Positions 1-64,000 of a DNA stretch of 64,000 nt are shown here, piece after piece. The translations under genes and the position numbers were made by a program. Source of the DNA: Negaprion brevirostris. Lineage: Eukaryota. Location: contig JARDVH010000110.1 of NCBI GenBank assembly GCA_030324005.1, forward strand, positions 19,064,603 to 19,128,602, given 5' to 3'. The notes below the pieces were generated by a model that was not told where the DNA came from, did not search any database, and saw only the letters and a program-made list of their open reading frames with translations. Numbering within the stretch: the first letter of the stretch is position 1; each line of letters opens with the position of its first letter.

Positions 1-279
1 CGATTTATTTGATAGTAAACTCACAAGCTTTCAAGGTTTACCTCTTCGTCAGGTGAATGAAGAGTTCTGGCCTCAGGCAGAGCATATAAAGCACAGACAG
101 TTTACAGATTACTGATCTGTAATCTGATTAGTAATCTGTAAACTGTCTGTGCTTTACATGCTCTGTCTGAGGCCAGAACTCTTCATTCACCTGACGAAAA
201 GGTAAACCTCAAAAGCTTGTGAGTTTACTATCAAATAAATCGGTTGGACTTAAACCTGGTGTCGTCAGATTTCTTACTA
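1..279. mobile_element. Inverted pair of Penelope-like terminal repeats (palindrome) with hammerhead-ribozyme core motifs
   Basis: Arms 1-113 and 130-242 are reverse complements (5 mismatches); CTGACGA...(G/A)AAAGCTT core; typical tail gttggact..aacctggtgt..t.agatttcttact. Confidence 0.75.
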
Positions 280-289
280 TAATTTTAAG

Positions 290-760
290 ACAGCTTTAAA
301 GTGGAGCTGCGACTAAGAAGATTCAATCTCTGTAAGAGAAATGAGTTTCCCCCCAACAATGCCCTGATAATCCAACTTCAGCATCTTGTCTCTTCACAAA
401 TGTATAGATGGTCTGTGACGTCTTGTATTTCTTAAGATAGATGGAGTGGGAGAGGCACACATACGTACAACCCCATTCTGCAGTGGAAGGACGGAATGGG
501 ATAAAGATAATTATAGATAACGTTGTGATCGGTAGTTTTGGAGAAATGCTTGAAGTAACGATTCAAGAATATAAGTTTCTAGAAGCTTTTCAACATTGGT
601 GCAACAATGATAGAGTGGTGTTAGGCATCAACCAAATGAAACTTCATGAACAAGAAATCCCTTTAATTGAGCACAGTCATGATCTAGCCCCAAAGTTACT
701 ATAGTTTTGGAGATGCCATTGCCAACTAATGTCAGATCCAGTGACTGCTTAGATTTACTC
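290..760 (+). mobile_element. Decayed Ty3/Gypsy pol (RT) fragment
   Basis: ORF 441-704 EGRNGIKIIIDNVVI...VVLGINQMKLHEQEIPLIEH resembles the RT xxDD region and the downstream LN..K...V.F.GH motif. Confidence 0.55.
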
Positions 761-770
761 TATCTTAACC

Positions 771-934
771 ATAGAACCTACAGTGCAGGAGACCATTTGG
801 CCCATGAGGTCTGCACCTAATCCCACCTAGGCCCTGTCCCCACAACCCCATGCATTTACCCTAGTTAGTCCCCCTGACACTAAGGGGCAATTCAGCAAGG
901 CCAATCCACCTAACCCACACATCTTTGGATTGTG
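771..934 (-). mobile_element. V-SINE (HE1-like) 3' fragment
   Basis: Reverse complement of ccaaagatgtgtgggttaggtggattggcc...ttctatg tail. Confidence 0.75.
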
Positions 935-1289
935 TATCTGAAAATGTTTCTGCTGCATCTGTCAGACAAAATGAAACCAGAGTCACCCTCAGGGAAGAAT
1001 CATGAGTTGGCAATGTAACTTTAAATAGTACTTATTCAGGCATACATGAGGACTGGCGACATACGAAGTGTTGATTACTGTACAGGAAACTGACCTAACA
1101 GTTGTAACATGAGTCATAAGTTCTCCATATAAGTGGACAGTGTTTAGTGTAGCACAGGGTGATCCAGGAGCAGAGTCCTTTGTGAGTGGAGTGTTAAGTT
1201 GGGAATTTAGTGCAGCAGGAGAAAGATGATTTTCATTCTTCTGCTTTATCTCCGGTAATTGGTGAGTACTTTGTCTCCAAGCCAAAAAA

Positions 1290-1960
1290 TTTTAATTAGT
1301 ATCTAGTTAACTAATCAAATAAACAAATGAGTCAACATGGCAGAGCTGTTATTAGGCACAGACTACAACTTATGGGAGTTTGTGGAATGCTCTGCAGTCC
1401 CAGGAAACCACATCTGTGGAAAGTGTCTGCAGCTTGAACTTTAGTTCAGAGTTACTGGGTTGGAATCTGAGCTGCACACATTACAGGCCATCAGGGAGGA
1501 GGAAGAGTTCCCTAGATATCTCATATTAGAAGCAGTCAGACGCTTGAGGTTAAGTAGCATTTGGTCAATGGTCAGAGATAGGAAGGTGTGACTGGGAGTC
1601 GGATCCAGCATATATTTGATGGCGGAGCCTCCACCTTTGGTTTGACCAACAGGTTTGGAGTAATTGCAACCATGTAAATGAGAGCAAACACTACAGAGTG
1701 ATGAGGAAACTGATAGTAGAGAAGACCATTCAATTCAAGTGAAAAGCAATGTGATAGTGACAATANNNNNNNNNNNNNNNNNNNNNNNNNNNNNNNNNNN
1801 NNNNNNNNNNNNNNNNNNNNNNNNNNNNNNNNNNNNNNNNNNNNNNNNNNNNNNNNNNNNNNNNNGACAATATAGTCAGGGGGAAATACTCCCCTCTGAA
1901 ACCACCACAGGGAAGTTTGAAGATTGTACTGCCTGACCTGTGTAAGGTATAGAGGTATCT
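1290..1960 (+). mobile_element. CR1 LINE ORF1 remnant (zinc finger/esterase), interrupted by a gap
   Basis: HICGKCLQL zinc-finger motif at ~1410; gacaatatagtcaggggg (DNIVRG, cf. GDSIVRG esterase motif); CLP-like tactgcctgacc. Confidence 0.6.
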
Positions 1961-2401
1961 CCTCCTGGCTGGAGACAAAGTTGGGAACCACTAATGACAG
2001 CCTAACTTCAAATAGAGCTATACAAAGATTATCTGCATTCAATAATCCAGGCTAGCCAGGAGAAAGGCCACCTGTTAAGGCAAAGGCCCCACAACTTCCT
2101 TTCGATTCCTAATATTTGAGACATTTAAGTATCTTTGGAATGCAGATGATGGATATTCATCCTTAGTCAAAGATGGAGGAGAGATGGGACTTACGTGACA
2201 TGGAATTCCGGCTTGTGGACAAAATAATGTCCTGCTAAACAGCGAATGTCCTGAAAAGCTCAGCATGCTGTTTACCATGTAACTATCTGCCTCATGTACA
2301 AGGGAATTCTATGGACCTATCTACACTGCTTCTGCTGGAAATTCTGGACCATCATGGACAATGTTGGTTCATTTCTGTATGTCTATTCCATTATGAAGAA
2401 A

Positions 2402-2656
2402 ACATCACCAGCACCAGGACACAAGTTCAATTCTGACCGTGGGTCACTGTTTGCATGGGTTTCCTCCAGGTGCTTCAGTTTCCTCCCAGAGTCCAAAGAT
2501 GTGCAGGTTAGGTGGATTGGCCATGCTAAATTGATCCTAGAGTCAGAAGATTAGCAGGACAAATGTGGGGTTACAGGAATAGAGCTTGGGTGGGATTGTG
2601 GTAGGTGCAAACTCGATGGACCAAATGACCTCTTTCTGTACTGTAGGGATTCTATA
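2402..2656 (+). mobile_element. V-SINE (HE1-like), internally deleted
   Basis: B-box-like gttcaattc, V core gggtttcctcc..gtgct..agtttcctccca, CR1-type tail. Confidence 0.75.
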
Positions 2657-2984
2657 AAAGTGAATTATGCAGCATCAATTTTCAGCCCACTGACCTCAAT
2701 GAAGGAACATCTCATTGCATTTTAACTCTAAACTCAAACTCATTTATTTTCTTTGTGGTCTCTATTGTAAAATCTCCTTNNNNNNNNNNNNNNNNNNNNN
2801 NNNNNNNNNNNNNNNNNNNNNNNNNNNNNNNNNNNNNNNNNNNNNNNNNNNNNNNNNNNNNNNNNNNNNNNNNNNNNNNATCTCATTGCATTTTAACTCT
2901 AAACTCAAACTCATTTATTTTCTTTGTGGTCTCTATTGTAAAATCTCCTTTTCTGTTATGGACAGGAAGGGTTGGTCAAGTTAA

Positions 2985-3145
2985 TCTCGTAAATTGAGTT
3001 TGTGTCTGTATATGCCGTTTGTGAACGCAATTCTTCAGTCACTTGAAGGAGCCTGAGACTCTGAAAGCTTGTGCTGCCAAATAAACTGTTGGACTTTAAC
3101 CTGTTGTTGCAAGACTTTTGTGCTTATGCCAGCATCTCCACATAG
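2985..3145 (+). mobile_element. Penelope-like terminal repeat remnant
   Basis: gaaggagcc...ctctgaaagcttgtg...aataaactgttggactttaacctg, same family as 180-279. Confidence 0.6.
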
Positions 3146-3484
3146 AAATCATAGAAACCCTACTGTACAGAAAGAGGCCATTCAGCCCATTGAGTCTGTA
3201 CTGACCACAATCCCACCCAGGCCCTACCCCATATGCCTACATATTTTATCCACTAATCCCTCTAACCTATACATCTCAGGATAGTAAGGAGCAACTTTAG
3301 TGTGGCCAATCAATCTAACACTCACATCTTTGGACTGTGGGAGGAAACTGGAGCAGCCGGAGAAAACCTACGCAGACACGAGAACATGTAAACTCCACAC
3401 AGACAGCGACCCAAGCCGGGAATCGAACCCAGGTCCTTGAGCTGTGAAGCAGCAGTGCTAACCACTGTGCTACCATGCTGCCCC
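3141..3484 (-). mobile_element. Near full-length V-SINE (HE1-like, tRNA-derived)
   Basis: Head ggggcagcatggtagcacagtggttagcactgctgc (A box), ggttcgattcc (B box), V core, (tttctatga) tail. Confidence 0.85.
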
Positions 3485-4659
3485 AAATGTCTTGGTCAAG
3501 TAAAACAGCCCTGATCTCTCCTCTCACTACCATTCCATAAACAAAGATGTTTTGCTCTTGATTTCCCCTTTATTAGCAGTGGCATTTTTGCCTCCAACCC
3601 CAGTTTTGGTGTGATCTAATTTATTTTGCCAACCTACAGCATAACCCAGAGGGTTAGTGTATTTGCACACAAAGCTGCACAGCCCTCTACACACTCATAC
3701 AATAAAATGAAGGACAGCAGAAGAATTAGAGGGTAAAGACCAAAGAAAAAAACTGTCTCACATGAGTCCAGAATCTAATGAGGTATTCCTTCAAAAGATT
3801 GACATGCTAAAAACTGATGATGGATAATTCACTTTACCATGGAAATGACTTCCACAATGGGACAGTAAAAGTGAATTAGTCTTGTAGGCAATGGTATGGA
3901 AGCTCCAGCAGAAACAGTGCAGATGGGACCAGGTATTCAAACTTGGATGCAGCCCATTTTCTGAGCTGCTGCTCAGTAGCTGGCAGCCTAATTGTCAGCC
4001 CAAGACAATATTACAGGTTCCAGCAGCTATGAAAGTCTTATCAATGACTCCCAACTCTCCACTTTAGCATGTCTATATTCCTTTTGTCTGGCTTCCTGAC
4101 ACCATTTATTCCAACCATTCAGAATTTTAAAGGAAGTTTGCAGGATTCTGCATCTTGACCGGCAATTTGGCTCAAGCTGTCCAGGCTTGGCTTTTAAAAA
4201 TGAAAATGATAATTCTCTCAAATTTGGTCACATCCACAAGGGTCGTTAACATCTGAGATAACAAGGCATTAGTTTCTATGACTGCCAAATAATTGTTTGA
4301 AGATTGCCATCAAACAGCTTCAGATTTTTAAAGCGATCATTGTCCACTTTTTAAAATTTTAGGAATTAGCCAGTATATGTTCCATAAAAACATGTAAATC
4401 TTAGTCCTGACATCTCTTGACTATTTCGAGTGTGGAGGTGACACAGCAACTTCTTTGTGCGTAAAATAAATTAACCCATCTTCAGTTTATTCTCTTTTGT
4501 TGTGACGTTATCAATAGAAAATTGTATCATAAAAAAACAAGGGGTGGGGAAATACCACCATCTTTGTTTATAAGCGATGGTGTAAGAATTAGTGCTACTT
4601 AATCTCTCAAAATGCATGTTGTGATCAGAATAAGGCACTTTTGCTATGATTGTATAGGA

Positions 4660-5130
4660 TTTTAGTGCGAATATACCTGGAAGTGTGTGCAACTTTGGTC
4701 TCCATATTTTAAGGAAGGATATTTTTTCACTGGAAGCAATACAGTAAAAGTTCCCAAAGTTGGTTCCTGGCTTGAGGGTTGTCCTATGATGAAAAACTGA
4801 ATAACTTGGACCTAAACTCTCTGGAGTTTAGCAGAATGAAAGGTGACCTCATTTGTGACATACATGATTTAAAAGGGGTTTGACATGTTAAAGACTGTGG
4901 CAGCGGAATCTAAAACACATGGACAATCTCAGAAGGGACTGACCTTTCGAACTGAGGTGAGCAGTTTCTTCAAAGGGTTGTGAATCTTTGTAATTAACTG
5001 CTCCAGAGGGCTGTGGCCTCATGGGGCATATTCGTAAAAATGAAGTTGAAACTCAAATTCGATCATAGTCATTGAATAATGGAGCAAGCTCAATAAGCTA
5101 TATTGTCTACTCCTGCTTGCATTTATGTAT
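4660..5130 (+). mobile_element. CR1 LINE 3' fragment
   Basis: Decayed CVQFWSP..RKD...LE motif and CR1 3'UTR. Confidence 0.6.
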
Positions 5131-5149
5131 TTAAGCTCAACTGACAAAT

Positions 5150-6060
5150 CACTCCACAATCTGGAGCAACATTGCAGGATGACCAGCTGCCTATATATCA
5201 CAGAACTGGCACCACAAGAGACAGAATACAGGTAAAGTACTTCTCGAGAGACCATGTTTGTCTGTGATAAACTTGATGCCTCTCCACAGCCAGAAGGTAG
5301 TATTATAAGGGATCACGACTCATTAGAATCAAGCATTTGAGCTCAGGCCATTAACCAATGCAGCTAAGAGACTTCAAAAGATGGTATTAAGATTCCAAAA
5401 ACATTGTCTAATGAGCTTCATATAATGGCCCATGCAGATATACTGAACAGATCATTAACAGCTGTGAACAAGAGGAAACTGATCATCACTAATCACTTCA
5501 CCTTGGTTGGAGACTTGCCCTGGAAACAACTTCCACCTTCCTACAATCTCCCAGGTCAGAAGCAAACATATGCTATTATTTGGCGGGGCTGCCCGCAATG
5601 AAGTTGGTGAATCTCCTATTCGATCCCCACTTTGAATTTCAAGATGAAGTAACTGTCAATGGGGAATTGATAGCAAGGGCAGCAACCCATTGTAAGCTGC
5701 ATTACATAACAAGTGATTTCAACAGCCCATTCCTACACACAACAGCAGAAACGTAGAGCCCTTTAGTGGACTTGGATATCAGAGCTTAAACAATACTTTG
5801 CAAAATGAGATTTCTGTTTGGCTCATCACAGTTCATTAACGAACCATTGCTATAAGAGATTGTAGCTGAGTCTTAGACAGCATGTGGAACGATCCCTCAA
5901 GTTTCATGGACATACTCTGCCTCTGTGACTATTACAGTAACTATATCAAAGTAGCTGGTCTCACTTCAGTTATTGTATGAGAATACTTTGGGCAATATTT
6001 ACAAGATTTGGAGTAGCAACTCAAAGACACTGGTGTACTCATCAGGATGAAGCAACTTCA
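5150..6060 (+). mobile_element. Decayed Ty3/Gypsy pol (integrase) fragment
   Basis: Frameshifted pieces QDEVTVNGELI, HNKVISTAHS, CDYYSNYIKV and IFTRFGV are typical Gypsy integrase motifs. Confidence 0.6.
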
Positions 6061-6419
6061 CTATTACTGAGAAGAAATGAAACCGCTTCAAGCATCATAG
6101 CTTGGAGATCAAGAAAATGCTGGAAAATCTCAGCAGGTCTGGCAGCATCTATAAGGAGAGAAAAGAGCTGACATTAAGTCCTTACAGTTGCTGCCAGACT
6201 CGATTTTCCGGCATTTTCTCTTTTGGTTTCAGATTCCAGCATCTGCAGTAATTCAGTAATTCACAGTAAGCAAAAGCATAATAATGCAATAAATGTATCA
6301 AATGCCTTAACTTCTTTTNNNNNNNNNNNNNNNNNNNNNNNNNNNNNNNNNNNNNNNNNNNNNNNNNNNNNNNNNNNNNNNNNNNNNNNNNNNNNNNNNN
6401 NNNNNNNNNNNNNNNNNNC

Positions 6420-7145
6420 AGCGACTTGCAGAAACAAGTAGTAGATGAAACACAATGCAGAGAAGCTTGATGTGATTCATTTGGTAGAAAGAATATGGAA
6501 AGACAGTAAAAAAGAAAAACTCAGGTGCAAGAACAGAGGTATCTCAATGTGTATGTCTTTAGAAGACAGAAGACTGAAGATTGGGCATGTTGAGAACATG
6601 GGCGTTGAGTAGAAGAGGTAAGGAGGTCACACTGAACTTTAAGACACTAGTTGTGCCCCATCTGGAGTACTGTACCCAGTTCTGGGTGACAAAATTGAGG
6701 AAAGCCGTGAAGCTATTGGATGAAGTAGGGGAGATTCACGAGTGATTCCAGGGATAAAGAATTGTATTTGAGGATAAATTGGAGGGGTTGGGACTGTTTT
6801 TCTTAGGGAAAAGGAGGCTGGGGTGTGATTTGATGAGAGGGGTATGGATAGGGTAGATAGTGAGAAACTATTTCCACTCAAGCAGCAACAACTAGAGGGC
6901 ACAGATTCAAAATAATTGGCAAAAGGAGCAAAAATGTGATGGGGAAAGATTTTTTTCCACCTAGAGAATGATTGAAGTTTGAAACAAAATTTGAGGGTGA
7001 TGGAGGCAGTTCAATAAAGGCAAAGGAAATTGAATTGCTATCTAGAAAAGCTACAGGGATAAGGTGGGGGAAGAATGGGACTAGGCAAAAAACTGAGTGA
7101 GCTAGCATGAACCCAATGAGCTGAATAGCCTCTGCACTGTAAAGA
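6420..7145 (+). mobile_element. CR1 LINE 3' fragment
   Basis: Decayed HFG, LV.PHLEYC.QFW and TRGH motifs. Confidence 0.6.
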
Positions 7146-8077
7146 TTGCAATTTCCAATTGCGCCCTACCCATCACACACTGCTCTTAACGACTCACTAC
7201 CTTCAAACATTGCAAGGATATTGGTAGGTTCCAATCACTGACCACTTTCCACTGACTTCATTTTATTGCATGAACACAGAGGCTGTGCTTATTTGAGAAT
7301 AGAGATTGCCACATTTCATTGAACTCAAATGAATAAAAAAATTAAAATCTTTCAAACATTAAAAAATCTTTCATGGGATGTGAGCACTGCTGCCAAACCA
7401 ACATTTGCGGCCTATCCTTAATAGGCCTTGAAGATGATGATCACTGTTCTCAAACCCACAGTGATGTTAGGTATAAAATTTTATACTTACACAGTCAAAA
7501 CTTCATGCATTACCATAATAGTTTGAGATGCTTGGAAGTTTTGTTTGAAACACCTGAATTGGGAGAAAGAAACTTCGTAGATAAATGAGCTGGGCATTAT
7601 CCACAATCAGCAATTCTGGGAAAAGAATACTTTTCTTATTTCACGCTTTATATTCATGTTATGCTCATATGGTTGAGCTGTGCTCAATAAACCCGAACCG
7701 AGTTCCCCACTTTTGCACATAAAGGCATATGCACTGTTGCAACTTCAGTCTGCCTTTGTATTTGAAATAGTTCCATGGTTAAACCGTTCAGCACCCTCCT
7801 GCAGACATACAGAATGGAATGTACAACATCCCTTTTGTTACAAATCTTTTCCATAGTAAACAGTTTCTAAGTCATCAACTGTGGAAGTCAGAATCAAAAA
7901 TAAACTTGCTTGTGCCCCAATACAGATAAAAGCAGGGTTTGGCCAATTGGAATTTGACCTGACTGAAATGAGAAGTTAAGCTGTAGCAGTAACAAATTCA
8001 GAAGTTCAGCAAAAGATTGACAGCTGAGAATTTTTGTGAATAAGCTCAGTCACAACACTCTGTCACAGTAGGAAAAA

Positions 8078-8374
8078 CGGTGGCACAGTGGTTAGCACTG
8101 TTGGCTCACAGCACCAGAGACCCAAGTTAAATACACACCTTGGGTGACAGTGCAAACTCCACACATTCTCCTCATGTCTGCATGGGTTTCCTCCGGATGC
8201 TCCAGTTTCCTTTCATAGTCCAGAGATATGCGGGTTAGGCAGATTGGCCACGCCAAAGAAAATTGTCCCTTAGCATCACAGGAATTAACAGGGTAAATAG
8301 GTGGGTATATTGTTGTCGGTGCAGACTCAATGGGCTGAATGGCTTCCTTCCGTATTGTAGGAGATTCTGTGAAT
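8078..8374 (+). mobile_element. V-SINE (HE1-like)
   Basis: cggtggcacagtggttagcactg head, V core, tail. Confidence 0.8.
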
Positions 8375-8529
8375 CTAGTTTGAGCACAAAGGTTAACAAT
8401 GTAACTTCAAAAATTAGCTAGTAAGAAAAACCTATATTATGTACATGATCATTTTTCTTTCAATAAGTAAATGATTTCACTTAATTCTCAAAAGACAGAG
8501 AAACTCATGTGATCATAGAAACCTGGAGC

Positions 8530-8535
8530 TTTATT
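8530..8535 (-). terminator. Probable polyadenylation signal AATAAA
   Basis: Plus-strand tttatt; downstream on minus is gtttctctgtcttttg (GU/U-rich downstream element). Confidence 0.6.
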
Positions 8536-9264
8536 TGAACGTAAAATGTTACAAAACTATTCGCTTCTACTCAAGAACAAAACATAACAGCAGTTTTTGC
8601 ACATTACTGCCTCTTGATTAAAGCTGCAGTGTTTCACACAATCTCTTTAAACACACTTGGCTGCATATACTGTATTCTGTTCAGAAGAGACACCTTCATT
8701 CGCAAACTTAATCCCCTGGAAGCATTTATTACTCCACACCCATGCAGGATATACTTGCCAAGAAAGCACAACTTCCAGTAGTCACAAATGTGTACAGTAA
8801 CTAACAAACATTTGCCCACATTGCAGTTCATCCACATCTAAAATAGGTACCAACATTAAAACATACCAGGCAAAAAACTTAAAATTGGTGATATCTGCGA
8901 AAGAAAATAACCTACAATGAACAAGGTGCACTCACTTCAGTGACGGGATTATCAGCACATTATGCCAATAGAATTTTGGTCCAACAGTAATCTTCAGTTA
9001 CAAATATGGTTATTAAAAACTATTTACAGCAGAATCTGTTTATATGCAGTAAGTTGGGTCAGAGTTGCTCACAATCACTTGTACATAAGGCTAAGGTAAG
9101 TAGAGGATCAATTGGGCCACAATGGGGAATTTTTGGGGAACTTGTCAGAGCTTCCACACAAGTGAATTGCTCAATACATTACAAAAACAGTATGTTTAAA
9201 TGGTGAGTACCAAAATGGGCAGCTAACAAAAAAATTATGCGTTCACCTGTAAGCAGTTCCTGAA

Positions 9265-9268
9265 AGAG

Positions 9269-9314
<46 letters not shown>
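9265..9314. repeat. (GA)4(GT)~21 microsatellite in the MATR3 3'UTR
   Basis: Direct reading. Confidence 0.97.
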
Positions 9315-9318
<4 letters not shown>

Positions 9319-10780
9319 GTTAACTACTACAAGCTGATTTGTACAGCTGCATAAAAGAACAACAATGTACAGGAAGGCAAAGGTAACCTCAGGTTACTCA
9401 AGACAAACCAACAAAATATTTAAATACACAATTAATATTCTGCAATATTATTCCTATTTGTCATGTTGATAGAGATAAATTCTAAGTAACTAAAACATCA
9501 AACTATAGTATTAATGAAAAATGTCGCAAGCTGCAGAAATTTAAACTAATTTTATTAATATAAAAATCTTATCATTTTCATATTTTCTCATCTATCCAGC
9601 ATTTTTCTTAATCATAACACTAGCAGATTTCCCCGTAAGTATGAAAAGCTCAATTTACGCTGGCTACTTATGATTTAAAATTTAGGATGTGTACATGCAA
9701 TGGAAATATTCAAGAAATTGTTTTAATAACTTTAAATTTTGTCAGGTTAACTTGCACTTTTCTGGAATAGTTGAAGAAAAGGCCAACTGGTTAGTTGGAC
9801 AATACGTTCTATAATTAATCAGTGCAACACAAATTGAGGCACTGCAAGAACAAGACAAACAAAATTATTCATTCATCTTAGCAAATTTCTACTGCTTTTA
9901 TTTTTAAAATTGACTTCTCATTATAAGGCAGTAGTGCTATTTATATGCAGAGCTGTGGTACAATTAAAAAAAAAGTCAATATTTGCTGAAAACCAAACCA
10001 TGGCTGCTCAATTCCCCTTTCCTCACAAATGAATGACAAGCAGGTCAATAAAGGTAGAATGAATATTTGACCATCACTTTTACCAGATACTAGCTGATAC
10101 TTAAAAAAAGAGTACTATATGTACTCAGCATAGCCCAGTCCATTAATCCGCACTTTTATCAAATTGCTTATCCATTAATTTTGTGTCCTTACATCAACAT
10201 TTTACAAGCCTCCCTTCCACTTACCACCCTGATGTAGTGTAAGGTTCAATAAGGGCACAGTCATACTGCAAAATTGAACAAGTGAACACTGTCAGTCATC
10301 TAGAAATTTCAATTATAATGATTCTCTAGCAAGAGTCCTTTTAAAAAGAAACTAGAGAATCTGTAATGGAACATGAAGATTAAACTTTTACCAAATCTTT
10401 TCAACTTTTAATACAATTGACTTTCAAAGTTTTTAATAAAAATAGCTTCACTGCAAAATATTTTTGCAATAAACAAAGGTATGTTTTGGACCAATGAATT
10501 TTTCCCCATAAGAGCCGCAGCAACAACTGATACTTTTGACGTGACCAGAGAGATCAATGCTCCTCGACATGCAATACTTCCCCAACTCCCCAAGAAACAT
10601 TTTCTGTTCAACAACTGCTGGAAAAATGTGATTACTGCTGACCTTCCATTCATGCATGTTTGCACAATGCAATACTAAGACATCCCTAAACATTGTTAGA
10701 AGGACAAAATAAAAATTACGATGTTAGCAAACTATAAGAATGATCAGCTAGTGGGTTAGATGTTACGAACACTGGAATCT

Positions 10781-10870
10781 TCACTGGTTATGTTGCTCTT
10801 CAATCTGAACCTCAGGATTTTCTTCAGTTTTAATTTTACGATATTCTTCAGCTTGTTTGTCCAACATTTT
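10781..10870 (-). CDS. MATR3: Matrin-3 terminal coding exon (KMLDKQAEEYRKIKTEENPEVQIEEQHNQ*)
   Basis: Acceptor ttttattttaaag; cf. human KFLNKLAEERRQK; TGA at 10781-10783. Confidence 0.92.
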   Translation of the reverse strand, partial: KMLDKQAEEYRKIKTEENPEVQIEEQHNQ

Positions 10871-12085
10871 CTTTAAAATAAAAAGAAAATTATTGCAGCA
10901 ACATAGTGTATGGTGCAAGAAAGAACTGACTTTTGGCAGATATGTTCCAGATCCTGAAATGTTTTAAAGGATCTGTTACCATTGGGAGATTTGAATGTTG
11001 GTCATTTTAGAATGTTGGAAATTGTCTCATTTGCAGTGATGCAACTTGTTACAACTGTCAAAATGTTGAGCAGTTATCAGAGTGGATTTTTGATAGTGTA
11101 TTGGCCTAAAGCCTCAAGCCTCCTCATAAGATGCAAACTCACACTACGAAGATGTTTTTTTAGCTTTGTCGTTACAGAACATTAACTAAGCAGGGAAAAG
11201 TCTTTAGCAAGAGTTAATAATTGTCATAATGACACATTAACACAGCAAGGTGAAGGTGTGCATTCTCTATGTCCTTTTCATTGTTCTATATGAAATAACT
11301 GGAGAAAGCCATTTCAGGATTAGTCATGTATTCTCTAGCACGATAGCTATGCTTTTGATTAATCCCAAAAGCACAAATGAAGCTTGATAGTGGTGTACCC
11401 AGTCAGGGCATGATTTTGTCACCTCCATCAAAACCATGTATTTCTAGTCCACAGTGCTTGAGAAGTACTACTGGCATCATGTGATGAGGATAAGAGGGGA
11501 AACAACAAACTGTCTTAAAGTTGCAGTTTGCTTACCCACCTTGTCAAAGGTTGAAAATTCTGTAAAATATACAGGTGTGATGAAGAATATACAAGATAAT
11601 TCTAAGAGATTAATGTGCCTAAACCTACAAGTAGTATCAAAGAATACTACAACTTCCAGTTGTAACCGTGACTTGAACAAGGATCTAAAAATATGGACAA
11701 AGCCAGAAATGCATTCATCCAACATGTTATACACCCAATTTAATCTTTCTGCAATAATACACAAGGGCAAAAAAGGTTACTGCAGACAAAACTATGGAGA
11801 AATAGATCAAAACTGTTTTTGAAACTCATGCAAGTATCTGACTAACAATGGAAGGGAATTTGCCAAGAGTTCAGAGGTGTGTGAGAGGTAAGGTCTCGGA
11901 TACTGCAGCTAAATATTCTTCCACAATGGACTTTGTGATCAATGATATTAATTTTAGCTGACCAGCTAGCCTGCAAGTTGACATCACCCTGGTGAAGGCA
12001 GTTGGTGCAAAACATCCCTTCTAGATGGCTGAAGAATATAGACCACATTAGATGATAAAAAGGCAATTTCCAATGGAGAATGTAA

Positions 12086-12338
12086 AAGTTTATTTACTAG
12101 TGTCACAAGTAGGCTTATATTAACACTGCAATTAAGTTACTGTGAAAATGCCCCAGTCACCACACTCTGGTGCTTGTTTGGGTACACCAAGGAAGAATTT
12201 AGCACCTAACCAGCACATCTTTTATTCTGTGGGAGGAAACCGGAGGAAGCTCGTGCAGACTCTACATAGACAGTGACCCAAGCCTGGAATCGAACCCAGG
12301 TCTCTGGCGCTGTGAGGCAGCTAACCACTTGCCACCCG
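12086..12338 (-). mobile_element. V-SINE variant with alternative 3' tail
   Basis: Head/V core plus tail cacagtaactt.attgcagtgttaat.taagcctacttgtgacacta.taaataaact. Confidence 0.7.
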
Positions 12339-12663
12339 AAGAATTTATGGCCACAGTTTCTGAATAAGGGCTCAGCCATTTGGACTTGTATGAAGGGATA
12401 TTACAGCATCCAAAGGACTGTGAATCTTTTGACCTCTACACCCTGATGTGGATGCTCAGTCAGACAGAAATAGACAGATATTTGGGTACTAAGGAAATCT
12501 GAAGTAGACCAGCCATGGTCTTACTGAATGGCAATGGAGACTTAGAGGGTTAAATGGTGTATTCTACTTCTTATTTGTGTGGAAACAAATCAAAACATTA
12601 TAAAGTAGCACACAAAGCATATAAGTTTAAATTACAAAACTCAAGGAGATGCCAGAAGCTTAC

Positions 12664-12785
12664 CTTCAGTTTTTGATAATGTGGCAGACTGCTGCAATGC
12701 GTTTTCTTTGCTACTTCCTCCTTTGTGTAGAAAAGACAGCAGAGCGTGCAATAATATCCAGTCTTTGGAACCACATAATCTAGTC
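12664..12785 (-). CDS. MATR3: Matrin-3 exon 14 (matrin-type ZnF2)
   Basis: [41 protein letters not shown], near-identical to human; 122 nt; donor AAG|GTAAGC. Confidence 0.97.
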
Positions 12786-14299
12786 CTACAATAAATAAAA
12801 AGTACAATTAATAGCAGGATGTCAATGCCACTTACTGCAAATACATTACCAACAATGAATAACCTTTAATATCTGCAAACAAGATCTAAAATAACATCCA
12901 ATTACAAATTCTGCTAAGTTCCAAAAAAACCTTATTTCAGCTTTGAACTGTAGTGAGTAATCACTTATATATTCTTGAACTGAAGCACCAGACATTACAC
13001 ACCCAATCGAGGTCCACAGGGGCACAAGATATCAGGCCACAACTCCATCCAGCGGAGTTAAGTCATGGCCCACTGGAATTACAAGAGTTTAAAACACATT
13101 TACCAGCTCTAGAAAACTTACCTCCACTAGTTGAGCTGTTTGGAGCCTGAAGCAAGAGTCCACAAAGGCTGCAGCGCCACACCATTCCAGTGATCTTGGA
13201 GGTCATGTCCACACTAGCTGCTATAGAGCAGGTGGGTTTAAAATGTCCAGTGAAACAGACACACTAGGGAGAAGGTAAGCAGATGGCATTTACTGCTCTG
13301 CTCAGGCCACTGACCCAGGAAGAGAGTGTTCCACGTGGCTCAGGAGGGGTTTTTGGGAATATCTTGGTGTTGGTTAATCATGGGCTGGAGGTCTGGAGTG
13401 TGGGGCTCAGTGTGGGTGATTAAAATACTTATGCTGCAGTTACAAGTGGTTTCATTTCTTCTAACTCTTTCAGAGTAACTATCAGGAGTTAAACTTCCCA
13501 AAGCTAGAGATTTAAATTACTTAGTCAGATGGTTCCCAGCACGGCAACTGTCCAAGGGAAGTTAGCACTTTTGCACAATTGCAATGCAAAATTCTTATCT
13601 GGGAACTTCGGAGATGGATTCCCTAGCATCTTTGGGGTACCACCAAATCTGATGCTGAAGAACCATGAAGTTACACGACATCTAACGAACTAGGGTTCAT
13701 ATAAACCACAAGTCTTTGGATCCTTTTAATTGCCAACAGCAATACATCTTTACTGACACTGGAATCTGAAACAAATATAAAATGTGGAAAATCTCAGCAA
13801 GTCTGACAGCATCTGTCGAGAGAGAATAGAGTGAGCCAACATTTCAAGTCTGGATGATCCTTCTTAGTTCCAGAGTTAAGAAGAAAGAAAATTTATACTA
13901 TGGGGGGCGGGGGGGTGAGGGGACTGTAGCAGAACAAAGGGAATATAAACGAGGTAGAAGGCGACTGAGAGGGATGCTAAAATAGCTTAAGTGACCAGAA
14001 TTTGTCAATGTAGAACAGAGGTACATATAATTAAGGTACTGGATGATTATTTGGATAGCAAGCGTTCAAGGATATGGGGGAAAGCCGAAAAATGGCACTG
14101 TCATCATGTTCATTTGGAGAGCCGCTGCAAGTACAATGAGCTGAATGGCCTCCCTCTGTAAAATTCCTTACATTTCTGTGAATTAGATTTATTTAAAAAA
14201 TATAAAATACCAACTTATCTGAACATTGCACAATATTCTCTACGCAATAAAAAAAATTCAACATTTGTAAAATTTAAATATAGTGCAATCTTTTCCTAC

Positions 14300-14762
14300 C
14301 TACAGGATTGTTGGGCTGATATGGTCCAAGTCGGTACTCATCTGGAGTAGGAGATCTTGAGCGAGCACGCTTACTTTCTGGTTCTATGCACGATGAAGGA
14401 GTATCTTCCTGATTTTCACTCTTTTCATCACCATCCAGCTTATTTTCAATCATTTCATCTGCAACTTGCTTCACTTCAGTTTCTTCGTTATCTTTTTTGT
14501 CGCCTTTAGTTCTGATGTTCTTGCCCCTCTTCCGACCTCGTTTTTTTTTAGCTTTGTTCACATCTTCATCTTTTAGTTCACTGGTGTCCTCTGATTTCTC
14601 TGTTTGAATGCTTGCATCAGCATCATCATTTTCTAATTTACTACTGTTATCTTCACAAGACATCAGATCTTCAAGATCTAAATTCCCAGCTTCTACATCA
14701 CCCACCTCATCAACAGTAACAAACTCATCAATGTTTTCAGGAAAGCACTCTTCTTTTAGCTC
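14300..14762 (-). CDS. MATR3: Matrin-3 exon 13 (acidic IDR to PDEYRLGPYQPNNPVG)
   Basis: ELKEECFPENIDEFVTVDEVG...PDEYRLGPYQPNNPVG (human PDEYRIGPYQPNVPVG); 463 nt, phase 0-1. Confidence 0.92.
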
Positions 14763-15199
14763 CTATAGGAATTCAAAGATGTTCATAATCAAAATCTGAG
14801 TCCTCTTTTATTGCACAAAAATTAATACATCTGTGACAAAGAGAATAGAAGCTTATAGATTCACGATACAGTACTAAGTTGGAACACAGTAAAGTGCAGA
14901 AGAGATGTTAAAAAAAAGGGAAAGAAACAGTATGGGAATGGAAAACAGAACAAACATATCAAACAAGTACTCGCATTTGCCTTCACTAAAAAGGATGTGC
15001 TAATGTAGCAGTAAAGGAGAAATACTGAATAAAGTAAGAGATGAGGTACTTTGAAGACTGTGGTCCTCAAAAGTAGAAAAGTCATCCTGTTGCAATGGGT
15101 GTATGTTAAGACTATGAGGGAAGGAAGGATGGAAATAGCTGAAGCTCTGATCACCATTTTACAATTCTCCTTTATTTATGCCCCTTATTTATTTATCTC

Positions 15200-16087
15200 C
15201 CTTATGATTTGAATGAGAATATAGGAAGCATCGTTAATAAGTTTGCAGGTGACATAAGATTGATGGCATAGTGGACAGTGAAGAAAGTTGTCTCCAATTG
15301 CAATGGGATCTTGATCAATTGGGCCAGTGGGCTGGTGAATGGCAGATAGAGTTTAATTTACACAAATGAGGTGATGCATTTTGGTAGATTGAAACACGGC
15401 AGGTCTTACTCAGTAGGGCGAGTTACAGGACAAAGAGATCTAGGGGTACACGTTCATAGCTCCTTGAAAGGGGAGTCACAAGTGGACAGAGTGGTGCAGA
15501 AGGCTTGGTTTCATCGGTCAGAACATCTTGTTGAAGGCATACAAGACATTGGTAAGGCCACACTTTGAATACTGCGTGCAATTCTGGTCACCCTATTATA
15601 GAAAGGATAATATTAAACTGGAAAGAGTGCAGAAAAGATTTACTAGGATGCTACCAGGACTTGATGGATTGAGTTATAAGGAGAGGCNNNNNNNNNNNNN
15701 NNNNNNNNNNNNNNNNNNNNNNNNNNNNNNNNNNNNNNNNNNNNNNNNNNNNNNNNTCAGATAGATAGTCAATATCTTTTCCCAAAGATAGGTGAGTCTA
15801 AAACTAGAGGGCACAGATTTAAGGTGAGAGAGAAGAGATCAAAAGAGTCCACAGAGGCAATTTTTTCACACAGGATGATGAGTGTCTGGAACAAGCCACC
15901 AGAGGTAGTAGTAGAGGCAGGTACAATTTTGTCTTTTAAAAAGCAATAAGATAATTACATGGGTATGACGGGTATAGAGGGCCAAATGCGGGCAATCAGG
16001 ATTAGCTTAGGGGTTTTAAAAAAGGGTGACATAGACAAGTTGGGCCGAAGAGCCTGTTTCCATGCTGTAAACCTCTATGACTCTATG
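15200..16087 (+). mobile_element. CR1 LINE (HER1-like) 3' part
   Basis: ORFs HFGR...RDLGVHVHSSLK and YKTLVRPHFEYCVQFWSPYYRKD..KLERVQKRFTRMLPG; ctctatgactctatg tail. Confidence 0.88.
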
Positions 16088-18978
16088 CAGTACAGCAATG
16101 AAGGACTGCAAATATTGTACATCAATTAAAAAGGAGATAAAGCCAGCCAACTAGAAGACAGTTAACCTAAAGTGGAGACAATAAACCAGGCTAAATTAAT
16201 CGGCATTTGGAAAAGTATAAACCAAAAGGCATTGATTTGTTAAATGATGATTGTTTAACTTGACTGAAATCTTTAGAAAAGTTAACAGAGAAGGCTGATG
16301 GACCGTATGCCATGTCAAGTCTCTGGACTTTGACAGTACTAAATAACCGACTTTAATATTGCTTCTAACTATGGGATTAAAAAGCACGGCATGGGCAGTA
16401 AAATGGCTAAGAAACAGCGTGCATGGCATACTGGTCAATGATTGTCATTCAGATTGAAGGGAATTATACAGCAGTGTTCTCTGGGGCTAATATTTTGACA
16501 AGTACTCGTATACGATCTGTACTTGGGTATACAAAGTTTGCAGGTGATTTAAAATGCAAAAACTGTAGATAACAATAAAGAGGACACAGACCGACAAGTA
16601 AAATGGATAGACACAGGGTAGATGAAATTTAAAAGAGAACTGTAAAGTAATTTTGGTAGGAATGAGGAGTAGCTCTATAACAGTATAACTTTAAAGGGAA
16701 TGAAGGGATAGAGATGTACGTAGATATATGTGCTCAGGTGTGCGACGGTCATAGCACAAGCTGAGAAGATTTAAAGAGCTTAGGATACTTGGTTTTATTA
16801 ATAGATACTATAACAAACAGCTTTTAGTAGTACTGACACAAATGAACAGTATATCAAAACAAAGTTTCAAGCATTCTATAGATTAGTATAGAAAACAAAG
16901 CCAAACAGCAGCTACATTTATGTAAGCGATACTGGTGAGATACTGTTTGAAATAAATTCAGATGACTCTGACCTAGCCTCAGGTTCCACACCAATATCAA
17001 CTTTTAACTGACAAAAAGACTGAAGTGATCCTATAAGGTGGAAGACTAATGAAAACACTGATTTTTTTTGTCAAGAGAGAAATAAAAAGTCAGCAGAGAT
17101 AAAAACCTGACTCATGGTTTTTAAAATGACAGCCAAATCAAAAATAAACCAAAAATGCTGAAAAACAAACTCTTTCCACATGGCTCAACAGTTAGCCACA
17201 CCTGGAAACAGGAAAGGATTAGAGTGGTTCAGCTGGCAAGTAATTTGATGTTTCATGCTCCATGACATGATTGCTATCTTGGATTCCCCAATTAGGGTGA
17301 CAGACCAAATGGACATTAAATTCTGCTTTGGAAAATAGTTTTTTTCACATAATTATTTTGGGACAAATTTATGAAGCAATACGACACATAAAAACTGCTG
17401 CTTATTTTAAAGTGACTCATCTTGCATATATTTTAAAATTCAATTATCCAGCTAAATAGGGCACATTTTTGCAACTTAAGGACAAGATTAGTCCTTCTCA
17501 TTACATTCTTGAACAGTCTGTGTAACTAAAATCAGATTTGCAACATTTAAATGAACTTCCAATTCAAAGCATTTTTTTTGTGTTTTGTACTTCAATATTA
17601 AAAGAATCTCACAAACATAGCAGTTATAGGACCAGCATGATTTCACAATAGCAAAGTTAATTTGCATCCACGTATATGCCTGATAACCAGGATAGTAAAT
17701 GAACTGAAGACTCAAACTAGGAACTATTTATGCAAGAGGAATCAAGGAAGTCCACACCCTTCCAAACTCTATGCAGTTCCATTTCCAGTCTGAAAAAAAA
17801 ACAGGGTAACCTTTCGTATAGACACCTCTTACTGACCCCAATGTTCTGTGGCTTCATTAAACCACAGAATTTAGAAATGGTTTCAGACCGACATGTTAAA
17901 TCTTGCAGCCGAAGCAGGCTTCTTCAATGTTTTCTGCAAGTACAAACACTATGGGTAAAGTCACAAAAGGCATTGTGCTGCAAATAACATTGTCATATGA
18001 CACTTATCAGACAAGCAGGCCACTTGAAGCAAATTTACTGAATGGACTGGAAAAACGACAAAATCTCTACCTTGAATAGAATGTCTCCCAAGTAATTCAG
18101 ATGCAAACCCATTGATTTGGAGGACTTTAATCTCAGCTGTAGACAATATGCAAGAGTTTCTTTTGGTTTTGTTAAAAAAAATTCTGTTTTTGATTTTGAA
18201 GGTTAGCCTTTTGACAGCTTTTTGGCTTGTGATTAACTTGGTAAATAGTTTTGCACCATACTGGACACAATTTTATCCTCATCTATTTTCCCAGGCAAGC
18301 ATAGTCACCATTTTAACCTCATTTTTTAAAAATTAAAATTGCTGGATACAATTTTTAGTAGTTCCAACTTCTCAGTTAACATCTGATTGTTGATATTTAT
18401 TGTCAGGATCTATTTTATCAATAAAAAGCAGAGTTACATTTCCTACAAAAATGCTGAACCCACAAAAATTGACCACGTGCTGCCAAAGCGTTCTATGGAG
18501 TTATTTACGACAGTTACCAATAGCTCCTTTGCCAATTACAGCAAGGCACATGCACAGTATAATGTAACAGAGCTCTAAATTTTTTCTTATGCCTGTTACC
18601 TAGCCAGAAAACATTAGGTATGGTTCCAACATGGGTTGATTCTGAAAATTTAAACTTTTGGTGTTTTGAGTGGAAGGCCAATATTTAACAGCTAGGGCAA
18701 AAACAATAGACCAAGATCGTCAGATAGTCAAATTACTACGAAGTAGGTTTAAAAAACCCATCACCTTGTTTTAAAAAAAGCTTAAAACATATAGCTACAA
18801 AGCTAAGTGAGGAAAATTACCCGCGATGCTGCTTGTTGGTGTTGTTTACTCCTTTGAATTATTGGTACCTGCTTAAAAAAGCAGAAAGTTTTAATTGAGG
18901 TAACATTATCCTTATTTCATTGCTGTCAATCATACTTACAGCAAAACAAAAAACTGAGTACCAAACCTGTGTTTTTAC

Positions 18979-19387
18979 CTTCTCAGTTGTTTCTGCTGCA
19001 TTCTGCACATTTATTTCCTTATCTGCTTTGGAATCTGGTTTTATGGAGTCTGTTCCTTTTATTTCATGCTTTGTTTCTTTTTCCAAATCTTCTTGGTCAG
19101 CCTCTTCACTCTCTGACTCTTCACTTCCCAGTTCCTCAACCAGACCTTCTTCAGCAAGTTCTGCATCACTCTCAATAACTGCAATGGCGTCTTCTTCTAA
19201 AGCTTCCTCTTTTTCTTCAGACTTCATTTCTTGTTTGTCTTCTTCCTCAGATTTCTCTTTCCCAACTTCTTTTGAAGGAGAACTTTCAGAGGTTCTCTGT
19301 TCTCCTTTTTCTCCATCTTTTGGCAGGTTCTTTGATTTGCTAGGTAGCTTTTTCTTAAAGGATGGACTGCGGGAACGTCGCCGTCTT
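18979..19387 (-). CDS. MATR3: Matrin-3 exon 12 (basic/RS NLS region plus acidic IDR)
   Basis: RRRRSRSPSFKKKLPSKSK...EEDAIAVIESD...TTEK; 409 nt, phase 2-0; tandem AAGAAG acceptor (alternative start 19384); donor AAG|gtaaaa. Confidence 0.9.
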
Positions 19388-19705
19388 CTTCGAAGAAAGA
19401 AACAAAATATAAAACAAGTCTATGCTATGGAATTAGATCTAGTTTTAGGCAATACACATTACAGCTTGGTAGCTAGCACTGCTAACAATATATGCAGAGA
19501 TATTGACTGAAGACAGAATTGGCCTTAGTGGTTATGCTTCCTGTAATTAAATACTTTGCCAAAGGTCACATAAGTACTCGTGGAACCAGATTTATTCCAA
19601 GATTTAGCAACTCCAGAAGAAAAGTGAACAACTGGTGAAAAAAATCCCACACAACATGACTAGCGTGTCATACGAAGTTGGGAGTACAACTCTAACCTCA
19701 CCTTG

Positions 19706-19970
19706 GGGGGCAGCACAGTAGCTAGCACTGCTGCTTCACAGTGCCAGGGGCCCGGGTTTGATTCCCAGCTTGGGTCACTGTCTGTGGAGTTTGCATGTTC
19801 TCCCCATGACTGCGTGGGTTTCCAGAGTGCTCCAGTTTCCTCTCTCATTCTGAAATCCATGGTTAAGTGCATTGACCCTAACAGGTGCCGGACTGTAGTG
19901 ACTAAGAGAATTTCCAGTAACTTTACTGCAGTGTTAATGTAAGCCTTACTTGTGACTAATAAATAAACTT
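19706..19970 (+). mobile_element. V-SINE variant with alternative 3' tail
   Basis: ggggcagcac..tagcactgctgc head, gggtttgattccc B box, tail ...cttgtgactaataaataaact. Confidence 0.75.
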
Positions 19971-20324
19971 GCTGCTTTTCTTCATCCTCCTCACTTTTAC
20001 AGAGCCCCAAACAATAATGCCCTTATCTGTAACAACTGCATAGACAACTCAGTATTAACAGCCTTTTCAAAGCATTTCTCCAGTTCTAGCAAACTGTCCT
20101 CAAATCAGATTTTCTTAATCAGGCCTGACAATTATGGCAAATTAATTAAAAGAGGTTTCAAGTAACTTTTTATTTCTGATTTAAAGTCTTCATATTTTAA
20201 ATATTTATGTATAAAATGTTGCATTTTAGCATCCAAAGTTAGAGCAGAAAAAGGGCAAATTTTAAGAAGATAGTTTTAAAAATGTTTTTTAATTTGACCA
20301 TTAAATCTCAAATGAGCAAACAAG

Positions 20325-21375
20325 AGATGAAGTACAGCACAGGAATAGGCCCTTCAGGCCTCCAAACCTGCACCTGTAATCATGCCTGCCTAAAACAAAA
20401 CCGTTTGCACTTAAGAGACTGTATCCTTCTATTCCCATCCTATTTATCTATTCATCTAGTCCTCAAAACCTTTTCCCACACACCTTAAACCCATGTCCCC
20501 TATTACTTGACTTTTCCATCCGAGGAAAGAGCATCTAACTATCCACTCTGTCCATGCCATTCAATCTAGTAAACCTCTATTAACTTTCATCATTCTAGTG
20601 AGAACAAACCGAGTTTATCCATCCTCTCCTCACGGCTAACACCCTCCAGACTAGGCAACATCTTGGTAAACCTCTTCTGTACCCTCTCCAAAGCCTCCAC
20701 ATCCTTCTGGTCGTGTTGCAACCAGAATTGCACACATTCTAACTGAGGCCTAACTAAGGTTCTGTACAGCTGCAGTATGACTTGCGAATTTTTATACTTA
20801 ACGCCCTTAATCAAGGCAAGTATGCCATGTGCCTTGACTACCTTATCCACCTGTGTTGCAACATTCAGTGATCGGTGGACATGTACACCCAGATGTCTCT
20901 GCCCGTCAATGTTCCTAAGGGTTCTATCATTTACCGAATAATTCCCACGTGCATTGGACCTTCCAAATGTTTCACACTCATCTGGATTAAACGCCATCTG
21001 CTATTTCTCAGCCCACATCTTGCTGATCCTCTGACAATCATCATCACTATATGCAAATCCAACAATTTTTGTGTCATCTGCGAACTTAGGAATCAGACCA
21101 GATATATATTATATACCAAGAACAACATAGGTCCCAGAATTGAACCCTATGGAACACCGCTAGTCATAGCCTTCCACTCAAAAATCACCTCTCTACCGCC
21201 ACCCTCTATCTTTTATGGCCAAGCCAGTTCTGTGTCCAACTTGCCAGCTCTTCTCTGATCCCAAGTGACTTCACCTTTTGTACCAGTCTACGATGAGGTA
21301 CCTTGTCAAAAGCTTTGAAGTCCATGTACACAACATCCACTGTCTTTCCCCCATCATCTTTATCACTTCCTTGAA
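20325..21375 (-). mobile_element. CR1 LINE RT/3' part
   Basis: ORF 20590-20997 LGVHVHRSL...YRTLVRPQLECVQFW...ALERVQKRFTKMLP; KFADDTK (aagttcgcagatgacacaaaa) upstream. Confidence 0.88.
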
Positions 21376-22642
21376 GCTAAATGACAATTCACAATTCTCC
21401 CATAATGCATAAATACCATTTCTATTGGATAATCGCATTACATTTGCTTGCTAAAGCCATTTTAGCACTAAAATAAATCACAAATGATGTGCTGCAAAAT
21501 CTTGATCACTTAAGCAGGACTTGATCATAAAATTATGAAACAATATTTTTGAAGTACAACAGATAACAAATTATTCATGTTAAAGCTTCATTCTGTAGCT
21601 ATAAATTGTGAATCGCTGTATATAGTGCATCTATTTTAGTAACATTTCGTATTTATCGAAACTTAAATGCTCAATACAAATCCCCACACTATGAATGCAA
21701 TATTACACATTATGAATGCCCCAAAGGGCAATATGGGGGAAACCAGGGCTCAAATGTGAGGGGAAAACTATTTTTACTGATTCAATCACCATAGAGTACT
21801 TGTGGAACTTATTTGCCAAATTTATTTTAAACACAGATATAGTTGAGCATTATACAACCAGGATGATCAATGCAAAATATAGTTGATATTGGAAATTTGA
21901 AATACAAACAGTTCAGACAAAAGATTATCAACTTGCAGTGCTAATGATTTTCTTTCTGCAGGTGCTGCTGAACCTGCAGGTTATGTCCAACAATTCCTGT
22001 TTTTTAATTCATACAGTCTAACTTCTGGTCTTATCCAAAGGGCAACATCTTCCTAATGCAAGGAAGAGTGTGTTCAGAGCAAGACGACATTGTTCAGCTA
22101 GCCATGCTGCTCCTGCACATTTCCAAGCTGCCTGTTCAAATTAGCATTAGGAGGAAAACAGAAGCAGTTCACTGCACAAAATAATGAGTGCAGCAGCGGA
22201 AAGAAAACAGCAACAATTTCCATTTATATAGCAACATAGTAAAACATTACAAGGAATTTAATCAAAATGTAACCAAGATACCTAAGACATATTATGCCAG
22301 ATGACAAGGCAGGTTTTAAGGAACAGCTTAAAAAGGTACAAAGAAAGGTTTAGGCAGGGAATCCAGAGCTTTGGCCCTTGGCAATGTGCATCAATGAACA
22401 ATTAACAATGCGCCAAAGGCCAAATTGGAGGATTGCGGATATGAGGGGAGTATGGCTGCAGGAGATTATGGAAGGGAGAATCTCCCTCCCCCACATCTTT
22501 GGGCACTAAAGGGCAATTTTGCATGGCTAGTTGACTGAACCTGCACATCTTGTTTCCAAGTCAGAGATGCAAGGATTTAGCACATCATCTAGACTGACCA
22601 GTGCTACGTTGTTGGACATGGATATATACCGAAACAATTTAC

Positions 22643-22695
22643 CTGTCTGCTTCATCCTGTTCTTTCAATAGTTCTTGCACCTTTATGCTGGGTTT
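22643..22695 (-). CDS. MATR3: Matrin-3 exon 11 (KPSIKVQELLKEQDEADR)
   Basis: 53 nt, phase 0-2, gtttcag| ... |gtaaat; links exon 10 to exon 12 in frame. Confidence 0.87.
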
Positions 22696-24688
22696 CTGAA
22701 ACAATAGATTAAACAGGAATTGTTCCAAATTCTGGTCTGCGATAGAAAATTTTGCATGGTTCAACGATGCTTGTCACATCTATAAATGGATTCCAACCCT
22801 ACATGCCTGAGTTACGTAGCCTGACATCTAATTATATGAGAGCACAAGTCAAGCATGCAACAATGAGATTCTCAAGTGAACTTTCCAATTTGTAAAAGAT
22901 GAACTGAGAGAAAAAAAAAACAAGTAAAACAAGATCAGATGAATGTTTCAGGACTACTTTATTTCACATCAAATGAAAATTCAAAAGCAGCAACACTTCC
23001 CTGGTCTACACTGACTTTCTGACTTTCATTTGCTAACTTGAAAAATAATTCTTACTTCTGTGTTTGCTTTCCCTCTGGACCAGCCTAAAGTTTGTTCTCT
23101 CAGTTTTCTAGTTTGACTAACTTACTGCATCTCTCCTTTCAACATTTCTGTTCACAGCTAAAAATCTGCAAAATCACTCCTGCCAACCATAAAGGATAAA
23201 AGACTTCTAACAATGATTGCGAATCTCACCAATTATCAAGGTAATGTGGCAAAACGTGATTTATCCAGACTTTTGAGGAATTCAACATTTTAATTTAACC
23301 TTTAAAAATAGTCATTATTATAGATGACTGCAAGACAAAAAGCTTCAGCACTGTTAACCTTCTTTTGTTCCCCTTAGAGCAGCAATTCTGAACTTTTTTT
23401 TGCCACAGACCATTTAGTCAAGACAAAAGACCCTGCAGGCCACTTATTGGTCCTATGACACTGGTTTTCATTTGCAACCGCAAAACAGGCAACAAAATTA
23501 ATGGGGAGAATGGGCTGCATTTGGTGAGATCCCAATGAGGTGAAATCATGTTTCAAGTTGGAGAACTTCAGTCTCAAGTCAGGCTTCATATTCAGTCAGT
23601 TCATCTCTTTACTTTAACCCCATAACCGCTCAAAATTTAATCTTGCAGTCTGTTGCAACAGAACGTAAATCTTGCTTATAAAACTACATTATTACTTCTC
23701 ATAGAACATAGAACACTACAGCGCAGAACAGGCCCTTCGGCCCACGATGTTGCGCCGACCAACTAAAAAGCAATGACCCTCTAACCTAAACCANNNNNNN
23801 NNNNNNNNNNNNNNNNNNNNNNNNNNNNNNNNNNNNNNNNNNNNNNNNNNNNNNNNNNNNNNNNNNNNNNNNNNNNNNNNNNNNNNNNNNNNNAAGGGTG
23901 CAGAGGAGATTTACCAGAATGTTACCTGGGTTGAAAAGTTTTAATTATGAAGAGAGATTGGATAGACTGAGGTTGCAGAGGAGACTGAGGAGGACATGAT
24001 TCAGATTTATAAAATTATGAGGGGCATCAAAAGAATGGACAGGAAGAAACTTTTTCTCTTGGTGTAGCCATCAATGACATAGATTTAAGTTAAGGGTCTG
24101 TACTCGTTGGAGTTTAGAAGGATGAGGGATCACCTTTTTGAGACGTATAAGATAATGAAAGGGATGGATAGGGTAGAGGTAGAGAGATTCTTCCCACTTA
24201 CAAAGGAAAGCAGGACTAGAGGGCACAGCCTCAAGATAAGGGGGGGGGGGTTGCAGTNNNNNNNNNNNNNNNNNNNNNNNAGACACGGGTAGAGAGGTTT
24301 TTGCCAGGCAAGGGAATTAAGGGCTATGGGGAGAAAGCGGGAACGTGGAACTGATCCACTTCAGATCAGCCATGATCTTGTTGAATGGCGGAGCAGGCTT
24401 GAGGTGCTAGATGGCCTACTCCTGCTCTTATTTCTTATGTTATTTCCTGAAAATCTATATTTACTGCATCCCTTTATCTATCCAGTCATTTCTTCAAATA
24501 ATCTATTAAATTGAGCAAACAAATTTGGCTTAAATCAATTTTCTATGCATTACTAAATGCCCACAAGATTTCTACCTTCTTTCAAATGCATGAATGGAGC
24601 AGTAAACATGAAAGCCATTGTGAAATCAGTCACCAGAAATGGGAAGAAGGTTCAATCCAGAAGGGTCAGGCATAAGTATTTACAATAC

Positions 24689-24882
24689 CTTAATTGTTGT
24701 GTCTCTGTCTTCTTGCCACAGCATCTTAAATTTTTGGAAACGTTCTAGTGCACTGGTGATTGTATCCCTCAATGAGTTGACAGAAGCAGACAGTATCACT
24801 ATTAATTTGGTTACGTCTTTGTGTTCTGCCACGTTGTGATAAAAATTCTTCAGCTGCCTTACACCCTTACTTTCGCTAATTT
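24689..24882 (-). pseudogene. Orphan single exon of an outer-arm axonemal dynein heavy chain (DNAH8-like) inside MATR3 intron 10
   Basis: Translates LKNFYHNVAEHKDVTKLIVILSASVNSLRDTITSALERFQKFKMLWQEDRDTTIK, resembling recalled DNAH8 (NFYPGVAEHKDISKLVLLLSSSVNSLR...FQKYKTLWTEDRD); acceptor ttctcctgcacag, donor AAG|gtattg; 194 nt; no other dynein exons seen. Confidence 0.75.
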
Positions 24883-26223
24883 CTGTGCAGGAGAACAAAG
24901 TTACATACTTAACAGTCACAAAATAGGTTCTTTGCTTGTTTACAGGTAGTTAAATGCTAAATTTTCAAAAAACAGTAATTTTGGGTTTTCTGTCCTGCCA
25001 ATGAAAGTGCAGTTGAACAGAATGAGTGACAGCCAAGTCATAATGTTAGAATTTGTCCAAAACTGTGGGAAAGATCATCTGCATGTCTGGGCAATATATC
25101 ACTGCCTACAAGTGTGATTCAGTGACACTCACTCTGATGACAGAAGGCTGTTTCAGTGACTGGAAGCCACTGGTGTACCACAGGGACCTGTGTTGGATTC
25201 CCTCTTATTCGTCATTCATACAAAGAATGTAGATGACTATGTCGGGGTAGGATTAGTAAGTTTGTAGATAACACAAGGATTAGATGGGTGGTTAACAGTG
25301 AGGCTGACTATCTTGGGCTGCATGAAGATAAAAACAGAATGGTCAAATGGGCAGGTAAGTGGTACATGGAATTTAACCCTGAAACATATGAGCTGATACA
25401 TTTTGGAACATAGAACATAGAACATTACAGTGCAGAACAGGCCCTTCGGCCCACGATGTTGCGCCGACCAACTAAAAAGCAATGACCCTCTAACCTAAAC
25501 CAATCCCTTTCCATCCATAAACCTATCCACGGATCTCTTAAACGCCCCCAAGCTAGGCGCATTTACAACTGCATGGATAAGCACTGTCATAAGACAATTC
25601 ATGCCACATAGATGGGGAACCAGTGATATCACATGAACATTTAGGATGAGAGTTTTAGTCAGCATTCTCACGTGGCTTCAACTCTGATGGTACATATGCT
25701 AATATGCATCTTACACCAACCCACGTTCCACACAGTGTCTTAGAGGAAGGTTATGGACCTCAATATGAGATTTTGACATTAGAAACAGAATTTTCTGTTG
25801 ACAGGAGATTCAGTAATTAGGACCATTGAAAAAAGAACTATAGGGCAGATGATAAGACATTTGCTTTTAGGCAGCCAGTTTTGATATTTGGAGTGTGTGG
25901 AACCACACTAAGTGGAACTACTTAAAGGAAACTGAATATAGCTTCAAAGGAAAAAAACAAAAATAAAGCTATTGAACAAGACATGGGAATGTGACTAATT
26001 TAACAGCCCTTTCAAAGAGCTAGCACAACTACAAATTGCCTCTATCGGTGCGGCACAATACGCGACTGCTTTTGTAAAGGAGACCCATCAGAGTCATTAG
26101 TATTTATTCTATATTACAAAGTAGCTATATGAAACAGATAAGATGGCCTTTGGAACAGTTATGTCAGCTTCTTAATGAAGAAAGTCATAAAAATGCTTAA
26201 TATGCAAGTAAGACATTACTTAC

Positions 26224-26355
26224 CTTTAATACGAGTGTCTTATATTTCTGAGACGCATCCACGGTTACTTTACGACCACGGAATATTAAAGGCGTTTTCT
26301 TGTAGTGTTTAACCATGTCTACCATACATTTCTTTGACTCCATTTCCAGAAATGC
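26224..26355 (-). CDS. MATR3: Matrin-3 exon 10 (RRM2 C-half)
   Basis: AFLEMESKKCMVDMVKHYKKTPLIFRGRKVTVDASQKYKTLVLK; 132 nt; donor AAG|GTAAGT. Confidence 0.95.
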
Positions 26356-26969
26356 CTGATGATTACAATATTGTTACATCAGGAAAAAAATCCATGCAAA
26401 GTTAGCCATAACCATTCACGTTATTAATAGATGTATGCAAATGGTGTATGAAAAGTCTCTCACACCCACCATGTTTCTCCTTCGAGATGAAGAATTACCT
26501 TCTTCACAATATTATTCCTGCCCCCAATGCATGACTAACAACACTGTGGAACTCCAGAGGAGTAGTGATTACAAAATTAGCCATTACTGAGACACTCATC
26601 TCAGATAATAAGCTAAATATTCCTTAGTAATGCTATGCAAATTTGTAGTAATGCTTTTATGGTACGAGGGGCAAAAAGAGTCAAAATGAAATCCCCAATT
26701 TGTACCTACACCTGCCCAGATGTACATAAGCAGAAAACTGAATGATAAAAGAATTTCCGAAGAGGAGATGGGCAAGAGGAAGTTCATGATATATTAATTA
26801 TACTTAATCAAATAGAATGGACTTAATGGGCCCATGAGCCCATTTTAAAAAAGTACTTCTTTTTCATTGCCGTATAAGTTACAAGTGGTAAAGTAAATTT
26901 TCAAACCAGGAATTCCCAGCATACAATTGCGCCCTTATCTCCCTTAAACAAAAATATTTATGATAGAAC

Positions 26970-27113
26970 CTGGTTCCTGAGTCTCATCACAATGTAATTA
27001 AGTACTTTCCCAAAGCTAGTACCAATTTTCACAATATCGGCATCTGAGTAACCAGAAGGAGGGAGATTCTGGAGGAGTGCCACCCTTCCGCCACTCCGTT
27101 CTTGCTTTTGCTT
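26970..27113 (-). CDS. MATR3: Matrin-3 exon 9 (RRM2 N-half)
   Basis: KQKQERSGGRVALLQNLPPSGYSDADIVKIGTSFGKVLNYIVMRLRNQ (cf. human NLPHSGYSD); 144 nt; weak donor CAG|gttcta; not in the ORF track. Confidence 0.92.
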
Positions 27114-27289
27114 CTGAAGAGATAAAAAGACATTACAGACAAAGATTACAATTTAACTGAACTTCTTGTAAAGTACTCTCAAATATATTCCTCACAGAAT
27201 TATTTTTTATAAAAGCTCTTATTCATTCAAAGATATTACAAAGACCAAATACTTGGACTCAGTTACAATTGACATATGCACTCAGTTGA

Positions 27290-30200
27290 TCATAAAATCT
27301 AAGAAAGAAGAGCAGGCCATTTGATCCACTGAATTTGTTCCAGCATTCAATAAAATCAGGACTGATCAGATTGTGGCTTTAACTCTGCTTATCTGCCTGT
27401 CTTCTATAACTCTCTCCCCTTATCAATCAAAATGACTTAGCTAGCTTCCACTCCTCTTTGGGGAAGTGTGTTCCAAGCACTAACCACTCAAAATAAATTC
27501 TTCCTCATCTCAGTTTTGAATGGGAGACTTCTTTTCCTGGAAGTATCTCCTAGTTCTAGATTTCCCCACGAGGAAATATCCTTCTTGTCAAGACCCCTGA
27601 GAACCTTATATGGTCCATTAAGATCACCTCATTCTTCTAGACTCCAGTGAGCATAAACCCAACCTGTTCATCCTTTCTACATAAACCAAACCTGTCATCC
27701 AAGGAATCAGCCTAGTGAACGTTTTCTGAACTGTCCCTAATGCAAAGAAGGAGGCAAAAAACTGCAAAGTACTCCAGGTGCAGTCTTCCCAATACTCTTG
27801 CCAGTTGTAGCAAGACTTCTCCACTTTCATACCCTATCCCCAGGACACAGACCAATATTTCACTTGTCTTCATACATACTTAGTGTATATACTTTCTAAC
27901 TATTCATGATTCATGTATAAGGAAACCCAGATCCATCTGAACCGCAGCATCATTCTATTTAAATTATATTCCATTTTCCTACTTTTCCTATCAAAATGGA
28001 CAAGCTCATTTCCCCATATAGTACTTCACTTGACAATTTTTGTCCACTCATGTAAACTATCTATTTCTTTGCAAATTCTTCATATCTCTTCAAAGTTTGC
28101 TCTCCTTCTGCTCAAAAGTTGGCTAGAATGCAGTCAGGTCCCTTCAGTCATGTCGTAAACACATTGCTTAAGCCTCTAACACTGAACCCTGCATCGCTCA
28201 ACTGGCTATTTTGTCAATTTGAAAATAACTGCTTTCTGAACCCTGTTTCAATGTTTGCCAATCTTCTATCCATGCTAATGCATTAACTCTTAACACCTTG
28301 AGCCTTTTGGAAATCCAAATGCATCACATCTACTGGCTCATTATGCACCATGTTTGTTACATCCTCAAAAATAATAAATTTGTCAGACACAATTTCCTGG
28401 TCACAAAATCATGTTGAATCTGCCTGACTGTATCATGATTTTCTAAATATCACACTGCCACCTCTAACATGGATTGCAGCATTTTAACTAGTGACAGATG
28501 TTGAGATTAAGTGGCCTATAGCTTGCTGTCTCCTATCTTTTTTTGACTAGTGGCATGACATTTATGATTTTCCAATCCTCTGGAACAGCTCCAGAATGTA
28601 GGGAATTTTGGAAGGTTATGGCCAATATAGCCACGTTTTCTGGAGCCACTTTTAAGACCCATGGTTGCAGGCGATCAATCCAGGAGAGTTACCAACCTTT
28701 AATCCCATTAGGTTTTCTAACACTATTTTTCTAGTGATTATGATTGTCTCAAACTCCTCCCCCCTTGCATTCTTTTTGTCATCTACTGTGAAGAGAATCT
28801 CTGCTATTTCCTTGTTTCCCATTAACTCACATTCTAAGGTCTTTAGCTACTCTTTTTAAATCCATTTGCCAAAGCCTTTAGTCTGCTTTTACGTTTCTTG
28901 CTAGTTTCTCTAACTCCAACTTCTCCCATTCTCAGTCATCCTTTGCTTGTTTCTAAAATGTTCACAATCCTTTGGGCTATCACTATATTTGCAACACTGA
29001 ATATTCATCAATTCGACACCATTCTTCACTTTTTTAGTTAGTCCATGGTGATATATCCTTCAGAGTATTTTTCTTTATTTTTTTGCTGGAACGTAGATGC
29101 CATAAGGTTGGCATTTATTCCCCATCCAAATGTCCTTGAGATGATGCTATCATGGCTCATACCCTTTGCAGCATCCAGTTGCACCTGGACTCTAATTGGC
29201 TAAAGATTGGCATCTGAGATCCTGTTTTTCAATGCAATGCATATTTGTTGACATATCTCTTCAAATGTCTGCCACTGCTCCTTTACCATCCCAACTTTCA
29301 ACCTATTTTCCCACTGCACTTTAACCAATGGCTTTTAATTGTAAGGCATTAGTTTCAAAACTAAATTTCTCATCCTCAATCTGAATGTGTTATGATCATT
29401 CTTACTTTGATGAACTCTTATTGCAGTCATTAATCAATTGTGTCTCAATACACATCAGGTTTAAGATAGTCTGCTCCCTGATCGGCTCTTGACATATTGT
29501 TCTGGGAAATTGTCCCGAACAAACCCTACTTTTGCCAATTTGATTCATCCAATTTATAAGTTTAAAAATTCTTACAAGCTAGCATTATTTCTTGATTATA
29601 CTCTGTCCTGTAGTGTAGTTAATATTAGGTGCCCTATAAATTACTCCCACCGTTGACTTCATGCCTTTGCTGTTTTATATGCCCATCCAAACTGACTCTA
29701 TACCTTGAACCAAGATAATTTCTTATTACTGTACTGATGTTATCCTTCTCGAACAGATATATCCCATGTCTTTTTCCCTTTTTATATTTCTAAAATGTCA
29801 AATACACTCAAACATTCAGATATCAGCAATCTTTAATTCTGTCCTTTTACTATTCGCCCCATTCTCTGATATTATTTGCTGGTGCACTTTTTTGTATGTT
29901 CTTCCTGTCACACTCTCATTATCATTACCCAAATCACTATCCTGCTCTACAGCTTTGTCTTTACTCTAACTTTCCAGTCTTCCGTCACATGAACTCTCCC
30001 TCGCAATCCCATCATTGTTTAAAGTCTGTTCTATAATCCTAATCATAGAATTTGCGAGTCAGGTGAAATCCATCCCCAAAATAGTGTTCCCTCTTTCCCC
30101 AGTACTGGTGATAGTTTTAATTTTTGATTAATCGAAACCCATTTTTTTCCATACCAAGCTTTAAGCCGAGCATTCAATTCTCTGATCTTGTTTACCCAAT

Positions 30201-30760
30201 ACCAATTTGTCCCTGGTTCAGATAATAATCTGGAGATGACCTCTGTGGTAAAGAACCTCCTTCATGATCCTACCTATGCTACTGGCACTCAGATGGATCA
30301 CAACCAGATCCTATCCCTACCACTACAAGTCCTTCTCCAAGCCCAAGATGTCATTAACTCTGGCACTGGACAGTAACACAAATCAGGATCTATTCCCCTA
30401 ACTATACTATCAAATACAACTACATTCCTTTTCATTTTGCTCATTTGAATGATCATGATCCATTTGCTCACCCTCTCTATGGCCCCTGCTCTCATCTACA
30501 CATACTGCAAGGGCTGACGATCCTTCATTACTGCCTTTTAGATCCTCTGACCTGTTTCACTTACAGTCACACCTTTCTGTCCTTGACCAAGGGCCCAATC
30601 TGATGCAGCTAGTCTTGGAATATGTCTGCCTCCTGGAACAAAGTATTCAACTGGGCACTAAATGGGCGTTGATAGGCCTTTGTGGTGTACAGCTGAGAAA
30701 AGTATCAATTTTTCTAGGCAAGCCCAGAAAAGTTCACAATAATGCAACAAAGTGGTTGGG
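27290..30760 (-). mobile_element. Long, heavily decayed CR1 LINE (ORF1 esterase remnant to 3' end)
   Basis: DSIVRGID at ~30400, endonuclease/RT-like fragments, VQKTFTRLIP at ~27720, CR1 3'UTR at ~27300. Confidence 0.7.
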
Positions 30761-31025
30761 AGGTCTCCAACCTGAAATCCAAATAATACAATTGCAAGAA
30801 TTAATGAAAGCATCAATGTCATGCTGAAATTTCTGTTTTCAATATTTAGCTTTCAATCACTGTCAGCCAGAGGGAGGAAGGGGAGGAGGGGCAGGGGAAA
30901 ATCAGCATCAATTCACAGAAGGCATTAAGGGTAGAATTTACACCTTTTTTATGCTTTAATGATAGTAAACACTGGGGGAAAAACATATATGAAATACTTA
31001 CTAACAGATTTTCAAGTTTAATTAC

Positions 31026-31157
31026 CTTCAAATCTATCTCCTTGTATTTGTGAGACATATCCACTCGAACCCTCTTGCCATAAAGAGTTGCTGGTTTCAT
31101 ACTGTAAAAGGCGACTGCTGTTTGTGCTTGTGCATTTGTAGCCATTTCCACAAATCC
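31026..31157 (-). CDS. MATR3: Matrin-3 exon 8 (RRM1 C-half)
   Basis: GFVEMATNAQAQTAVAFYSMKPATLYGKRVRVDMSHKYKEIDLK; 132 nt; tttag| ... |gtaatt. Confidence 0.95.
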
Positions 31158-31448
31158 CTAAATTGATTTTTAAAGACAAAGTATATATTTATGACTAACT
31201 ATGCTATCAAAAGTTTATGCTAGAAGTACAACAACAAAAAAAATGCAAACCAAAAGACAGAACAGTGAAATTCTCAAATTAACAGTGAGCAATTCAAAAT
31301 TGTATGCATCTTTAAAAACTAAGCTTTAATACACCTGTGACACAAAATAACCAAGGGTCAGGTTACCATCATCCCTCAGTTACAGCATAATTGGGCTGAA
31401 TTTGGTTTGCTAATTTCTCTTTATAGAAAAGGCATTTATTTTACTCAC

Positions 31449-31583
31449 CTCACTCTTGGTATTTAAAAGTAAATACTTTGTAATGATTCCAAAAGGTTGT
31501 GCAAGTTTGAGGATATCTTTCACTTTGCATTTTCCTTTCGGTAATTCTGTCATATGTAGCACTCGGCCAGGTTCATCCAATGG
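31449..31583 (-). CDS. MATR3: Matrin-3 exon 7 (RRM1 N-half)
   Basis: PLDEPGRVLHMTELPKG...LAQPFGIITKYLLLNTKSE; 135 nt; donor GAG|GTGAGT. Confidence 0.94.
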
Positions 31584-32775
31584 CTTTTCAAAGAAAAACA
31601 ATATAATCGCTTATTTCGTTGGGAAGTAAACTTCATAAATGCATTTTCCCTCAATTCTTAACCTCACTCGGCATGAGAAATGAGAAATAATGCTGTTTTA
31701 ACATAATTTGGCAGCAATAGCTTTTCATTTGAAGATTATTACAAGTATAGAAGAATTTTAAAAGCTTTTTTCATACTTTCCTCTTAAATATTGACATTTG
31801 GCAATGTTAATAGGTTAAAATGGGTGAAATGAAATATATTTGACACCAGGGCACATTCGATTTGTGAGCTCTACAATTCTCAAAACAACTGTCTCATGCT
31901 AATAATGCCAAACCAATTTGCTCAATGTAGCCATTATTAATCTCCTCATGCAGCCTGGTGACTTTCAAGAGAGTTTTAGGACAATACATGAGAACATGAA
32001 CTGTCAAGTGGGTACTATGCCAATAAACTGTTGAGTTTTGACTTTTCCAATGGACCATGGACAAAATACGAAACATTGAACTGCTTAGGGATGAACTTAT
32101 CTAAAATGTCAACAATGCCAGTTTGGGTACTTTGATTACACCTACCTGATAGGGTAGACAAAGAAGTGTTTCCAATTACAGGGAAATCAGAATTAATGCA
32201 AGAAAACTTACTAATCCTTTTAATCCAGAGAATGAAACCCAATTCCAGAATGAGTAGCTGAGGTGAGTGAATAGTACAGATGCATTTAAAGGGAAATGTG
32301 ATAAATTACACAAGGCAGAAAGGAAAGGTAATGTTAGTAGAGGTAAATGAAGGGTGGGTGGAGGTTTGGTGGAACATATACATTGGCATGGACCTGTTAA
32401 GTAAATATTATGGAACAGTAAGATGTGCAAATGTTTGCTTGGATTCTGGGTAATACACAGCAGAAAATAGCATGAAGACATAAATGAACCCACTAACCCA
32501 GAAAAATTCCTGTTTCTCTACCAAAAATGACAAAATTGTTTGTATTTTTAGTCTAAGATTAATATACGCCAAATATATTTAAGCCATGATCTTTGTTTCA
32601 CTGGATGTTCTCACCATCTATGTCTTATTTTAATCTTTTTCATTTTTAAAAACATATCCATAATTTAGTCTCTTGAACTAGAGAAAGTTTCCCCCAACCC
32701 CGCTAATATTGCCTAGAAGACCTGGTAGATATTTTGGCCTGACATTATTCATACTGTAATAAAGCAAAAACTAAC

Positions 32776-32813
32776 CATATTTCGTTTGTTTTGCATTTGA
32801 CCTTTTCTGTTGC
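32776..32813 (-). CDS. MATR3: Matrin-3 exon 6 (GNRKGQMQNKRNM)
   Basis: 38 nt, phase 1-0, tttttcag| ... |gttagt. Confidence 0.82.
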
Positions 32814-33896
32814 CTGAAAAACACAAAACATATCATAAGCTCTGATAAAATACAATTACTTCCATAAAGCAAGGCATTCAATCTTTTATTTTTCAACAGG
32901 AAATTAATTTGAATATAATCTAACACGTAACAGCTAGCACCTCCCATTTTCAAACAATTAATACAGCTCAAGAGTCAGATATCAAAACCAAGGATTCTAG
33001 TCTCAACAAGTGAAGAGGGCACTGAGTAGAGTGCTTACCTCCACCACATTTTGTTAACTCAACATTTACGACAATTACGCAGCTCTTACTCGAGACTTTT
33101 CTCTATCAGACTAAAAATCTGTAACTATGAAGATGAAAAAGGAAATCTTTTTATTTAAAGCTCCATCACACTTTCAGGTAAATCTATATCCAACAACCTT
33201 TTAGTGGTGAAGGTAATAATTCAGCAACATACCAGTATAAAAATAAGGCTGCATTTATACTTTACAATGATATAATATGGTGGAAATAACCGCCTCAAGT
33301 AGCTGCCTTGTCAATAACTTATTAACTCATCCTCAAGAAACCAGCATCGTATTCCTATACGTTTGCACGGAATGCATTAGATATGCAGGGAAATGCCATA
33401 AATTGATCAAATTTTGACAAGGCTCAAATTTGTATAATGAATTTAGGGGGTGAAACTAGAGAGAAAATCATGTTACAGAGTAAACCTGGCAAATTCACCC
33501 GAATTAAAGAGCATACTTTTCAAACATGCCAAGCTCACCAAGCCACATTGGCAACCAAGTCTTTGTTCCAAAGGAAAAACTTGCCTATAACAAACTAAAC
33601 ACTATGGGTTATAAGGAATGGAATGCGCTTTCCATTGGTGGCATTTGGATTGTTTTTTCTTAAAAAAGAGAAAATTATCAGGTACAGTGAGGAAAGCTAT
33701 ATGTGGCAGAGAGTTAATGCTGGGTCAATTCTTCGGCATCTTGACAGCTGCCAGTTTAATATTACTGGTAGATGCTTGGAAGGTTGTTTTAATGTGCAAT
33801 GCAGTGAAACAACTGTGAACAATAAGACAAGCACACACAAGAAATAACAGTTTAATCTGTCATTATAATTAGCAGTCAAAATCATTTTATCCCAAC

Positions 33897-33994
33897 CTCC
33901 ATGAGGATCCAGTGCATCCAACTGTCTGATGGCTGCAAGGAGTGCTGATGCAGCATCTGGAGCAATGTTGGTCTGTCGTGCAGATGGATTGGAC
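33897..33994 (-). CDS. MATR3: Matrin-3 exon 5 (SNPSARQTNIAPDAASALLAAIRQLDALDPHG)
   Basis: 98 nt, phase 2-1, which bridges exons 4 and 6 exactly; acceptor ccgtgtag, donor GAG|gttggg (weak); sequence divergent from the human exon. Confidence 0.75.
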
Positions 33995-34809
33995 CTACAC
34001 GGAGCCCAAAAGAAAAGCAAATTTAATATGCGAGTAGATTCAATTTACCAATTATTACTTGCAACATATCCTTCTCAAAACCATGTATTAGCAATGCAAA
34101 TCAAATTAAGGGTATTTATAGCCATTCAGCAGAACGAGTACATCATCATCTCCAAAGTTGGACAGTCAGAGACTAAGCTGCATGGCAGAAGCAGAGTCTA
34201 CAGCAGGCACCCAGGCCATTTCTCAAGTTATTTTTAAGCTTGGTTTATACATGGTTTTAAATTATCATTTAAGTTCCATGCAAATGGGTAATCTAACAAT
34301 AGAGATCTTTAAAATTATGAGTGTTTTGTTGGAAGGGACACAGAATGCTTACATCAGCATGAAAAAGCATAAAGGTGTTTAATATGATAGACAAAAAAAT
34401 CTAATTGGAAATTCAGAAGTCGAACTTGCTACAACATGGAATGATCAGGATAAATATAGATGCAGTTAAGAGGAGGCTAGATGAGAGAGATAATAATGGA
34501 GTTACAATGATAGATTTAGAGGAGAAGGAGCAGAAATGCTGGCACATGCTGGTTAGGCTAAATGGCCTGCTTCTATGCTACCAATTGGTGCAGATAGTTG
34601 GTGTACAAAAGCTTTTCAATAACAGCAAGCAAGGCAGTGAGTGATCGGCAGGCATCCAAGCATTTTTTTATTCAAAACAATGGCTGAGCTGTGATTGCAT
34701 GTGTACTGAGCATGCCATTTGTAGTTGCAGTAGCAGCAAACAACCTTTTATTACTACGGTGCCCTTGGAAGAAAACATACTTTTGTGGTAAGAGGAAAGA
34801 AAACTGCAG

Positions 34810-35570
34810 CCACTTCAATATTTTAATAACACATGGAATGACCTCTTCAATGACCTCCTGATGTAATGACAACATTTCTTCAATGTCAACAAAACAAAGG
34901 AGATATTCATCGATTGCAGGAAGCGTAATGGAGGACATGCCCCTGTCTACATCAATGGCGACGAAGTGGAAATGGTTGAGAGCTTCAAGTATTTCAGTGT
35001 CCAGATCACCAACCTATCCTGGCCCATTCATGCCGATGCTATTGTTAAGGAAGCTCACCAATGCCTCTACTTTCTCAGAAGACTCTGGAAATTTGGCATG
35101 TCGACTACAACTCTTACCAACCCTCACAGCTTGGTATGGCTTCTGCTCTGTCCAAGAACACAAGAAACTACAAAGGGTCGTGAATGAAGCCCAGTCCATC
35201 ACTCAAGCCAACCTTCCACCCACTGACACTGTCTACACTTCCTCCTGTCTCAGAAAAGCAGCCAGCATAATTAAGGAACCCATGCACCCAGAACACACAC
35301 TCTTCCACCTTCTTCCATCAGGAAACAGATACAAAAGTCTGGGGACACGTACCAATCGACTCAAGAACAGCTTCTTCCCTCCTACCAGACTTTTGAATGG
35401 ACCTACCTTGCATTAAATTGATCTTTCTCTACACCCTACCTATGGCCATACAAATATATTCTGCACTCTCTTCTTTCCTTCTCTATGTATGGTATGCTTT
35501 GTCTACAGAGCGCAAGAAACAATATTTTTCAATGTATACTAATGCATGTGACAATAAGCCAAATCAAAGA
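34810..35570 (+). mobile_element. Rex-Babar-type LINE 3' fragment
   Basis: VESFKY...KEAHQCLYFLRRL; TAWYG..S...KKLQRVV..A..I...HP.H.LF.LLPSG.RY....RT.RLKNSFFP. Confidence 0.8.
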
Positions 35571-35614
35571 CTTAGCCTAATTACCAACTATTACTAGAAG
35601 TAGCTTGATTTTAC

Positions 35615-35653
35615 CTTGTGGATGGTACATCCTCTGGAACCCATTGTGGGTAA
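35615..35653 (-). CDS. MATR3: Matrin-3 exon 4 (YPQWVPEDVPST)
   Basis: 39 nt, phase 2-2, tttctag| ... |gtaaaa; YPxW motif as in human YPEWNP. Confidence 0.9.
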
Positions 35654-35789
35654 CTAGAAATAAAAATAAGAACTTGTTACACACACAATACCAATATCCA
35701 CCATTCCATTTACAATGATCAATAATGAAAATACACACAAGTCCAAAGAACTGTATCCATTTCTTGGGATTTCAGGTTGAATATTATTT

Positions 35790-36089
35790 CATAGAATCCC
35801 TTCAGTGCATGGGGAGGCTATTTGGCCCATCAAATCTGCACTGACCTCAACCCCACCCAGCCCCTATCCCTGTCACCCCACATATTCCTCCTGACATTAA
35901 GGGGCAATTTACCATGGCCAATCAGCCAAACTCGCACATCTTTGGATTGTGGGAGGAAACCAGAGCACCCAAAGGAAACCTATGCAGACACAAGCAGGAT
36001 GGACAAACTCCACACAGACAGTGATCCAAGCCGGGAATCAAACCAAGGTCCCTGGCGCTGTGAGACAGCAGTGCTAATCACTGTGCCAT
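35790..36089 (-). mobile_element. V-SINE (HE1-like)
   Basis: Head, B box and V core on the minus strand. Confidence 0.8.
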
Positions 36090-37397
36090 CCCTATATACA
36101 AAACTGACTTGCCATCCCGATATACAAAACTGACTATAATGATTATAAAAATCTTGTGTTGTTGTATTTGGAGCAAATTCTTGTAAATCCCAAAACATCC
36201 TGGAGGTTGACCAAAAATTTAACTGGACTAGCCATATAAATATTGTGGTTAGGTGAGCAGGTCCGAGGCTGGGTATTTTGTGGTGACCAATTCACTTCCT
36301 GACTTCCCAACTTCCCAAAGCCTGTCTAACACCTATAAGAACAAGTCAAGTGCATAATGGAATACTTGCCTCATTTATCTGGGTAGCTGCGGCTCCAACA
36401 ATACTCAAAAAGCTTGCCACCATACAGGACAAAGTAGCTTGTTTGATTAGCACCTGACCACCCCCGTAAACAGTCCCTCCCTCCACCATCAGTTACCATG
36501 GTTGCAAAGCATACTGTCCCCTCCAGCAACATGCAAAGACTTCTTCAAAGCCTCTTCAATTTAAAAGGAAAAGGACCAGGAATGCACGGAAACATCACCT
36601 CCAATTTCCCCACCATCCTGGTTCAGAAATTTTATGCTACTGCATTGTTCTTGCTGGGTCAAAACTTGAGGACTCTTCAACGAATAGCATTGTCAGGAAT
36701 ATCAACTGCAATGGTTCAAAAATGCAGTTCATCACCTTCTCAAGGGCAATAAATACTGGCCTTGTCTAACAAAGTTCACATCTTGTGAATTAAAGAAAAT
36801 AGAAAAGTGCTATTTTTAAGCATCACATATAAAGGAGTTATAATAGCTCAGAATCATTCATACTTGAAACATTAGCTCTGTTCTCTCTCTATAGATGTTG
36901 TTGGACCCGCTGAAATTTTCCAGTATTTTCTGTTTTTAAGTATAATAGCCATTGGAATGAAACTGATAATGGCTCTGATTTGCAATTCTCTTTCTTGAGC
37001 TGCTAGATAAAGCTAAGAAAGGCACAGCTGGAGACCAGGAACTGGCTCTCATCCTTTCAAAAAAGGGGACATTATTCTTTCATCACTTGACATCTGGGCA
37101 ACTAGTTGAAAATTATGACAAACATATTCCCCTCCAGTTCCATTTCCCATTACCAACAAAAAGTTCTTTCTCAATTTATTCAATGTATCTAACAGTAACA
37201 TTTCCAATATGCTCATGTAATTAAAGCTATTAAAATGAAATTAGACTTTCCAAAGGAAATCAAAATGAAAATTGTCAAATATTCTTACATTCAATATTGC
37301 ATGTACTACTACTCACATATCCTACATAAACTTGGGATCCAATTTAAAAACAATTTTAAGCTAATCTTTTCATAGCAAATTGAGAAGAACTGCATAC

Positions 37398-37459
37398 ATT
37401 TCCAAAAGCAGCAAGCAACGCCGTTTATGTGCTGGTTCGTTTTTATGCTGGTTCCAATC
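37398..37459 (-). CDS. MATR3: Matrin-3 exon 3 (DWNQHKNEPAHKRRCLLLLEI; completes C2H2 ZnF1)
   Basis: 62 nt, ttattcag| ... |gtatgc; completes C-x2-C-x12-H-x5-H. Confidence 0.95.
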
Positions 37460-40400
37460 CTGAATAAGGGAAAACAAAATCACAATAAATTTTACATTTA
37501 TGCTAAAATCATATTGTGCTATTTGTACAACAGTTGCAAATCTTTACCAGTATAGTAAGAAGCAAAGATACTGTATGATATAGAAAATAACTGAATGAAT
37601 GCCCAGCAACAATGCTGGAGGAAATATTGGTTTATAAATGTCTTTTAAATCTCAGGATTAAGTCAGAACCTGTTATTTAATAATATACACTGTGTATGAT
37701 TAATCTGAATATTTAGCTATACTTCCTCATTCTGAGCATGTAGTTCAATCTCCGTATACCACAATTAAAGAAGCAAACACTCAGCCACTGTCTTTTTTAA
37801 CAGTTTGTATTACACTGGTCATATATTCTTCCCTGTTTTGTTTGTATCCTCCATAAATACCCCAATACTTTTGAGAGGATAAAACTAGTAGTTGTAACAT
37901 TTACATTGTTCCTTGATTAGCAAAATCTAGCTACATTACTCAATGACTTAATTTAATCTAGGCCATACAATTGTTTTATCGTCCCTGAAACTATACAATC
38001 TTGAACTAAAAATGCATTATCATGTCATGGCATGGGAGAGAATACAATTACTACTTTTGGCTAATGCCTATCCTATAACAAAATATATCTAAGACCCAAT
38101 TAACTAAGCTGTAGGGCCAGGAAGTATAAGGTTCAAACAGTTTGTTGAACTTACAGATGCATAGTGTATTGGAATCAGTTTCCACAATCCAAGCCTGTGA
38201 TAATCAACCATAAGTACAATCCCAATTATCATCCAATCAGCCTGCTGGAATTGCACAGGTGAATTTTGAGGAAGAGTATTATTGGTCTCTACCTTAATGC
38301 TGCTTATGGTCAAATAGCCAGACGTCACTCACCATTATATGCCAAGAATAGAGGAAAATAACCTGGCCAGAGACTGAGGAGCTGTACCCAAATTAGAAGT
38401 TAAGGCCTTCAGGAAGGATACGACAACATAAAACCAGCAGGGAATCAAGGATAAAGAAAGAATATCTGAGGACCTTTCCACTCAATGCTAATGACATCAG
38501 CCCAGAATCAATGTAATATCTGTATTGACCTCAAACTAACATTACAATTGTTTAACCAGTTGAACATCTGCAAAACAATGTCCAATAATAGCAATGGAAT
38601 ACCAGCAGCAAAAATCATTCACCATGCTAATTTTACTTTGGATTTATGCAAATCCACAAATATGCTATTCTTCGTAACCTTACCAACAGCAAGACTGTCA
38701 CAAATGCAACATCTTGCTGAGGTGATGGGGTGGGGAAAGAAGGTGCTTATTGGATAAACCAAAAATGGATATGTACAAATGTGGACAAAGTGGGGTTGCC
38801 ATAATGGACACCATTAAGCCAAACAGAACAGTTTGTACTACCTTTAAAATGAGTTTCAGCAATTTTCTGCATAATGCTCATTCTGATCTGAAACATCACC
38901 CTCTAAATAAACTATTGATCTAAAGCTGGATGTGCTATTTGAATCCTCAACATTTCCCCCACCAAATTTTTCCTTGAGGCTGAAAGGATGTAAAACCCAT
39001 TAATAGGCAAGCACATTCTGTTTATAAGAGAAAAGGTTGCACAAGTAAAATCTTGAGCTTTCTTAATGCAAAAGAAAATTTTCTAAGACTTCAAGCCTAA
39101 TTTCTGAAGTTGACAGCACCAGATAAATCATTTTCTTGCAATATGAAGCAACCCCTTTGAATACTGCAAGTGAATGAACTGTCCTTGTCAAACATGACCA
39201 GTTTCCTATTTAAAAAAAATAGATCTATCAGAATCAGAAAAAACTGAGTTGAAGTGTCTGGTGAGATCCACAGTGCAACTACATTGTACCATAACATTAA
39301 GGAACAGGCTTTATGTATTAGCGGACTCTTTCCTGTCCTTTATCTTTGAATTTTTGGAACTAGGGATGAAGGAGCACACTTCCAAAGTTGGGGAAAGTTG
39401 CAAATCCATTCCATACAGATTACCCAGCGCCTCAAGTGTGTTCTATCATTTTATTAGCTCACAAACATCAAATTGTGTATCAGCTAATGTACATTTGATC
39501 CAAAACTCTCAATTCCCTAACCCAAAAAAAAAATCACCTTTCAGAAACAAAAAACAGCTCAGTATCTGTTCGGCTTAGTACCACACTACATGGCATATTT
39601 AACCTTTGGGGACACTGGAAGATTACACCTGTGTAACAGCTGTAGTTTTACTGGGCATTGACATCGACTGAATCCTTTTATAAAAAAACAGCCAATCAAT
39701 TGAAACATGTACAGGACCAGAGTAAAGTGGAATAAGACTAAAACCCATATACGAGGTGGATGTTTTTTCCTCCCTAAAAAGAGGAAAACCAGTTGTACAC
39801 TCCCAAGCAGATAGAATTAGGGGGAAGAAAAGGGGACAATAAACTCAAAGCAGTCAGTATGAGCGAATTATTCAGCTTTTGGTGGCTCGTAATCTATATA
39901 TGGAGTCTGGACAAATAATACCATTTTGTGCAACTGCAACTAACTCAGGCAAGGCAACTATCAGCTTTTCCATGCTTACTTTTAAATTAAAACCATACTG
40001 TCCATGGCTGTGACTCATTCTCCATTGCTTTTTTCTGACTATTTCTAACTAGAATTCTCTCATCCGCTGCAGCTTTCAATCTCCTCCTGTGTTCAATTCC
40101 TCACCAACTAAGTTGTCATTTATCAAATGACTATTCATCTTTTAACATTCTAGCAACTTATGGCGTACTGTTTATTTTCCTCTCCAAAATCTCCCTCTAA
40201 CTTTGAAATCCCAGGATGAAAGGAAAACCACATACACAGCATACATTATGTAAATAACCAGATTTCCTGAAAACAATTAAAAAGTAACAAAAGAAATAAT
40301 CACTATCCTAAACATGGTGTTTTCCGTGACAAGTAGATTTTTAATTATTTGTGGGACAGATATTTAATATCACAAGGAATCAAATATAAATTGTGTGATC

Positions 40401-43400
40401 TTATAAAACTTAAGTATTACTCACCCCAAATGCAGTCAACTTCATTCTTCAAATGAAGTTTTCCCTCCATACGGCTGNNNNNNNNNNNNNNNNNNCACAT
40501 GGTAAATTTATTTTGCCAATCACGTCATCTCATTAAGGGACTTCCATGTTTAGAGACCACCCTGATGCAAACTCACTGTTTTCCCATATGTTGACTGAAG
40601 ATACTTCAAACACATAAAGCAGGACTCTTAAGCTCAACCATTTTCTTTGTGAAAGGAACGCGGCAGACACGTAGTAGCCTGCTACAACGTTGATTCATGT
40701 GAAGAAAAGAACTGAATATATATTTCATAACCTATACATTCTACCAGTTTCCTTGTCTATATACCCCAAGATAGCTCAAACTGTGGATCTCAAAAAGGAA
40801 GAGAATGAGGGGGCTCACCTTTCAATGATAGCAGGGATTCTAATACTCTATCAGTTCAGATGTTCTTAGAAGCTAAATACAGTGTGTGGATTATTGTACT
40901 TGATGCACTAATATTCTAAAATGATACTGTCCCAAAATTAAGACCACCTCAACTGGAAATATTTGAATTAATATTGGTGGAAAGTGTCTATGTTTAAATC
41001 ACTGAATTTCAGTGTGCTTCCTGACACTGAAGCATTGCAACAAGAAAATCTACACCCTTGAACTGATATTTCTAAAGGAGTGCCATATTTTTACTCCCAA
41101 CTGTCAAACAATTTGTCAGTTATTTTAAAATTATAGTGCTTTAGTTAACAAAAATTCACTAGGTTTGTGAATACCACATTGATCAGCAGGAATGTGATGG
41201 AGAATAGAGAACTCGAAGGCAACATAAGACAGGAAAAAAAATTTAGATACCAGTATATACCAGTTCCATTTTCCAAGGATCATGGTATCAGGAGTGAAAA
41301 AATTATCCATTTATCTCCAGCCAGAGACTGAGAGAGAATGATTCTTGAGAACATTTTTCAAATGTATTCATGGACATCACTGGCTAGGCCAGGATTTGTT
41401 GCCCACCCCTAATTGCCTTGCTTTCTTCAAAGCTGCAGTCCATGTAGTGCAGATACACCCACAGTGCTCTGCTCAACTTGTCCAGGAGATTTTACCCTCG
41501 AGTTGAAGTATTTATTTTAAAAGCCAGATTTGAAAATGATTACAGTCTGTTTTTAGCCATCAGACTCAACATTTTTCTAGTGAGTTTTGCAAATTACCAC
41601 GTACTAATCAATAATCTTAGTTTATTCCCAGAACAAAATGATCACATTTTTAAAATGTGTCCTTGGCTTTTGCATTCCTTTTCCCTTTTCTCTCATTTGT
41701 TGTTATAATTGTCCTTTACCAGGTTATCTTTTTCCTCTCATTTTAGTTGCTCGTATAATACATCTCCCTGCTGTTTTTGCTTCATCACCTTCTCATCTTT
41801 GATATTTCCCAAGTCTTTGAGCTGAATGCCAAATTCACCAATTTTTTGAAGAAATTTGTCATGTTTCAACAAACTTAAGTCAATTTTATAATGTTAAAAT
41901 TATTCTGAACATGCAAAACTAATCTACATACCAGCAAATATTCTTGGGGATGTGGGTGCAAATAAATTCAATCATCTCTCTCAACGGGTTCAGATGTGGC
42001 AAAGATAAATCGTATTGCAGTGGCATCTGGGACAGTTTTTAAGTTTTTAGTACTCTGAACAGGTCAGATGGCTTTAAATTTCTTCACTTCTACATAGCAA
42101 AGGCCTTTCAGAAGAATTCAACCACTGGCATGGAGCAAAACAGGCAGCTTTGCTCCTTGGTAGACTTGATTCCACTTTTCTTAAGTCTGAATACAGGTCA
42201 ACTATCCCATGCAGAACTGAGTACTTTCTTTAGTTGGGCAATGAATTTAAGAAATCCAAAATTTATTTTAGAAATCAGAGTTTAACTGGCAAAAAGTGTT
42301 AAACTACTGCAAGACCAGTACAGTTTCATGTTGGACAATTTCCAGAGTGCTGCACTACATAAAAAAGTAAATTACACGTCTACATCACAACCAATGAATT
42401 ACTTTCACTGTTACACAGACAAATACAGCAGCCATTTTCAAACTAAGGTCTTATAAACAAGCATGACAAATGCTTTAATGACCTCTGATGAAGGAAAAGG
42501 ACTGGACAGACCACTGGAACTCCTGAAACAGCCACGATAGAAAAGGTCTTAGATCCATCAGAGCTGTGATTTTGGTTTTAACATTTTACCCAATGACAAT
42601 GCAGCATTCGTCAATATAGCAGTGCCGAGAGCCCAGTTATTGAAGCAAGGACTTCGAAGGCAGGAGTGGTACCAATGAAGACAAGATTCAAAGCCAAACA
42701 CAGTTTTACAGGATGCTTAGTCAGTTCATGGAATTTGTTAGTCTTCAAAGTTAAGGTGTGTTAGAGAGACAGACCAAGTAAGAATGAGCGAGAGAAAAAG
42801 ATGCAATACTGTAGTTTTGAGTCAGAACCTTGCACCCTCAGCTAACATCAATGTGGTATGCAATGGTGCAAACCTAGAGGTGGATATATGTTTGTATTAA
42901 TTTCTCAATCACAGCAGGTGAATATGCCTTGATCAAGTCATTTATGGGGCCTCAAGAGTTTTTCAGGGGGAAAATTATATTCAAAACGACTGTCTGATTA
43001 TTTAATTCATCTTTCACTTAATTCAGACCACAAAACTTGCCAGCTTTCTACTAAGATAATGATTCTTTTCAAAGCTTTTTGAAAACCGCACTGATATTAT
43101 CTAGAGCTCAGTCCCAGATAATAATGCCTATGGCAACTTTAAACTCTTTCTTGATATGGCAATCTGGTCAGTGGGTAGAGCTCAGTTAAAAAAATAAGGT
43201 CAACCTCTATGGTTAATCCTCTCCAACGAATCTTTGCATACACAGAATAAGTCCTGTGCTTTTTGAAAGTTTGCTATCCATTCCAGAGAGAACAGCAAAA
43301 GAAAGAAAATCTATGAAATGACAATTCGGCATTTCTGGATGTCAGTATACCATTAAATATCAAAACGTCAAAATCCAAAAGATAGCTTCACATACCAAGT

Positions 43401-44937
43401 GAAGTGCCTTGAATTTAGGGAAGGTACCAATTCAGATCAATAACAAAAGGAAATATCTTCCTGTAACATATGGAGATTTGGAACTCAAGAGCTGCTACAA
43501 GTTTGATTTTGCATTGGGGGAGATTATAAAAATGTAANNNNNNNNNNAAAAATATCTGAAATTTTTAACCAAATATTTTGTCATAATGCTGATGAATTTC
43601 ACTGAAGACTAGCCAACAAGACGTAACAAATTGAAAAGCAATATTTGCATGGGTAACACAACCATCAGAGAGGGAAAGTCACTTAATGAGATGCTTTCAT
43701 GGTCAGAGGGGAAAACCAAAACTATTAGAGCAACTGACATATTTGGGCAAATATTTATAAAGATCTTTTTGTTTGATCAGCTGCAATATGATCGCATGAG
43801 GATCAAGTGATTATTTCCCATGTTATTTTGAAGAAGCGTTTTTTAAAAATATTTATACAGCACCCTTTCAATAAAACCTTGATATTCTGGATTTTTTTCT
43901 TATTAAAAAGTATTATCTAATAGATAACACAATAAACCATAACAGAAATGATAAAACGTCCACATTGAGATTCCAATCCCTTCAAAAGGAATGTAAACAA
44001 TTAAAATTTCCACCTAAAAAACACATTTTGCAACATACAAAATCAAACGTGTGCACAGTACTGTACCACTCACGTCGATAAATGTTTTCATGTACATTAA
44101 TCTTCATGATGGATTTTTTTTAAACCACCTAAAAGTATGACAGAGCCAAAGCAGACTACAGTCACCTGGTTAAGTAAGAATCCCAAACAGATGTTGGAAA
44201 TAATCGTCTCTTACTGTAGCTAAGCAACTGGGTGCTGGACTGAAGACATCAGTACCAACTTAAGCTTTCTTTTATATAAATATCTTCACTGGTGACATTT
44301 CAGAAAGCCCCATCTTTAGCTAATATGGGAAAACAGAGGACATTGTCACAAGGCAAACTGGAAAACAGGCCAAAGTGTTGAGTGTTGAAAGGAAACCAGT
44401 CTTGTATTCAGATGTGCATTACACACCATCCTCTCTTGAACATGGTCGTTTGGAGAAAGGCATTTTGCATGTACCAAGTTGCACCATATACTGATATGTC
44501 AAAACATTAACAGAAAAAAAATTGAGGCCCAATGCCCGATAGATTCATAACATATGCTCTAACTGCCAAGGTGGGCATATAATTTCTGACGGTGAAAAGT
44601 CACTTTCCCTCTTCTTTTAACTGATAAGCAATGTCAATGGGTTACAAGTACTGCACACCCCTTTGATTTCACCAAGTCCAAAATATTAAAGTTTCCATCA
44701 GCAATCTGTGAATGAATTTGAGATGCATACTATAAATGACAACTGCATTTAAATGGCTGGCAGTTGTCATTAAACTGATAATAATGAAGAGAGCATGTGA
44801 GTACTTCATGTTGCTAAGACGTTCCAAAGAGTATCTGGAACAAATTAAGATCAATTGAGGTTCCACAAGTCCAACAAGAGCTGTTGTTTGTCAGAATTAT
44901 ACTTTATAAAGCAATTTTTAAATTAGAGGTCACTCAC

Positions 44938-45831
44938 CTTCACAGAATGAACAGTTACATCACACAGCGAACACAAATGAGGGAACATTGTTGGCAAGAA
45001 ACCATGGTAATCGTTTATGTTGCTCAGTGAAGGAGATCCTCGCTTTCTCTCAAAAAGAGACCTTTCTTGCCCACGGGAAGGAGAGGGCCCCATTTTTCCA
45101 TAATCAGAATCATACATTGGCTCAGACATACGCATATCATCTCTACGAAAGTCATCACCTCTTAATCGTTCAGTCTCATAGTCCTTCCTGTCATAATATC
45201 TAGAACTTGACTCTCGAGAAGAACCATGGTCATAATTGACCACTGGATCAGCATCAGGATCACGACCTTCAAAATTACTTCGAAAGCGCCTTTCTTCCTC
45301 CCATTCATTACGGGAGGTTCTGAAGGAACGATCATCCCGAGGAGAACTGTCACCTCTGCCGTAATTCAAAGATGTTCCTTCATCATTTCTTTTCTTTTTA
45401 AGCTGCATAAGAATGTCTGGCAAGGATTCAGGAGTAAGTTTGTCTTCAGGATAGCGGCTCAGTTCATCCAAGTCCCTGGATGAAAGGCCAAAGGTAGCTA
45501 AAATATTACTGGCCCTGTCTGCATCAATCCGTTTCTGAACGGTAAGTGAATTTTGATTACGACTGCCTACATCAAACAAGGAAGGCAAACCACTGCTGGA
45601 TCGAGAGGGCCCACCACCTGAAGACATATTTTGATGTCCTTGTCCCACACCTTGTAGGCCCATTGCCTGACCCCGTCCAAAATTCATATATCCACCCATT
45701 CGTGCACCCTGGTTCATCCTCCCAAGATTCGCAGCGACATTTGCAGACTGTGCTGCAGGAAAGAATCCAATATTATGGCTGTCTTTCTTCATGCCACGAC
45801 TGTGATCCTGCTGGGCTCTACCCAATGACAT
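44938..45831 (-). CDS. MATR3: Matrin-3 coding part of exon 2 (N-terminal IDR plus first half of ZnF1); exon begins at 46004 with 173 nt of 5'UTR
   Basis: ORF MSLGRAQ...LGRMNQG...ASNILATFGLSSRDLDELSRYPEDKLTPESLP...YDHGS...ERSLFERKRG...PHLCSLCD matches the matrin-3 N-terminus; acceptor ttttcag at 46005, donor AAG|GTGAGT at 44937; 298 codons, phase 0. Confidence 0.97.
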
Positions 45832-48800
45832 TCTGGCACAAGAGAGAGTCTAGTTCAAAACTGGCAAGAGCAGGATAAAATAATTCTTCAGTGGTTAGTA
45901 GATAGCCTTTGCTGGCTCTGTAGAAAGCTGTTTCGCTATCTAACTTCGTCTAACAGATGGCTGATGCGAGTAATGGCACAGATTCCTCAGAGAACTTTGC
46001 CAGGCTGAAAAGTTAAAACAAAAATGTTAGATCAGGGATCTCAAGGCCTCAAAAGGACCATGTATCTCGATCCATCTTGAAAGTTAGAAGCCCAAAACTG
46101 GTCTGCAGAAAGACAGTTTAAACAACAAGATCGAATGCAACATTTCACAGTTGCATGCAAAATCCAATGCAGCGGGATAATTTTTTTGTACTCTTTACAA
46201 CCTCTTAGCGAGAAACGATAAGAATCTCAAAAGGCATGTCAGTAGGAAAACATGGCCAGTGCCAACATCAAAAATGGTAATTGGCCACCAAATCTTTTCA
46301 AGTAAACAAGGTATTTCCAACCCAAGTTTATAGAATATCTAAGGCATTTTGAAGATAATAAATAAATTTATGGTAACATTTTAGAAAATACTTTCGTAAA
46401 TAATTAAGATATTGCAATCATTCCGCAAAAGGGAAATACATGGATTGGATGTGTTGTAAGCCACTGAAAAAGAAAGAGGCTGTGTGCGCATTTATAATGC
46501 TCATTTCAGAGTTCAATAAAGTCAATATATTTTATTAAAGGGTCTATAAATGCCTCCTTCTACAAGGACATGACTCTTGAAGATATTGTTCAGTAAGAAG
46601 TCTGCAATCTAAATTAACTGGTAACAAATAAAAGTGTGCACAGAATTGTACAATAAGGGAATAAAGCCAACATGGAGAATTAAAACAGCAACTGGCTCAC
46701 AAAGAATAAATAGCTGCAATGTTGAAATGTAACTATTGTGCGTCCAACCCAAATCAGAACTGTTTGTTGGATAATTACATTTAAGACACTGCTGAGGGTC
46801 AGCATATTTTGTCTTTTGACCAATTGCTTACAAGTGTTTTTCCCATGAATTTTTTGTACCAGCTGAAAGTTATATATGGAAATGTAATTATAAACATTAC
46901 TCATCCCATAAGTCGTCTGAAATAAACACCTCACTTCGATATGGGTTTGAAAGCCAACCCAAAATTTCAAGACTAAACAACACATCCTACCTTGTTGAGT
47001 TATGCTTTTAAGCACAAAGTGCATATGCACTATAAAGATGGTAGATAAGGCAATGAGAAACAACCAACAATGTATACTTTTCTGCATCATTGCCAAAACA
47101 TCAAAAGATCTGAATCCAGACACCATCAAAACTAAGTAACAGCAGAGTTTATTCTTCAGAGCGAGGCATCTTGATGCAATGTGAGAAATATGTTAAGTCT
47201 ACCCTTTTGGATGTTGTGGCACACACTATGGTGTGAAAACTTTTTATTTAAAAACCATCTCAGGAATTCAAGTCATGGAGTACTGAAGTTCATCAAAATG
47301 AATTATCTGTACCCTCAAACACAACACTCCAAATCTGCTGGATGTTTTTTTTCTACAATTTGGAACACTAAAGAGCATTAGTTCCAATTCTGACTTGCAA
47401 ATACTTTGTCTCATCACAGTGGATCCCTGCTATATGCAATGTACAAAGTTTTTCTGATCATTGCAACAAGACTTACCTGCTACAGGACCAGTTGTACCAC
47501 TAAATTAACAATAATGAAAACTGAGGTTTGATACTTTTCCTGCCAAGCATACACGTGCGACTGAAAACAACTTCAGAAAACTTATACAGCAGTCATCTTA
47601 CATGTAGAGAATCAGATTTTTGTTTGACGTCAAAACCAGCAGAATGAGTGGGATGGCTTTCACTTTCACGTGAAGGCTTGGCCAAGCATGTTTAGGCAAG
47701 TGTATGCAGCTGGATCCTCAAAAAATCAAAACTGCAAAATTTTGACTGAAATGTTCCTTTTCAACATATCATTTTTCAAAGTAACATTAGCTTCAGGTGG
47801 GTTAGAAACAAAATATTAAACAATTTTCAGGAAAATTATTTCTATTTTGATGAAATCCTCAGCTATAAATTGTTATTTTTGAATAGTTGCACCATCAAAA
47901 TACATTCCAAAAAAGAGATTTCCTTAAAAGTTCAACTGTATTTCATACATTTATTCCATAACTGTTTGCCTGATAAGTACTCTCCTCGTTACTTAATGCA
48001 TGCGATGAAAGGGAACATTCCAGTTGTCAGCATGAATGTCTCAAATCAGTGGACACATTTGTTTTAAGAACATTTTTAGGAGGGAAAATAAATTATTTTA
48101 GTATCACTTTTTGTGTCATTATTTTATTACTTACACCTGGGGAACTGCAACCACATTTATCAACTACCCAGGCCCTTTGAGACCAGTCGCCACATTATTT
48201 CAGATCTCAAATCAACAAGCAGGTACAAACATGTATGTACAAATCTGTCAAGTGTCTCTGACTAAGGGAGCAGGTATTGGTATCTAGGGGTAAGTACTGG
48301 TATCCAATACCAAGTAGAATGTCTATTCCATTTTCCACACCAAAATATTGACTGCCCTTGCAAGCAGAACTGCTCGCTGCCAGAAAAATTAAAAGTCGAA
48401 TCTTCAGCAAGTTCCTATAATTAATAAAATTGTTTAACAGGTTAAAATGCATGGACAGTTTAACACAAAGGTCCGTCCCCAATTACTTGGAAGTAGCTGA
48501 TGGTTGACGTAGAATCTTGTTTTGCTCTTGTGGTATTTTCCCCCCAACAGATGCATCTTTCTAACTTGACAATTTTACCAGAATTCATTGGATTCGTATA
48601 CACTTTGATTCATGTTATATAGCTGATAAATATTTTTTTAAAATCTGCATTGGACCAAACAGGAGCCCTAATTCAATCAGAATGTAAAAATCAGCCAGAA
48701 TACTTCCTCTTAGTGCACCTGCAATACACCATCGATATAAACCTGGGATCAACAACACCAACTTGACTCTGGAACAGCAATGGATAATTTGCACCCTGAC

Positions 48801-50590
48801 CCTCAGCGCACCAGGGCTCTGTCTCTCACTAACCAGTCTTCCACAGTATATGCAGCATTCATGAGCAATACCAAGGAAAATCAATTCAGCAAGACTAATA
48901 ACAGGCTCAAACAACTCAAAAAGAAGTTACATTTAGACAGGAGCCATCTTGTGTCTCTTCTTTTCAAAACAAAAAGGAAAACAAGGATCCAACTTTCTTT
49001 TTACCCAATGGGAAACCATCTTTGCCCATAAAACAATTCAAAATTGCTAGCTAAAATTGCACAGAAACTCAAGCTCCCAGATCATTTTTCACCAATCTTT
49101 TTAAAAATTGTGCTGGCACACTTTGATATCAATACTTCCCTATTTTTAGTGAACAAGTTAATATCCAAAAATTGGCATTCTAAGAGCAAACAAATTTGTA
49201 AGATTAAAATTATAAAACCAGTGTCTGAAATTAAATTCTACACTGAATTTATCAAAAGTTGGAGCATAAAATGTATCTTTAACTATGAATTTAGCCTAGA
49301 ATATTGTGCCATTGTAACCTACGCCCAGCTACATACAGTGTGAAACATCAAGGAAACTATGGGTAAATGGATCCAAGTAGCCATACTAGTGCTGGAAGAA
49401 CGAAATATAATAGAAACTAAATAGCACAATTTTAACTTGAGTTACAGGTCCTGGGGTTTGACACACACATATGTGACGGTGACGAAACAAATTAACATGG
49501 CTATTAAAAATTCTAAGGAATCCATGTCTTGAGTACAGAAAATTAAATAGTACTAAACATTCAAATTCCAGAATTTTGTTCCAAGCACAGCATTTTGGAA
49601 GATCTTGGAATGGGTGCAACACAAATTCACCAGAATGATACTGGACTAAAGGAATAAATTGCAAGGACAGATTGCATAAACTCAGTTTGTATCATTTTGA
49701 ATAGTAAAAAGGTATTCTCCAATTGGGGTACTAAAGATGATCAAAGGATGATGAGCAACTATTTTAACTGGTAGAAGAATCCAGAACAATAAGGCATTAC
49801 CTTAAAATTACAGCTAGGCCATCTGACAACAAAAATGCATTTCTTCACACAAGCTGGGACTCTTTCCACAAAAGACTGATGAGATTAGGTCAACTAAAAA
49901 CATAGAAACATGTAATTTTTTTATTAGACAAACATATTAAGGATTACAGACCAAGGTGGGTAGATGGAATTATGGCAAAATCAGCATAGTTTAACAGAAT
50001 GACACAAGTTCAAGGGACTGAGTGACCTTCCATTCTTAGAAGGCAGCAGGGGAGACTTACTAGATTAATGGACTGGATGAGAGATTTCAGCTATACAGAG
50101 ACGAGCGAAGCCAGACAAATGGATTGCTTTCTTACAGCAGAGAAGGCTGAGATGAGATTTGAGAAAGATATTCAAGATCGACAGGGAGAAGCTTTTTTCA
50201 CTGCAAGAGTATCAGTCACCAAAGGCATTTGGCAAATTAGACAATTGGCAAAAGGACCAGTTTTTTTTTTCTACAGCAAGTTATGAAATATACCACCTGA
50301 AATGCTAGTAGAAGTAAACTCCATAGTAACCTCTAAAATGGAATTGGGTAATTAGGGGGAAATAATTGCAGAATTATGGAGAAAATCCAGGGAAGTGAGA
50401 CAAATTTAATTTGTGCTACCTAAAGCACATTGGGCCAAATAACCTCATCTGATGCTGTATGATTTTGTGAAATGAGGATTTGTTGCTTTGAGGTTTCATG
50501 CATCTTTCACCTATCTGGGTGCTAACTTAGTTTACCACGACTGCTTTCGTTGCTTTGAAATATTCTCAATAATACATGAACAATACCCAA

Positions 50591-50933
50591 GGGCAGCATG
50601 ATAGCACAGTGGTTAGCACTGCTGCTTCACAACTTCAGGGACCTAGGTTCAATTCCTGGCTCAGGTCACTGTCTGTGTGGAGTTTGCACATCCTCCTCGT
50701 GTTTGCATGAGTTTCCTCCAGATACTCCAGTTTCCTCCCACAGCCCAAAGATGTGCGGGTTAGGCTGATTGGCCATGCTAAAAAATTGCCCCTTAGTGTC
50801 CTGAGGTGCGTAGGTTAGAGGGATTAGTGGGTAAAAAATGGAGGTAGGGCCTGGGTGGGATTGTGTTCGGTGGAGACTCAATGGGCTGAAGGGCCTCTTT
50901 CTGCACTGTAGGGTTCTATGATTCTCTATGATT
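50591..50933 (+). mobile_element. Near full-length V-SINE (HE1-like)
   Basis: gggcagcatg.tagcacagtggttagcactgctgc, ggttcaattcc, V core, ttctatgattctctatgatt tail. Confidence 0.87.
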
Positions 50934-51599
50934 CAACGCAGAAACCTAATGGTTTTACAGAAATTAGCTGTCAACAAGGCAAGAATATTGTTAATTCTGC
51001 ACATTAGAAGTGCAGATTATCAAATTTACTTATCACTAAAGTGAATTTATGAATGCTGGGTTGGCTACCATTTTAAAAGAAATGCTGAACTATACGAGCG
51101 TGTGCAATTTTATCGGTTGTGATTACATTATTCGTCATTGGAATTCATTGCAGGATCCTTTCTTTCACCAGTCCCAGAGACACCAGTCTTCGCTGTACAA
51201 GATTCTATATTCAAACTCAAAGAACAGCAAAATAAACAATCAGACTCACAAATCTGTGGCCAAGTCAATGCTCACCATTACAACGTAGGTAGTTAAGTAT
51301 GAGCAAGAATGGCAGAATATGTAGAACTGAGCAAATTTGCAAACCATGCAAGAAACTTCAAATGGACGACCTCAAAACTTAAATTTCTTTCCCCCTCGCC
51401 AAGCATATGTCTCGCTATCTTAATTTCTCATATACATTAATCTTTCATCATCTTGGTCAATTTTTGTCTACCCTGCATTCTGTACTTTCTTTATGGTATC
51501 CAAGTGTTGTAACCTGTCCTTGAGAGGTCCTTTCCAACAGTATCATTTAGAATTATTCTCATGTTTCAATCATGGCTCCAATTTATCGGAACTGCCAAT

Positions 51600-53100
51600 C
51601 TCTCGAACAGATCCTCAATTATTTCACTCTTTGACTTTTTATCTTCTGGCTGATTAACTCTTTCACCTTTGTTATTCATGAACAGATATACCAGGATCCC
51701 TCTGTACAGCAGCATTCTTTAGTCTCTCTCCATTCACGTAATATTCTAACTTTTTGTTCCTTCAACTGAAGTGGATAGCTGCACATTTTCCAAAATTATA
51801 TTCCTTCTGCCCACTCATTAAGCCCATGTACACCAGCTTTCAGACTCAACAACTTGTTTACATGGTCAGCAAAATTGGCTTACAATACAGCCCTCATCCA
51901 AATCATTAATATAGTACATAACAGTTAAGGCTCCAGCACTGACCCCTGCTACTTTGTCAACTGAAAATGACCGATTTGGCCTGATGCTGGCCAACAGGAA
52001 ACAACTTTCTACCCATTGTGATATGTTACCTCTAGCACCATGAGTTCTTATCATGTGCAGTGACCTTCACATGACACCTTATCGAGTGCCTTTTTGGAAA
52101 TCTAAACAAAATCTAAATCTGCTATCTCTGCAGCCACTTAAGTTAAGCCACTAGGATGTTGACCATCAAACCTAAGGTACTTTTCGCCCTTTAATCCCAT
52201 TACTTTTCCTGGTACTTGTTTCTCGTGCTTATGTGATTTCTCACTCATTTTTGCCTCCTGCTTGTTCTACTATTCTTGGGATGCTTGTGACTTGACTCTT
52301 AGGACAAATACAAAATGCTTGTTCAAAGTCTGTCATCTTCCAGTCTCATTCTTGAAGGGACCAGTGTTCACTATAGCTACTGTTCCTTTTTATGTATTTG
52401 CACAAACCTGATTTTTTTTTGTTGACACTCCTCGCTAATTTTCTCTCATACTCGCAATTTCTTCCTTTTAAGTCACCCTTTGCTGGTTTCAATTTCTTTT
52501 CCAACCTACTGGACAACTACTCATCATTGCAGCATTGTACATCTATCTTTTAGTTTGATTCCATCCTTAACTTCCTTAAATTAGCCATTTCCTTTTCAAA
52601 GTCATTTTTCCCTTCAACGGAATAAATATCTGTTGGCATTCATGAAATATTTCCTTAAATGTCTGCCCATTTCTCCATTACCTTATCATTTAAGATATTT
52701 TTCTATTCTACTTTAGCCAACTGTTTCTATACCCTTGTAAGCAGCTTTATTTAAGACACTAGTTTCAGGCCCAAATTTTGCAACCACAAACTGAATGTAA
52801 AATTTGATCATGCCTAAAGGATCATTTATTAATTACTTTTGTCTCATCACCAGGTCTAAAATAGCTGTTCCTTGGTTGGTTCCAGAACCAACCAAGGAAC
52901 AGCTTGTTCTGACAAACTGTCCAGAATACCCTATAAACTCATCCTCCAGGCTATCTTTGCCATTTTGATTTGTTCGAACTATACAAGAATTATGATCTCC
53001 CACAATTATTGCTGTACCTTCCTTACAAGCTAACATTTCTTGATTTATACTTTGTCCTACAGTCTGGCTACTTTCTCATTTTCCCACTTTTCCCTTTACT
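51600..53100 (-). mobile_element. Decayed CR1 LINE ORF2 fragments
   Basis: AIIVGD.N and AILDLVM (endonuclease), YINDLDEG (RT) in ORFs 52833-53036 and 51866-52054. Confidence 0.65.
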
Positions 53101-54949
53101 TCATTTACCACAGGAATTTCGGGATAAGGACATTAGCCCAGAAATAACAACAGATTTTTGATTTTTTTTTAACGTGCAAAGGCTGGTACTTGTTTGCAAT
53201 TCCCTTCTGCAAAAGGCAGTCAATGACAAGATAACAAGGGGTATATTTCAGTATTTCGGTACAATGAGCTACGATCTTAACAGTGAGCCAAAGAAGCTCA
53301 AGAAATTTGAAGGACTACTTGTATTGCCAGTTATTCTCTCTCCCCATTAGTTTTTCTTACTGATTCCAAGGTGGGTCTTTTTTTTACTGTCAGAATTTAA
53401 AAAAAACATTTTTATTGTCTTTGCTTACATTGCCTCTTTTCTACCCCTTCCCATCTTCTTTCTCATCCATGTCCCTTCCGCCTTCCTGGACCCTTTATCT
53501 CACTTCGCAAAGACATATTAGGGAGGTGATTCCAAGATTGGTTAGGCCATAGGAAACAATAAGTTGGGATAATGCATAGGGATTCAAACTGGAAGGAAGC
53601 GACTTGGTGTTTCAAGGATTTTGTGTGGCGGTCTCAATTATTCACGAGACTTATAAGTGGTGAAAAACCAGGAACCAAGTCCATCTTTATATCACTAAAA
53701 CATCAGACTCCAGTACAAACCAAAATCAAAAAGGCCAACAACTAGTATTGATAACTAGAAAGATAAAATATAAAAGGGAGAAAATTTTGTTAGTTATACA
53801 AATTCCTAATTAGACCTCATCTGGAGTAGCATATAGTTTTCAGGAGCTGAAGTGGCTCAGGGCATATTCTACNNNNNNNNNNNNNNNNNNNNNNNNNNNN
53901 NNNNNNNNNNNNNNNNNNNNNNNNNNNNNNNNNNNNNNNNNNNNNNNNNNNNNNNNNNNNNNNNNNNNNNNNGAAGACCTCAGATTCAAGTCAGAGTCTA
54001 TAAACTAAGAAATAATCCATCCATTTGCACATGCCAGCAAACAGATAGTAAAAGGGGAGGGTCAACAACAGGAAGGGTATCTGGCTGCAAATCACACACC
54101 AAATCCAAAAATGAGGGTTGACATCAAGTTGATTAGGAGACTTCATGTCACATAGGAAACTGAAAGCAACTAGCCTAGAGTAATGTATAAATCTGGCCAT
54201 CAGAAAAGAAATTGACCTTGGAAGGAATAGATTGACCAGAAAGTTATCATGGCTTCATGGATTCGATTATACACTCTTTTCTGGAATGTAGATCATTAAA
54301 GACGTTTTGATTAGGGTTTATAAAATTTTTGAAACGAATTGAAAGTAGGACAACCCAAGACAAGAAGACAAAGCATTAAATTTGCGTCCAACCATTCAGG
54401 ATATTGTTTAGATGAGATAAATTGGAAGTGTTTCCTTACAAAAAGGAGATAGCGTTCCCTCCCAGAAATAGCAGATTCAAGCCAAGTTAATGCAAAATGT
54501 GATTTTCGTTGCTAGCCAAGAGGATAAATGTATCNNNNNNNNNNNNNNNNNNNNNNNNNNNGGATGGAGGCAAAACAAGATCTCAATCCATATGCTCGGA
54601 CAACTCACTGGCCTACTCCTCCCTCCCCAAAATATTTTCCCTCTGCATCTTTATATCTCCGCCTCTACCCTCACCACAGCTCCCTTACTCCAAGACTAGT
54701 TGCCCCTCAAAACATTCCTCCTCAGCTTCTATTCCCCGGTGCGATTGCTCTCCCCACGTGTGCTGCTGTTAGTCCTCGGATGCTCTCGCAGTCTTATCCG
54801 TTTATTGACTACCACCACCAGAAATCCCTTACTCCTTCCCTCCACTGCTCTTATTCCCCTCCTGCTCGCCTTCTATTCCCATCCATGTTTTTTTTCCTGT
54901 GGTAGTGAGTGATCTTTATTTTTTTCGGGTTCACTCCAAACACCGGTCC

Positions 54950-55560
54950 TGCTGCCAGTTTGGTTGTTTTCTGTGCGGTTTCATTTGCTGCATTTTTTAA
55001 AATCTGCTTCAACACAAAATGGCGCCGACTCGGGCGGCGAAAAATAACAACGGCCCACCCCCTCCCTCCTCGCAAACAGTCCGACATGGAAGCTCTGTCT
55101 CCTCACAAGAGCATCAACCCAGCCAGAAGTGTTTTCCCCGCCGNNNNNNNNNNNNNNNNNNNNNCTGGAGTTGGTCCAGCAGCCCTTTTCCCCTTGCTTT
55201 CTGTCCCATCTCATTTTGCCATTCTCCTCCCGCTTTCTTACCTCCAACAGCGCGTCTTCCACAGCAAATAGCGTGCGCACACGCAGCCTGCTTCTGCCTG
55301 CCACTGCGCATACGCCGCCCCTCAAGCCCGGTTGCTGGCAATGGCACAACACTGCGCGTGCGCCTTACGCTCACGTCCCCTTCCACAAACCTGGCGCGAC
55401 AGTGCACATGAGTTTCACGCCCAGCTGCCGGCAATGCGCATGCGTCTCACACCCCTCCTTCATGCCGGCATCGCCCGGCGATCGATAGGCGTCTCGCCCA
55501 GGCCAGTGAACATTGCCGGCGGCCGTAACCGGGTGCATTAGGCGTCTGCCCATAAGGCAG
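54950..55560 (-). promoter_or_regulatory. CpG-island promoter of MATR3 with NRF1-like, YY1 and CRE-half motifs
   Basis: Only CpG-dense stretch in the window; TGCGCATGCG at ~55435, related GCGC motifs at ~55271, ~55305, ~55353; YY1 CAAAATGGCGCC at 55015-55026; TCACGTC at 55371. Confidence 0.88.
55242..55275 (-). other. MATR3: Candidate non-coding first exon (1a) of MATR3
   Basis: Strong donor GAG|GTAAGA at 55241 immediately downstream of the NRF1-like cluster; 5' end is a guess. Confidence 0.55.
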
Positions 55561-55782
55561 ATTTTCTTCTTTCGGAAACACCAAAGCAGATTTTATTGTG
55601 AATCTTGTCAAAAAGTAGTGTTGCTGTGATTTATTGGAGTCGCAATTTTCTCAAATTCATCTAATTTTGTTGCACTTTAGCATGCAAAGAATTTTAAAAT
55701 GTAACTTTTTAAAAATTATATTTTTGTTGGCATTCTCCTAATTTCAGATTCGCTAAAGTCAACCTGCATTCCTGAGGGAACG

Positions 55783-56090
55783 ATGGTAGTCATGATGTGG
55801 AGATGCCGGCGTTGTTCTGGGGTAAACACAGTAAGAANNNNNNNNNNNNNNNNNNNNNNNNNNNNNNNNNNNNNNNNNNNNNNNNNNNNNNNNNNNNNNN
55901 NNNNNNNNNNNNNNNNNNNNNNNNNNNNNNNNNNNNNATGTGGAGATGCCGGCGTTGTTCTGGGGTAAACACAGTAAGAAGCCTCAACACCAGTTTATTT
56001 GGTAGCAAACGTCACTAGCTTTCCGGGCTTTGCCCTTTCGTTAGTTGAGTGGGCAATTTTGAACCTGGTGTTGTGAGACTTCTTCCTGAG
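55783..56090. mobile_element. Penelope-like terminal-repeat pieces in inverted arrangement, with a gap
   Basis: acagtaagaag.ctca.aacaccag and its reverse complement cctggtgttgtgagacttctt; degenerate hammerhead core CTAACGA-aaGGGC-aaa-GCCC-gGAAA on minus. Confidence 0.6.
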
Positions 56091-56589
56091 GGAATCCAGT
56101 AAAGCTTTATGTTCTCTCTAAGAGCAGAGAATTTCCCCAGTATTCTGGCCAATTTCTAACCAAAAAGATCTTAACTGCTCAAGTAATATTATGAATGTAT
56201 TTCATTCAGTCATGTTAAAACTGAATATAACATAACAATTTAGCAAAATACTGATTAAGGTACGATTTTTACAAAAGCATGAATTGGCGTATACACAAGA
56301 CAATAATAAAACCAAATCATTGCAGATACTGAATCTGAAAGCAAAAGAAAAATGCTGGAAAATCTCAGCAGCTCAAGCAACATCTATAAGGAGAGAAAAG
56401 AGCTGATGTTTCGAGTTCAAATGACCCTTTGTCAAAGCTCCTTTGGCCTCAAGACATTTGGCCTTCAAGCCTGCTCCGTGAATCAATATGACCACGGTTG
56501 ATCCAAATCACCATCTCCATTATCCCGTGTTTAATGCATAATGTTCAGCACCATTCCCAACTCCTTAGACGCTGAAGCAGTCCATGTCT

Positions 56590-57510
56590 AAATGCAGCAA
56601 GTCCTGGACAATATTTAGCTGACAAGGAACATTCAAGTCAAGTCGTATTGGTAATGAAAGCCAGTCATGTACCAAAGGGACCTTTGTTGGATCCCTGTTG
56701 TTTCCTGTGTACATTAATGATTCAGATTTGAATGTGGGAGGTGTAATCAGTAAGTTTGCAGATGACAGGAAAATTACTGATGTGATAAATTGCAAGGAGG
56801 AAAGCCTTAAGTTACAGAATGATATAGATGGGCTGGTTAGGAGGGCAGAATGGTGACAAATGGAATTTAACCCTGAAAAGTGTAAGATGATAGATTTTAG
56901 CAGGACTATCAAAGCTACGAAATACACGATGAACAGTAGGAAACTAGAAAGTACTGACGAATAGAAAGATCTTGGGGTGCATGTCCAAAGATCCCTGAAG
57001 GCAGCAGGGTGGATAGATTAGGTAGTTATGAAGGCATATGGGATTAGCTGAGACATAGAATATAAGAGCAGGGAGGTTACGATTGAACTGTATAAAATGC
57101 TTAATGAACCATAGTTAGTGTCCTGTGTGCAGTTCTGGTCACCATATTATAGGTATGTTTGAGTACTGCCCTCGTCTTTCTAGGTGTTAGGTTTGCAGGT
57201 TTAGGTGATTCCATTCAAGAAGCCTCAGTGATTTGCTGCAATGCATCATGTAAATAGTACACAAGTTTGGCAAATTAAAATCGGCTTAGTGGCAGGAGAA
57301 GAAGGTGATGGTCAACGGTTGTTTTGAGACTGGAAGCCTGTATCCAGTAGTGTACCAAAGGGTCCCTTGCTGTTTTTAGCGTACGTTTAGGATCTAGACA
57401 TGAATGTGGGAGGTGGAGGGTGATGTGATAAATAGCAAGGAGGAAAGCCTTGGATTACAAGATGATGTAGATGAGTTGATCAGATGGGCAGAATAGTGGC
57501 AAATGAAACT
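56590..57510 (+). mobile_element. CR1 LINE RT fragments (two pieces)
   Basis: YINDSDLNVGGVISKFADDRKI, MEFNPEKC, DLGVHV, CVQFWSP. Confidence 0.8.
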
Positions 57511-57759
57511 TGCTCACAACATGCACTGGTGTTGGTCAGAGTGAATGTTTAAGGCAATGGATGAAGTGCTGATCAAACAAACTACTTTGCCCAGGATGGT
57601 GTCAAACTTTGAGTATTGGTGAAGCTGCATTTATCTAGGCAAGGGCAGAGTATTCCATCATACATGTGGCTTGTTTGACATAAGTGGTATTAAGTTTTGG
57701 GGAGTCACTTACCACAGATCTGATTTGTTGCTATTAGCTAATATTGATTACAGTTCCCT

Positions 57760-58750
57760 CCCCTCAGATACTGTCCCTCTCTACTCAAAAGAACAATCCT
57801 TGATCTCTCCATCCTTGCAAACTACTACCCAATCTTCAAGCTCTCTTTCCTCTCTCAAGTCTCCGAATGAGTTCTGTCTTCACAAACTTTTCCCATATTT
57901 CTGCGAACTCCAAGTTTGAATCCCTCCAATCAGGTTTCCACCCCTGCCACAGTACTGAAACGTCTGTTACCAAAGTAAGAAGTGACATTCTATGTAACTG
58001 ACAAAGGTAAACTATTCTCTCATCCTTCTTGACCTTTTGAATTGGTTGACCATACCCTTTCCCTCTAATACCTCCCCATTGTCATCCTGTTGGGTGGGAA
58101 TATTCTTGCCTGGTTCTAGCTTACCTATCAATTCCCATAGCCACGGTTATCTCTGATGTTCCAGGATTCTACCCTTGGCGTCTTAATTCTCAACTGAATG
58201 CTATCGCTTGGCCACATACAAATGACTGCATTACTTTTGACATATATGTTGATGCCAATCACCCCTACCTCAAAACCATCTCTCTAAATTGTCAGATCGC
58301 TTGTCCAACTTCCAGTACTCAACAAGCATAAATTTCCTCCAATTCTCAGGAAAATCTAAGCCATTTTCTTCAGTTCCTGTCACCATACCTCTCCCTATCA
58401 ACTGTCTGATGCTGAATTAAACATTTCACAGCCTTAGTGTCATACCTGACCATGTGATGCACTTCCAACTACATTTCCACCCCAACACTTAAACTCCATG
58501 TTTTCACCTCAACAAGATTGACCAACTCTACTCCTGGCCCAACTCATTTCTGCTGCATTTCATTCATGCCTTTGTTACTTTACTATTCCAATGCACTCGT
58601 AGCTCGTCTCCCACTTTCTATACTCAATAAACCTGAGCTTATTCAAAATTCTGCTGCCCGTATCCTTACTCACACCAAATCCCATTCAAGCCTCAACCCT
58701 GAACTCGCTGACCCATGTTGGCTCCCAGTTAAACAATGCCTTTGTAAGAT
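57760..58750 (+). mobile_element. L2-type LINE RT fragment
   Basis: QSGF...HSTET, YYSNALVA.LP......LIQNSAARILT, WLPV. Confidence 0.7.
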
Positions 58751-59414
58751 TTTGATAAGTTTTGGGGTTGTATGTTGGCCTGAAGTAACATTAATGAATT
58801 TTATCTTAGCCACCTTTTCAAACAGTTCAGTTTGAATTTCTGCTTGTTGGACAATTAACAGTAAAGTCAGCTGTTTGTGAGGAACTGGTTTTGATGACTT
58901 TATTACATCAAAGGTACCAAAATATCTGGGTCCAAGGAATCGTGTATGTTTTAATTATGCTGTAATTAAGGCTTCTTTGTCAGTTTTAAAGGAATAAACA
59001 AATGACCCCTTATATTTTAAAAAAAACATGTATTATTAGGTTTAAGCTTTGACACAGAATCATCCAGACTTGAAACATTAACTCTGTTCTGTCCTCACAG
59101 ATGTTGTCAGACCTGCTGAGATTCTCCATCATTCTGTTTTTTGTATCATGTGATTTAATTGATTAACTATATATATACAGCAGAACTTCTGTATTTTATT
59201 ATAATTATCTGTATTTAGATAATTTAATTAAAAGGGTTTTATACCTCAAAACTTATTCTTTGATTTTAAAATTTTCATCCTTATTTTCAAATCCCCCATG
59301 GTCTCACCCCTTCCTCTGCAATCTCCTCCTGCCCCAGAACCCCCAGTGGTTGTCTAATTCTGCTTCTCTAATTCTGGCCTTTTGAGGATCACCATTCACG
59401 GCTGTCCCTTCAGC

Positions 59415-60090
59415 TGCCAAGCCTTAAGCCCCAGAATAAAAGCAGATAATGTTGGAAGTACTCAGCAGGTCAGGCAGGAGAGAGAAACAGAGTTAATGTT
59501 TCAGGTTGATTACTTTTTAGCAGAACTGGAAAAAGTTAGAGTTGTAATAGGACTTGAGCAAGAGCTGGGTGAGACAAGGACAAAAAGGTCTGTGATTGGA
59601 TTGAAGACAGGAGAGATTGAATAGCAGAGGAGTTGGCCATGCAGGGCCGAAGGGAATGGTGAATGGGCAAGAAAGTAAACTAAAAAGATTGTTTTATATA
59701 AAGATTGCTTAAAACAGGTGCGCTATTACCTGAAAACAAAAATAAGTGAAACTGAAACATACAAAGAAAAGGGAAAAAAAGAGGGAAAGAGTGTTTGATC
59801 TGAAATTGCTGAACTCAATTAAGATTGAAATATGCTACTTCGTTCCCTAAGTTCCTTAAGCTTGTGTTGCACTTCACTGGAACAGTGCAGTGGCCCGAGG
59901 ACAGAGACATCAGCACAAGAGCTAAATGGAGAATTCAAATGACAGGTCATCATAAGCTTGGGGTCATGCCTGCAGTCTGAATGGAGATGTTCCACAAAGT
60001 GATCACCCAATCTGCATTTGGTCTCTGCACTGCAGAGAGGACCACATTTCAAACACACAATATAATAGACTAGATTAAAAGAAGTACTAA
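59415..60090 (-). mobile_element. Penelope-like element remnant (GIY-YIG endonuclease plus terminal repeat)
   Basis: ORF 59819-60058 CLKCG....ETK.RLGD.F.EHL......HLNS....D.SVLG...C....HKL.E matches the Penelope endonuclease pattern. Confidence 0.75.
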
Positions 60091-61057
60091 ACTCTGGAGT
60101 TCCATCTCCAGACCTCGCCAGCTCTATTCCCTGTTTTAAGATACTCCTTAAAGTCTACCGATTTGTTCAAGTTCTGATGAAAAGTCAAAGCATTCGAAAT
60201 GTTAATTCTGCTTTCTTTCCTTTTGGATGCTGCCAAACCTGTTGAGCTTACTGGCATCCTCTGTTCTTGTTTCAGATTCCAGCATCCACAGTATTTTACT
60301 TAGTTTCTCTTTGATCAAGTGTTTGGCCATCTGCCCTAATACTTTCTTATGTTGCTTGGTGACAAGTCTTGTTTAATAATGTTCCTAAGAAGCTCTTGGA
60401 AATTTTACATTCCTAAATGTATAGTATAAATGCAAGGTGTCGTATTGCAAGTCTAAGTGGGGTAAAGAAACAAAGGAATCTCAGAGTGCAAATCCCCCTA
60501 TACTAAATAACTACAACTAAACGTTGGGCCACCCATTANNNNNNNNNNNNNNNNNNNNNNNNNNNNNNNNNNNNNNNNNNNNNNNNNNNNNNNNNNNNNN
60601 NNNNNNNNNNNNNNNNNTAGGGAAGTTATGTTAAACCAGTATATAACCTTCGTTAGATCACACTTTGAGTTCTAACTGCAGTTCCAGTCAAGGATTTACA
60701 AGGATGATACCAGAAATACATGAGTGGACATGTATTTGGTTAAGTCTCTTTTCTCCAGAAAGAAGACAGAATCTTAACACAGATGTTTAAAACAATTAAA
60801 GACTTTGATAAAGTGGATACAGAGAGAATGTTTCAACTTATGAGGAAGAGCAAAAATAGAGGTCATCAATATATGATAGTCACAAAGAAATTCAAAAGGG
60901 AATTCAGAAGAAACGTTTTACCAACAGAGTGTTGAGAATATGGAACTCACCACTACAGGGAGTGATTGAAGTAAATAGTATAGATGCACTTAAGGGAAGG
61001 ATAGTCACACCTATGAGGGAAAAGGGTTACAATGGGCAGGAGAATGGTTACAATTGT

Positions 61058-61500
61058 GGGCAGCTCAGTAGCACAGTGGGTAGCATTGCTGCCTCACAGC
61101 GCCAGGGACCCAAGTTTGATTCCCAGCTTGANNNNNNNNNNNNNNNNNNNNNNNNNNNNNNNNNNNNNNNNNNNNNNNNNNNNNNNNNNNNNNNNNNNNN
61201 NNNNNNNNNNNNNNNNNNNNNNNNNNNNNNNATTCCCAGCTTGAGTCACTGTCTGTGTAGAGTTTGCACATTCTCCTTGTGTCTGCATGGGTTTCCTCCG
61301 GGTGCTCCAGTTTCCTCCCATAGGCCAAAGATGTGCGGGTTAGGTTGACTGGCTGTGCTAAATTGCAACTTTGTGTCAGGGAGACCAGCAGGCTAAATAC
61401 ATGGGGTTACATGGCAATGGGCTGGGAGGGATTGTGGTCAGTGCAGACTTGATGGGCCAAATGACCTCCTTCTGCACTGTAGAATTCCATGATTCTATGA
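61058..61500 (+). mobile_element. V-SINE (HE1-like) split by a 100-N gap, inserted in a decayed CR1
   Basis: Head, V core, gattctatga tail; CR1 sequence on both sides. Confidence 0.8.
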
Positions 61501-61609
61501 ATGATAGATTTAGATGAGGAAAAACAGGAGAGGCATAATTGTTGACATGAACTGGTTGGACCGAATGGTCTAGTTCTGTTCCACATATCCCATATAATCC
61601 AATGCTTTT

Positions 61610-61900
61610 AGTTTATTTATTAGTGTCACAAGTAGGCTTACATTAACACTGCAATAAAGTTATTGTGAAAATCCCCTAGTCACCACACTTCAGTGCCTGT
61701 TGGGTACAGTAAGGAAGAATTTAGCATGGCCAGTGCACCAAACCAGCATGTATTTCACACTGTGGAGGGGAACTAGAGCACCTAGAGGAAATCCACACAG
61801 ACATGAGAAAAACATGCAGACTCCGCACAGCCAATGACCCAAGCCAGGAAGCATCTTTGGCACTGAGGCAGCAGTGCTAACCACTATGCCACCGAGCCAC
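61610..61900 (-). mobile_element. V-SINE variant with alternative tail
   Basis: Same tail as the copies at 12086 and 19706. Confidence 0.75.
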
Positions 61901-63143
61901 CTACAATTGTAACCTTTCTCCTGCCCATTGTAACCGTTGTCCTCGTAGTTCTATCTATCCTTCACTTAAATGCATCTATACTATTTTCTTCAATCGCTCC
62001 CTGTGGTAGTGAGTTCCATATTCTCTACACTCTCTTGGCATAGTGGTTAGCACCACACACAGCCACCGTACTGCAGAGCTTTTAATGCCTCAGCGTCTAT
62101 GTGTTTCTGTTCAATGGTGATGCCCAGAATATTGATAGTGGGAGCTTCAACTCTGATAATGCAATTGAGTGTCAATGGGAGATGCTCAGTCTCTTTTTAT
62201 TAGGGGTAGGTTATTTCATGGGCACTTTTATCTCATCACTGATACTTGACGCTTATCAGCACAAACCTGAATCTATCTAGCTCTTGCTTCATGCAAGGGG
62301 TGGGTTGCTTGATTTTGAGAAATACGGAGCGGAAATTAACACTGCACAATCACCAGTGAGTATCCCACTACCCATGATGGAAAAAAGGTCATTGATGACA
62401 AGCTGAAGATAGTCGGGCTGAGGATACTATCCTAAGGAACTCCTGCAACCGAGTTCTGGTGCTGATAGAATTGGCATAAAACAACCACAACCACCTTCCT
62501 TTGTATTGGACATGATTTGGAACTGTGAAGAAATCCTACCCCAATTCTTTTTAGATACGTTTTTAATAATTGATATAATTCCCATTAAGACCAATAACTT
62601 TTTTAAAGAAAGGAATCCTTACAATGCCACTGGAATGAAAACTGATGGACAAGATTTCACTTCTTAAAACCTTTACTGTAACAAATGAACAAAAATAAAC
62701 ATAATTCAAAAATTAATTAATTGAGACAAATTATATTTTAAATAATAAGGTAAATTTCACAATAGTGGTCATTATGCCTCCTGCAGACACAAATATTCAC
62801 TCATCTCTGGCAAAAGTGCAATACCACATGTAATCTCAAGTCTTTCAAACTCAGCTTCTGGCATATAGGATCTCTCACTTTCCACTCAATGAATTTGGCT
62901 CTTGGTTGCTGGCACTGGCAGCCATATTCTATCTGAGTTCTCAGATACAGTTGACTCCCAAACTGTTCACCCCTGCAGTACTCTCCAGCTAGGTTCACCA
63001 CAGTCTTGATGCACAGAATCCCCAGAGACTCCCTTCTCCAATTGCTTTAAATGATTTGCTTATCTCTGGCAGAACTGAAACAGCAACAATGTGAATATTG
63101 TCCAATCCACAATCCCTACTCTCCCTGTCTTCAGCCCTTTCTT

Positions 63144-63455
63144 ATAGAATCAAAAGGAGGCCATTTGCCCATTGAGTTTGCACTGGCTGTGCAACAGAAC
63201 GTCCCACCCAGGCCATATCCCCGAAACCCCACGCATTTATTCTGCTAACCCGCCTAACCCACACATTCTGGGACACTNNNNNNNNNNNNNNNNNNNNNAT
63301 GCACCTAACCTGAACACCTTTGGACTGTGGGAGGGAACCAGAGCGCCCAGAGGAAACCCATGCAAACACAGGGAAAACATACCCAAGGTGGAAATTGAAC
63401 CCGGTCCCTGGCACTGTGAGAAAGAAATGCTAACCACTATACCACCACGCTGCCC
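63144..63455 (-). mobile_element. V-SINE (HE1-like)
   Basis: gggcagcgtggtggtatagtggttagca head, gggttcaattt B box, V core. Confidence 0.78.
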
Positions 63456-64000
63456 ATGTACATTCCAACTATGTAATATGCATGATAACATAGTCCTCGC
63501 TCTATTTGCAGAGTCTTCTCTGTTTCTTTTTAACTTTTTGCCTTGCAACAACCTCTGGTCACACAGGGCATTTCTTGGAAGCAAAATGCCTACCAGAAAG
63601 TCCAATTGCATCCTTTTCAGAATACTCTTCAGTTTCACTTTGGAATTAAAGAGCATTCACAAAAAAAGTAAGCTTTTTCCCCAAAGCCAAAGGATCATCA
63701 CATTATGCTGACTGGAATCACCCACAATGAGCTGCAGCATCCTCTAGTTTAATTGTGGAAAAATCAAAGTCATTGTCTTCAGACCCCATCACGAAATCAA
63801 TACCCTCACCACTTACTCCATCCACCTGTCTGCCATTGTCTCAGGCTGAACCAGGTTCTTCACCACTTGATATTGATTGAATTTCTAATCCTAGATGACA
63901 AAGAGCACCTAATTCCAAAATTGTAGCACCACCGGTCTCTGCCCTGCTTCAGCAGAAATATGAGTGAGACTTTCATCAATGCCTTGTTACCGCCAGAGTT

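Follow-up and report, generated by a model that had tools for sequence, protein, structure and literature searches.

A DNAH8-like dynein exon in a MATR3 intron is most likely misplaced through a young repeat during assembly

The dynein exon that lies in a MATR3 intron of the window, by which we mean the whole 64,000-nucleotide stretch analysed here (C110:19,064,603–19,128,602), is most likely an assembly error and not a real feature of that gene. With a probability of about 95%, the exon belongs to a DNAH8-like gene on scaffold C25, hereafter copy B, and the contig that carries it was joined to MATR3 intron DNA by way of a young repeat 165 nt long. We read the exon as misplaced because copy B lacks it and because the MATR3 intron of relatives is empty. 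A preliminary description of this DNA had offered, as a caution, that a chimeric contig might have been joined through the repeat, and the hole at the native locus together with the empty site in relatives now supports that alternative. The letters of the exon and of the repeat are present in the assembly; their arrangement is most likely absent from the animal.

The exon itself is as it was first described. Its 194 nt are confirmed in the assembly letters, with a good acceptor (...ctgcacag), a donor (AAG/gtattg) and no stops in a frame that runs from phase 1 to phase 0. The dynein identity proposed for its peptide is likewise supported by comparison with PDB chains, where the best match is 9fqr_I3 (4730 aa) with an E of 6e-18, against 6e-8 for human DNAH5 (PDB 8j07, chain 8j07_n0). 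The peptide aligns to approximately residues 1100–1260, in the tail of outer-arm dynein heavy chains, and the exon two downstream in the dynein gene gives the same ranking (4e-29 for 9fqr_I3 and 1e-14 for DNAH5). We take 9fqr_I3 to be DNAH8 from its length and from DNAH8 being the sperm form; the chain is labelled 'CFAP57' in the table of matches. The entry to which it belongs is described as a bovine sperm doublet model (PDB 9fqr). As judged from the PDB matches of these two exons, and provided that this naming of the chain holds, the gene is nearer to the outer-arm chain of sperm than it is to DNAH5. No second dynein exon was found within the 64-kb window. Pfam returned no family for the dynein exon, the large MATR3 exon or two LINE-like pieces (four of five proteins were blank), and Rfam gave 0 matches across the window.

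The exon is part of a foreign block bracketed by copies of the repeat (Table 1). Besides the exon and its own intron flanks, the block holds LINE-like fragments at 23894–24445 and 25130–25408, which are presumably of class CR1. The preliminary description had reported a 94-bp repeat on both sides, and a direct repeat of that length is indeed present (23700–23793 and 25409–25502, 98% identical), but the right copy is actually 165 nt long. The 165-nt repeat is abundant: across 388,344 non-N bases blastn gave 27 hits, of which 17 reach an identity of at least 90%. The left copy ends at a gap of 100 N, as had been noted, and the block contains a second gap of 23 N at 24258–24280. From 24281 to 40477 the assembly is free of N, so that the right-hand join is ungapped.

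Table 1. Features of the MATR3 intron and its surroundings (positions within the window)
Feature	Position	Strand	Details or basis
Matrin-3-like RRM exon (exon 10 of the preliminary description)	26355–26224	minus	132 nt, ends in phase 0
Young repeat, 165 nt, likely chimeric; inferred misjoin point	25409–25573	minus	Repeat comparison and run contigs
Foreign block: dynein exon, own intron flanks, LINE-like fragments	23894–25408	no strand	Absent in the intron of X4, X5 and X12
Coding exon of DNAH8-like copy B, most likely misplaced in the window	24882–24689	minus	194 nt
Scaffold gap, 100 N	23794–23893	no strand	Window letters
Young repeat, left copy, truncated by the gap; probably the genuine MATR3-intron insertion	23700–23793	minus	X1 flank contig
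Candidate following MATR3 exon	22695–22643	minus	53 nt, phase 0 to 2, one of two splice-motif-scan candidates

When the genome was searched with the exon as protein, three matches were returned: besides the exon, a paralogue at C25:3,806,751 (68%) and another on C132 (39%). The C25 match sits as an ordinary exon in a dynein gene that we call copy A, and it was also the only other match in a DNA search of the genome with unique DNA, at 78% identity. Copy B was found 1.1 Mb beyond copy A by a search with the neighbouring exons of copy A. Its upstream exon lies at C25:4,899,951–4,900,089 (search match at 4,899,939, 71%) and the exon two downstream at C25:4,941,929 (search match at 4,941,934, 82%). 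A 4624-aa dynein gave 24 tblastn hits, collinear on the plus strand, across 380 kb of copy B. Residues 1069–1200 of that dynein are missing from copy B by tblastn. The interval in which the exon would be expected (4,900,089–4,941,929) comprises 41,839 bases, of which 20,812 are N, including two large sized gaps (7,211 and 9,608), and neither the exon nor its unique flank DNA has a match within it. It had been suggested to check whether the DNAH8 locus lacks this exon; copy B does, and at a gapped place. The exon is therefore not the orphan it was taken for, as there is a DNAH8-like gene on C25 without precisely that exon. The paralogue of the next exon is also not on C25 and is found at C154:40,583,620–40,583,748 (81%). 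This displaced exon lies near a scaffold end, and 8 kb from it a copy of the young repeat begins at a gap of 100 N.

The two displaced exons fit copy B in order, phase and divergence. The upstream exon of copy B closes in phase 1; the window exon opens in phase 1 and closes in phase 0, the C154 exon does the reverse, and copy B resumes in phase 1 with its next exon. When the four exons are joined they give 232 codons with 0 stops and AG/GT at every border, and 175 of the 232 residues are identical to copy A. The dS to copy A is 0.70 for the window exon and 0.69 for the C154 exon, compared with 0.52–1.15 for six resident exon pairs of copies B and A. The dN/dS of the window exon, at 0.28, is the highest of the eight pairs, the others having values of 0.04–0.19, yet it too is far below 1.

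We examined eight sequencing runs out of 24 listed, and compared four of them (X1, X4, X5 and X12) over 22000–27200. In three of the four, from three studies, the site in the MATR3 intron is empty: single contigs (X4 record 16, X5 record 24 and X12 record 10) join 23699–23702 straight to 25572–25590, without the repeat and without the exon. X4, X5 and X12 differ from the window by ~1.5–3.5% and share alleles among themselves, and we therefore treat them as relatives and not as the assembled animal. The direct join across the block, named in advance as the mark of an artefact, is thus seen in relatives only. Although X12 carries the same organism label (A) as X1, its divergence from the window is ~1.6–3.4% and it has alleles in common with organisms B and C. 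The absence of the 165-nt repeat at 23699/25572 from three relatives makes it a lineage-specific presence/absence marker.

The exon region was found on a separate contig in X1, X4 and X5, and X12, with zero cover over the exon, gives no evidence on it. The depth of this contig is 8.7 against 9.05 for the flanks in X4 and 14.2 against 11.9 in X5, and X5 record 29 departs from the window at 25408, the start of the repeat, its next 15 letters being dissimilar to the repeat. In the unique pieces X1 is identical to the window. On each side the flank contigs of X1 enter the repeat by 27 nt (on the left to 23726) and end there, so that this run reaches across neither join. The depth of the X1 exon contig is 6.27, compared with 6.5–7.2 for the flanks. 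What X1 supports is a repeat inserted once at the empty site and an exon present once, the latter by contig depth, which gauges copy number only weakly. At 24714 the window and X1 share an amino-acid change, L to Q by manual reading, that is confined to these two. The exon with its flanks is also present in X13 and X17, two DNA runs that are more distant. X17 also has a 400-nt contig whose loose ends resemble the flanks of copy A, and so both paralogues appear to be shared. The differences in X13 (2/194 in the exon and 19/487 in the flanks, Fisher p 0.052) are borderline and were not counted.

The best interpretation of these results is that two insertions of one repeat family were confused during assembly. 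A 165-nt insertion at 23699/25572 would have occurred in the MATR3 intron of the assembled animal, and another at 25408, next to the dynein exon, both in the lineage of that animal only; the two mismatches between the repeat copies of the window would fit two separate insertions. Short reads would have been unable to span the repeat, so that a contig could cross from one copy to the other, probably at ~25435–25545, and scaffolding would have placed the true left flank alongside with a 100-N gap. The repeat at 25409–25573 is accordingly likely to be chimeric, its left part coming from the copy in the dynein intron and its right part from the copy in MATR3. MATR3 would then splice normally, with no poison exon.

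Repeat-induced misjoins are known from short-read assemblies, and three of the four features of an ordinary one that we tested were found here: a host site that is contiguous without the block (in three of the four runs, relatives only), a native locus that is gapped and lacks the block, and the agreement of the exon with its native gene. The likeness extends to a foreign block bounded by young, abundant repeat copies and a fixed 100-N gap, and to a sized-gap hole at the native locus combined with an empty site in relatives. There is no substantial difference, except that here the adjacent exon, too, has ended up elsewhere, on a third scaffold. Several observations speak against a misjoin. In the data from the assembled animal we saw neither a read nor a contig that connects 23793 with 25503 or links the exon with C25. 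The join on the right is ungapped, and the exon has the highest dN/dS of its set and one private amino-acid change. In addition, the gap edges of the C25 hole match the block only through repeats at 88–92%, with no high-identity overlap, and holes are common on C25 (162,257 N of 380,000).

The main alternative is that ectopic recombination between young copies of the repeat really did copy or move the exon into the MATR3 intron, as a recent event in this animal or its lineage, where it could act as a new, lineage-private poison exon of an essential RNA-binding gene. We regard this as very unlikely, even though two repeat copies in the same direction bracket the block, the right join is gapless, the exon retains both of its splice sites, and neither join is spanned by data from the assembled animal. 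If the exon had been copied, its depth should be 1.5–2 times that of its surroundings, whereas we observed ~0.9, again by a weak measure. If it had been moved, a conserved gene would have lost an exon, and the C154 exon would need a second move. The large sized gaps in the native interval are, moreover, what would be expected if contigs had been placed elsewhere.

The host gene and the reading of the splice were both described correctly. The RRM exon upstream, which we take to be exon 10 by human numbering, is nearest to Matrin-3 among its paralogues in PDB (Matrin-3 3e-6, RBM20 1e-3, ZNF638 0.03), an assignment made from this one exon. Joining this exon to the dynein exon reproduces the predicted K-L-A-K-V-R-V-stop, a reading that would count in favour of a real recombination. 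Poison exons occur in RNA-binding protein genes, and the dynein exon resembles them in bringing a stop 7 codons in, if it is spliced after the RRM exon. It differs from them in being absent from the MATR3 intron of relatives. Two features expected of a captured poison exon were looked for and not found: the exon is not in the host intron of other animals or relatives, and there is no extra copy beside an intact donor, as the genome has one copy and the donor is holed. Two runs guessed to be RNA from other organisms (X19 and X21) have 0 contigs over the dynein exon and give no evidence either way. The proposal that MATR3 had captured a ready-made poison exon is unsupported, the intron of relatives being empty. 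An old capture, fixed in the MATR3 intron and since diverged from DNAH8, is scarcely credible: the sole other copy in the genome, 78% identical in DNA, looks old by itself, but 78% is the distance between copies A and B, copy B lacks the exon, three of the four runs refute such a capture with empty introns in relatives diverged by 1.5–3.5%, and dN/dS is below 1 in the dynein frame, not in the poison frame.

C25 carries two full-length DNAH8-like genes in tandem on the plus strand, at ~3.5–4.41 and 4.59–5.37 Mb. DHC_N1 hits lie at 3.54–3.63 and 4.59–4.76 Mb and Dynein_C hits at 4.38–4.41 and 5.36–5.37 Mb, so that the layout from DHC_N1 to Dynein_C is present in both copies, by exon order in a subset of exons. 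Compared with the DNAH8 and DNAH5 chains, the difference here is that one genome holds two tandem DNAH8-like copies. They are ~67–95% identical per exon, and the duplication is old. Three more DNAH5-type heavy-chain genes, at C132:46.4–46.7 Mb, C132:94.8–95.0 Mb and C193:43.4–43.6 Mb, are 40–49% identical to the tested C25 exon, which brings the genes of the DNAH5/DNAH8 group to five in all. Single DHC_N1 and Dynein_C exons at C13714:1208–1393 and C79104:135–362, apparently small contigs, may be further unplaced dynein exons. The neighbourhood of DNAH8 presumably includes GLO1; a search for PF00903 (glyoxalase), which short exons may escape, gave one hit, on C143. The portion of PMC8312260 consulted gives only the mammalian GLP1R–DNAH8 neighbourhood. 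In the part of PMC8455134 that we covered, dynein gene families with shifted sizes and an enrichment of 'dynein complex' are reported for cartilaginous fishes, with DNAH8 unnamed; its Supplementary files 13–14 may list dynein family sizes. A tandem duplication of DNAH8 or of any dynein in cartilaginous fish was not found in the literature searched, supplements excluded.

These results indicate that the assembly shifts exon-bearing contigs between scaffolds through the young 165-nt repeat, and calls of an 'orphan exon', of exon loss or of a pseudogene therefore need checking here. Copy B itself would receive a truncated annotation. For dynein evolution, the tandem pair of full-length DNAH8-like genes is modestly relevant, their dN/dS being far below 1.
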